From NCBI GenBank assembly GCA_964106645.2, contig OZ067045.1: a stretch of 64,000 nucleotides of DNA, one strand, 5' to 3'. Position 1 is the first letter of the stretch. Every line of letters begins with the position of its first letter. The notes beneath the pieces were generated by a model, which saw nothing but the letters and a program-made list of their open reading frames with translations, was not told where the DNA came from and made no database searches. This document shows positions 1 through 64,000 of the stretch, piece after piece. The position numbers and the translations under genes are program-made. Source of the DNA: Podarcis pityusensis (taxonomy: Eukaryota).

Positions 1-89
1 CATTGACTGAAGTGGTTGATTGGGGATATATGTGGTAAAGGGAAAAGGGAAAGGAAAGGGGAAAAGCCAAGTGTGTCTCCCTGTGAAGA

Positions 90-295
90 GCACCCCACGG
101 GCAGGGAGCTACTGCTTGAAAGGGCTATGTTCATTTTGCCACCTTCCAGGCCTCCTGTGGAGGAAGCAGACGGAGAAGGACCTCAGACACTGATCACAGG
201 GTCCAGGTCAGTTCATGTGGGGAGAGGTGGTCCTAGAGGTATTTGAATCCTGAACTGCACAAGACTTTATACATTAAAAGCAGCACTTTGAATTG
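90..295 (-). mobile_element. Old L2-type LINE fragment
   Basis: Degenerate similarity to the younger L2 copy at 4343-5054 (e.g. ...cactttgaattg, ggtcc..aggta); boundaries approximate. Confidence 0.5.
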
Positions 296-558
296 ATAAG
301 CACACAATTCAATATCATAATATAGTACATAATTTTTCATTGTTATTCCGTTCCTTATTTACTTCTAGATGCCCAAATGTCAAGCTGTTATATGTGCAGC
401 CTAATCACAAATTTCTACTCCTTCCACTTTAGAGTGAAAGCTCAACAGTAGCTTATATAAAACTACTTATTCAATGAAGAAAGAAAATGGCTATGCACAC
501 CTATGTGTTCCTTCCTTTTCCACTATCGCTCAGAATATAAAAGACCTCTACATATGTT

Positions 559-695
559 CAGGGCTTTTTTCCAGCAGGAATTCACCAGAATTCAGTTCCA
601 GCACCTTTTAGGTGGGTGCCATTGCCATTATAAGAAAACAAGGGAGGCGTTCCTGGTGAGTTCTGGCACCTCTTTTCCTAGAAAAAATAGCACTG
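559..695. mobile_element. hAT-type MITE (137 bp)
   Basis: Imperfect TIRs CAGGGCTTTTTT / CAGTGCTATTTT; 8-bp TSD catatgtt (551-558) / catatgct (696-703). Confidence 0.8.
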
Positions 696-1187
696 CATAT
701 GCTGCTGTATATAGACATAGACTTCTTTGTGACACATTCCAAATACACTGACCTCCTCTATGCATTTTTTAAAAAAATGTTCTTGTAACATAAAAATTCA
801 GGAGGAGTGGAATGGAGTACAGACCTAACCAACAGAACAGAGAAGGAACAGAACAGAGGAAATATGCTGATCCCTACATGACGTTAACAAAAAAATCAAT
901 ACACTAGATATTTCCAGCACTTCAGAATTAGCCACAATCCAATTAGAAGATAAATCTGTCCTAGAAAGTTTTAAATTCCTTGGTGACTACCGTATCTTAA
1001 AATCATTCTAACCCAAGTTGTGACTTTCAGCACCAGTCCCAGACATTTTGAAAAAGACTGAAGCCCAATTCTCATTTGTGAAGAGAAAGAGACATTTGCA
1101 AAATAAACAGAACAAAGCAAGCAGAAAGAAATAAAACATGACACATGACAATCTGTTGTGTAAAATTTATGCATTATATATATTTAC

Positions 1188-1305
1188 CTTGATTTTTCTC
1201 AATTGTGAAATTTGGATTGTTGGCCATTTCCTGTGGAAGGTTGTAAACAAAATAGTGTCCATTTTTAGGATCATCTTTGTCAATGGCTCTCATCGTATGA
1301 ATGAC
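1188..1305 (-). CDS. CDH8: Cadherin-8 internal coding exon (118 bp, human exon 10 equivalent; EC5); absent from the supplied ORF track
   Basis: Read manually on the minus strand: tgtag|GTC ATT CAT... gives [39 protein letters not shown], then G|gtaaat. Size and phase fit; resembles CDH8 [19 protein letters not shown]. Confidence 0.95.
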
Positions 1306-3547
1306 CTACAACAGGATAAAGAAAACAAAAAGTTTTATCTAAATCAAAATCAGTTCACAGGTTTGACTAAACTGCACATGGGAAGGGGGGAAAGTTATGG
1401 CTGCAATCCTACATCCAATTACCTGGAAGTGAGCCCTATTAAACTCAATGAGACTTATTTCTGAGTAAACATTTATAGGATTGTTTTGTAAGTTTAAACC
1501 AGTCACATCCCAGTAAATTCATTGAGGGTGATGTGAACTAAGTTTGTTGGACATAGTTCCCACTGAAATCAATGGCACAAGTAATGACTAGCTTGCCCCA
1601 TTAATTTCAATGAGATTTAAATCCAGCTAAAATAATTAGTCTGGATCCAACCCATGATAAAACTAGACTTATCTAGGATTGCCAACTTTTTTACAAGCCT
1701 TTGCTCCTGTGCCTTCTTACAGCAGCTTTTTCAGCAGATGTTAGCAAGAGATCATTGCCAAAGCTAAGCACTTTTTAAATTCTCTTGATTTTGGGTAGGG
1801 GGAGGGGATAAGCATATAATTCACTTCCTGCAAAATTAAGTCAACCATAACAGCCCTGTGCTAACCATTTTTTTGCATCATAGTAATTCCCATTGGTTTC
1901 AATGGGCCTCAATTTGGAGCAAGTATGATGGAGCCTGCAGCCTAAAAGTGTGTAACTTGAGCTGTGTTGTGCCCCGCATTAATCGCTAAGAAGCTCCAGG
2001 TGTTCCCTGTTCAGCAATTCTGCAACAGTGAGTGTGTTGGATGAGTAGTTGCTATTAGCTTCACTGTTTATTAACGCTGTGTCCTTTGACAGGTGTTAAA
2101 TTAGCACAGCGAAGGTAGGAAGATTGTGTTCTCACTGCTGTTGTGAATAATTTCTCAGTTTATTTCATATATTGTTTTGTCCTTGCATAGAAATGCCAAA
2201 GGCTATAACTGCTTGCATTCCATGACATTTTGGCTCCAGTTTTATCTACCTACCTAGCCACCCACCCACTTTCCAATGCTCATCGCATCTCACTCTGAAA
2301 ATTAATCTGGAAACTATCTGAGAACATCCCAGAGGATTTTGGGAAAACATAACCTGCATCTTTAATAAGAGACATTTGAGGCAGGCAGGTGGAGGCTGTC
2401 TTCAGGGCAAACTGAGGTTAGTGGGACAATGCCTCATTGGCCTAATGAACCAGTCTCCACTGATCTATGGTTAGACGCTTGCTTAAAACTTTCTCTTTCA
2501 TGCCCACTTCCAGCTTCACCACATCTTGCATTTGTCTGAAGAAGTACTTCAGTACGATTCTACTGTCGACCGATTTAACGGAAGGGCTCCATTTGTTGTA
2601 TTATGAGGGAGGGAGAAATGTATCTTTTACTTGCTCCGCAGCATGCACAGTTTTACAAAACCTCTATCATGCCATCTCCCCAACTTAATCTTCCTAAGAT
2701 TAAAGCAAGATTAGGCTGAGTAACTGTGTAGACGGAGTCTTATTAAATGTAATGCTTGCATCTCCTGAATCTCTGTTATAAGCTTCCATTAAAATCATCC
2801 ACCAAACTTACACGAGAAGTTGCAATTCTCACTCATCTTCACATTTGCTTTTTCTTTTACTAACTCTCTTCAACACGGCTGCTTTCCTCCAAGTTATGTG
2901 GGATGTCATATGAAATAGTGTTGGGTGTGTGCGTGCCAAGTTTGTTGTTTCAGATACTCAAGTCAAGAAATTAAGACTTCAGGTTCCCATAGCAACCTTC
3001 ACCTCACCTTTATGCACATGCAATGCATACAGTGAAGCATTTTACCACATATACAAATATGATGTCATGCAGGCAACTGGAAATGTTCCTGCTATGTGGG
3101 CTCTGGCAAATGCCCAAGACCTTTTTGGTGCCCTGTTCTTCTTCTTCTTCTTCTTTTTTTTTTTTTTACTGTGCTAAAGGTAAGTCATATTTATCTCTTT
3201 CTCTGTGTGCTGAATGACTGCTTAATGAATGACCATTATTATAGTAACTCCTTGGCACTTTGCAGCATGGAGATTACAGCACAAGAGAATGAAAAGGAGG
3301 GGGGCATTCGTGATTGACCTGTCATTATAATGTTTTCCACAATTTATTGCTTTCAGTATATGCAGCACTGTGAATTGCCAGAACAATCTGCATAAGAAAA
3401 AAGTGTGCCTTGGTGGTGGTGAGGTGATGCTCTGAAGAATAACATTTGAAGAAACAGTCATCACATTATTGTTCTTTCACATTGTTGTACATTGCCTTGA
3501 TCTTTTCATATAATGAAGAAAAAGAGTCTGGATTGGAGTCGGCAGTA

Positions 3548-3756
3548 CAGTGGTACCTCGGGTTAAGTACTTAATTCGTTCTGGAGGTCCGTTCTTAACC
3601 TGAAGCACCACTTTAGCTAATGGAGCCTCCTGCTGCTGCCGCGCTGCCAGAACATGATTTCTGTTCTCATCCTGAAGCAAAGTTCTTAACCTGAGGCACT
3701 ATTTCTGGGTTAGCTGAGTCTGTAACCTGAAGCATATGTAACCTGAGGTACCACTG
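3548..3756 (+). mobile_element. Tc1/mariner (pogo/Tigger-like) MITE, family A
   Basis: TIRs CAGTGGTACCTC(G/A)GGTTA with TA on both sides; closely similar copies at 32145, 61004 and 23588. Confidence 0.9.
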
Positions 3757-4152
3757 TATTAGTTTCTCTTCTGAAAACCCTGCACCACATTGTCACTAGT
3801 CATTATTTAAACAGAGATAGTTTTATGATTTACTGTGGTTTTTGTGTTGTAGATTGTAAGATGCCTTGAGTTTCTGTGAAAAATATATAGGGTATTTTTG
3901 CTTCTCCCATATGCCCACTTGACCTCTTCAGACACTATTACTGTTGCCATATAATACTCCTGCAGTTATAAGAAATTGTTCTTTTAGTGTGGCAGCATCT
4001 ACACTTTGGAACTCCCTGCCAATTCATGTCAGGAATGCACCTACATTGTATTCTTTTTTGAGGTGTGCTTAAAACATTTTTGATCAGGCAAGCCTATTCA
4101 GAAACATCAGTGTTGAAAAATCTTCTTCTTCTTCTTTTTTTTTTTACTTTTA

Positions 4153-4345
4153 GGTAGGTATCCATGTTGGTCTGACGCAGTCGAAATAAAAATAAATTAA
4201 AAATTAAAAATTATCCAGTAGCACCTTATAGACCAACTACGTTTGTTCAGGTATAAGCTTTTGTGTGCATGCATCTGAAGAAGGTATCTGAAGAAGTGTG
4301 CATGCACACGAAAGCTTATACCAGAACAAACTTAGTTGGCCTATA
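4153..4345. mobile_element. Penelope-like palindromic element, interrupted by an L2; remainder at about 5071-5090
   Basis: Inverted arms ccagtagcaccttatagaccaactacgtttgttc..ggtataagctt..gtgtgcatgca and tgcatgcacacgaaagcttatacc.gaacaaacttagttggcctata[L2]aggtgctacta; contains a hammerhead-type core. Family assignment from recall. Confidence 0.7.
4283..4322 (+). ncRNA. Minimal type I hammerhead ribozyme motif (Penelope-associated type)
   Basis: Stem I GGUAU/AUACC; core CUGAAGA (4288-4294) plus one extra A; stem II GUGUG-CAUG-CACAC; GAAA (4310-4313); palindromic AGCU in place of stem III; NUH = CUU, with predicted cleavage after 4317. Confidence 0.65.
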
Positions 4346-5054
4346 ATAATAATAATAGTAATTTATTATTTGCACCCCGCCCACCTGGCTGGGTTTCCCC
4401 AGCCACTCTGGGCGGCTTCCACAGAGACCAAAAATACACTAAAATGTGATGCATTAAAAACTTCCCTGAAGTTCCCTTAAGATGTCTTCTGAATGTAAGG
4501 TATTTCTTTATCGCTCTGACATCTGATGGGAGGGCGCTCCACAGGGCGGGCGCCACTACCGAGAAGGCCCTCTGCCTGGTTCCCTGTAGCTTTGCTTCTC
4601 ACAATTAGGGAACCATCAGAAGGCCCTCGGTGCTGGACCTCAGCGTCCGGGCAGAACGATGGGGGTGGAGACGCTCCTTCAGGTATACAGGACCGAGGCT
4701 GTTTAGGGCTTTAAAGGTCAACACCAACACTTTGAATTGTGCTCGGAAATGTACTGGGAGCCAAGGTAGGTCTTTCAAGACCGGTGTTATGTGGTCTCGG
4801 CGGCCGCCCCCAGTCACCAGTCTAGCTGCCGCATTCTGGATTAGTTGTAGTTTCCGGGTCGCCTTCAAAGGTAGCCCCACATAGAGCACATTGCAGTTGA
4901 CAAAGCGGGAGATAACTAGAGCATGCACCACTCTGGCGAGACAGTCCGCGGGCAGGTAGGGTCTCAGCCTGCGTACCAGGTGGAGTTGGTAGACACCTGC
5001 CCTGGATACAGAATTGACCTGCACCTCCATGGACAGCTGTGAGTCCAAAATGAC
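4343..5054 (-). mobile_element. 5'-truncated L2-clade LINE (ORF2 C-terminus, 3'UTR and (TAT)n tail)
   Basis: ORF 4605-5048 has L2-typical motifs (VHALVISR..CN.LY.GLP, LQLIQNAAARLV, DHITPVL..L.WLP..FRAQFKVLVL); CpG-rich, so young; AAT-repeat tracts on both sides. Confidence 0.92.
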
Positions 5055-5929
5055 TAATAATAATAATAATTTATGAGGTGCTACTAGACAATATTTATTT
5101 ATTTATTTATTTATTTATTTACTGTTAATTTAAATTCTCTTTAAATCTTTTAACTGTTTTAACTGTGTTTTTATCATTTTTATATTTTTGTAAACTTCTT
5201 AGAGGTTTTACTACAGACAATTTTTATATGAATTTTGTTAAACAATAAGTAAAACGAAGTAAATTTGTCTGGTGTGAGCCGGTAGAAAAGCAGAAAGGGG
5301 TGGGGAGCAGCCCTTTTTAAAATTTGCAGATTTGTGTAACGAATGCAAATCAGAAAGTGACATGCTTCTCCAGTGGATCTGAGATTAGCATTCTGCTATT
5401 ATGGGTTCAGAATAAAAGCAAGAAGAATTCATTTGGCAGTGTTATACATCAACAGTTTTTAATGCATTCTGTCACGTCACCGGCAGTCGTGGTTGCCACT
5501 CTCAATTATATCAGGACCCAAAATAGAACACGTGGAGGAATGAACTGCATTAGATGGTTCACTCAGTATATTTACAGACTGCAAATAAGGTTTTCTAAGA
5601 GGTTGAGATGTAATCAAGTCCCCTAAGGTGATTCAAACTCAATTTAACTTAGCTGTTAAGTTAACCTACAAATCTGTAAATGTATTCAGATAGTAGAAAG
5701 CAATCACATTCTTTCTTTGTGTCAGATGATCAAGAATTTATTTGGAAGACACAAGAGAATTCAGATCTAGAGGAGCGCCTCTATATTCAGTTTATTCTTG
5801 TATTATTTTTCTTCCCACATGATTGCTATGCTGAATCTGCATTTGAAATTGATTTCTTTGTAAAACACCCACCCACTTCACACTCTCTCTTGGCACTCTG
5901 GTGCACGACTATCCTGTAAATTTTGGGTA

Positions 5930-6335
5930 CCGCCACTTTATCATTTTTTTGCAGTCTTCAGTTCTACACATTTCCAATTCAGTTGGCAAGTGCTGTTTTT
6001 TTTTTTTTATCATGAAAATTCATCAATGCTGGAGTGCACATTTCTTCCGATAAACACATTTTGTGTGCAATTTTGCCTAATGTACACATTTTTGCAAAAC
6101 AATCCCCCTAATATAATGCATTTTTGTATGTTATTTTCACTGATATAGGCATCTATATACATACTTTACCTAGTAAATGAATTTTCGTACACATTACCTG
6201 GCCAGAGAACTGCATTTCAAAATACAGAGAAGTTTAAATTATGAAAGATGGCTGTTTCACTTTGCATATTGTTTCAGAATGTGTGAATTTGATAGCTTTG
6301 CCTTTTAATGTGAACTGAATTTCTCCCCTATCCTT
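5930..6335. repeat. Old AT-rich interspersed repeat (related copies at about 22140-22420 and, inverted, 27665-28010)
   Basis: Shared core ccccctaatataatgcatttttgtat and acacattttt-type motifs; class not determined. Confidence 0.55.
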
Positions 6336-7098
6336 ATATAGCACTGGATTGCTATATAAGGTTGGGATCCCCAAATGGGTGTCACCCTGCCCTACCATGA
6401 ACATTCCAGTAACGTTGCTAGAGTTTTTTTAAAAAAGGGCGGTGGGGGGGGGCAGAAAAGGGGAACAAGAAAAAGCACTAGTGCAAAAGAGGTCAAACTT
6501 AAGAGTTGCAGTCCCACTCGCAGTGACCTCTCCCCTCAGAGCAAGGCCTAGTCTAAGGAGGTAAACAAACTGGACAAGGACAATATTCTGCAATTTTAAA
6601 CTGACCACAACTCTATTGATTCCAGATATAGGTAGAATTTGGCGTAGGCATTGGGTGCATATCTCTCCCAGCCTTCTGGTAGATGGCTGAGGCATGACAG
6701 GGTCGATCATGGGCTTAATGGGTCCATCACAAGACGCAGGTCTAAATTGATGGCCCTTCCACGCTGCTGAACAAAGCTCTATGGCCCATTTGTCACACAC
6801 CTTGGCTTTTGGACAGAGACTTCCAACTAGACACCTCTGACAGAGTACCCCTGTGGTCACACTGTTCTGAAGTGGAGGTGGGGCACCACTTCACCCCCCC
6901 CCCCATGAGATGATAGACTAAGGATTCCACCCCAGTGCCTGGAGATTCACCTCTGCTCTCCACCCCTGGTTTATGGCAACCAGGAGGCTATATTGGGGAG
7001 AGTGTGGCATATTCTACTCAAAAATGAGATTAATGTTTCTTTCTGAATGGACTGCTACCTTCCTGCATCTGACTCCTATCATTGATTTGTTCAGACTA

Positions 7099-7249
7099 GA
7101 GTGGTACCTCGGTTTTCAAACGTAATCCGTTCTGGTAGACCATCCAACTTCCAAAACATTTGAAAACCAAAGAAGTTACTTCTAGGTTTTCAGTGTTCAA
7201 AAACCGAAAAGTTTGACTTCTGAGATGTTCGAAAACCAAGGTACCACTG
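7099..7249. mobile_element. Tc1/mariner-type MITE, family B
   Basis: TIRs (G)AGTGGTACCTCGGTTTTC / GAAAACCAAGGTACCACTG; TA on the left; the right side runs into (TG)n. Confidence 0.8.
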
Positions 7250-7269
7250 TGTGTGTGTGTGCGTATACG

Positions 7270-7305
<36 letters not shown>
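7248..7305. repeat. (TG)n-GCGTATACGC-(CA)n compound microsatellite, quasi-palindromic
   Basis: Directly visible in the sequence. Confidence 0.9.
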
Positions 7306-7312
<7 letters not shown>

Positions 7313-9219
7313 GCAAAGAGAAAGTTCAGCTACTTGATCTAGCCCTAAGCAATGAACAGCTGAAATAAAGCTTTTCTTGTTATTTCTCTTAAATTTCATT
7401 TTGAGCAAACACAAACTGAAATTTCCACAAGAGCAGAAAGGGTTAGTGTGCAGGATCTAGTTGCAACACAGAGCTTTCATTCAGATCTTTTTCTCTTTCT
7501 GACAAGGATTTTATGAGACTAGTCAGTTAATGAAGTAGTTGATGAAGTCATGGCTGTATCCCCCACCCTCACCCCATGTCCACTTACTTGAGGGCTGTTA
7601 CATCCCTGCCAGCTTTGTAGCTAGAATTTATTCCAGCTATTTCAACTACATTTTTATCCATAGAGTTCTCCTGTTATCTGAGATGGGGCAAAAGGTTACA
7701 CATGAGAGAACTTTTTCAGTGGTTGCCCCCAGGCTCTGGAATATGTGAAGGTAAGGCAAGAACATTTCTGATCTTCTTCCTCTAGACACTGTTCACTTGC
7801 TTAGATAGGAGAAGTGGAAAGACAGTGATCACCAGGAGGAAGGAAAGCAGGATGGGGGTGTTCAGGGGTTAGCACTGGGGTCCCTGCTGAGTGTGGGCCT
7901 CAGCAGATGCACAGTGAGCCCTGACACCACCTCATTGGGACCTGGACTTCAGTAGATATTCAATGAACGCCTGGTACTTACTAGGAGCCACATTTCAATA
8001 ATCTCACTCTTCAGTGGTTTGATAGACTGTTTACTATTATAAACTGGGTAACCAGGACAGGAAGGAGCTGCAGAAATGACTGCTGGAAGGTGCAAATGTG
8101 GATTGTTTGCAACAATCAAATCTTGGCACACATAGTTTTTGTATAGGCCCACAATAAGAAACAAATTCCAACTCTATTATCAGGTAAGCTGCTTTGGTAA
8201 ATGGTGAATTTAATGCCAAACACCCACGAGGCACAAGAATAGCTGGATTAACAACTCTAGTGTCATGCTGTCAACTGCTGTTTATTTAAATTAAAATGTC
8301 ACTACCCAGAAATAAATGAGGTAGCTACAAAGCTCCGGATTTCTGTCACTCAGCGTCTTCACAAGCTGGATAATAAAAACGATTCTGTTTCATTTGTGCT
8401 ATATTGCTTCCTAGGAGATTAGGTTCCGTTACATCATTCAACACAACTCCAAACTGAATGATGGACAAGGCAGGCACTGTGGATCCAGATTTCTAGGATA
8501 GGGTAGAGGAGTTGTTCAACATTTCTCTCCCTTATATGCCCGGGCCTCTTCTATTCTCCTTTCCACCTTGTTCCTGCCTTATTTCACCCATTCTTAAACA
8601 GTTTTTCTAAGAAAGTGTGAAATATCATGATCCCACAACTTCTACTTATACCAGAGAGATTGTGAACAATTCTGTCTTAAAAAGGCTCCATTTTCCCTTT
8701 TTATCTAAATCCAGAACAATTGTGGCCATTTTTTTTTTTTGGGGGGGGTAGATATGTCTGTTCATGTGACCTGCACAATGGGTAGATTTAATGGCAGGCT
8801 AGTGGTTTCAAGCCTTGCCCCTGAATTATATACCCATTCAGTCAGCCATGTAAATAGACTCATCTTGTTCATAAACCATAGATGTTTAGGCTTGGCCATG
8901 CAGAAAGCACGCAAACAATTCCTGATCATGTGCAGACAGCCTACATTCAGTCTCTGCATGTGTAAGATCTGCTCATGTCATTAAATGAACACATGGAGAT
9001 TGGAGTGATGTTCAAGTCATCTTCATTCTCCTTCATTCTCAGTATGTTGATTGTGCGAACAGAGCTCATGTCACAGTAGCACAGACAGCAAGAAATGTGC
9101 AACTAAATCATTCCTTGAGTGTAGAGCAGGAGAGATTATCAGGAGCGCAAGCCTGACTCTGCCTAACTACTCTCCTCCACTTCCTGTCTAGGAATACCAT
9201 AAACTCCCATTCCCTCTTA

Positions 9220-9558
9220 CAGGTGTGGGGAACCTTTTTCAGCCTGAGGGCTGCATTCCATTCTGGAAAGCTTTGCAAAATCCACGTACCAGTGGTGGAC
9301 AAGACCAGAGGCAGAAACTGGTGAAGAAATTAGCCTGTTGTTTACCTTTGTACACTAGACTATTTTCTAACACATTTGCACACTTCTCCCTATGTGCCAT
9401 CGAGACAAGCAAGAGACATTATCAGAGTTCAAGGACACATTCCAGCTAGACTTGTGATGTGAAGTAGGGCCTTGGAGAGGTATGGCCTATAGAAAGTTCT
9501 GAGGGCCAGATAGAGAGGCATGGGAGGCCACATTTGGGCCTGAGGTTCCTGTAGCTGC
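9220..9558 (+). mobile_element. Old hAT-like non-autonomous element (related copies at about 48030-48395, 53475-54100 and 62820-63205)
   Basis: Starts CAGGTGTGGGGAACCTTT; shared internal segment attatcagagttcaaggacacatt also at 48207-48230. Confidence 0.6.
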
Positions 9559-9824
9559 CCAGGGTACATATGGTACCCTGATCACTGGCCATGTTGACCC
9601 TGGGAGAATGAGGCCAAAACATCTGGAGAGAGTTGTGTTGGCTACTCATGGTCTATACAGTACCAAGTGACTCGCTTGGTCTAAGTATAAGATACCTTCC
9701 TATTTTCAATTTCACACGTAATCAGGGAAAATATTTAACTCACATTAACAGACAGGGAACAGGGAAGGTTTTTTGGGGTCAGGGCAAACCCACTATACAG
9801 TGTGGACAACAGAGAAATATTTAC

Positions 9825-9946
9825 TTTTCCGGTTTTTCCATTTTCACACAAATAGGCTTCATTCCCTGATGCAAGTTCGGGAGCGTTGTCATTTACATCG
9901 AGAACTTTGATAGCAACAGGCACTCGAGATATTTGACTGGGGTTTC
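9825..9946 (-). CDS. CDH8: Cadherin-8 internal coding exon (122 bp, human exon 9 equivalent; EC4/EC5 junction)
   Basis: Encodes (R)NPSQISRVPVAIKVLDVNDNAPELASGNEAYLCENGKTGK with the DVNDNAP motif. Acceptor ttctcttag|, donor AAA|gtaaat. Confidence 0.95.
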
Positions 9947-12363
9947 CTAAGAGAAGAAAAACACAGTGTGGAAAAGAAGAAAAAAGAGAGGTAAGCACAC
10001 TTCATTTCATACTAATGACATAAAGGACCCAAGGTAGACAGACAGTTCTGTGCTGAAAGCTTGCTGGGCCTTTTCTGCTTCCAATAATTGGGCTGCTTTA
10101 TCCAATGGCCAAGGGGGAAAGATAAAGAAGAATGGGCAGCAGTTTCACAAAAGGGAGACAGCAAATAAATCCTTATTGCAAACAGCGTTTGTTGGAGATT
10201 AGCTTGATGAAGACCTTCTTGGACTAAATTGGTAGATTCTTTTTTCTGATGAAGTTTGCATTGTTTTATTGATAAAGGGCATTCTGCATGGGGAAAAGAG
10301 GCTGTAAACAACCAAGATTTATTTTGTTGCTTATCTTTGCCATTTTACTCTATTAGCCAGCCTGACTGCACATCTATTATTTCAGCTTGGCAAAAAAAGG
10401 GGGGCATGGGGGAGAAAGACAATCCAACTCTAATCAGATTTTGTAAGAAAAGTGAAGAGTGGAATTGATGTAGGTAACAGAAGAAAGAAGAGAGAGTACA
10501 TTTTGATATTATGCAAGAACACAAGTTCATTAATCTCATCCAGAAATGTTGTTTTGAATTGAAATATTTGTTCATTAAGGTTCTGTAAAGTCGAAATAAA
10601 AGCTTTGACCCCCATTAATAGCTATAATTTATCACATCTCTCTTTATAGCCCAATTGCTAGATATATTTACTCAGATGTATGTCTTAATTTTAGTCCATG
10701 GATGTATTCCCACATAAAATCTTGATCAGTTCATCCTAGTTTATACTTATTAACAGTAGTGAGGGACCTCTGATCCATGGGCTAATTAGGTTATTAAGCT
10801 ATTGGAATGTGTTGTAGGTGGTAAGATTGACTATTTCTGTTACAGAAGGAGTAAAAAAAGACAGTTTGTGCCCACCATAACTACATGAGACTTTGATTGG
10901 AATAAATGGGCAACAGCTTTCTTAACTTAGTAAGATCTGCAATGAGCAAAATCCAATTAGCCGCAAGCTAACAAACCCTTAATGCTGGTTCCTGACGTTC
11001 AGGCAAAAGCTAGGAAAATAAATATCCTGCTATCTATCTAGCATGGGTGATTCCATCATGGCTTTGAACACAAGGGCAGAAGGCAGGGTGGGTAACCTCC
11101 AGTCTACAAACTAATATTTGCCGGCCAAGAGGCTCAAGTTGATCCATGAGGCCATTTTCCCCAAGCCTTACCCACATGCCCATTAGCTGATGTGATTTGC
11201 GACACCATCTGATGGGCAAGAGCATGGGGCAATATCCTGCATTGGCTGTGTGTGCCTGTTCCCAGAAAGGAACAGCAGCACACACCCAAAGCAGCAGGAT
11301 TTCACCCTCTGCTTAGCAACTTATACATTCTGGAGAGGGCAACAGAAGATGCTTGTTTTTAGCAGGTCAGGCTATTTGCCTGTTCAGTATTGTGCATTCT
11401 GATTATTAGATGCTGTAGACTGCAAGCTGAACCTTCTGTATGCTAATCATCTGTCTTGCCACTGAACTACAGTCCCTCATTCTAGAGCCCTCATTAGTTC
11501 TAATTTGATTAGTTCTAAGGAGAGGATAGTGTAAGTACATGCTAGTGAGTCATTGTCTGCCTTTCCTTTCTTTTTAGGAATATTAGAAAGGTGCACCATG
11601 ACAAAGAGTGAGAACTCTGTATACTTGGTCATCATAATATGCAATGTATCACATTGGTCGGCAAGATTTCATGCAATTAATTGCCTTCATTGATGCACCA
11701 TGAATATGTTTAACATGGAACAATAATGTACTTCTTGCTGAGGGTGAGGAGGGGAATTAAGTTGCATGCAAACTGAGTATTCAAAACATTTCAAAAGCAT
11801 TTTCTTTATCTAAAGTTGATAAAAAAAATACATAAACAATGAATGCATTGGTTTCTTAGTGCCAAGTGTCACATTTAAACACTAAAGATTTCCTTTTATC
11901 TAAATTAACGGAATGATGGTGGTTCAAATTTTATAGACATTACAGAGGAATGTAATTAATTAGATAAGCTTCTGAAGAAATTATTCATGCCTCTTGTGAC
12001 TGGCCCCAAAATGTTTGTCTTTCATCTGAAATACAAACATTAAACCTAAAGATATTATAATTAGAAACTTGATGAGAATTCACTTTAAGAATTAATTTGC
12101 TAAACACTAGAGAAGAACTTGCTGAGTATAGAAACCTCCAAAAGGGGATACCCCTAGATAGCTGCACACTGCATACAACAATCATAATGGATTTATTTGT
12201 TTTGTCCATGAACTACAGGCTCTAAGAAATTCTAGGGATTGATGTTCTACAGCTCTAATGGGGAGTATGTGGTCCACTTGTGGGACTCCAGCTCCCATCA
12301 GCCCCAGTTAGAATGGCCAATGGCCAGAGATGAGAGGAGTTTTAACATCTGGAGGACCACAGG

Positions 12364-12501
12364 CATGGGCATAGCCCATGGGCATAGGGAGGTAGGCTTC
12401 ATGTTAGGGGGAGCAGAACCTCAGTTAGTTAAGCATTTTTTTTTACTTACTTGATCTACGGGGGTAGCTGCCCCCTCTCCTCCACATTGGCTATGCCCAT
12501 G
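12364..12501. mobile_element. hAT-type MITE nested in an older palindromic hAT MITE (about 12260-12522)
   Basis: Perfect 13-bp TIR CATGGGCATAGCC; 8-bp TSD accacagg / accatagg. Confidence 0.8.
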
Positions 12502-13755
12502 ACCATAGGTTCCCCATCTTTGACCTACAGTCTGCAAAGTAGGTACATAGAGCATGTAAAATAGCATGTTGAGCCACTTCCAACCTAACCCAGTTGATTA
12601 CATCACTCCATATTGTGGAGGGGGGAATATCTTTAAAATGTTCCTTATTAAAAGCAGCTCACGTGTAGTAAGTAAGCAGAGCAAGGAGAGCATTAGACTG
12701 AGTATTTCTCACAGGAAGCACTTGCAGTCTGATCTAGTAATGCTGAATTTAAGGGTTTGGGCTGGATCCTGATATGGCTTAAAACTAAGATAGCTGTACC
12801 CATGCAACTGAACAATTATAAGTGGTGCTATCCCTCAAAACATGAAATGTTATATGCAAACCCAGTACTTCCAAATAAACATGTTTAGAATTAGTAAATT
12901 CTAAAAGAGACCCACCAAAAGAAATCCATGTACTTATCACTTGCTGGATTATGAACCACAGTCATAAATCAGACTCACACTGCACAGTGCTTTAAATAGG
13001 AAGACCACCCCATTGGATTTTGATACAATTTTTTAAAGCATTAAATCAGGGCCAGATTGTGATAAATAGGAACAGGTTTTCCAAAATGTTAAATGCACTG
13101 CTGATTTGGCTGCACGCTTCATTCCCCCTCCCCAAGCTCACAAAGTTCCAGTGTTAATATTTCCATTTGATACACATTTATCAAGATTGTATCTGATGGA
13201 CCTAACAAGATAGCCTACCTGCACAGTAGCTTAATTTTATTCTGTACTGTTTTATGCTATTCTCCCTCCCACCCACCAATCCTCAGTGCAATCTTTAATC
13301 TGCAAAAAACAGAGTGCACTAAGCAATACAGAAGTGACATGTACAACAACATTACCTAATTTCAAGTACTGTGATAAAGGGTAAGGTTTCTGTGGGTGGC
13401 ACATTAACAGAGAAAAACTAGAATTAGGGAACCTTCTGAAATTCTTCTTTTCTAAACTGGTTCTGAGAAAGTAGAAATTCCCCGTGCTTCATTCCCCCCC
13501 CCCAAAAAAAAATGGGGGGAGAGTGCTGTGCATGCACAATTTGCCCTTCAGATAACTTCATGATTTCTCCTTCTCTGCATTATCAATGTATGCATAGGTA
13601 TTGACAAAGAACTGCAAAAGAAAAGCAGAAGACAGCAGATCATATTTACCACTATCTACATCATTACTTTTGTGTAGTGCTTTGCCAATGTGCAGGAGTG
13701 TGTTTTCTCACCACACACACAAAAAGAATCCTATGTGCAATTACATTAGGAATTA

Positions 13756-15399
13756 CCGTATTTTTCGCTCTATAACACGCACCTGACCATAACACACACA
13801 TTGTTTTTAGAGGAGGAAAACAAGGGAAAAAACATTCTGAATGAATGTGGATGTATCATTTTTGTGCTTCGTGCTGTGGCCACAGACATGTGATCTGATG
13901 GTGAATTTGGGGTGACCCAATGCAAAAATCCTGAGAATCCCTGTGGATCCATGCTTTGTAACCACGTTTTTGCACCATTGCAGCCCCAGGCAACAGTGGG
14001 TGCGTGATTTTTGGGGGGCAGGCTGTAGCCATGGACATGCTATGTGATCTGATGGTGAATTTGGAGTGACCCAATGCAAAGATCCTGAGGATCCATGTGG
14101 ATCCATGCTTTGTAACCACGTTTTTGCACCATTGCAGCCCCAGGCAACAGTGGGTGCGTGATTTTTGGGGGGCAGGCTGTAGCCATGGACATGCTATGTG
14201 ATCTGATGGTGAATTTGGGGTGACCCAATGCAAAGATCCTGAGGATCCATGTGGATCCATGCTTTGTAACCACGTTTTTGCACCATTGCAGCCCCAGGCA
14301 ACAGTGGGTGCGTGATTTTTTTGGTGCAGGCTGTAGCTATGGACATGCTATGTGATCTGATGGTGAATTTGGGGTGACCCAATGCAAAGATCCTGAGGAT
14401 CCATGTGGATCCATGCTTTGTAACCACGTTTTTGCACCATTGCAGCCCCAGGCAACAGTGGGTGTGTGATTTTTGGGGGGCAGGCTGTAGCCATGGACAT
14501 GCTATGTGCTCTGATGGTGAATTTGGGGTGACCCAATGCAAAGATCCTGAGGATCCATGTGGATCCATGCTTTGTAACCACATTTTAAGTGGGGAGGGAA
14601 GGAAAAACACAGAAGTGACAAGGAGCACGAGAGGGGTGTGCAGAGAAGCAGCTGGCTAAGAATGCAGGAGAGGGGTATAATGGGAGGGAGGAAAGGAAGG
14701 CAAAAGTTTCCCCCCCACCCACCCAAGCCAGCCAGCTCACGCTCTCTCTCTCCCACCTGCATGTTTTCCGGCTGCCTGATATATATATATATTTAATTGC
14801 CTTGACAGAAGAAAGCATTTTAACTGCATTAAGAACTATTTAGCAGCGAAACCTAAGCTTTGCCATCCCTTAAGAGGTACAGACACTGTAATCTTCCAGA
14901 TCGCATGAATTTACAGGCAAAACACTGTTTAAGGATTTCATCCTTTTAAATGGAAGAAAGCATATTTGAATGCTGTGTGTCCTCAAAAACAAAAGCAAGA
15001 AGTCAAATCAGAATTTTAAGCTGAACCTGTAATCTCTCTTCCCTTCACAAACATTGTTCCCTCCGGAGCATGGAGAGGAATTAGAAGGAAGGACGCTCTG
15101 CTTTCCCCTTTGCATGCCTGGAGGGGAGGGGCTTTCCCTGCTCTTTGTTCCATTTGAGCAAACACAGCAACGAAACAGAGAGGGTGGGCAGTAAGACCCT
15201 GAGGCAGAATGCAGGAAAGCAGCCGCTTCCTCTTTTCAGGTTTCCCTTCTCCGAGACACGACTTGATTTTTGCCTGATTTTTGCCTCCACTCGCGCCATT
15301 CGGCTCCAGGGACCACACATTCGCTCAATAACACGCACAGACATTTCCCTTTCCTTTTTAGGAGAAAAAAATCTGCGTGTTATAGAGAGAAAAATACGG
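13756..15399. mobile_element. Non-autonomous Tc1/mariner (pogo-like) TIR element, 1644 bp, containing a tandem array
   Basis: 26-bp TIRs CCGTATTTTTC(G/T)CTCTATAACACGCA (1 mismatch); TA at 13754-13755 and 15400-15401; no transposase ORF. Confidence 0.9.
13888..14582. repeat. 154-bp tandem repeat, about 4.5 near-identical units
   Basis: ccatgctttgtaaccac recurs at about 13949, 14103, 14257, 14411 and 14565 (period 154). Confidence 0.95.
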
Positions 15400-16087
15400 T
15401 ATCACCTGTGTTCTTTTTGATGCTTCATCAATGCATTGGTTCAATTCATTGGTTATATATAGGGAAGACAAAAATGAACTAAAAAGTGCTGAAAACTGTC
15501 TCTGATTCAATTCTGGAATACTCCTATTTAACCAGGTTTGGGAAAACATCCACCACCACCACCCCTCCATGCTACATACAGAAGCTGAAAGGATGGGCAG
15601 TGGAATCTTACTTCAACATGGGCAATAGGACACTGTTTTCCACTGCAGCTGAGTGCAGCGAGCTGAAAACAGAGAAAGCTGAAAACACTTTTTGCTGTGT
15701 TGAAAGTCACCACTTCCTTTGGATCACCTTTCAAGGGTCATTATCAAATGAATGGCAATAACTCTTTATATAATCATGCACAGGTACATTCAACTCATGT
15801 GCAGCTCTATGTGCAACTTCCACTCCACCTGTATTCATAAGGAGAACAGTGGCCATCGTTTCCACCATAGCAACTTTATAGTCATTGTGATTAATAACCC
15901 AGAAACAGAAGACACATCACTTTCAGTAAGCAACTGAAACAAACTAGAATCATGACTCCTTCAGCTGATAACTAGCTATCAGGATTAAGGCAACACATGT
16001 TTCACTTGGTTTCTCTTCAGAAGCTAATACCTACATTTTCCTGAATGCCAGCAGCCCACCCTCTTTGCTCAGCAACCAATTTGACTT

Positions 16088-16275
16088 ATTGGTTAGAGTG
16101 TCAGATGAAAAACTTTGGTTCAAGCCAATGCTCAGCCATGAGTCACTGGGTGACACTAACTGAGTCACCATCTCTCAGTCTAATCTTCCTCCCAGGATTG
16201 TTGTAAGATGGAAATGGGAGAGGGCAGCTATTTGTGCCATCCTAAACTCCTTGGAGAAAAGGGACAGCAAAAATT
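16088..16275 (+). mobile_element. Old MIR/Squam3-like tRNA-derived SINE (inverted relative at about 49085-49270)
   Basis: A-box-like tggttagag, B-box-like ggttcaagcc, core ctgggtgac...tctctcagtcta; degenerate. Confidence 0.55.
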
Positions 16276-17981
16276 GAAATCTGTGAGCAGTGAAATCCTG
16301 TGCATGTTTATTCAGAAGTTCTATTGGGTTCATAGTCCGCAGCCACTAAACAGAACACATAAGCTCACATTTTAAACTGTGCTGTTATGGCTTTCATTCT
16401 CATTTCATTTCCAGGTTGGATAAAATTTAGAAGAATGGTATCACAGTGCTGAGACTGAGAATAGTATTTAAGCCCAGTGCATGTCGGAAGAGAGGACTGG
16501 GCACACTGCTTCCCATGGTGAAAGACTTGTGATCAATTTCAAAGGACAACACTTGTAAATCTATAAGCAGCTGTACTCCAATGATCTACAAGTCTGATTA
16601 AAGATGCTCAGGTTTTGTGCTGATTCACCTTCAGGGGTGATACACATCCTGCAAGGTCACTCACTCTGTGAGGGATTGATAGGCAATCTGGAACTACAGA
16701 GGCAAGGGTAAATTATAATTCCCTGGGAGACACAACAAACAGTTGCTTCATAAAATGCAGCGTCAGCCCAAAACATTTTGCTGTCAGAGTTGTAGGACAA
16801 GATGGTGACCTACTCCCATTTCCATGTCCTGAAACAGGCTGAATCGGTACCTGAATCATATATGGGTGATGAAGAAGATTGGGGGTGGGGAATGATACCT
16901 GCCACAATTCATTATCAGACCTCTTATGATCACTTTGCCATTATGTGGTCTCTTCTGTATGATTCAGGAATCAGGCCTTCAATGTGGTGGCACCTACCCT
17001 TTTGACCTCCCTCCCACTGCATGTCACTCAGAGGACAGCAACATGAAAACAGGCATTTCCAGTGGTGGCTCCCACCTTGTGGAATGCTCTCTCCAAGGAG
17101 GCATGCCTTTTTATCTTGGCTTCTAGCCCTTAATTTGGCATTTGTGACCTCCTTTAGGAGGGCAGCTTCAGTATCTATAATGGATTTGTTTTTGTATATG
17201 CAATTGGTTCCACTTTTATATATGAAATTCTTGAATATATATTTTACTGCTGATGTTTTGATGGTTAAATCATTTTGATGTATTTCATAGGAATAAATTC
17301 TATATATGTTTTCCAGAATGCCCTGGACAATGTGTCATTCCACAATGGTTTGCTCCAAAATCCTCCAGTCAGTAGCTGAAGCCCATAGCAGTATCTTTTC
17401 TTACTTGGGGGCTATTGTGATTAACCCAGGTAATAGCAAAAGCCTCCTAGCTATGAATCACAGTAGTTCTGTGGCCTCTGTTTTTGGCATCCTGGTATTC
17501 TAGATGATGCCAGAGTTCAGTTAGCCATGCTAGCAATGAGGCAGGAAATGCTTTAAAAGGCAAAACATGTGCTTTTAAAAATTATGGAGTATGAAAAAAA
17601 TGTGAAATTCCAAAACAGTGAGATGCCCACCAGCCAAAATTCACAGAAAATGAAATGCATTTGCTGTTTTGCTTCCTCGTTGTAACAAACTATATTGTTT
17701 TTGCATGCCCTAAACAAGAGCACCACGTTCTATCTGACAGATGCTGTATAGTATGGACTTAGTCCCTGAAAATCAAGGTTCTGTCTCTTCATTTTATTTG
17801 GAACCAGGTATTGCCTGCAGCTCAGTGTTCAAATATCTGATTTATAAGATATAAGAATGCAGATGTCCATTTGGCAGCCCTTCTGCTAAAAAAAGTCAAA
17901 GGGGGAAAAAGCAAATTTCTCCTGACCTCAGGCTCATAGGCATTTTGCCAATGCATCACAAAATAGTAACTCCTCTCTCTC

Positions 17982-18021
<40 letters not shown>

Positions 18022-18673
18022 TTTTAGGAAATAGAAAATGCTTCAAACATATTAGCCCTGTTCAGGCATTCCTGAAAATAACAAATAATAATAAACCATC
18101 CAGTCCAGCCTCCTGCAATGCAGGAGTAAATACAGTTAGATAAACACAGTTAGAAGCCCTTTTCAGAACTACGCACTCGTCCCTTGGCAGGGATACACTC
18201 TATATTATTATTATTTCTTAAAGCATTCTGATAAGCCGCAGGGGATTTCCAGTCCTTTGCCAGACCATTGCCCTTTAAATAAGCTATGACCCCTACCATC
18301 AAGCACCACAGTGTCAGACAATCCCACCTCTTCACTGTTGAAGAGGATGCAATGGCTAGGCCAGGTGAAGGGAAAGGCTATGACACCCCACCCCACTCAC
18401 TCCTGCAGAGACTGTGTTAACTTACATAATGGGCTATGTGAAGGTCAAGTTAATAGAAAAAATAATGTGAACATCATGAAATAAATAGCTGGAATGTTTT
18501 TTTCCTAAACAAGAAAAGGGGGTATTAAGGATACAGTGAACAAAGGGATATCAAAAATTATATTTCGGATTACTTTTAAATTATCTCTTTATTTCACCCT
18601 TTAGCAATAAGCACACAATCCTGCTGTACTCAACATAACACCTGCAGAATAAACAAACTCTTCCTTTTTACTT

Positions 18674-19028
18674 GACTGAGGGGAGAAATGATAGTTATCT
18701 TCAAATATCTAAAGTGCTGACACAAGGAAGATGGAACATGCTTGTTTTCTCTTGCTCGGGGGTGGGGGTGGGGTAGTACTCAAACCAATGGCATCCAGTT
18801 ACAAGAAGGGAGATTCTGACTAAGCATCAGGAATAACTTTCTGAGGGTAAGAGCTGTTCAAGAGTGGAACAGATTCCCTCAGAAGGTTGTGGACACTCCT
18901 TCCTTGGAGGTTTTTAAGCAGAGGTTGGATGGGTATCTGTCATGGATGCTTTATTTGAGATTCCTGCATTGCAGAAGGTCACAGTAGATGACCCTCAGGG
19001 TCCCTTCTAACCCTACAGTTCTGTGGTT
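18674..19028 (+). mobile_element. CR1 LINE 3' fragment
   Basis: CR1 ORF2-end and 3'UTR pattern (ttcaaatatct, tccttccttggaggtttttaagcagagg, ggtcccttctaaccctacagttctgtg). Confidence 0.85.
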
Positions 19029-20555
19029 ATATATGTTTTATTGCCAGGTGGATAGAGAACACAACTGAAACTGCCAGAGACTCTTGCTCGATATAAAAAG
19101 AATATTCTGGGTAAGAAGCTCTGAGACTTGGTCTGGAGATTTTATGGTAGTTTGTGAAAAATATGAGGCTCTGTGAAAGTCTGTGAGTGAAGTTGGATTA
19201 TACTGCTGCCAGTAGATGGTGGTAATAGGGCCTTTCCTTGGTCTTGCTATGAAGATGGTGATAGGTGCAGTGGAAGTCTAGAAAACTGGCTGGAATAGCT
19301 AGGCCTCCAAGCAATGGTCCTTAACATGAAGGAAGGAGGCTTGGCCCTTACTCTCTGGTCAGAAGCTATCATTAGGCTCTTCCCCTAAGCCCTGCTGGGT
19401 CGCGCCATAAAGGGAATAGCTACATTCCAGAATTGCCCAGCCCCCTTTCTCCACAGGAAGACATAGGAGTCCCAGACTTAAACCAGGCACCCCAAGATCT
19501 ATAGAGACCTATAGAGTAACCTGGGACATGGTGGAAGCTGGCCTGTGAAGTAACAGACCAGAAACAAAACAATACTTGCAGCAGACCAGATGTGAGCCAG
19601 TGGCTTCTGTGACCCCTTAGTTAGGCATGGGCCCACAGAAGATGTGAAACACCTCTTTTTTATGTGCGGCTTCCCCTGGGGTGCAGCACAAGCACATAAA
19701 CGGATGCTTTAGCACCATCTCTCCTCCCTCCATCACAGGAAATTCTTGCAGTAAAACTTGCTAAATGGCAGTCAATTATACAAAGTGCAAGTTGGGAGTG
19801 AATAAGCAAAACTTCCATAAGAATGCTAAAGTTACTAGTAATTCTGTAGGGAACTGGAAAACAACACAGAAAAGTTAAAGCTATAAGTAAACTCTCTATG
19901 ACATTATAATATATTTCCCCATGGGGAATCTGTAGGATAATTTTGTTGTATGTCTTTTGTTTTAATGTGTTCCCATGTTATGCTTTTTAAAAACCACATG
20001 ACTTACAATCTATACATAACTTTTTTTTCTTTTGAGAATGTATAACATGGCACTTCAGTGATTGTATTTATATTCTTGGTAAACCATAAAGAGGCTTTTT
20101 GGCTTGCTGACAAAAAAGCATAAAACGATCTCACCGTCTTCATTTTAGACAATGCACTAGATATGAGGAATACTTGCCTGCCTGCCTGCCTGCCTGCCTG
20201 CCTCTCAATGTTTGTGCAACATGTCCTTGGATTTCTGTTGCTGGAAACCACTTCTGTGGCCATATGTAAAAGTTAGTAGTAACCGAATCAAAAGCTTGAT
20301 TTTGGTATTATAAAACATGCAAGTTCTTTGGTTAGGAAGAACAGTGGTTGAGAGGGGATTTTTTGAGATGGGAAGGGCCTTTTACGTGTCAGCCTTATGT
20401 AATAAGTGCACCAGACTTTGCATACTGCAGGGTTGGGGGGGGGGGAGCCTAATTGCTTCCATGATGTATAAATAGCCATAGTCTATCACACTGACAGTTG
20501 AGACAAAATGGTGCAGGGATGATATACTCAGTACTGATGACAAAATTCACTTCCC

Positions 20556-20556
<1 letters not shown>

Positions 20557-20603
<47 letters not shown>
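20557..20603. repeat. (GTT)n microsatellite
   Basis: About 15 uninterrupted units. Confidence 0.95.
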
Positions 20604-20605
<2 letters not shown>

Positions 20606-23587
20606 TGGGGGTGGGGGTGGGCAATGACATGGAAACAGAATCAAAGTGTTCAGCCATTCAGAGAGGGGATAATGTGATGTCACATTCTGACTTGGCTTTG
20701 GTTATACTCAGTGACTCCTTCACATAACCAGATCTAATTTGCTCCAAAGCACTGCAATGCCTTTGCACTCATCTCTGCTTGCTGGGGCTACTTACTCCTA
20801 GGAAGAAAATATTGCTTTCAATGGCATCCATATAACAGGCAATTGAGGAATAAACAGGCAGAGAACAAACACTGATAGTGATCAATCTGAGCAAGTGTTT
20901 TCTTTATGACGTGTAGGGGGTGGGGAGAATACTTCAGCACTTGCAGAACACTCCTGTTGCCTCCAAAGTGGATCAGGGCGAACATCACTGCTCAGTGGAT
21001 TCAATGGACATCCGCATCCCATAATGTCATTGGGAAATGACAATGGTAAACTTTTCAATAAAGCTTCAATCTCATTTCTGAAAGTGCAGGACTAGTGTAG
21101 AAAATAGAACAGCATTCTTTTATTTAAGCTGCAGTACTCAAAATCCACTTCATCTGGAAGAGTGCCATTAAAATCAATGAATTATACTTGAGTGGGTGGC
21201 TTGAGATATCAGCTGAACATTTTTTAAAATACTGGAAGTTTCTTTCTACCTATCCAATTAGTTTCTCTCAATTCTGGTTTCTCTGATGTCCCCTTTCCCT
21301 TCATGCATATTTTTTTTAAAAAAAAAAACAAAAACAAACAAAGAAAGAAAGAAATGTATTTGGCTTTAGAAAGGGAAAGGGGGTGTGAGAGAGAAATTGA
21401 GAGAGTGGGGAATGCATCTGTCAACTTAGTTTCTCCCCCCCCCCCACCTTTCCTTAAGTTTGCAATTCAAAAATGGATGAAGCGAGCAGGGAGAGTAAAA
21501 ATGTAAGGCAGTTCAGCCATTCTATCCAAAGCCCTGCTAAACTCTAACAAGAAGGGTGGAAGTCAGAGAATTCATGCCACCCATTTCTTCCTCTTCTTCT
21601 TCTTCTCCCCCATTAGAAAAAAGGTGTCTCAGATCCCCCCACCCCGGTTTGGGAGTAGGGATAATTGATAACTCTGTTTGAAATGGGAACAGAAATTGCT
21701 GTGATGTGCATGTTTGTTTGAGGTCGGGAATGGAAATCACGCAAACAAATGCAAGCAGGGGTTGTTATCATTGGTTTTCTTAGTTCACAAATGTAACATA
21801 AAAAACTACATCATTTTCTGCTTTGTTTTTGACATTTCCCTTCCATTGAAACTCATCAAAATTAATAACATTAGTTTCAGCCATAGCAGATAGTGAGACA
21901 AATAATGTAGGTTTTAGTGGAATTTGAACTGTTGTGAAATGGCAACAGCACCAATTGTGACAAACATAAGATGGAATCACTGTCTCCTTCCATCCCTCTT
22001 TAGGACCACGTCAAGGGAACAGGATGACTTTGGATCCAATCCATTTCCTGGTACATTTACATGGGCCCATAAGGCTTCAGCAGTGGCTGGGAGGACGGTT
22101 TTGTAAGTATTGTACTCTAAGCTCAGGTTGCCCCATTTCCGTATTGGATTGCAAACTTCTGCATAAACATTTGGATGTTTTTTGATGCACATTTCTCCCA
22201 TTTCACACATTTTCCCATTCACACATTTTTACATGGTTTTGCATAATATATGGGGTTTTATTTTGCAAGACTTTCCCCCTAATATAATGCATTTTTGTAT
22301 CCTTTCAGGGTAGAATTGTTGGAAAACTGCATCACAAAATCTGGAGAAATTGTGTTTCAATTCACATATTGGTTCAGGAAATGTGAATTAGCAAGGTCCA
22401 TATTAAAACGCAAACCAAGTATGTGGCAGCTTTGAGGTTTGGCAAATTAGCATTCATTTTTGTGAGCAACCACCAACTTCCTCAGATACATTCATTGAAC
22501 TGAAAATGATGCTGCTGAAAATCAAGCTGACATTATGAGTACCAAGGATAATATGATATTACTACAATATTAAATATTTCAAATATTGTGCTGTTTGTTC
22601 AAATAGATATCTTCCATAAGAAGCATCTCAGGAGACCCTAATACACAAGTGTGACAATAAAGTTGACTTTCATTTGCCAAGGTCCTCTATCACATAGTCC
22701 TATAGTTTAGGCTACAAAAATATTAAGTCTTGTGATACAGTCTCTGTAAGTCCATAATGTACTGAACAACCACCATGTCTCCGAGCTCAGATTTATACAA
22801 GATTCTTTTTCATTTTCACTCATATATTTACGGTACAGAAAACAGTACCAGTTCCTTTGTATAGAAAACTGATGGTCAATAGAAGAAAGCAAAGCACACT
22901 TTTCAATATATTCTAAGAACAAAAGCACGTCACTTTTTTGATTTGGTCATTTGGCCAATGCCAGTTCCCTTTAGATTCTGACCCACTTTATGTTCTGACT
23001 TCATATTACTCCTGGCTCACAATGGACTCTTTCCTTTGAACGAATCTAGATACAGCATAAAATAAGAAAGAAAGGGATCAAATCACAGGCCCTGTAATTT
23101 TCATTCTGCTTTTTCTTCTTCTGATTTAATAACATAATTTCTCTCCTACACCTCTAGTGGTCTCTCCCCCACCCCAGAACAGTCTTGGAAGCAAGGTCAA
23201 AGTCTTCTTGTGTGAACTGATTTTGAAATCAGTCTGGTACTTCGAATTGGAGTAGGAAAATAGGAAAATAAATCAACTGGAAAAAGGTGTGTGCTTGTTC
23301 AATTGCCAGTGTTCTAACATGTTCTATGCTACAACATGAAATAAGACAATATGGGAAGAGATGAGAATGTAATCAATTTGATTTCAGCTCAGCAATTCTA
23401 TCTACTAAAAGCCTTTTCAGGTGTTGGAATCAAAGGTTCACAACACAGAAGCTTTGTGCCAACGCACAGTATAACCTTTGTCTATATGTGGTAGTGAAGA
23501 GTAAGCATCCCACAACAGCTGCCCCCTGTATTCGTTCATCTTATATCCATGTGTTCAAGGTTGCATATACAGAGGCCTATATGAATA

Positions 23588-23674
23588 CAGTGGTACCTCG
23601 GGTTAAGTATTTAATTCGTTCCAGAGGTCCGTTCTTAACCTGAAACTGTTCTTAACCTGAAGCACCACTTTAGC
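23588..23674 (+). mobile_element. Left part only of a family-A Tc1/mariner MITE
   Basis: TA followed by CAGTGGTACCTCGGGTTAAG...gcaccactttagc; similarity then stops abruptly. Confidence 0.85.
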
Positions 23675-24406
23675 CCTTGCAGTGCCGGGCTGACACTGCC
23701 GATGGGCCCTGAGCCCCTCAGCAACATCCAAAAGCACTGATCTGCTAGGCGCTGGGGTGGATTGCACCCTGCACCTTTCAGAGTCAGGCCCAAGCTGCCA
23801 CCAAGCCCAGAACTAGCAGCAGCAAGAAGCAGCTCCAGCTCACCCAGCCCTACCCATTGCCACCTCACCACCACACTTACCTTACCTGGGGGTTCTGGAT
23901 TGCAGGCTCTACTAGTCAAACAGGAGCCTCAGTGATCACCCTCTTCTGCCAGAAACAAACCAGGACTGCTCCAAGAAAATGCATGTGGCAAAAAGGAGAG
24001 TTAGGCCCTGATGGGCCACCCCCTTACCCGCTTGTGATTGGCCAAGCGGATAAAAGAAGAAAGGTTTTTTTCCTTCACTTCTCACTTCCCTCTGTGGCCC
24101 CCTAGCCTCGTGCTGTGGCCCCTGTTTACGCATTTTTCACTTGTGCCCCCCTTGGAATATCCTGGAGTTCCCCCAGTTGGGAAACACTGATTTACACCAT
24201 CATTGTTTTTCTTTGGAAGTCCACAGATGATAATGACTTTTAAAAACATTGTGTTGATGTTTCCTTTACACTGACTTGAATGCAAGTTATGTAAATAGCT
24301 ACATACGTTACATACTTATGTAGACAGTGAGATACATAATTTCACAGAAGCCAAACTACTGTACAGCCGAACAGAAACAGCACTGAGTCTGACAAATAGA
24401 CGTCAG

Positions 24407-24547
24407 AGCTCAGTCTGTAGAGTATGAGGCTCTTAATTTTAGGGTCGTGGGTTGGAGCCCCACATTGGGCAAAGGGATTCTTGCATTGCAGAGGATTGGA
24501 CTAGACGACCCTTCTGGTCCCTTCCAACTCTACAATTCTATTATTCT
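24407..24547 (+). mobile_element. SINE with tRNA-Lys(CTT)-derived head and CR1-derived tail
   Basis: agctcagtctgtagagtatgaggctcttaattttagggtcgtgggttggagccccacattgggc resembles tRNA-Lys-CTT; the tail matches the CR1 end at about 18958-19028. Confidence 0.85.
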
Positions 24548-26084
24548 TTTAATAGAAACTGCTGCCTTTTTATATTCCTGTGCATTGGTCTCTTCCAAAC
24601 AATCTAGTTCTACTGAATGCCCATTATTACACAATTGCTAAATAATTGCACCCATGGAGGTGGGAATAGTATTTGAATCCATGTCAATTGAAAGTGAAAA
24701 ACCTCCTATTATCTCAAGGACCAAACTAGCAGCAACAGAAGCATCTTAAATGATTTAGATCATTAGGAGGCATTTTTTAAGACCTCAAATCCTATTTTCC
24801 TTGAATTTTAACAGTTGTTTAATTGTTACAAGTGCGACTTCGTTGTCCAGCTTCACAATAGCTGCTCTCCAAACTTTCCAATAATTAAAACACTTGATAA
24901 ATATTCAGTGATAATTTGTTGAGATTGCCATTTATCAGTTTTAATGATTATGTTTCTCACATGTTCAGCAGGGACAATTTGTTCTGCAGAAGAAATTTAC
25001 TTCTCACAAGCATAAATCACAATTAAAAATAATAACATCACCTCTCTACTGCAGATCCAAAAGGGGGGGGGGGGATCCTTTTCAGCTAAACAAAGTTTCC
25101 CCCCTGATGCACTATGCATTCCAGTCTTTGTTTCAACGCAAATGTCATATAATTATGCTGGAAATATGGAACGTTTAACCAGCAGGAACTCAAATACATG
25201 GCACCATTTGGTATCATTATTTTCACAGTCACTCCATAAAGAACAGCCTTTCCATGGTGATAAATACTGTAGTATTCACATGATGCCTACTGATTGGGAT
25301 CATATTCAAAAGACTTAAGTTCTATTATAGTTTTTTAAACCTTTTCTGTTGCATCTGATGCCTGCTACTTAGAGTGTAATTCCACTGGGATTGCCAATAT
25401 TCTCTGGGTCCCATTTCCCTGGAGGAAGTGAGATCTGAAGTAAGCTGTAACAGAAAGGACTTCATGTGCAAAAACGAGTTTTCCTCCCCTTCCTTCACAT
25501 TTTGCAATGACTCTAAATATGTCACACAACAGCATTAGTGAAAAAGCAGTGATACCCTGTGAGCAGCAATGTATGAGAGGTAGCACTTTAATCCAATCTG
25601 TTAATTGTGTTCTTTTGCTCTTCCACAAAAGAGTCTGTTTTCAATGGGGACTGTACAAGAGAAATTCCTGGTAGATTGTGGCCTACTTCCTAAGGATGAA
25701 GAGGATTTTGGTTAGCTCTTAATTTTGGAGCAAACACACACACACCACTGTCTTGGACCCCATGCACAAACTGGAATGAATGAAGTTGTGCAGTCAATGA
25801 ACTGATCTCTGCATGGGTCCATACTGGACTTATGAGGTAGCCCTAGGGTTGTCTCTTTAGCATTTTACAGTTGCTTAGAACACCTAATACCTGTTTATGG
25901 CAACGTGGTAAAAAACAACAACCCAGTTTTGAAATGCTCCCAGGAAGTTATGAACACAGTCACTTCTTGGTAGGAATGTTGGGGAATTCTGACGAAAACA
26001 GAAACAGGAGTGGAAATTTCTGGTATCGCTTATTTGTCCCATGTTCACAACAGCAATCAACCAAGCAAATGTGATTTTAGTTTA

Positions 26085-26228
26085 GGATAGCTCAGTCAAC
26101 AGACCATGAGGCTCTTAATCTCAGGGTTGTGGGTTTGAGCCCCACACTGGACAAGAGATTCCTGCATTACAGGGGGTTGGACTAGATTACCCTCATAGTC
26201 CGTTCCAACTCTACAGTTCAGTTATTCC
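26085..26228 (+). mobile_element. tRNA-Lys/CR1 SINE, second copy
   Basis: Same head-tail structure as 24407-24547. Confidence 0.85.
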
Positions 26229-28337
26229 AGGAATACATTCTGTGCCCCCACCCATTACATTGTGTTTCCTTTACATTGAAAGGAATACAATAACAACATA
26301 ACCCACACAACTAATTAAATAATGTAGGCTATGAGATTTCACCACAGTGGACATTGAAATGAATGGTGTAGTTTTGGGTGGGATATGAACTGCAGGGGAA
26401 GGGAAACAGTGGCATGTACAACAACGTGGTAGAATGGAAAATAATGCTTTCTTACATCTTTACTTCGTGGGGATTTGTATGGAGAAAAAGATGGCTGCCC
26501 CCACCCCCTGTATCAACCCTCCTCCCATACATTGTCCCTAGTAGCTTTACTGTATGGGAAAAAAGATGGTTGCCCCCATGGCTAGATTCATAAGAGCATG
26601 CAAAGAAGCCCACTGTATCAAACTGATACTCCACCTAGTCCTCACCCTGTTTTCCACAAGGGCCAACCTGAAAGCCCACAAGCAAGACATCAAAGTCATT
26701 GTCCCTTCTCCTTGCTGTCCTCCAGCAACTAGTATTCAATGACATAGTGCCTCTGGGGCTGGAGGTTTCATATAGCCATCATAACTAGGAGCCATAGACA
26801 GATCTTCCATGAATTTATCTAATGGCCTTTTAAACCCATCAAAGCCAGTGGTCATCACCATAAATTCCATGATTCCATAAATTCCCTGTTGAATGGACAT
26901 GGCTTCATCCTCCCTTTGAAAGGCCATTTAACACATTAAATTGCAGCAAAGGCAGGATTTTCACCAAGTGCCAAACATTCAGTCAGCTTTGGCCAACCTT
27001 GAGACTCTCTGAGGTATGTCCTTGCATGACATTCCTCTTTGCATTGGCCACATTGGCATGTTACATGTGTTTGTCAAGGGTAAGCTGGCCACAGAGATAT
27101 AGGCATGTAATAAAACCCATGCGTGAGTATCCTATACTTTATTAGAAAAGGAGCTTGTGAAGGTGGGATGCAACCTATCCTCCCTCCTCAGCTTTTCCTT
27201 GCTGTGCTTGGTTGCTTCAAGCACTTTTCTCCCTAGCCTAGTTCACTTCTGATATAAGAGCCAGGCAGGGAGCAGGGGCACCATTACCAGCAGACTACTC
27301 AGCATACATCTAGAACCAATAGAGCCCAGGGGGCTGCTAAACAACTGTTGGAGGAGGTGGGCCCAAGGCAACAAGCCCTTGTGCACTATAAAGCCTATAC
27401 CTGAAGCTACAGCTGTCATTGGATTATTTAGTTTTAATTCTTCACTTTTAATTCTAAAACTTTCCCAGAGTGCCCACTTGCTGCTCTAGTGCTTTCCTTG
27501 GCATCTGAGTAGCTGAGTTCATTGGCTCTTTCATTTCAGTCCTCTTCTGCACACTCCTTTTTGTGTAAATCAATGCCCTCCATCCGCATCACATCTGTTT
27601 ACCTGACTGTACCTCAGTGATGCCTTATTCTCACACTAATGTACATGGACCCTGAGACTACAGGTAGATGTGAATTTTGTTTCAGTTCATATTGTAATGT
27701 GAGCCAACTCTACTCACACTTCCTGAAAAAATACACTCAATGAAACACAGCTGTCCTTCAAAAGTCACACTTCAAAGAATTTTGGGGTGCATTTCTCCAG
27801 CTAAACCAGGGGGACATATTAGAGGGAAATGTGCATAAATATGCATATATTAGTGAAAATAGCATACAAAGAGACATTCTACCAAGAAAAAAAAAAGCAC
27901 GCTGAAAATTGTTTAAAGAACAAACTCAAACCAAAGTGGATATGTGATAAACTGGACTTTGTTGAATATCAAAAAGAATCCAAAAATGACACATTTGTCT
28001 GTATCTATCTGAGATCTTTTTCAGGTCCCAACATAATCTAAAGTGGGTGGTGACATGATTGACCTTTTTTCAGTTGTGGTACCCAGTCTTTAAAGTTCCC
28101 TCCCCAGAGAGGTTCACCTGGCACCAACTTTGGTATATTACACTTCATTCTCACAGTGATTCTAGGTACACTGGTATTTATTTTCCTACTGCCATGGGTT
28201 TTAATTTTTTGTGTCCTTTTTAAAGCATTATCTGCTTTTGCTAATGGTATGTTAAATGCTATGATTGTTGTTTTAAATAGCTGCTTTTCATTATTTAGTC
28301 ACTCTTGAAAATCCCTTTAGTGCTGGAGAGCAGGGTA

Positions 28338-28664
28338 TAAACTGCCTCGGCCCAGAATACCTGAAGGAGAGTCTCCACCCCCATTGTTCAGCCTGGACAC
28401 TGAGGTCTAGCTCCAAGGGCCTTCTGGTGGTTCCCTCACTGCGAGAAGTGAAGTTGCAGGAGGGCCTTCTTGGTAGTGGCGCCCACCCTGTGGAACAGCC
28501 TCCCATCAAATGTCAAGGAAATAAACAACTATCTGACTTTTAGAAGACATCTAAAGGCAGCCCTGTTTAGTGAAGTTTCTAATGTTTTATTGTGTTTTTA
28601 ATATTCTGTTGGGAGCCACCCAGAGTGGCTAGAGAAACCCAGTCAGATGGGCAGGGTAAAAATA
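28338..28664 (+). mobile_element. L2 LINE 3' fragment (same family as 4343-5054)
   Basis: Clear reverse-complement similarity to about 4355-4710. Confidence 0.85.
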
Positions 28665-31600
28665 GATGTCAATGAGAAAGGCCATACAGATGACAACCCA
28701 GCCACATCTAATTGTATACTTACAGTCACAGATTACAATTTTAGGATTGTTTTAAGGGTGGGTATAAGTAAAAGAACATATGAAATTATGCTTACATTTT
28801 GAAGATATAGCAGGACTCTAACATACGCTTCAAAATATGACAATACTGATTCTATTTCCCTGCAAGATTTGGCCTTAGAGAAATGTGGTTTGTTCACAGT
28901 ACACTCAACACAAAAGTACAGATGTTTGCACCATGCTGAGAGGCCTTGTAAGGTGACGGTTGTTCGAACTGGTATTTCCCTAATGTCTAGAAGGGTTCCA
29001 TGGTTCATTTTTCTTTTGTTCTCCAAAGGTCATGATTCTTCCAATAGAAAATGAGCCTTCTCATAAAATTCTAGCCCACAGCTTCCAAACCAAGGCTGCA
29101 TTAGCCACAAGTTCCCCCAATTCTTGTTTCCCTCTTGGCTGATCTTTCTATTTCTAATGACACTACTAACTCACTTGTTAAAGTAAAAATAATCATTAAA
29201 TAAATGCATGTTGTTTGGAAATGGACAAGGAGTGGGAGATCTGTCTGCAACTATTAAACCATATGCCAAGCTGTCTTTTTTCACCTGTATTTTAGCATTT
29301 GATGGCAAAACTCATTTGTATCTCAAGGCTTGATTATATGTTGAAGTTTAATCCATGGAGATGCAAACTGTCAAAAGCAGTGTTCTGAACCCATTCTTAA
29401 TTTGCAAACAAGGATCTAGAAAATGTTGGGAGAAAATGGACATGTGAGGGGCTTTGGGGGGTGTTTTCCAAGAGAGAAGGGGATGGTTGGGCCTCTCTTA
29501 TGCGTATCTGCAGTGCAATTTGAAGGGTACACCTAAGTTGCTAAGGTGGTACTGGCTGGTACCCATTGAGACTTGTGGGGTGGATCCAGGGTGCCAAAAC
29601 AGTAGGGAAAGCTAGAGCCAATGACAGTAAGAGCCAACCAATTATAGTTTTGTCCTCATCCCCTTCCTTGCTGAGTTCTACAAGGGCAACATTGAGACTA
29701 AGAAGGAAGGGGAAGCTGAAAGACAGTTCCATTTTCTGGGAATGGTTGTAAATAGGAAAGCAGGCAGGTGGTGGCTGGCTGAGAGCACACAGAGGTTGGT
29801 GGCACAATGTCCCATATGCCTTAATGAACCAGCCTCCACTGTGCTTATGGTTTGAGAAGTATAACAGACTTGAATACTATCTAAGAGTGAACAAGGAGGT
29901 AGTTCAGATGCCAGAGCATGCCAGAAATATATTTGTAGTGCCCCATACTTGTCCCTTTCTATGGCAACATGGCTTGCTTAGGCCTTTATTGCTGTCCTTG
30001 TTGGAATGCAGCTTAGAGTATTTGGAGAAGGAATCTCTATAGTAGGTGGAAAAATTGGAAGAACTACATTCTTCCACGCAACATGGCCAGAAGGCAGTTG
30101 GAGGGTTTTCCAGGTAGCAATGCTTCAGGCATTTATTTTTTTTACAGCCTTGCCTCATCAAAAGCATTTTGGAGGCAGCTTGCAAATAATAATAAACTCC
30201 AACAACATGAAAACAGAAAGAGCAAAATATAAAGCAAAACATATCCCAGCAACCACAGAGTAAAATATGAACTGTGCCACAGTACATAAACAAAGCCCAA
30301 CTTAGTGGGTAGGTGTGTGTGTGGGGGGGGAGCTTTCAAAACTAGAAGCCAATAAAACAACATCCTAAGATAAAATGCCTGAAGAATTCAGTTCATTTTT
30401 TCCTGGCACCTAAGGCTCTTAACAGTGGGCTTCAGAGCCATGTTTCTAAAAGGGGCATTCTGAAGATGAGATGCTATCACAAAAAAGCGTAGGAGGAGAA
30501 GGGGAAAGTAAACAAAGATAGAATGCTGTGGAACTTAAATTGCTTGCAGCTTCATCTGTAGAAAGTTGAAACCCAACAACATCTGGAGGGCCACAGGTTC
30601 TCCATCATTGGACTAAATGAACCCAACCAAGGTTATGCTTAAGGATGGGACTGGTGGGGAACTCATACATGACCCATGTTGCACTGAAGCAGCAGAGGAG
30701 GGGAGGGTATTTTAAATCTCTCCTAACCACATTTACTCAAGAATTCCATAGGACAGCAAGTATGATGTCTGAAACTTTATCAGGGCACCATCCCCCCAGC
30801 CCTCCAGTGAGGGTCATTCTAGCAAAATGGTTCCCCCAGTGCCTAGCAATGCTCTGATCTCCACCTACTTGATTTTAGCAGGTGGATGAAGCCAGAGAAA
30901 GGTTTCCTCAGATTATCTTAGGGTATGGAGTCTCACATGGGAGTCATCATCAATCCTTGAGGTGCCCTGATCCCAGGCTATATGCAATGGATGGGGAACC
31001 TGAGACCATCCAGATGTTGCTAGACTCCCACTTCCATCATCCCAGAACCCTGGCCATGCTGGTTGGGGGTGATGGGAGTTGAGGTTCAACATCTGAAGGG
31101 CTTCGTGTTTCCCACCCCCATTGTATGGAGAAAGAGGAATTCACTAAAGTTTTGCAGTCATTCACAAGAGCCTTCTCTGTGTACTCGAAGCACTGGGACT
31201 GGTTACAGTTCCTTTGATACACCCTAGAGTGTTTCATAGTATGTGCAAGAAGGAGAGATTCATCCTGGTAAAGGCACGATAGAATTCCCCTTTGCAAGGT
31301 TGTGAACTGAATTTATCTACAGCAGATGCTACAAAGAGAATGCTAATAAAATCTATGGCCTTGTTCAAGGCACGTAGCTGTGTACAGTCTTATTTTGGCA
31401 GTCTGCCGGAGAGGAAAAACTGCTAGTGTTTCCCAGAGGGTTACTGAAATAGCGGAGGGGTGGGGACTCATCTTCATTGCAGAAAACAAATTCCAGTTTC
31501 AGGGAATGTCATAAAGATGGCACATATTAATGGGGGCAACATATAGGCACTCATGGCTGAATGTGCTTACTGATGACTAGTCATACACTTTCCTTAATCC

Positions 31601-32037
31601 ATAGCGAGGATGGATTTGCAAAACAATGTGGAAAATTTCTGTGCTTCTAGAAGTAATAGCACATTTTCTTCACACCCTCTCTTACATCTAAGATGCATTC
31701 TCTATTATTATTTTCAAGTTTCTCCTCTATTTACAAATGCACCTGTGTAGCATCAGTCAGCCTCAAATAATATCAGCCAGATGTGAGACAAGAAAATTAC
31801 AACTTTGACTGTTTTTCTGGATTTGACTGGACATTCTATAACTAGCAAGGGTGGGATTTCAGTGTGTTCTAAGCAATCCAGAAATGGGTTCTTTCTGATA
31901 AAGCTTAGTTTTTGTGTTAATAGAACTTCCTTCCAGAATCAGGTGCCTCCGGGAAGTCCACAAGCAGGACACAAGGTCAATAGCCATATCTCACGGTTGT
32001 TTTCCAGAAGCATAGTGCCTCTGATAAGTTGTAAAAT

Positions 32038-32410
32038 CATAGAGCTGTACAGTGGGAAAGGATTCCAAGTGTCATCTAGTCCAACCCCCTGTAATGGAGG
32101 AATCACAGCTAAATACTCCCTGACAGATGGCCATTCATCCTCTACAGTGGTACCTCGGGTTAAGTACTTAATTCATTCTGGAGGTCTGTACTTAACCTGA
32201 AACTTTTCTTAACCTAAAGCACCACTTTAGCTAATGGGGCCTCCCGCTGCCGCTGCGCCGCCGGAGCACGATTTCTGTTGTCATCCTGAAGCAAAGTTCT
32301 TAACCTGAAGCACTATTTCTGAGTTAGCAGAGTATGTAACCTGAAGCATATGTAACCCGAGGTACCACTGTATTTAAAAATATCTACCACCTTCCAAGGG
32401 AGTCCATTCC
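32038..32410 (-). mobile_element. CR1 3' fragment split by a MITE
   Basis: catctagtccaaccccctg...acagatggccattcatcctc|MITE|tttaaaaa...ccaccttccaagggagtccattcc is colinear with the reverse complement of the CR1 at 18674-19028. Confidence 0.7.
32145..32370 (+). mobile_element. Family-A Tc1/mariner MITE (226 bp)
   Basis: Perfect 18-bp TIR CAGTGGTACCTCGGGTTA; TA TSD at 32143-32144 and 32371-32372. Confidence 0.92.
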
Positions 32411-32451
32411 TTTGTCACACTTTGTCTTTGCTAATTTCTAAAGCTATTTGT

Positions 32452-32797
32452 CAGGACGCGGGTGGTGCTGTGGGTTAAACCACAGAGCCTAGGACTAGCC
32501 AGTCAGAAGGCTGGCGGTTCGAATCCCCGCGACGGGGTGAGCTCCCATTGCTCAGTCCTGCTCCTGCCAACCTAGCAGTTCAAAAGCATGTCAAAGTGCA
32601 ATAGGTACCGCTCCGGCGGGAAGGTAAACAGCGTTTCCATGGCTGCTCTGGTTTGCCAGAAGCGGCTTAGTCATGCCGGCCACATGACCCGGAAGCTGTA
32701 CGCTGGCTCCCTCAGCCAATAAAGCGAGATGAGCACCACAACCCCAGAGTCGGTCACGACTGGACCTAATGGTCAGGGGTCCCTTTACCTTTACCTT
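32452..32797 (+). mobile_element. Sauria SINE (Squam1-type), full length
   Basis: tRNA-derived head with B box GGTTCGAATCC, BovB-like tail ending in (TTTACC)n, 13-bp TSD taaagctatttgt (32439-32451 / 32798-32810). Confidence 0.92.
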
Positions 32798-33464
32798 TAA
32801 AGCTATTTGTAGCTCTTTGAAATCATGCCCCTTGTTTTCACTCACTTTTAAAAAAAATTCCTATTATTTATTTATGCCAGCTTCCCTCAGTCCCACCCCT
32901 CAAAAGATAATTCTTATAATGTCTTACTTGAAAGAACTCAGAAAGAGTATATCTAACCCTGGCCATCATCTGTACAATTTTCTCATAAGAACAAAATCTC
33001 TGTTCCCTGAAAAAATCCATATGTCTTATGGTTTTGTGGTCGATCCAAAACTTAAAGGGCCCCAGAATCTTTTTCAGGTCAAAATCTTTTTCAAGCAAAA
33101 CTGCTTTTAAGGAGGATTTCTCTGGAGAAACAAACTGTCCTACTCTATCCTAGGTTTTTAATAGCATAATATCACAGCATTATTGTTGCGTGTTGGTTTT
33201 TGTGTCCTTTTCATTTAGTTTTAATCCATAAGGTGTGTGGTTTGCTCAAACCATTTTCAACCTTATTTACTTTTATTTTTAAATCCATTGCTTATTTTGG
33301 ATCACTTATGCTACATAAAAATATAGTTTAATATTGGAGGTGGGCATTCAACCCTTTTCTACAGCATCTGCCTGATTTTGTTCACAACTCTTGGCATCTT
33401 CCACTGCCAGACAAATTTAGAAATATCCTACTGTGATTTTTCAAGCTCAGCCAGAAGGCAATGT

Positions 33465-33500
<36 letters not shown>

Positions 33501-33944
33501 CCTTATAATTTTAATGGTAGCTATTAAGCCCATCGGCTATAAGGAGTCCAGTTGCTATACACACAGCCACAAACAGCCCCCCCACACATACACACACACC
33601 AGAATGAAAGTTGGAATTAAAGAGCCACTGTATGAATGCAATAAGAATCTGCAAGCAGGCAGAGCAATCTTGAATTGAATTGAATTGCAGGCAGTCATAG
33701 CTGGCAGAGACCAGGTTGAAGGAAGCGGAGATCTACTCATAAAACAGGATGCCCCATTCTTCTCCTTGTGCCTGCAGCTCCCCTGTGCCCTTCCACTAAA
33801 TCTGCTCTGGAGGGTTCCCAAATTTCTGGATCAGATTTTGAGGGTGCAAATGAGGCTGTGAGTTGGGAAGAGAGGTAGGGAATTGCCCATTGTATGAGTG
33901 GAAGTCTTTCCTTGGCAAGCAGACACAGTTGTATGTCACAGAAA

Positions 33945-34095
33945 CATAGGAAGCTGCCTTTGGTACATCTAGCTCAGTATTGTCTACTCTGGCTACCAGC
34001 ATCTCTCTAGAATTCCTGATGGGGTCTGAACCCAGAGATGTGATGTTGAGATCTGAACATAGGACCTTCTGCATACAAAGCAACTATTCTGCTGC
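33945..34095 (-). mobile_element. Old tRNA-derived SINE with cctatgttcc-type tail
   Basis: Reverse-complement similarity to 40115-40292. Confidence 0.6.
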
Positions 34096-34227
34096 TGCTG
34101 ACCTTCCTCATGCCATTTTGGGAGACAGGGTTTCTTATTAGTGCAAGAATTATTTTTTATAATGCAATAGATGGATGGTGCTAAGTGTTTAAGTTCAGTA
34201 AATATTGGGATTTAATCAGAACTTGTA

Positions 34228-34874
34228 TGTTATAACTGGGATATGTTGTAAGACAGTCTCAGTGTGTATTAGAAGGGGGTTTGGGGTGTTTAATTAGTAT
34301 TTATGTGTAAGATTGTGCATAAGACCTCAAGAATGTAATCAAGATCCATGTGTATTGGAATATGTGTGTGGACCTACTTCTGAGCACCATCAATTAGCAT
34401 GTAAAGAGTTAATTACCTAGGTAAATATCCTAATTGTGTACCAGCCTTTAATCCTACTCAGTCAACTTGTGTTGATGAAGTCAGACAAACACCTTTGTTT
34501 GTCTGACACCTGAATTAACCATTGGCTAACCAAATACTAACCAAAGTATCAAGAGAACTGGGTATTAGAATACAGATTAATAAAGAGGGCTTGGTTTTTA
34601 GGAACAGCAGAATTAGGCAAGATGGTACCAGGAAACAGAGAAGGAACCATGATTGCCTGGAAACTAAGATAGGCTGCAGAGCAAAAATGATGCTGATGAT
34701 GCTGCCGGAAGGATAAGCTGACACGCTTTGGGGTTCTGTTGCTGTGCGCCCCTCCACTGAAGGCTAAAGCTATATGTGTGAGTAAAATAATCCATATATC
34801 ATAGACCCTGGTGAAGGGCCAAGACCCTTGCAAGCTCATGCTCCACTTGGCAGAGACTGGGGTGGCTTGTAACA
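34228..34874 (+). mobile_element. Probable solo LTR (Gypsy/ERV-like); 5' end uncertain (34228 or 34244)
   Basis: Starts TGTT and ends GGGGTGGCTTGTAACA; the 3' part resembles 40390-40521. No TSD found. Confidence 0.5.
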
Positions 34875-36101
34875 AAAATTATTGTTGGATTCTAATTTGT
34901 GTGCATTCGGCAAATGTTTGAATAATTTAAAAATAAGACACTGGATCCTTTAAGAATGGATGCAGGGTTTCACTATATTTTTATTTCAAGATTCATTCAA
35001 TAAATATGCAGTCAGAAGATACCTTTAAAAGAGAGGTAAAAATCGTAAAACTGGATTTATGCAGAGTGAAGGACTGAAAAGGAAAAGATGCTGAAGTATT
35101 ATGAATGCATACATCTTTAATGATGGATCAAGTATGTGTAAATAAGATTCATACCTTGAAGAGGCTGGAGGACAGTGAGTTTTGAATGAAATTAAAGCAT
35201 TATTGATCTGTTACATGGTTTGCCTTGCAGTTTGGAAAAATTTCTCCACTGACACCTACCCCAGATTTCTTGCATCTGCTGCTGGAGTACAGTGGTGCCC
35301 CGCAAGACGAATGCCTCGCAAGATGAAAAGCTCGCTAGACGAAAGGGTTTTGCGTTTTTTGAGCTCCTTCGCAAGACGAATTTCACTATGGACTTGCTTC
35401 GCAAGACGAAAACGTCTTGCAAGTTTGTTTCCTTTTTCTTAACACCGTTAATACAGTTGTGACTTGACTTCGAGGAGCAACTCATAGAACGCAACTCATA
35501 GAACGTGGTAGCCTTTTTTGAGGTTTTTTAAGACTTTGGTGATTTTTGAAGTTTTCCCAAAACTTCTTTTGCAGCCATTTGGTAAGTTAAACTTTTAAAA
35601 CTTTTTGGGGGGTTTTTGGATTTTGGGTTGGGGTGTTTGGAATTCAAGGACTTGGTGTTGGGGAGGGGTTTGCAAGAATCTGGAAGGTTGTGTGTGTTTC
35701 CCCCCCCCTGCATTTTTATGATTTTTTGTGACCATTGGGCCACTCTGCTGTTTTTTTTAAAAAAAATCTGGATTTGAATTTCTGTGTGGTGGGTAGCTGG
35801 GGGAACAGTTGAGGAGGGGTTTGCAAGAATCTGGAAGCTTGTGTGGTTTTTTCCTGCATTTTTATGATTTTCTGTGACCATTGGGCCACTCTGCTGTTTT
35901 TTAAAAAAAATTCTGGATTTGAATTTCTGTGTGGTGGGTGTGACTTTAAAGAGCACTTAATAAACTCTTGTTGTACCAAAGTTGGCTTTGTTTGGACTTT
36001 TTTTGACCATAGGAACGCATTAATTGAATTTCAATGCATTCCTATGGGATTTCGTGCTTCGCAAGACGAAAAATTCGCTAGACAAAAAAACTCGCGGAAC
36101 G

Positions 36102-38248
36102 GGACTTCCGGGGTGGCACCATCGGCAATGGCGGACTCCCTCTGATCTGGAGGGACTAGCTCCACGTGAAACGGGTCTTTTCCGCTACGGCAAAGCGGGG
36201 ACCCTTTCAAAAATCACAGGCGGATGAAGCCTGTGACCATGGGACTTGTCGGGCAACTTTAGCGCCCCCCCCCAACCCGCAAAAGAACCCACTAACGGGC
36301 TCCGGAGCGAAGAGGGGGAAGTGGCGCGGTGCTGAGAGTCAACTGCTTCTTCCGTGGAGCGAAGCTGCACAGCCGTTGCCGGAGAGCGCTGCCTTTTTCC
36401 TGGGACAATTTGGCTTCTAAAATAATCACCCGTGAGTACTTAAATTTCGGACAATTGGACTTTAAATAAGGACTTGCGAGCAGAAAGGAAAATTGGACTT
36501 AAAAGTTTACCTCAATTTGGCACTGAAACGGGAAGGTCTAAACAGGAAGTCAGCCTTCCGTTTCTTTGTAGATAGATTAAAGCAAAGACATGGCAAACTA
36601 GAGCTCAGAAAATCGCTTGTAAAAGATTAACTTTCATCATTTAAAATTGTTGAACCCCCCCTTCGGAAGCAGGAGAAGAGGGGGGATTTTTTCGGACTGT
36701 TTAAACCTGCAGAAGTGAGTGTAAAGTAAAGTAACTTTCCACCGTCCTGATCCTGGAGCGGGGTGTCAGGACTGACGTTTTTTGAAGCTCATTGACCAGA
36801 GACAAACGTTTTTGACAGATAGCTATAAGAAGAGAAACATTGATTCCCTTGTTCCCCTTCGCATTTTAAAGGAATAAATATTGACAAAATATCTGAAAAA
36901 GGAAACTTTGTTGTTAGACTTGTCTTTAAAAGAAAGAACAAATGGAAGTTTTCCCCCTAGAGGGAGACTGTGAAACTGTAACCAACTCCGGGGAGCTTGC
37001 AGCTGTTACAGATTACAATCGTGGGAATAGACTTCTGACCTTGCAGGACAATGTATTCAGAAGCTCTGTTGCATGCTTTCTGTAAAACAAATGCCCTACT
37101 GGAACAGCTACATGAGAAGACGGATTTGATGATTGATGCGATCAGAAATTTTGAACAGGCAGTGGGAAATTATATGGAGCCCACCCAGGAATTAAATCAG
37201 GAGTGTGCCCTGACAGAACAGATGAGCGAAGAGGATGTTACTGAATCTTGGGCGCCAGAGATGAAGGGAGCTGTGGCCCAGCAGGAACATGAGCTTTTGG
37301 ACTTGACAAATGAACTTGGAAAAAGCCAGATTTGGATAGATAAAGTTTGGTTTGGTTTGGAAATGGGGGGTTGGATAGACCTCCCTATGCAGGGATGTTT
37401 GGACCTTTCAAGTCTGGCAATGGGCCGTGAGATGTTTGGGGTTGTGGGGGCTCTTAATTTTGGAGGGATTTTGAAACATGTTCTTAAATACCACATGGAG
37501 TTTAGTGTGGACTATGGAAAAGGGGCTGATTTGTCGAGAAGGGTCAAAAACATTGTTAAGCTGGAGTTCCCACGAGTGAAAGGAGCAGGAGACAAAGGAA
37601 AATACAGTTATAAATTTGAAGAAGAGCTGCGGAAGGGACATGGAAGAGACTTAAGGGCCTCGGATACAAGGTTACCAGGTTAATGCGCTAGATCGATGGG
37701 ATAATAAGGACTGACAAAACGCGGGACCAGGAGGAAGGGACGCTGGATGAAGATTGTTTTTATTTCTTTTTTTTTACTACTAGGATTGTTTTATAAAATT
37801 GATGAATGTTAGAAAAATGTTGGAACGAAATTACTTGGCTTTAGCAAAAATGTTTAAAGAATTATGCAAGAATATTATGGTTATGAGAAGTTGGTAAAAA
37901 TAAGATTTAAGTTTTAAGCTTTAAGGTTCTTTATAGTAAGATAAGATTAAAATAGATTAAGGTATTGTAATGACAGAATATTATGAAATATGGAAAGGAT
38001 TTGCTGCGACAATTAACAACTAGGATACAAAAAAAGGGAGGAGGAGGAGGTCAAAGAAAGAAGGTAATGACAGTTGAGGATTTGAGAATGATGGATTTGT
38101 TTTTGAGTGTTTGTGGTGTATTTTTGTTTTTTGAATTTGTATTGTTTGATGTGGTTTGTTTTTTCTTTGTTTTTTCTTTCTCTTTTTCTGCTTTGTTCTC
38201 TTTTGTAATTCTAAAAAAATTCAAGAAATATCATTTAAAAAAGAAAAG
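36102..38248 (+). mobile_element. Non-autonomous L1-type (HAL1-like) retroelement, about 2.15 kb, apparently complete
   Basis: 17-bp TSD aaaaaactcgcggaacg (36085-36101 / 38249-38265); CpG-rich 5' end starting GGACTTCCGG; one long ORF; T-rich 3' region; A-rich tail; no RT or endonuclease coding capacity seen. Confidence 0.85.
37051..37683 (+). CDS. 210-aa ORF of the retroelement; possible degenerate L1 ORF1-like protein
   Basis: Longest ORF in the window; ATG with A at -3; N-half rich in E/Q/L and helical-looking; located where ORF1 would be. Homology not verified. Confidence 0.45.
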   Translation: MYSEALLHAFCKTNALLEQLHEKTDLMIDAIRNFEQAVGNYMEPTQELNQECALTEQMSEEDVTESWAPEMKGAVAQQEHELLDLTNELGKSQIWIDKVWFGLEMGGWIDLPMQGCLDLSSLAMGREMFGVVGALNFGGILKHVLKYHMEFSVDYGKGADLSRRVKNIVKLEFPRVKGAGDKGKYSYKFEEELRKGHGRDLRASDTRLPG

Positions 38249-38840
38249 AAAAAACTCGCGGAACGAATTAATTTCGTCTTGCGAGGCACCACTGTATGTA
38301 AATCCCACAAACCTTTACTACCCACCTGAGTTATTTGTTATTTGTTTTGTCTTTGGCTTATTTTTTATTATTTTACTTTTGTTCACACACATCCAGTTGA
38401 ATTAACTGTTCTTCTTGACATGCATTATTAAGTAATCTCAAAAAATGTGTTTATTTATTTACCTAGTGAATATGTCAAACATGCAGGAAGCTGAGTACGA
38501 AGGGAAAGGAGTGGAATTAGCCTCTTGGATTAGCAAACCATATCATGTTCACTCCATGTTATTTAAATGGCAGAGATAAACAAGCCTTGGGAGAATTGGA
38601 GAGAGACCTTAAAAGCACAGGTTGAGATGAGGTGTCACTTAGACTGAATTATGTTAGAAGGAAAGATTGGCCCATAAAATACCTTTAAGGATGAAAAGAA
38701 CCTTTCTTTTTTGTAAATAGATTTTCTTAAAGGATAACAAGTAGAATAGATTGTCAACTCATACATTTAGGCAGTCAGCCAGGTATAAAACAATTCTCTC
38801 AAGTAAGACAAAGTATAATCACAATGCAGCATCAATGCAA

Positions 38841-39276
38841 TGCTGGGAAGTTTCTGCCTCTGCACATGAGTCTGGGAATGTTCTGATCAGTTCACATTGA
38901 GTTCATGAAACAGTGTACCCTGACCTGTTCTTAACGCATTGTTGACCACATCTACAGAACGCGATTGTTATGTTCTTTCATGTCATGCAATATCAATCAT
39001 TAGTAATAGTTTAAGTCTTGATAATCAATCACTAGTTAATAGTTTAATAAGGAGGTTTCACGCCTGTCCAATTCTGTGTCCCCTTTCCCAACCTTTAATC
39101 TATTGATGATTAATGCCTATATTCAACCTTTGCATTGTATTCGCGTTAACCAATCAGCAACAAGCACATATGTGGTAATGCTGTAATATTCAATAAAAGG
39201 GACTCCCCGAGACTTGCTCGGGAGATGCCTCCCACATGACACTTGCCACTCGTCTGTCGCTTATTTCAACCCAACA
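38841..39276 (+). mobile_element. Solo LTR (436 bp), probably class II ERV-like
   Basis: Termini TGCTGGG...CCCAACA (6/7 inverted); exact 6-bp TSD ATGCAA (38835-38840 / 39277-39282); CCAAT at about 39150; AATAAA at 39192. Confidence 0.8.
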
Positions 39277-39377
39277 ATGCAAGACATTCTTCTTGAGTTT
39301 ATCTCTTATTATATGGAACTTACACTTCAGAGAACCCATGCAAGTAAGAAGATGGTCCTTTTTAGCCATTCAAATAA

Positions 39378-39481
39378 GGGAAGTTTTTAATGTATGATAT
39401 TTTAGTGTATTTTTGGTTTCTATGGAAGCCGCCCAGAGTGGCTGGGGAAACCCAGCCAGATGGGCGGGGTACAAATAATAA

Positions 39482-39519
<38 letters not shown>
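39378..39519 (+). mobile_element. Very short L2 3' end with (ATT)n tail
   Basis: Near-identical to the reverse complement of about 4343-4470. Confidence 0.88.
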
Positions 39520-39520
<1 letters not shown>

Positions 39521-40114
39521 CAATGGCCACATCCACACCATGGATTTAAAGCACTAGTCTATCACTTTAGCAGACTTGGATAATCATGTGAACTGTAGTT
39601 TGTTAAGGGTGGTGACCTCACAGAGTTATAGTTCCCAGCACTCTTAACAAACTACAGTTCTCAGGATTCCCCGTGGCCATTAAAGTGGTATACATGGGAG
39701 GGGGGGGCATGATGATAGCTTCCACCTGCACACATTCATGGCTGTCTTTAAGGAAAGGGCTTATGCTGTGATGTTTTTGTTTCAATTATATATGTGTTCT
39801 AACAGATGATATTTAAACTTGTGTGTGTGTGTTTAATAGCTTTTTAGCACATCTTTTCTGTGTTTTTAGCTGTTTATATTTAACCTGTAAACTGCCTGGA
39901 GCCCCATCTGGGAAACGGTGGGATATAAATAAATATAATAATAGTTCATTTGAAGGACGTAGAATTCATGAACAAATCTACACATGTAGAAACTTTCCAC
40001 ACGACTAGGATGCTTTGTATGTTTTCTAGTCACTCAGAGTTTCCTATGCTTATACAGCAGGCCAAGGCTGGCCACTGTGTTATCCTCCAGTTGTTTTTGA
40101 CTGGGAAAAAGGAA

Positions 40115-40292
40115 GAGTCGTAGCTCAGTGGTAGAGCGTTTGTCTTGTACACAGAAGGTCTCAGGTTCAGTCCCCAACTGGGACTGAAGGCTGGGAATAA
40201 ATACCTACCTAGAACCTTGGGCAACCTCTGCCAGTCAGTGTAGACTCTAGTGTGCTGTGACATGACTTCCTAAAGCAGCTTCCTATGTTCCT
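40115..40292 (+). mobile_element. tRNA-derived SINE with cttcctatgttccta tail (relatives at about 11345-11480 -, 44475-44650 -, 53035-53218 -, 56110-56195 +, 56610-56725 +, 59430-59597 +)
   Basis: A box tagctcagtggtagagc, B-box-like ggttcagtccc, shared core tgccagtcagtgtagac. Confidence 0.75.
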
Positions 40293-40389
40293 AATTGCAC
40301 TCCAACGACATCCCAAGACCACCACATTGGCTACTGCTACTCTGATTTCAGACTTTCCAAATGGATGTGAACCCCTCAATCATATACTT

Positions 40390-40521
40390 AGGTTGTATAT
40401 ATGTGCAAATAAACCATATAAAGGCACAGTCTCTGCTGTGCCTCATTTCTACAAAGAATAACAGAACCAGTGTAACTCCTCAAATTTCACAACAGCTCAG
40501 AGATAGGGGTGGCATGCAACA
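40390..40521 (+). mobile_element. LTR 3'-end fragment related to 34228-34874
   Basis: aataaaccatata...GGGGTGGCATGCAACA. Confidence 0.5.
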
Positions 40522-40649
40522 GTATTGACTGGCAGTCTTCAATTGGAATAGAAGGATGTACCGTATTGGGCATTATACAACAATTTTGTATTATGATGAT
40601 ATAGCTCTTCCTATATCAAACCAAAACTCTTTACATGGAATGTCTAGAA

Positions 40650-40784
40650 CAGGCTTCCTCAACCTCGGCCCTCCAGATGTTTTGACACTACAGTTCCCAT
40701 CATCCCTGACCGCTGGTCCTGCTAGCTAGGGATCATGGAATTGTAGGTCAAAAACATCAGGAGTGCTGAGGCTGAGGGAGCCTG
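40650..40784. mobile_element. Palindromic hAT (Charlie/URR1-like) MITE; older relatives at about 30985-31120, 49971-50110, 52590-52728 and 57530-57645
   Basis: TIRs CAGGCTTCCTCAACCTC / GAGGCTGAGGGAGCCTG; 8-bp TSD gtctagaa / gtctagag. Confidence 0.85.
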
Positions 40785-43192
40785 GTCTAGAGAAATCACA
40801 GCATTCTCTGATTTCTCAGTAAAATCTGAATTAATAGGATTTAATATGACAATTAATGAGGAAAAATCAGATGCAAGTATAGCATATCTCAATAAGACAC
40901 CTGGGGGTTAGCTAAGTGACATGGAACAGGGTTTCTTTGTTTGTTTGTTTGCATTTTTTGTTCATTTGTTTTACTTTGGGTTAGATAAGAACAACAGAAA
41001 AGCTCTACTGGGTCAGATCAAAGGCCCATGTGGTCATGCCTTCTGTTCTTAGACTGGCTAACCAGATGCCTATGGGAAGCCCACAAGCAGAATCCAAATA
41101 CAACAGCTCTCTCATCTAGATGCTTTTCAGTGCAGGTGTTTTGGGACAGCCATCTAAATTCCTCTCGTTTTGTGAATGGCTGTTGAACCAATAGTAAACT
41201 ATAAGGATGATATTTCACATTCTTTGTTCATCAGTATTTTACAATTTGCAGTAGAGCAAACTCTCAATAGGACTCATTAAGTGGATTGATAAAGCTGAAA
41301 TATTTTTATCCAGACTTGCAAAAATGCATTAGTTTATCCCCAAGTCCAATTACAAATCAGCTGGACCCCATCATGTCTTGATGATGCCATTAAGAGCATG
41401 ACAAGGACCAGTTGTTTCCTCCAGCTGCCCTTATGAGTCTTGCAGCTCCTTTCCTTACAACTGCCCTACTGCCTGCCCCCCACTTCCCTCCACTCATCTT
41501 CCTCTTGCTGCTGCTCTATTCGGGGCTGTGAAAAGGAGAAAGGAAGAGAGGGGTATACTTTATTTACTTCTCCCTCCACCCTATTTGATGTCTCGCTCAC
41601 AGCTGTAGCAGTATGCCAGGTCCTTCTATGAATTACCAAACTGCTCAACCAGATGCTGGGAAGTTGGGATACATGTTTTGAAAGCAGGTGTGTGCTATGG
41701 AGACATGAAGTGAGGACATGAATTCTCAGGCCATAGTGCTTGCCTCATATTTCAACTGAGTGTTAGCAGTCACTGAGAATCCTATCCCTAAACCAGGAAT
41801 TAGGGAAGCTGGTGTCATCACTATTTAGAATTGCCAGCATTATTTCCTGACATGCATAACTCATATTTCCAAACAAAAATGGTGGAATTTGGTGTCATCA
41901 CTACCTATAACGCTTTGCCAGCACTATTTCCTGATCCACGTAATCCATGTGTTGGCTTGGCAAAACATGTGAACAACAGGCAGAAAAGCAAGGGTTGTAA
42001 TGCTTTCTTAAAACAAAAAAAGAAAAGAAGAAGCCAAGAACTCAGCATCTACCAAGATCTATTCCTGGCAATATGTCTCCTGCAGACTGTTAAGTTCTGT
42101 ATTATATCTGAGATGGGGATGGGTAAAATCATCCATGCATAAAATGCTCATTTATTCACAGGGGAAATAAGTGAAGTGTGTATCTTTATTTATTTAAAAT
42201 ATTTATAACCTGCTCTTCATCAACATAGATATCAGGATGGAATACTGAACAGGAAATCAAAACAACCAAATCATAAAACAGACAACAATGCATACTTAAA
42301 TACACCATCAATAGCCCCCAAAAGCATCTAAAAACAAAAGAGCAGGCTAAACTCTAATCAAATTACAAAACTTTAAATGTGTGGGTAAATAAATAACTCT
42401 TAACCTAGTGCCAACATGATATCAATTTCAGTGCCAGTCAAACCTGTAAGGCAATAATGGGAAAATCTTTTCGCTCCAGAGGCCACATCCTTATCTGATC
42501 ATAGCCTCATGGGTATGATCATGGGAAACCTGCCAGTTAGCTGATGTCACAATGACACCAGCTGATTGGGTGCTTTGATGTCCTGAAGCTGGGACTTTAA
42601 AGCACGATGCAGGGCTTGAAAGGAGCCCTGCATGGTGCTTTAAAGTGCCCGTGTCTTTGCCTGTTTTTCCTGGCCCACGCAATATCAGCAGCACACTTTG
42701 AGGCTTGTGATTGTGTATTGTCATCTATGTCTCTTCCTGTCTCACGCCTGATATGCATATAACAGTGGCAGGTGGCTGGGGGGGGGGATGGCTTCTGGGT
42801 TATATTGGAAACCCTAATGGACCAATGTAGGCCAGAGGTTTCTCACTCCTGCTGCATTTCACAGATCAGGGCATCACTGCACAGGAGGCCATAAAACATC
42901 TAGCTCTGGATATGTACACCACCAAAATAAATCTCAGTCAGCAAGAAATGGAATAGCACTGGAAATCTCAAAATGCAATATTTTTAAGGAATACCCATGC
43001 AGCATCAAGTAAGGGCTGCAAACTACATCTATCTACATTTACATATATAACATATACAATAATGCAAGCATAGGAGGCACAGTAGACAGTTGTCCTTGCC
43101 AAGTGGCACATGAAGGCTTTTAAATTAAACATTCATCATAAGCCAATAAAAGCAAAACAAACAAACCCAAGTACTAAGGGGCAATCACTTAC

Positions 43193-43329
43193 TGTCTTCA
43201 GTTGCCACAATGGTTATGTTGTGCCATGTGCTGGTTTCTCTGTCCAGTGGAGTTGCGAGTGTTATCCTTCCATCCTGTGTATTAATGTTGAACTGCCTCT
43301 CAAGATCAGTGTTTCGATCAATGGAAAAC
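43193..43329 (-). CDS. CDH8: Cadherin-8 internal coding exon (137 bp, human exon 8 equivalent; EC4)
   Basis: Encodes (R)FSIDRNTDLERQFNINTQDGRITLATPLDRETSTWHNITIVATED(R). Acceptor tgtag|, donor A|gtaagt; phases fit both neighbouring exons. Confidence 0.96.
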
Positions 43330-44797
43330 CTACAAAATGGACATCCTTGAAATTTACTTAAAAGACATTTGTTTGGCCTAAATGCATTGTAACAAAATCT
43401 AAGCAATCCATCGCAAAGAGCAGCTTTATAGCCCCAGTGGATTTGTGGAGCTCAATCGTGTTATAATTTATAAGACGAAAAATGATGGGCTGAGAATCAA
43501 GAAACAGAATTATAGCCCAAGGAGTAATTAGCTGCATCCTCTCAGGACGAAGGTTAGAAGCTGTCATCGAGATCAGTAGGTAGCATCTTTTAAAAGCTAC
43601 TGCGAATCAAGAGTTAATTAGATGATCCATCACATTTATTGGACAACCTGCACTGTATTTCATAGCAACTGCTGATAATTCTGTCAATACATTAAGCAGG
43701 CAGGGCTCCTGTTTTTACAAGATGCAACTAATGTTCTTATCCCAACAAACACCACTTCTGATTAATTAAGTGAATACGTCACCTGCTTATGTTTGAGCAT
43801 AACTCTGTGGACAATAGCTGGTTAACAACTCTTTACTGGTAAAACACTTCCAAAAAACCAGAAAGATTGGCTGCTTTATGGATTGACATCATTGGTTTCT
43901 AACAAAACAACTTTGATCTGACAGCTAAGCAGAGCTTGCAAATGAGAATGTGCAGGTACATTATGCAGCTTTAACACAGAAGCCAGCTTGACTAACAAGA
44001 AAGAGCTGCAGTAAATTGTTCCAACAGTGCATTAAACAAAATGGTGATTTAGAACTCCCTGCAAGATCTCCAGGAAAGCTTTTATGTTGGTCCATTTTCA
44101 TATAGTTGTTTTATTAATGCATTACTTGTAAAAGAAACCAAACTGGAAAATTAAGCCTTACAATTTCTGGTGGGTCACGCACAATGAGAGAAAGAGAGTG
44201 AGATTGAAAGTACTGATATGGTACAGCAGTCACAGCTTTGAGGGGCTTCACTAAATCCTAGTGGTGAATTTATATAAGGGACTATAATGACTGTTGTTCC
44301 AAAGCATGGCATTGCACAACATCACACCACAACTATTTTGCATCTCTTCAGCTTTCCGCCTCAGCATGCAGGGATGAATTACTAGGAAGCATCAAACTGG
44401 GTTAGATATATTATGTCATATTGAGAAGTGAGAAAGTGATGACGATGCTTGAGCAGCTCAGATAAATCTGCTAAGAACAGAGGAAGGTGCCTTATGCTAA
44501 ACCAGACCATTGGTCCACCTAGTACACTATTGCCTTTTCTGACTGACAGAGGCTTTCCAGGGTTTCGGGCAGGGTTTCAGCCCTACCTGGAGACACCAGG
44601 GATTGAATCTGGGTTTTTCTGCATGAAAAACAGGTACACTGAGAGCAACCTGATCTGTACATCGCAGAGAAACTGGCAAGTGAATTGGAAATAAACTTAA
44701 TAAAAAAACAAAAAACAAAAATACATTTTCACCCTTTCTGAATGTTCCATATTTTGAGAATGCATCTTTTGAGAGAAAATATACATTGATTGGGAGT

Positions 44798-45698
44798 TGT
44801 ATTCCTCCTTACACAGTATGCAAACTCATCTGCCATTCCCCCCACATTCCCCCCTAGCCCTTTACCTGCCCAGAAAGCAATGTCCCCACTGTGGAAGGAC
44901 GTGTGGATCCAGAATTGGCCTCCACAGTCACTTATGGACTCATTGTTAAAACCGTGTTTATGGAAGACAATCTTACTTGGCTACAAGTGATTGCCAAAAA
45001 AGAAGAACCCTGTGCAACTACTAAGTTTATTTTTCACCTTCCCAAACCCTTTTATAAAGCCATTTCTCTTCTATTCTGCAGCCCTGCTTTGCACCCATTT
45101 TCACATTCACCCCCATGTTCATGCATCCTCTTCCTCCTCCTTTTGTACAACCATTGTTACAAACAAACCACCCCCATGGAAACCTCCTGCATCTTCCTCC
45201 TCCCACACCTTCCAGCTACTAAATACCCTTTTCACATTTTTGCTCAGTTGTGAAGCCACCATCCCCTCCTTTTCTTCAGACTGTCAGTTAGCTTGCTCAG
45301 TTAGAGAATATTAAGTCCATTTGATGAATGTCATACATATATGGGTGTTTTCTTGTTAATAAACTCTCTCTTCTAAATTACTACACTAAATCTAGAACTT
45401 TGTATTGAAGACAATACAGTGGATGCTCAGGTTGTGAACGTGATCCGTGCAGGAGGCACATTCACAAATGCAGTGTTCGCAACCTGCAGTGCCGCGTCTG
45501 CGCACGCGTGGGTTGCGATTCGGTGCTTCTGTGCATGCACAAAGCGCAATTTAGCACTTGTGCACATGCACAAGTGCTGAAACCCCAAAGTAACCTGTTC
45601 TGGTACTTCCAGGTTCGGCGCTGTGCTCAACCCAAGAACACACAACCTGAAGCATCTGTAACCCAAGGTATGACTGTACATGGTACCAAAAGTGAAAT
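44798..45698 (+). mobile_element. Candidate LTR with degenerate primer-binding site, interrupted at its 3' terminus by a MITE
   Basis: TGTATT...AATA|MITE|CA; TATAAA at 45053; AATAAA at 45358; followed by TGGTACCAAAAGTGAAAT (45681-45698). Confidence 0.5.
45417..45676. mobile_element. Tc1/mariner-type MITE, family C (260 bp)
   Basis: TA|CAGTGGATGCTCAGGTTG...GTAACCCAAGGTATGACTG|TA; the 3' end shares aacctgaagc.t.tgtaacc with family A. Confidence 0.8.
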
Positions 45699-47537
45699 AC
45701 ATGATTGTGAGAAGGTACTATGGGCTATTTACGGGCTCTGCATCCTTTATATCTCACAAAATGAGGCAGCTGAAGAATGGAAGAAGGAGAAGTTTAAAGC
45801 AGTCTTAATTTTTTCAGTGCTCCTCCCTTCTCACTGTATTCAAACAATGTCAGAGGTTTGAATAAGTAGGGACACTGAGGGGTTATTGTGTTGCTGTTAA
45901 AACCAGTTTTAACAAGGAAAATTAGCAGCAATGGATACAGAATAGAAGCTAACACCAAAAAACAAGCACAGAATTTCTTTCCCAACTCCCTTCTCACTGT
46001 GCTCAAACCTTGTTTTAAACTGCCACTCCCTCCGTCCAACCTCCTGCTCACTCTACTGAAACCTCTGTCATTGTTTAAAATCAGCACTTTCCCCTCTCAG
46101 TTTCTTTCCATCTCTGCTTTATTCAAACCTCTCCTGTTGTGTAAAACCCTATTTCCCTCTGTAGCTCTGTTTGCTTTTAAAGCCTTATAAAGCATGTTTC
46201 CCTTCAGCACGGCAGCTTGTAGCAAAATTGCTGCTTGGCTGAACTTGAATCGAATCGAGAACTGAATTAGTTTGTTTTGTAAATGGATGGGTGTGAACTG
46301 CAATTAGTTCTTTTTTGGACATGTTCTTTTTAAATGAACTTTCCAAGCTCACCATCTCTTAGCCTAACATCACAGGACATCCCCAAGCATATAGCAGTGA
46401 ATGCTTTGGGAAAAGGGGAACATACAGATGTAAAGAAGGAGGTGGTGGAAAGAAATGTAAAGTAGGAATGAAAATATGGTTGCTAAAGAATCATTAAAAA
46501 AAATGAAGTGTACAAAATACACATTAACTAAGACAAATTTATCAGAGAAATAGAACCAGGCTTGTTCACTAGCCAGATTTTCAACTCATCTGTTATACAC
46601 CAATCCACTGCTGGGATATTGAAGCAGCCATATTCCGGTATATGTTAAATTGTACACTGGATATGCAATAATTCCACTTTTTGAAAAAAAAGAAAAAAGA
46701 AGAAGTTGTGAATCTTGATTCATATGTGCAAGCAAAAGTCATACTATGTATTGATTTTATTTAGCTAAATAAATAAATGCCTTCCTTGATGTAATTCTAT
46801 TTACAATCTCTGTAGCTATAGGGAGAAAAAAATACTGGGGATTTGTGCATGTTTCCGTATTGACTTTCAACAAGCTATTTACAAAATCAAAATGCATTAA
46901 AGAGTATAACAATTTCTCAACACAACTGAAACAGGTTTACAAGTTTCCAAGGAAGCAAAGCCCCCTCCTGACTTTAAGTTAATATATATCATGTGCAATG
47001 TTTGTAGCTACCTTGTCTTTATAATGAGATTATAGCTCTTTTTAATGAGGGCACACTGTCACACAAGTAAGCAATACATAAAAGTACATTTCTGTAAGGA
47101 AAACTGGGGGGAGCGGAAAGAGAGTATCTAGATAAATAATAACCCTCAAAATTGCCTTAGTAACGCCACAGTTTATTGGGACTTTGCTGTTAGCTTTTTG
47201 GGCTGAGTGTGGGAGAAAATTGGTGGTGTGATCATACATTTCTTTACCTTAAGATGCCAATGCAGATACAAATGCAGTGTTCCTTCTCTATGCCTGTAGT
47301 TGCTTCCATGAAAGACTTTCTGTTTTGCACCAATGCAAATGAACACTTTACAACAGCATTTGGCTTTGCAAAACCCACACAGCCACCTTTTTTGCTTTCC
47401 CCTGCTGAGATGTGATTCATAATATTGATGCCATAAATCACTGTATCTCAGCAATGCCAAGCAGAGAGGGCATGTTACTAGGTGACTGAGATAAACAGCT
47501 GCATGTCAGGAAGGCATATCTGGGTGGGTGGGTGGGT

Positions 47538-47538
<1 letters not shown>

Positions 47539-47580
<42 letters not shown>
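47539..47580. repeat. (CA)n microsatellite (about 21 units)
   Basis: Directly visible; another (CA)n tract at about 33469-33499. Confidence 0.95.
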
Positions 47581-47584
<4 letters not shown>

Positions 47585-49487
47585 TTTAGGGCATGCTATG
47601 AATTAAGAAAATGATTTGCTTTTGCTAGAGATGAAATATCCTTGAGGGGTGTGTGTGTGCGCGTGCAGAAACACATGTTTTTTCTTTGCATTCAGTGGGA
47701 AGAAAGGTGTTAAAGGAGAAAGGATTTCACTCAAGACTTGATAGATTCTGGATTCATAGGTAGAACAAAAGATGCAGAGGAAGTGCAGAGGAAGAGACTC
47801 ATTCAAATTTAATACCTTTGGAATGAGCTCTTTGGTCAGAAAATAACACTTTATGATGTTTGAGAAATTTGATGTTTGCACATTCCGATATATTTCAGTG
47901 CCAAAATAATTTCCTGTGCCGCCCTCTCCTCCCCAACCCCCCACCATTCTCCATCAATTAATGAGCAAAGAAATTGCATTCATACATTATCAAGAAGAGG
48001 AAAAACAAGAAGATGAAATGCTAGAGATGGATATCCTTGGTCTCATTCCCTTCTGGACAACCTTCCGGGGCCACTTGTCCTAGTGAGATTGTCCAGAGGC
48101 AAGAGTGGGCAGAGCAATGAGCATCAATTTTACCAACGTACAGTAGGCTAATTTTGCACACACTCACATACCCTTCACTATCCTCCAGCCATGCGAGCAA
48201 AAGGGATTATCAGAGTTCAAGGACACATTTCAGTCAGGCAACACCATTCAAGAAGGAGGTGAATCAGGGCCAGGGGAGGGATGGATCAGGGGAGAGGGGG
48301 CGTTGTTGGGCGTGGCATGAGGAGTGTCCCAAGGGTCAGACAAAGAGGACTGGATGACCATATTTGGCCACTGGACCTGAGGTTCCTCATTCCTGCCCTA
48401 CCCTAACCTTCCCTGAATCTCCTTTTGGTATGATACCTACAGTCTGTTTGACCGCCCCCTAGCAACTTTCCTTATGATTTCCTCAACCTAGTTCTTCAGC
48501 TCTTTTAGCCAGTTATAGCATCCTCATTCTGCCTCACTTCTTGACATCTGTTAGAAAATAACCCAGTCATTGTAAAATAACAACATTGAAATAGGATTGT
48601 ATAGCAATTAAATTAGCCAAACAGGATCCCCAAAATGGACTTTGGAATACTTGCTAATGAGCAGCATGATTCTGCACATGTCCTAGAACAAAGTATATTT
48701 CTTTGGTTTTGCTCTGAACAGTGAATGTAGTTCTGTTGCATGAGAATCAGTGAAAGCAGCGAATTGTCCTCCCATCAGGGAGTTAACACTAAATATCCTC
48801 TCCATAGTAGCTGCTGTACAGGGAATTTCACCATAAGAGACAACTTGCATAATGAGTCGCTGGATAATGTCAGTGCAAAGGACTGATTAAGTCCCTGAAA
48901 CCCTCCCAATATGTAATGCAAGCAGACTCCCTGATTTAGTTATTAATCAATTTTACAAAAGTAACAAATAAGATACCTTCCACAAGTAACTGAATTAACT
49001 TAATTACCTGAATTCTCATTGGTCAGAAACACCTCATAGTCCCCTGCCATGCAGGAAACTTGCATTTATTTTATTTTTATTTATCATTGCATTTCTATCT
49101 TGCCTTTCCTCTAATGAGATTAAAGTGGTGCACATGGATCTTCCCTTATCCATGTGAGTAGGTTAGGCTGAGAGTTAATGATTAGCCCAAGTTCACCAAA
49201 TGAGCTTCTAGGTTGAGTAAGGATTTGAACCCTAGTTCCCCAGGTATAAATCTGGTCATTTCACCACACTTGATTCCTCTAGCATTTTGCTTGATCAATA
49301 CATTTGTTTTTAAAAAGTCACTTTAGGCAAAACCTGGACAGTTGCCTGGTAGTAAGCCCCATTCTGCCCAGTGGAACTTATTTCTAAATAAACATTCAAA
49401 GTGCTGTGTTACACATTAGTAACCTAGGAATGCATGGTGTGACCTGAAAAAAGTCTTATGCAGATTAGTTATTTGCTTCCTATAGAA

Positions 49488-49726
49488 CAGGGGTTAGCAA
49501 ACTTTTTCAGCAGGGGGCCAGTCCATTGTCCCTCAGACCTTGTGGGAGGCCAGACTATATTTTGAAGGGGGAAAAAATGAACAAATTCCTATGCCCCACA
49601 AATAACCCAGAGATGTATTTTAAATAAAAGGACACATTCTACTCATGTAAAAACACACTGATTCCCGGACCGTCCGTGGCCGGATTTAGAAGGCGATTGG
49701 GCTGGGCCTTAGTTTGCCTACGCATG
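49488..49726 (+). mobile_element. hAT (Charlie-like) non-autonomous element, 239 bp
   Basis: Imperfect TIRs CAGGGGTTAGCAAACT / AGTTTGCCTACGCATG; 8-bp TSD ctatagaa / ctttagaa. Confidence 0.85.
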
Positions 49727-51816
49727 CTTTAGAATTTGTTGCCTATTTCATCCAAAAACCTCCAAATTTGCTTCCAATTTTACTTTGGGTGAATTCTGTG
49801 GCAACCTAAAGCAGACAGTGCTTTTTTCTGGGGGTATTTGAGGGTAAGCAGTACCAGCACTTTCCTCCCTCCAAATGTTAAAAGTGTGGCACTTACTGTA
49901 ACAACTTGAGTAGTGAGTTGGGTAGTGGCACCATTTTCTCCCTTAAGGGGAAATAAAGCACTGAGAGCAGCCATTCCCAATAATGGGTCCCCATATGTTG
50001 TTGTACGACAATTCCCAACCTCCTTCTTCCCTGACAATTGACAGTGTTGGTTGGGGCTGATGGAACTTGTAGGGCAATAACATCTGGGGACCCAAGTTTG
50101 GGGAAGCCTATCCCTTTCTACTTGATTTATCTATTTAACTTAAGAGGCCAGTCAGTGCTTTTTTCTGTTGGTGTTCCTCTTATTAAAAAGGGGCGTGGGT
50201 TTATGAAAGTCAGAATAGCTGAATCAGTGTGCATATCACCTGTAATCCACATGGGCACTTGACTTCACAAATTATAAGACAGGTCAAGGATTTAAATTTT
50301 TAGTATCTAAGATTTTCTTTTAAAAAACAAAACAAAAAAACTGCATGTCAAATAGTGCCATAGAATAGCTTACCTACTGACAAATTCTGCAGAACTTAAG
50401 AAGTTTGCATCAGTCAGAGACATATATTGATCCAATGAGAACTATTTTCTATCACTAGTCAAGATTTTCTGCCCCTTCATTTGACATAATCACTTTCTTA
50501 TTATCTGATCACCAACAGCATTGCATAATCCTATTGCACAGATGGCAGCTTCAAAGAATTTTGGTGAAGGAACTGTACTCATGAGGCAGAGAGAAGCTTA
50601 GCATTTTCCAACTGCAATTAAAAATTAGGAAATGCCTAAGGCTGATGGATTTTCTCTCATATTTCTAATCACTTGAATGTTTATTTTTCAAATAAAAAAC
50701 ACCCCAGGCACCTTAAAGACTAACACACTCATGGGCCAGATCCTACTTCATCAGGTGCATGAAATGTGCAGCTAACTAGGTTGATATATATGCATGGCAG
50801 TAGGGGGAGGGAGCGCAAGAGAGAGAGGAGGACAGTCATAAATTGAACTGATGAGATCAAGCAATGCAAGACATAATGCAAGATGCATCATATTCCTATG
50901 AAGAGCACAAATGAATACACAAACCAATTAAATGAGTACAAAATCCCACCAGAAGAGGTATGACTCACTACTCCCAGCTAGAGGCCCCTGGTGGTGAATT
51001 GGTATAGTGAGAATCATATGTACAAATACCTAGGGATGTATCCAGTGGTGACTTTGCATTACTGGAAAGGGTTTCCACTTACAGAAATATTGGCACCTGG
51101 TTTTCATCAATCTCCCATCTACCTAACCTGGCTCCTCTATCCCTTTGGTTGGTTGTGGTGATTGAAGGCAGACAAACAGACAGAAAGGCTGTTCTCCCAA
51201 ATGTGGAGCCGACACTGATTCCATTGTACTTTCTTTCCTTTCCTTCTTTGTCTGATGTTATGACTCTCAGGTTAGCTTACAATTAAAAATTAAAAAAATA
51301 AAATAAAATAAATAGAAGCCATCATGTCAAAGCCATATTAAAACTGCTGTTCAGTTTAACAAAACAGGGCAGAAGCAGCCAAGTTCAGAAATCAAGGGAG
51401 GGAGGAATGAAAACTGCTACTAATACTAATACACATTTCAAGGTATTTTTTAAAAGGCTTATCCTGGAGCAGTAAAGTCATATGACTAGTTGTCATGCAG
51501 GCCCTCCTTGGGGAGGCTGTTCCATAGACGACACACCATTAAGAATTCCCTTTCTCTGGTCACTATATTCTTAACCAGCTGGGTGGCATCACACCCAGAG
51601 AAAGAGCTCAAAAACTGACCTCCAAGTATGGCAGAGATGGGGAATGTTTTGAGCCCAAGGACCACCTTCCAGGGGCTACATTCCATTAGGGGGTGGGGCC
51701 CAAGGCAAAAGAGGGTATTACTGGGGTAAAAATGGATTGTGCAACAGGCATGTCTCTTATCTTTGTACACTAGGCTTCATTTCAGCTAAAGACAAGAGGC
51801 GTTAATGCAGCAGTAC

Positions 51817-52070
51817 CTTATAGAGCTTGAAGATACATCAGGATCATGGGCAGTCACCTGGCCAATCACAGAGTTAATAGCAGCATTCTCATGTACTTCT
51901 AGTAGGTAACTTGGTGATGAAAAAATTGGAGGTTCATCAGCATCCTCTATGACAATTTTCACTGTTGCAGTATCCTTGAAGGGTCCCACACTGATGAAAC
52001 GTGGATCAATATGCACATTACTTGCTTCTACCTTCAGAGTATAGGATCTTTTCGTCTCAAAGTCCAGGGG
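51817..52070 (-). CDS. CDH8: Cadherin-8 internal coding exon (254 bp, human exon 7 equivalent; EC3/EC4)
   Basis: Encodes [84 protein letters not shown](R). Acceptor cag| and donor AG|gtactg; phase 0 in, phase 2 out. LDFE, DADEPP and DPD calcium motifs present. Confidence 0.96.
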
Positions 52071-53519
52071 CTGTTAAGAATGACAAAGACAAATGCCTTT
52101 CACTAATGACCACAGCAGCAAGAACTAGCAAAAGGATGGAAGTGTTATGCATTTAAAACCTAATCACTGAGTTATAATGCAATCTCTTTCCGCTTCCTTT
52201 GAACTGGGCTATAAATGTCCTGGGCATGTATTGATGTCTCTGTATCCCCCCCCCCCATTTGTGGTTCCTTTTCTGCTTTATAAAAATATAAAACTAAGCA
52301 CACACAAATAAACACATACATACACTATCTTGCCATGAGTGCAGTCACTATTCTGCTTAGCCAAAAATAATAATGTTACTGCCAATGGCCTGGATTGCCA
52401 TTAATCACACACCTAATCAGTATTCTGCTTGTTGGAGATAAGGAGCAAAGAAAAAAGTATGCAAGCTTATATATTTTGATATTTGCAAGGGGGGGAGCCA
52501 TGCAGAATTGGAGGGTGTGGAGAGACAGTGCTGAGAACAATTTAGGTATAATCGTAAGAGAAAATAGCAATATTGCCATATAGATTAATCCAAGGATAGC
52601 CAGTGTGGTCTCCTCTAGATATCAGACTACATCTCCCATCATTCCTGGCTAATAGTTCTGCTGACTGGGTTGGATGGGAGTTGTAGTCCAAGAACACTGG
52701 TGGAGGGGACAATGTTGGCTAACCCTGGGTTAAGCTGAATTTATGAGAAAATTTGCACCTGGTAACCATCAAGAAAGTTTTTCAGCTAGCTGTCATGTTT
52801 ATTCCCTACTATAGAGAGAGACGCACATGAAGTATGTGAGCATTTGCAAGCCTAGAATTCAACCAGCTTTTCCTTAAATTTTGGCTGATTTGTTCATGTA
52901 AAACCTTTGTTCCCTACAATCTGTATTTGATTTTGCTTCTGGCTTAATTCCACACAAGCAATGTTTACATAGGGCAAAAATGGGAAGCTCAGTGTCTCCT
53001 GCTGAGTTACAGTCATTCAGTTTAGATGCACAGGGACACAGGACGTTTATATGAGTCAAACCATTGGACAATCTAGCACAGCAACATCTACATTGACTGG
53101 CAATGGCTCTCCAATATTTCAGATGGGGTTTTTTCGCAACTATACCAAGAGACGTTGGTGACTGATTCTGGGTCTTTCTGCATGCAAAATATGTGCTCAA
53201 CCACTGAACTATGGCCTTTACCAAAAGCATTCAAAAGGACACAAACACAATTTGATTTGATATATTGATAGGCCACTTCTCATAGTAATATACTCTCTTG
53301 AGTATTCCATGACAAAATAAGTGAATACAATAGCATCATGATTCCAAATACTAAAAAAAAACCACACATCAAGAATAAAAGAAACATCCATCCCAGACAT
53401 TTAAAATGAAGACCTAAAGTGTTGTGGTTAGATAAAGCTCAATTGGAAACAAGATGTATTGTTCAATCTAACTAAGGATTAGAAATTTTTTCAGCTCAGG
53501 GACCTCATTCACTTCTAGG

Positions 53520-53840
53520 CAGGGGCACCAAGTAGGGGAGGGGACAACCTCCCCTATTTTAAATGAAGGGGCTGAGCTCCTCAAAGTTCCATGGCAGCCA
53601 TGCGCAAAAGCCGCAGGGTATGCTCTGTGTCATGCACGCACACTACAGAGTGTCTGCACGCCCTGTGGCATGTGTACATGATGTCAGCACACCCCACGGC
53701 ATGACTGTGGCATGTGTGCATGTCCTACAGTGTGCTGGCATCGCTAGTACACACCGTGGGTGGTGCTGATGTTGCACACACACACACACACACACAGTGT
53801 GCTGATGTTACAGGGGCAAGGCGGCACGGCAGCACACATG
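53520..53840. mobile_element. 321-bp hAT-type insertion nested in an older repeat
   Basis: Exact 8-bp TSD cttctagg (53512-53519 / 53841-53848); CA..TG termini; decayed TIRs. Confidence 0.7.
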
Positions 53841-54890
53841 CTTCTAGGCAACCTCTGGAGCCCACATGCCAGTAATGAGTGGGGCTAGAGGCAAAGGTGT
53901 GCTGTGCAATGAATGTTACTTCTCACATATCCCTCTTTAACCTTGAGGTTTAAGCAAGAGTCAGTATCAAAGTTCAGGGTCACATTTCACCCAAGCAAAT
54001 TACACTCAAGGAGGGTACAGAGCAGGACTGGTGAGGGATATGGCCTGGGCAAAAGGGGTGTATACCTGGGAATAGTCAAGGGCCAAATAGAGAAGATTTT
54101 GTGAGAAACCTCTCTATTTGTGAGATGGGACCTTGGTTTTTTTCTGTCTCTTTTCTATATTTTAATGTTTGTTTAGATTAGTTTGTTTTTTATTTCAATG
54201 CAGTATGACTCAATAAAAATTAAAAAAGTAAAACTGGCAGGAAAGTCCTCCCCCCCCAAACCCCCCCAAACCATATAAAAATGAGGGTTTTTTATTTTTT
54301 AAAAAAGATCTTAAATCACCAACTTTATGATCACCCAGGAATCATATCTGTAAAAGTTCAAGAGCATCTACACGTGTGGGTTCAAAGTCTAACCTACTGA
54401 TGCTTCACAATGATTAAAATTTCAAAGTTGCAAATTTGTCAGGCTTTGGAAAGATATGTAAATTTGCATTACAATGTCCCATAGAAAGGAACAAAGAGAT
54501 GGAGAGAAAATGACACAGAAGCTGAAATCTGCAATGCAAATACAAAGAGCACAAATAGAAATCACCGAACTCTTTCAGGAAGTCTCTGGAAGCTTAAATA
54601 TATATTCTTACTTTCAAAAATTGTGTTGATTTTTTTCAGACACGAATCTCACTCTAATGGAACTTTGCCATTTTTAGTAAACATGACAAGCACTCGCTTC
54701 TCTGTCGACTCAGAAATTACTAAGCTTTTGTACCTATGAATAGGTGGCTGTAAATCAGCATATTCACAATTTGCCAATCACACATCCTGTATCATTTTAG
54801 CCATTTCAAATTCAGCTGGCAAAATGATACTAGCCCAGAGCATTTGTCAACCTAGTTCTCTGAACAACAAATTCAAAATCCGTTCTGCTT

Positions 54891-54926
<36 letters not shown>

Positions 54927-55267
54927 TCTGTGTGTGTGCTATTTTTATTTTGAAATTAAAATCAAATGACAAATATGTAAATGCTATGGCATGAGGTAGT
55001 TGGTGACTATGGCACTGTGGCACTTCAGACCTCTCTATGTGGCTATGAGGACTCTCTAAGACCATACCCATTTCTCTACGCCACATCCCTTACTGGTTCC
55101 ACTCTGCCCCTTTCATGAGTGCTTTTGCCTGGTTAAAATAGGAGCTTGTGCTATGATTACCTTTGGGGAGGATACAGATATACAGTATGTCTGCATGTGT
55201 GTGTGTGTGTGCATGTGTACATACAGAAACTTCTGACTTAGGCAAAGGTAGAATGTAGGCAATTGTA

Positions 55268-55651
55268 AGGTAAAGATAAGGTAAAGGACCGCTGGATGGT
55301 TAAATCCAGTCAAAGGTGGCTATGGGGTGTGGCGCTCATCTCGCTTCAGTCTGAGGCAGCCAGCGTTTGTTCACAGACAACTTTTGGCGTCATGTGGCCA
55401 GCATGACTAAACCGCTTCTGGTGCAATGGAACACCATGACGGAATCCAGAGTGTACGGAAACACTGTTTACTTTCCTGCCACAGCAGTGCCTACTTATTT
55501 ACTCTCACTAGTGTGATTTTGAACTGCTAGGTTGGCAGAAGCTGGGACAGAGCAACAGGAGCTCACCCCGTCATGTGGATTCGAACCGCCGACCTTCCAA
55601 TCAGCAAGCTCAAGGGCTCAGTGGTTTAGACCACAGCGCCACCCACTCCCT
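55268..55651 (-). mobile_element. Sauria SINE, full length, more diverged copy
   Basis: Reverse-complement similarity to 32452-32797; 12-bp TSD taggcaattgta (55256-55267 / 55652-55663). Confidence 0.9.
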
Positions 55652-56331
55652 TAGGCAATTGTACAGCAGTAAGGGTCACATCTGTTTCTCTGCCCCCTTT
55701 AGCCTCTGACCTCACTCACTACTGGAATGCAGCCCTTGAATGGTTGTCCATGAAGAAATGCTGCTCTTAGATTGAAAATGGTCCCACACCCCCAGTATCA
55801 ACCCAGATAGTGTTTATAAGAGAAGCATGTTTCGGCCCAAGGGAGCCTGAAGCATCTCTGAGGCCTTCAATGGAGTATGGTGGAGCAAAAAATGACTTCT
55901 GAAAAATCTCCACATTATTTAGCCACTAAGCTACACCTGTGCTCCAGCTAAGGTGAATAAGGATGAGAACGTGAAGGAATACAGATCAGAGGTTGTGCAG
56001 TGTTAACAGTTAAAAGAAATGAAAACTATTCTCTTTCTTGCAGATATCTGAAAGACCATGTGGGATAGCATAAACATTAGGAAGAACCTTCTGATAGTAA
56101 GGGTATGAAATCCAAGAGAGCCCCTGCCAGTCAGTGTATTGAGCTAGATGAACCAATGGACTGACTCGGTATAAGTCAACTTCTTATGCTCCTATATATG
56201 AGTTACTGGGAAACAGGACATGGGATACTTCCATCCTAACCAATGCCTTCCATACTTTCACAGCACAATATGTTAGAACTCATTTGTTCAATGCCAAAAT
56301 CCACAAACTCAGTCTTTCAGTTGCCATTTAC

Positions 56332-56519
56332 CTTTCTCAATCTAATAATGCCTTCTTGAGTCTGGGAGTCCGAAGTGATTTCAAATATATCCACTCCATC
56401 TCCTTCGATAACGTCATAGGATGACTTAGCATTCTCACCAATATCCAGGTCATTTGCTTTCACCCTTCCTATTGGTTCACCAATACTAATGTCTTCCAAT
56501 ACTGAGAAATGATACAAAC
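56332..56519 (-). CDS. CDH8: Cadherin-8 internal coding exon (188 bp, equivalent to human exon 6; EC3 N-half)
   Basis: Encodes LYHFSVLEDISIGEPIGRVKANDLDIGENAKSSYDVIEGDGVDIFEITSDSQTQEGIIRLRK. Polypyrimidine tract and AG acceptor at 56520-56521; donor AAG|gtaaat at 56330-56331. 188 bp matches the type II cadherin exon size. Confidence 0.95.
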
Positions 56520-57783
56520 CTGGGAGAAAGAGAGAAGAAGAGAGGTGAATAAAAAAACAAACAAACAATTGGACATTAAATTGGGCAACCGTCTCTTTTC
56601 CTCCTGTTCTGGGAGAGAAGCCCATCTGAAATCCTGGAGAGCAAATGCCAGTCAGTGTAGACAGTAAGTATCTCAGTAGATCAATGACCTGACTCAATAA
56701 AAGGCATATTTCTATGTTCCTATGCATTTGACACGTATATTTATGGGATTGCTGTCCATTCCTGTAACACCCTCTTACAAAATTTTACTGGGTTTGGTAC
56801 ATTTCTATGGTTTATCTATGTCAGGAATATCAGGGCTTAATCCAAAGGTTGTCATCTAGCCTATTTACTGTGGACAATAGGTGGCCAAGCCTTAGAGTCT
56901 TCTTCAGTGACAAGGGAGGGTAGATAAAGGTGTGAGATGTCAGTCTCTATGCTTTGTAGACAATATGATGCCTCTGGATTGGCGAGGTCTGGTAGAAGCA
57001 GGTCTTCTGTCTTTGCCTGATTGGAAAAGCAGAGCTTCTTATGGCCCTAGAGTCGGGCTCTGGAGCTTCCTCCCAATGCTAATAGCTGTTTCTGAGAAGG
57101 GTTTTTAATCAGGTCCACAGCAGCGCAGGAACCGATTAAGTTCTCCCTCCCTCCCTGCAGTGATCCTATAATTAGAAAATCTGACATACCTAACTCTATT
57201 TGCATTTTTAAACACCTGCACCCTACACGTTAATTGCATTTAACTTCATATATTCTTAAAAGAGGGGAAGTTATATATTGAAAAGCAAAAAATGACAAAG
57301 CGAACACTTCACCCCTTTTTACCCACCCTAAAACACAGTTCATATCTAAATAATTAGTTTGTATAAACACTGAAGTGGAGAAAGCCCAAAAGTTTCTGAT
57401 ATCAATGCAAAGGAAGATGGTAAAATAATAATGTTATGCCATTTATCCAGTGCATGAACCAAGACTCTACCGGACAAACTGCACCTGCCATTGGGTAATG
57501 TCATTTCATATCTACTTTGGCCCTAAGAAAGTGTTCTTCAAGCTTGGGTCCACAGATGTGGAATGCACATCATCCAGCCCAATGGTCAAGGATGATGGGA
57601 GAAGAAGTCCTCTCACATCTGAAGACCCAAGGCTGAAGAGCAGTGCCCTAAAAGGTATTGTAATAAAAGATCACTAAGTGCATACAACAAATTCAATAAT
57701 CAATAGAATAACTAAAGTGGCTAGCAAACAGAGAAACTATGTATAGTTGAATAATAATAAGAAGAAGAATATGGTCTTTAGAG

Positions 57784-57921
57784 CAGGTATGGGGAACCTT
57801 TGGCCCTCCAGATGTTACCGAACTACAACTGTCATAAGCCGCAGCAAGCATGGTCAATGGCCCAGGATTATTGGAGTTGTAGTTTAGCAATATCTGGAGG
57901 GCCAAAGATATCCCACACCTG
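57784..57921. mobile_element. Palindromic hAT MITE
   Basis: CAGGTATGGGGAACCTTTGGCCCTCCAGAT...ATCTGGAGGGCCAAAG..CCCACACCTG. Confidence 0.8.
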
Positions 57922-59766
57922 TTTTACACTTTGGAACTCCCTCCCGTGACATAGCAGATGGGCACCATCTTTACTGTACTTTCTGCACCTACTGCAGACA
58001 CCTATTTTTCAACAAACCTTTTAGATTGCTATTTTAAGTTTAGTCTGTAGCTAAAATTGTTTTTATATGTGAAATTGTTTCAAAGATGTATACAAATTGT
58101 GTGTGTGTGTGTGTCCAATTGCATGAGTGTAGCACTCTGAGAGGTTTCCTAAGATATGAATCTTACATGAAATATGATAAATAAATAAACAGTACAATTT
58201 TATAATTAGAATCTGATTGTGGTATTTCAGAATACATATTCTCTGATCAAAATGTTTCCTTAATTATGCTTAGCTGGTTGTTATAGTTAGCTGGTTGCTA
58301 TATGGGTGCTTTTACACTTTTGGTTCATGATAATAGAATTATATGTTTTTCGTTTTTGTTTCAAAAACTCAGTAATATAAAAAGTAAGGAGATGCTAAAA
58401 TCTTGGGGGAAATTCCATGAGGGGAATTTCAGAAGCATCCTTTAATAGAGCTTTCACAAAGCTTGCAAAAATGTCTTGGGGTTGTTTTTGCACATTCCTA
58501 ATTCAAATCCTAGGAAGTCACCCTTAACTGGCTTAAATTGGGTTCCAACAGAGTATTTTACATTACATCTCAGATTTCTCATTACTTAGGGAAAGAATCA
58601 AATTGCTCATTCTAATGACATCTCTCTCTGACTTTTAGTAATGATCTGGAAGCCAGCAAAGCATGGCTAACCTCTGGCTCCTGAGCACATCTACAGACAG
58701 TCTAATTATGCATGCTTCTTGGTAATTCACTTGTTTCAGCCATGGCTAAGAGGTGAAATTATCAGTTTCAGGACTACTTATCACTGAAACCAATCAGACA
58801 AAATCCATGCATACCTGATGAGTCAGAGAGTCTTAAATAGGGGCAATGGGAGCTGTAGTCTTCATTTTTATTTTCATTTTACTCCTTCAGGGGCAGAATG
58901 TGTTGGTGTCATGTTATAGCATAATTGTGGTAACTATTTGCATAGATTATGGTCAGCTATGAACCTGTGAATGATTACAAAGTTTGTGTGGTTAGAATGA
59001 ATTTTTTTTTAGGAAAATGAGTTTAGCATGTGCAGCTTACAAATGTAAAAAAGAGGGTCCATTATCCAGGAGCTGACAGTCTGCTTACTAATCAGTTATG
59101 CTCCATTCTAGCTATAGAAACTGCTCTGAGAAGGGAGATTTTCTGGAAGTGCTTTCTCCTTCTCCCTCTCATCTTCTAATGGGCTAGAAGAAAGTTGGAG
59201 TAGCTGAGAGTGTTTCCATTTCTGAATGAGGAATGTAAGAAACAAGTGAGTGTGATCCATATCTAAAATGACAGAGGGAGAGAATTACATCCTAGAAGGA
59301 ATAATGGACTCAGAAATCTGCAGGCAACCATCTTGTGCCCATTACTGAATCAGTGAGCACAACACTCAGAACTGGTTCATAATTTTCCCAGCCTTGCTTT
59401 AATTTTGGGAGATACATGGACATCAGAGGGAAGGGTCTTAGTTGCAGAGTATCTGCTTTGCATGCAGTAGACTGCCAACATCTCCAAGTAGGGGTGGGAC
59501 TGTCCCCCATCTGAAACCCCAGAAAGTCACTGCAGATGACACTTAGCTAGATGGATAAATGGTCTTTCTCAATCCAAAACAGCTTCCATGTTCCTAACTG
59601 GAAAGCAAGACATCAAGGATCCAGCCATTTAGGATCATTTCAGTGTGCTGCTATGGGATTTAGTTAGAGGCCCCTCTGATTAACATTTTATCTTGGAATT
59701 ATAATTCACAACCTGCTGGTATCCCTATACATGCATACATGTGCATGTGCACACAAACATGGAAGA

Positions 59767-59768
<2 letters not shown>

Positions 59769-59815
<47 letters not shown>

Positions 59816-60318
59816 TAACTTTTATTTGTATCCCGCCCTCCCCGACCGAAACCGGGCTCAGGGCTGCTAACATCAAATACATTGGTATAAAATCAAACAA
59901 TAATTAAATTACCTCCTAAAAACAAGTCAGGATCAAATTAAAATCTAATTAGATGGCTTTCCACAGAATTAGGGTTGGGAACAGTAAATGCTCATCAGGC
60001 CCAACTGTTTACTCTGTTCTTATATGGGCCTGTGAGAATGCTGAGAGGCCTCTTTCGTACTAGTTCTTATACAGAAAGAGGAGGAGAGTCAGGCTGAGCC
60101 CTGACCAAAGGCCTGGCGAAACAACTTCATCTTGCAGGCCCTGCAGAAAGATGTCAAATCCTGCAGAGCCCTGATCTCTCGTGGCAGAGCATTCCACCAA
60201 GCGATGCAAGCCTAATCTCCCTGAGGCTCGGGATCTCCAAGATGTTATTATTTGCAAACCGTTAGAACTTCCGTGGGGCATACCAGGAGAGGCGGTCCTG
60301 TAGGTACAAGGGTCCTAG
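59769..60318 (-). mobile_element. L2-clade LINE 3' fragment (different subfamily) with long AAT-repeat tail
   Basis: (AAT)n at 59769-59812, then tttatttgtatcccgccctccc; distal part resembles the L2 ORF2 end (gagcattccacc, ggagaggcggtcc). Confidence 0.75.
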
Positions 60319-61003
60319 AGTTAGAGGGTTCTAACTCTCAGATAATATCCATGGGCTGTCTATGTATGTCAACAAACCTACCAGCCAAGACATTATATTT
60401 TGCATAACTTAAGATGGTGGGCATTCAGTGTAGATGAGGGATGAGCTTGGCTCCCTCAAAAGCACCTAGGGGCCTAGCAGGGAGGAAATTAGTAAGAAGT
60501 CAGGTCAGTAAGAGGTCTATCAAAGCCCTTGGGTCCATTGGCCACTGCCCAACCTGACTGAACACCGACACTGGGCCTGAGTTCTTGGCTTGAAAAATAA
60601 TTAAAATGCATGTTTTGAAAGAAAATGCATTTATAATACTCATTTCAATATACACCTCTATGTGGAATATTTAAACGAAAAATTCTAACACTTTACTGTG
60701 GAAACAGGATGGGTGAACTTTTGGGCTGGGGTTTGAAGAACGGCACAAACAAGAAACAGATTTACATACATCTGCTTCATGAATTTTTTTTTGATAAGCA
60801 TATGCTCTTCTGTTTGAGTTGGAACAATTTTAATTGTTCTACTTGTTTATAATTATAACTGTTCTAAATGTACAAGATCAGGGCATGACACTTTCTGAAA
60901 AACTAGAAGGTAATAAAACTTAATAAACTTTTATAGTAGCTTGCCGGCCAGCACACAAACCAAGACACTACTGGACAAACTGTACCTTCTACATTCCATA
61001 ATA

Positions 61004-61245
61004 CAGTGGTACCTGGGGTTACATATGCTTCAGGTTACAGACGCTTGAGGTTACAGACTCCACTAACCCAGAGATAGTACCTCGGGTTAAGAACTTTGCT
61101 TCAGGATGAGAACAGAAATTGTGCTCCAGCAGCGCGGTAGCAGCAGGACGCCCCATTAGCTAAAGTGGTGCTTCAGGTTAAGAACAGTTTCAGGTTAAGA
61201 ACGGACCTCCGGAACGAATTAAGTACTTAATCCGAGGTACCACTT
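61004..61245 (-). mobile_element. Family-A Tc1/mariner MITE, inverted
   Basis: Reverse complement of 32145-32370; TA at 61002-61003 and 61246-61247. Confidence 0.9.
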
Positions 61246-63029
61246 TATAGCGTTGTGTTAACATTATGCTTTGTATTGATATTAGTAACTTTCAGGTTCT
61301 CTTCACTTCAGTGCTTGTATTAACTTTATTGTTGTTTTTTACATCCTTTGAATTGGGGGAAAGAGGGGGAATGTATATTTTCCCCAATATATTTTAATAA
61401 CAATAATTTTAAATGCATCCTTTGTTTCTATAAGTGCATTTTATATTGTTCTAAGCTGCCCTGGGACCTTTATAGTGAAGGGCAAATAAGATATAAGAAA
61501 TAAATAAATATGTGTAGGAAAGCAAAGAGAAAACAACTAGATGCAACTTTTCATACTGTCAGAAAAGGTCAAAGCAAGCCTGACACACTCCTTTTTTGTA
61601 AATCTCCTTGAAGGTAATTTGCCCTTTGGGATAACTCAAAAAAATTACACCCTGCAAGGCCATTTGGAGCCTTAAAATACAATTGATTTCTTCATAGTTC
61701 TCCCTCCCTCTGCTTTGTACTCTGTGGCCATTATGCCTTTTCTTTGGTGCTTACTGCAGAAAACTAACATATTATGGACCACAAAACAAAACATCAGTTT
61801 ACTCTGTAATTTATTCTTTGTTATGCATTTTTGAGGATGAAGCATAAATAAATATGGCACTAATTGACAAACCCTGAAATCATTCATAAGAAAGTGTGTG
61901 AGCAATTGAATGATGTAGCAACAATTCATACAAGAATCCACATGTAACACAGAGGTCTTAAATTGTTTAAGTGGGCATTTTCTTAATGCAATCAAAAGAG
62001 GCATTGTAAATCACATGCATGTAACCATTGTTTTGAAAAAGGAAAGAGATTTAGAACAAGGAATTTAATGACAAAGGTCAGTCACATTTTAAGTACGTGA
62101 CAACCTAAGAAGACCCTATTACCTGCAAACAAAGTTCTTGTCTAGTCCAGCATTCTGTCCTCACAATGGCCCCAGACTGGCAGTTACAGTCCAAAACATC
62201 TGGAGAGCACCAAGTTGGTGAAGGCTGATCTAAGGGATCCATCAGGTGTGTGCCTGTGGCAGAGCAACACCTGGTTTATTTGGGGCCAGGGATTTGGCAC
62301 CCATAAACCCACCTGGGTGACCTTTCTCCCCCCATCCTTTCTGTTTTTGACTTGTCCTGTAAAAGCATGGACATCAGCATCTATTGTAAATTTGGAACTA
62401 ACTTTGAGACCTCTCTCTGAACTACTTCCTCCTCTGCTAAACATCACTGCAGCAGTGTCTAAAGAAGGGTGGGAGGTGTGTTGGCAAACCACTCTCTGAA
62501 GCACCTCCTATCCATTTTGGAAAGGGAGCTAGCGTTTGGGTGAGCTGTGGAGTAAGCTGTAAGTAGAGGAGCAGAGTGAACTGTGAGGAGAGAGGTGGGG
62601 CATTTTGTGAGGGTATGGGGTTGGGTGAGGTGTAAAGAGATGGGGCTGGCCACGTTGGGGGGAAGTGGGTAGCAAAGGGCTGGGAGGTGGTGAGTAGGAA
62701 GGGTTGGAAAACAAGAAAGGACAGCAGGTCCTAGTATTTTTATTTTGGCCCTCAGTAAGTTTCAAATCACCACTGAAGGCTATCTGCTCCATAGTTTAGG
62801 CCTTATTGGTTGGCGCAAGACTGGTAAAACTTTTTCACCACAAGAGCCACATTCCCTTATGAGCAGCTTTCCAAAGGCTGTGTGCCATTGGTGGGTGGGG
62901 CCAAGGGCAGCAGAGGGTGGAGCAATGAATGTAATTTTTACATTTGATAAAGTAGGCTAGTGAGTACAAGCATTTGCTTGTCTCTTTCTCTCCTTCATCC
63001 TGCAGTCAAGAGAAATTATCAAAACTTAT

Positions 63030-63178
63030 AATCATAGAACTGTATAGTAGGAAGGGACCACAATGATCATCTAGTCCATCCCCTTCAATGCATTTGCCCA
63101 ATGTGGGGCTCAAATCCATGACCCTGAGATTAAGAGTGTTATGCTCTATCAGCTGAACTCTACCAACCGTGCTATCCA
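63030..63178 (-). mobile_element. tRNA-Lys/CR1 SINE, third copy, inserted in an older hAT-like repeat
   Basis: Reverse complement of the 24407 and 26085 elements. Confidence 0.75.
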
Positions 63179-63785
63179 CTGACACATTCTAGCCAGGCAA
63201 AAACACTCAGTTTACCCCTGAGTTAGCCTAAGGTCATAATCATGACAATAGGTGAATGATTCCTCCCTCTCTTTAATCTTCTGAAAATAGCACGTAGATG
63301 ATGGTGGGAATTTGGATCAGGAATATGGCAAGTGAGTGAGGGCTTAACCATTTTGGCAATAAAATTTAACAACACCCTAACCCAACCCTTTTTGGGCTGA
63401 TATATATATCCGTACGATTAACATATAGGGAAACAGTACAGTGGAAAGTAGTAACTACTCCATTATACGCCTCACAGTCTCAGTCTGAACTGTTTCACAC
63501 TGTGGCAATTTGTAAAATTTTAACAAGACTGGAGATAAATTCAGAAATCTGGCATTGCTTCTTGTTTGCTATTGAGCTTGTCTAGAGTTTGCAAAGGACC
63601 CTGTCCAGGGTCCTGATGCTTGTCTATTGTAAGTTTCTTTGAGTGCCCGTCCATAAATCATTGCATTTCTAAGACTGCAGGTGCTCTGTAGGTGTCCTTC
63701 CTTCACGGGACATTGAATCCTTTGCACTCTTAGTCATGAAAAGGAGACTTGCAAGGAAGTCAGTTTTATTGGATGCAGTGTGGTT

Positions 63786-64000
63786 TTGTTGTTGTTGTTT
63801 AGTCATTTAGTCATGTCCGACTCTTCGTGACCCCATGGACCAGAGAACGCCAGGCACCTCTGTCCTCCACTGCCTCCCGCAGTTTGGTCAAACTCATGCT
63901 GGTAACCTTGAAAACACTATCCAGCCATCTCGTCCTCTGTCGCCCCCTTCTCCTTGTGCCCTCCATCTTTCCCAACATCAGGGTCTTCTCCAGGGAGTCT
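63786..64000 (-). mobile_element. RTE-BovB LINE 3' end (continues beyond the window)
   Basis: Minus strand encodes DSLEKTLMLGKMEGTRRRGRQRTRWLDSV...REAVEDRGAWRSLVHGVTKSRT*, followed by a (CAA)n tail. Confidence 0.92.

Follow-up and report, generated by a model that had tools for sequence, protein, structure and literature searches.

The retroelement at positions 36102–38248 of the window, a 64,000-nt stretch of contig OZ067045.1 from the lacertid lizard Podarcis pityusensis, belongs, as a young copy, to a clan of half-L1 elements. The clan comprises at least 18 mobile families, 1.8–2.2 kb in length and with target-site duplications (TSDs), whose single ORF derives from L1 ORF1. Purifying selection on this ORF is largely confined to two parts, the start of the coil at the N-terminus and the final 12 codons, a pattern that is inverted relative to L1 ORF1.

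Structure of the element and its insertion site

The element, all features of which are given on the plus strand, is bounded by an exact 17-bp direct repeat (36085–36101 and 38249–38265), the long TSD reported in an earlier note on this stretch. The remaining parts described there, from the CpG-rich 5' end to the A-tail, were also recovered. The L1-type 5' end, a putative internal promoter (36102–36690), has 57% GC and a CpG observed/expected ratio of 0.83 over 350 bp, and resembles the 5' ends of autonomous L1s, with 75–85% identity over 250–590 bp. It contains ACTTCCGG (36104–36111) and ATGGCG (36128–36133), which are putative ETS-like and YY1-like words, respectively. A short upstream ORF (5–38 codons) begins at the ATG at 36128, and an ATG at position 27–28 with a short upstream ORF was found in 12 of 12 families and four of four L1s examined. 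The rest of the 949-nt leader (36691–37050) aligns to family 2 at ~67%, and frameshifting indels pile up freely in the leader.

The 210-aa ORF (37051–37683) encodes a deleted derivative of L1 ORF1p, as judged by HHalign against L1 ORF1 of the same genome. Within it lie an amphipathic N-terminal helix equivalent to the start of the ORF1p coiled coil (37051–37176; from the AF2 model, omega and hydrophobic periodicity), the junction left by a deletion of ~40 codons from the RRM core (37462–37470), common to all families aligned, and a conserved 12-codon tail, RDLRASDTRLPG, with its stop codon (37645–37683; omega 0.20), where a weak hairpin is possible. Alignment to L106 shows that 37677–37810 is what remains, out of frame, of the final ~40 codons of L1 ORF2. 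The short peptide TDKTRDQEEGTLDED (37710–37754), which the note had likened from recall to the C-terminus of squamate L1 ORF2, does align to the last ORF2 codons of an L1 in the same genome; its frame differs from that of the 210-aa ORF and has no start codon. As a functional product this peptide was rejected, being startless, out of frame and decayed across the derived families. An L1-derived 3' UTR with a T-rich end follows (37811–38236; patchwise 68–79% identity to L1 3' UTRs), and then a short, interrupted A-tail (38237–38248). The poly(A) signal of the window copy is mutated to AAGAAA, compared with AATAAA in most sister copies.

The retroelement is inserted into a TA-flanked, MITE-like TIR element of ~840 bp without the insertion (35290–38294, no strand assigned), with terminal inverted repeats at 35290 and 38294 and an inner inverted repeat at 36054–71/38272–89. 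This host element contains internal tandem repeats of ~146–151 bp (35657–35939), and related CAGTGGT-type terminal repeats are present in the window at 3548, 23588, 32145 and 61004.

Descent from L1

Full-length 6.1-kb L1s with an open 1245-aa ORF2 (endonuclease and reverse transcriptase) were recovered from the same genome. They supply the autonomous L1 with shared ends that the earlier note had called for, matching the element at the 5' end (75–85%) and in patches of the 3' UTR. HHalign comparison of the element ORF with L1 ORF1 of this genome (probability 99.6%, E 1.2e-24) identifies its product as an L1 ORF1p homologue, and a structure model of the same-genome L1 ORF1 matches the human ORF1p trimer. 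The proposal of a HAL1-like origin with a strongly remodelled ORF1 is upheld: the ends are those of L1, the ORF is derived from ORF1 with loss of the N-terminus and RRM core and partial deletion of the CTD, and there is no ORF2. Reverse transcriptase is absent, as had been noted, just the ~40-codon out-of-frame ORF2 relic being left.

Compared with L1, 3689–3706 nt (~3.7 kb) are missing, which is nearly the whole of ORF2. The clan protein is cut within the acidic tail of ORF1p, where the last ~40 ORF2 codons follow in a different frame. The conserved tail is made up of part of the ORF1 tail, in rearranged form, and the deletion junction, and the ORF closes with a Gly codon and a stop that come from the ORF2 relic. 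The RRM deletion and the junction, both held in common, point to a single origin of the clan. From the lack of ORF2, the ends common to L1 and the TSDs, we infer that the elements are copied in trans by L1 ORF2p. Splicing seems an unlikely cause of the RRM deletion, since the break lies upstream of a nearby GT donor and TGGA microhomology is seen by eye.

Several loci record further exchanges or associations with L1 sequence. In family c03 (L066–L071), the 3' end nests among autonomous L1s and the ORF is of the clan type, which suggests recapture of an L1 tail. Over 36102–36445 of the window, the 5' ends of a group formed by c01, c02, c10 and c13 are nearer to autonomous L1s than are those of other clan members; promoter recapture by this group is possible, but is not forced by supported branches. 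At L080:1534–3348, a clan ORF fragment is in frame with the part of L1 ORF2 from the RT to the C terminus, giving a 604-aa open frame that is probably the result of a template switch or nested insertion. L110:1–9801 contains a head-to-tail trio of L1 pieces from different subfamilies.

Copies of the element and related families

In a search of the 1.5-Gb genome, 40 of 5,599 candidates were scored, and 39 of these, self included, span the full element at 96–100% identity. There are thus 38 such copies besides that in the window, which rules out a single copy derived from a normal L1 by deletion after insertion. Distinct TSDs of their own, 9–21 nt long, are present at 28 of the 30 loci examined; at all 30 the ORF is 633 nt long with no indel, and at 25 it has no internal stop. 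The copies of the ORF diverge from the family majority by a mean of only 1.1%, and the intact frame within this family is therefore weak evidence by itself. Across families the ORF is also retained, with an open frame of 188–224 codons, and the possibility that it is not conserved among copies, which the note had left standing, can be dismissed. As in HAL1-like elements, families have been amplified as copies with their own TSD and A-tail. A Podarcis lilfordi hypothetical protein is a 98% match to one genome copy, and some clan members are annotated in that species as hypothetical host proteins.

Protein searches led to divergent relatives and through these to further families in the same genome. 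Clustering of 187 loci (duplicates included) gave 35 groups. Of these, 20 were kept, and 15 were set aside because they were broken or incomplete or were pieces of the kept families; c20 and c21, each a single-locus cluster among those set aside, end before the PG. Five lineages added later brought the set to 25, of which the 18 that are multi-copy were treated as mobile. Protein similarity was the route to most families, and one finder required a PG-stop ending. Mean pairwise protein identity in the clan is 35% outside the tail. A degenerate 28-nt pattern for the tail has 3,901 exact matches in the genome, compared with none for the reversed control, and the copy number of the clan is at least 3,901. 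The diagnostic codon of the window's family occurs in five of the first 100 matches listed for this pattern. A complete ORF of 185–235 codons was found at 13 of 30 loci taken from the same list, the other 17 having shorter frames or no start within this range. A Logan protein, at most ~60% identical to the matches from this genome, has the same C-terminal ending.

A copy of family 2 lies within a C2H2 zinc-finger array (L031:585–2744). Several rare lineages are concentrated in the distal parts of contigs C2, C4 and C10, with some duplicate pairs among them.

The remodelled ORF1 protein

The clan protein begins at an internal Met at the coil of ORF1p. In every family aligned ~40 RRM residues are absent, a deletion that takes out predicted strand 204–210 and helix 213–229 of L1 ORF1p, and part of the CTD is lost in most. 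The complete set of ORF1p domains (coiled coil, RRM and CTD) is therefore not found in the clan protein, and it is unlikely to be a working ORF1p because the RRM is destroyed. The N-terminal helix is the only confident part of the AF2 model of the element protein; pLDDT is below 50 for 163 of the 210 residues, and no folded domain was found. Coil length varies across families, and the identity of the residues is low. A model of the element protein in complex with two chains of L1 ORF1p, made without alignments, scored 0.14 and counts neither for nor against an interaction.

Searches of Pfam, PDB sequences and the ESM Atlas with the ORF gave no usable match. The PF02994 profile detected no ORF1 in the genome, and was silent in controls too. 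The PF13966 profile retrieved five unrelated LINE pieces, one of which contained part of an L1 ORF2 that was then used to query the genome further. P0006, a 1176-aa repeat protein, was rejected as a compositional match. Four presumed-RNA runs contain contig fragments across the element, a type of contig that cannot show transcription, strand or ends.

Selection and frame retention

A codon model of the 25 lineages puts omega at 0.42 (95% set 0.35–0.5) over the first 30 codons, 0.75 (0.7–0.8) over the middle of the ORF and 0.20 (0.12–0.30) over the last 12 codons. The dN/dS comparison among families proposed in the earlier note thus reveals two constrained ends. A subclade of 10 lineages gives corresponding values of 0.28, 0.89 and 0.20. 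The middle is close to neutral, because private mutations in 30 young copies, a post-insertion neutral control, themselves give an omega of 0.79–0.84. In the youngest derived families (L330–L340), this neutral spacer carries in-frame (DF)n dipeptide expansions. The inversion relative to L1 is seen in autonomous ORF1 (n=20), in which omega is 0.16 for the coil and 0.12 for the CTD, whereas the homologous tail has an omega of 0.69, indistinguishable from 1.

The open frame has been maintained on a 20-family tree for which ~154 substitutions creating a stop would be expected. Across 10 family pairs there are 39 indels in the ORF, of which 24 are multiples of three and the rest are net-compensated; equal lengths of leader in the same pairs contain 154, of which 24 are multiples of three.

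The conserved tail

The last 12 residues have the consensus (R/K)(D/E)L(R/K)ASDxRxPG-stop. G(−15), D/E(−11), L(−10), A, S and D are near-fixed. A C-terminal PG is present in 25 of 25 lineages, 20 of which were selected for PG, and RxPG in 22 of 25; two mobile families without the Arg end in IDPG. The tail has the lowest dN among 32 windows, and identity by codon position is 0.92/0.92/0.69, dropping to 0.54 past the stop. Since the earlier finder required the PG-stop, a query lacking the tail was also run, and 50 of its 150 matches (the 30 best and 20 chosen for new length classes) were examined. The frame ends in the tail at 48 of these 50 loci, and the other two are broken copies with motif DNA directly downstream. 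This query also yielded three family groups new to the set.

Both protein-level and RNA-level signals are present in the tail region. The eight tail codons outside a potential hairpin keep an omega of 0.18 at a dS of 1.64, which argues for constraint on amino acids. The low dS at the four stem codons (0.35) and at codons −23 to −13 (0.46, with an omega of 0.79) argues that part of the constraint is on nucleotides.

Proposed mechanism and alternative explanations

We propose that half-L1s are copied by the reverse transcriptase of an intact L1 and that the gutted ORF1 protein may well serve as a ribosome-bound tether and not as an RNA chaperone, a reading held with slightly less than even confidence. 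Element RNA would be made from the L1-type promoter and translated. The tail would slow termination at the PG-stop, leaving the nascent coil outside the ribosome on the neutral spacer, still attached to its own mRNA. There the exposed coil could join assemblies of helper ORF1p, and the poly(A) tail would thereby be positioned to capture ORF2p despite the cis preference of L1 (cis preference and ORF1p domains are treated in sections of PMC10202459). Families that cheat could dispense with a product that works in trans; since every mobile family found keeps the ORF, both conserved ends appear to benefit the element in cis. More tentatively, the tail could be an arrest peptide that evolved at the deletion junction and converged on a 2A-like NPG-stop, the stalled coil hooking the RNA into L1 particles. 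Ribosomes are described as stalling on a 2A sequence in which a stop replaces the last Pro (PG-stop; passage in PMC3326317). Weighing against a tether are statements in parts of three papers: arrest peptides are not predictable from sequence (PMC10501990), translating mRNAs have been proposed to compete poorly for ORF2p (PMC12199147), and human ORF1p puncta show little mixing (PMC10202459).

The conserved tail might instead be a C-terminal degron that directs CRL2 ligases to an ORF1p unable to bind RNA, removing it before it can poison trimers of the helper protein; in a variant, bound helper ORF1p is carried to destruction, which loosens cis preference. This presupposes that clan elements depend on translation or on a coil with a short lifetime. 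The lineage counts for R-x-x-G and -PG endings (22 and 25 of 25) fit this reading, as do passages reporting that APPBP2 binds R-x-x-G, the extreme C-end included (PMC10614623), and that -PG ends are enriched in KLHDC10 substrates (PMC12035522). A degron would, however, account for four residues and leave the near-fixed positions upstream of them, from G(−15) to the ASD, unexplained; the Arg is lost in the two IDPG families, and cheaters would be expected to arise if the protein is released and works in trans. On balance, a degron seems unlikely. Selection might also act on an RNA hairpin, GCCU(C)GG..CCAGGY, that spans the last eight codons and is recognized by the L1 machinery; the frame would then be open only because translation up to the hairpin stabilizes the RNA. 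Pairing of the stem is possible in all 18 mobile families, TCG is invariant in all 18 despite its CpG, and third positions of the stem codons, with their low dS, have changed four times compared with ~10 expected from four-fold columns of the body. The changes compatible with pairing are one-sided in every case, though, and no two-sided compensatory change was seen in the 18 families; the fold is weak (−3.8 to −9.4 kcal/mol), is not of lowest energy in several families and has unremarkable z-scores in six of six tested. Non-stem tail codons conserve amino acids while their synonymous sites evolve at full speed, and selection on the coil is left unexplained, which makes a hairpin quite unlikely as the main explanation.

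A released subunit that co-multimerizes with helper ORF1p and packages element RNA, as in a classical HAL1, with the tail as a protein-binding motif, would agree with selection on the coil and with the role proposed in a passage of PMC5786205 for non-autonomous LINEs that retain ORF1. It is improbable here, with the RRM core and N-terminal region gone and the CTD partly deleted; the near-neutral middle and the lack of a folded domain in the AF2 model make an RNA-gripping role unlikely. Finally, the ORF could be a drifting relic under no selection, with tail conservation due to ascertainment or recent recombination between families. The near-neutral middle, the protein-based searches and the apparent exchange of ends (the 3' end of c03 among L1s) are in line with drift. 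Against it stand the ~154 stop-creating substitutions expected, the depletion of frameshifting indels in the ORF and the recovery of the tail with a tail-less query; recombination, moreover, lowers dS and dN jointly and leaves their ratio. This reading is already largely refuted, and we give it very little weight.

Comparison with known elements

Mammalian HAL1, an ORF1-only L1 derivative with several origins according to passages in PMC5753468 and PMC8535693, is likewise non-autonomous, with both L1 ends, one ORF1-derived gene, no ORF2 and several families (PMC5753468 and PMC5786205, in part). The clan differs in its lacertid host, in an ORF1p that lacks the N-terminus and RRM core and has a drifting middle, in a new junction-made tail of 12 residues as the most conserved part, and in the coexistence of at least 18 mobile families. 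By comparison with published descriptions of HAL1, the element is a HAL1-like variant set apart by its incomplete ORF1p. HeT-A and Ag-Sponge also encode one ORF1-type protein, proposed to multimerize with that of a helper, but belong to the Jockey and CR1 clades, and the passage of PMC5786205 that describes them mentions neither a gutted core nor a conserved terminal peptide.

The PG ending is common to the tail and StopGo/2A peptides, and RDLKASDVRNPG of a derived subclade comes near a class with (R/K)DLTx followed by (D/G)(V/I)ExNPG (described in part of PMC12846837). The clan tail differs in having no Glu, one residue fewer between DV and NPG, and a stop in place of Pro; Asn occurs in one subclade only, and the origin is the L1 ORF1 tail. 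Membership of the 2A group was rejected, the core (D/G/C/N)(V/I)ExNPGP being found in none of the 25 lineages. With the Gly C-degrons of CRL2-APPBP2 and KLHDC10, the tail has the R-x-x-G and -PG ends in common (passages of PMC10614623 and PMC12035522), but its conservation reaches 11–15 residues upstream. XBP1u, in which a nascent targeting segment and a C-terminal arrest peptide carry their own mRNA to a destination (section of PMC10501990), is likened to the clan by proposed logic; it differs in that no homology is claimed and stalling in the clan is hypothetical. Alu, for which a model of ribosome association is outlined in part of PMC12199147, is a parallel to the proposed tether.

Among the papers listed in literature searches, titles and abstract openings mention no lacertid HAL1 and no arrest peptide of a non-autonomous L1, although an earlier description is possible. 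A term search of Boissinot and Sookdeo (2016; PMC5381506) found neither HAL1 nor non-autonomous.

The clan amounts to a natural dissection of how a protein-coding non-autonomous element overcomes the cis preference of L1: evolution has removed the RNA-binding core and let the middle drift, and has kept the frame, the start of the coil and the 12-residue tail. Were the tail a degron, the clan would be a case of a transposon restraining its own protein through the C-degron pathway of its host. Were it to stall ribosomes, it would add an arrest peptide to those of vertebrates and open a new route of hijacking, and the tether, if true, would be a protein-based counterpart of the ribosome hijacking of Alu, present in a single genome in dozens of natural versions.
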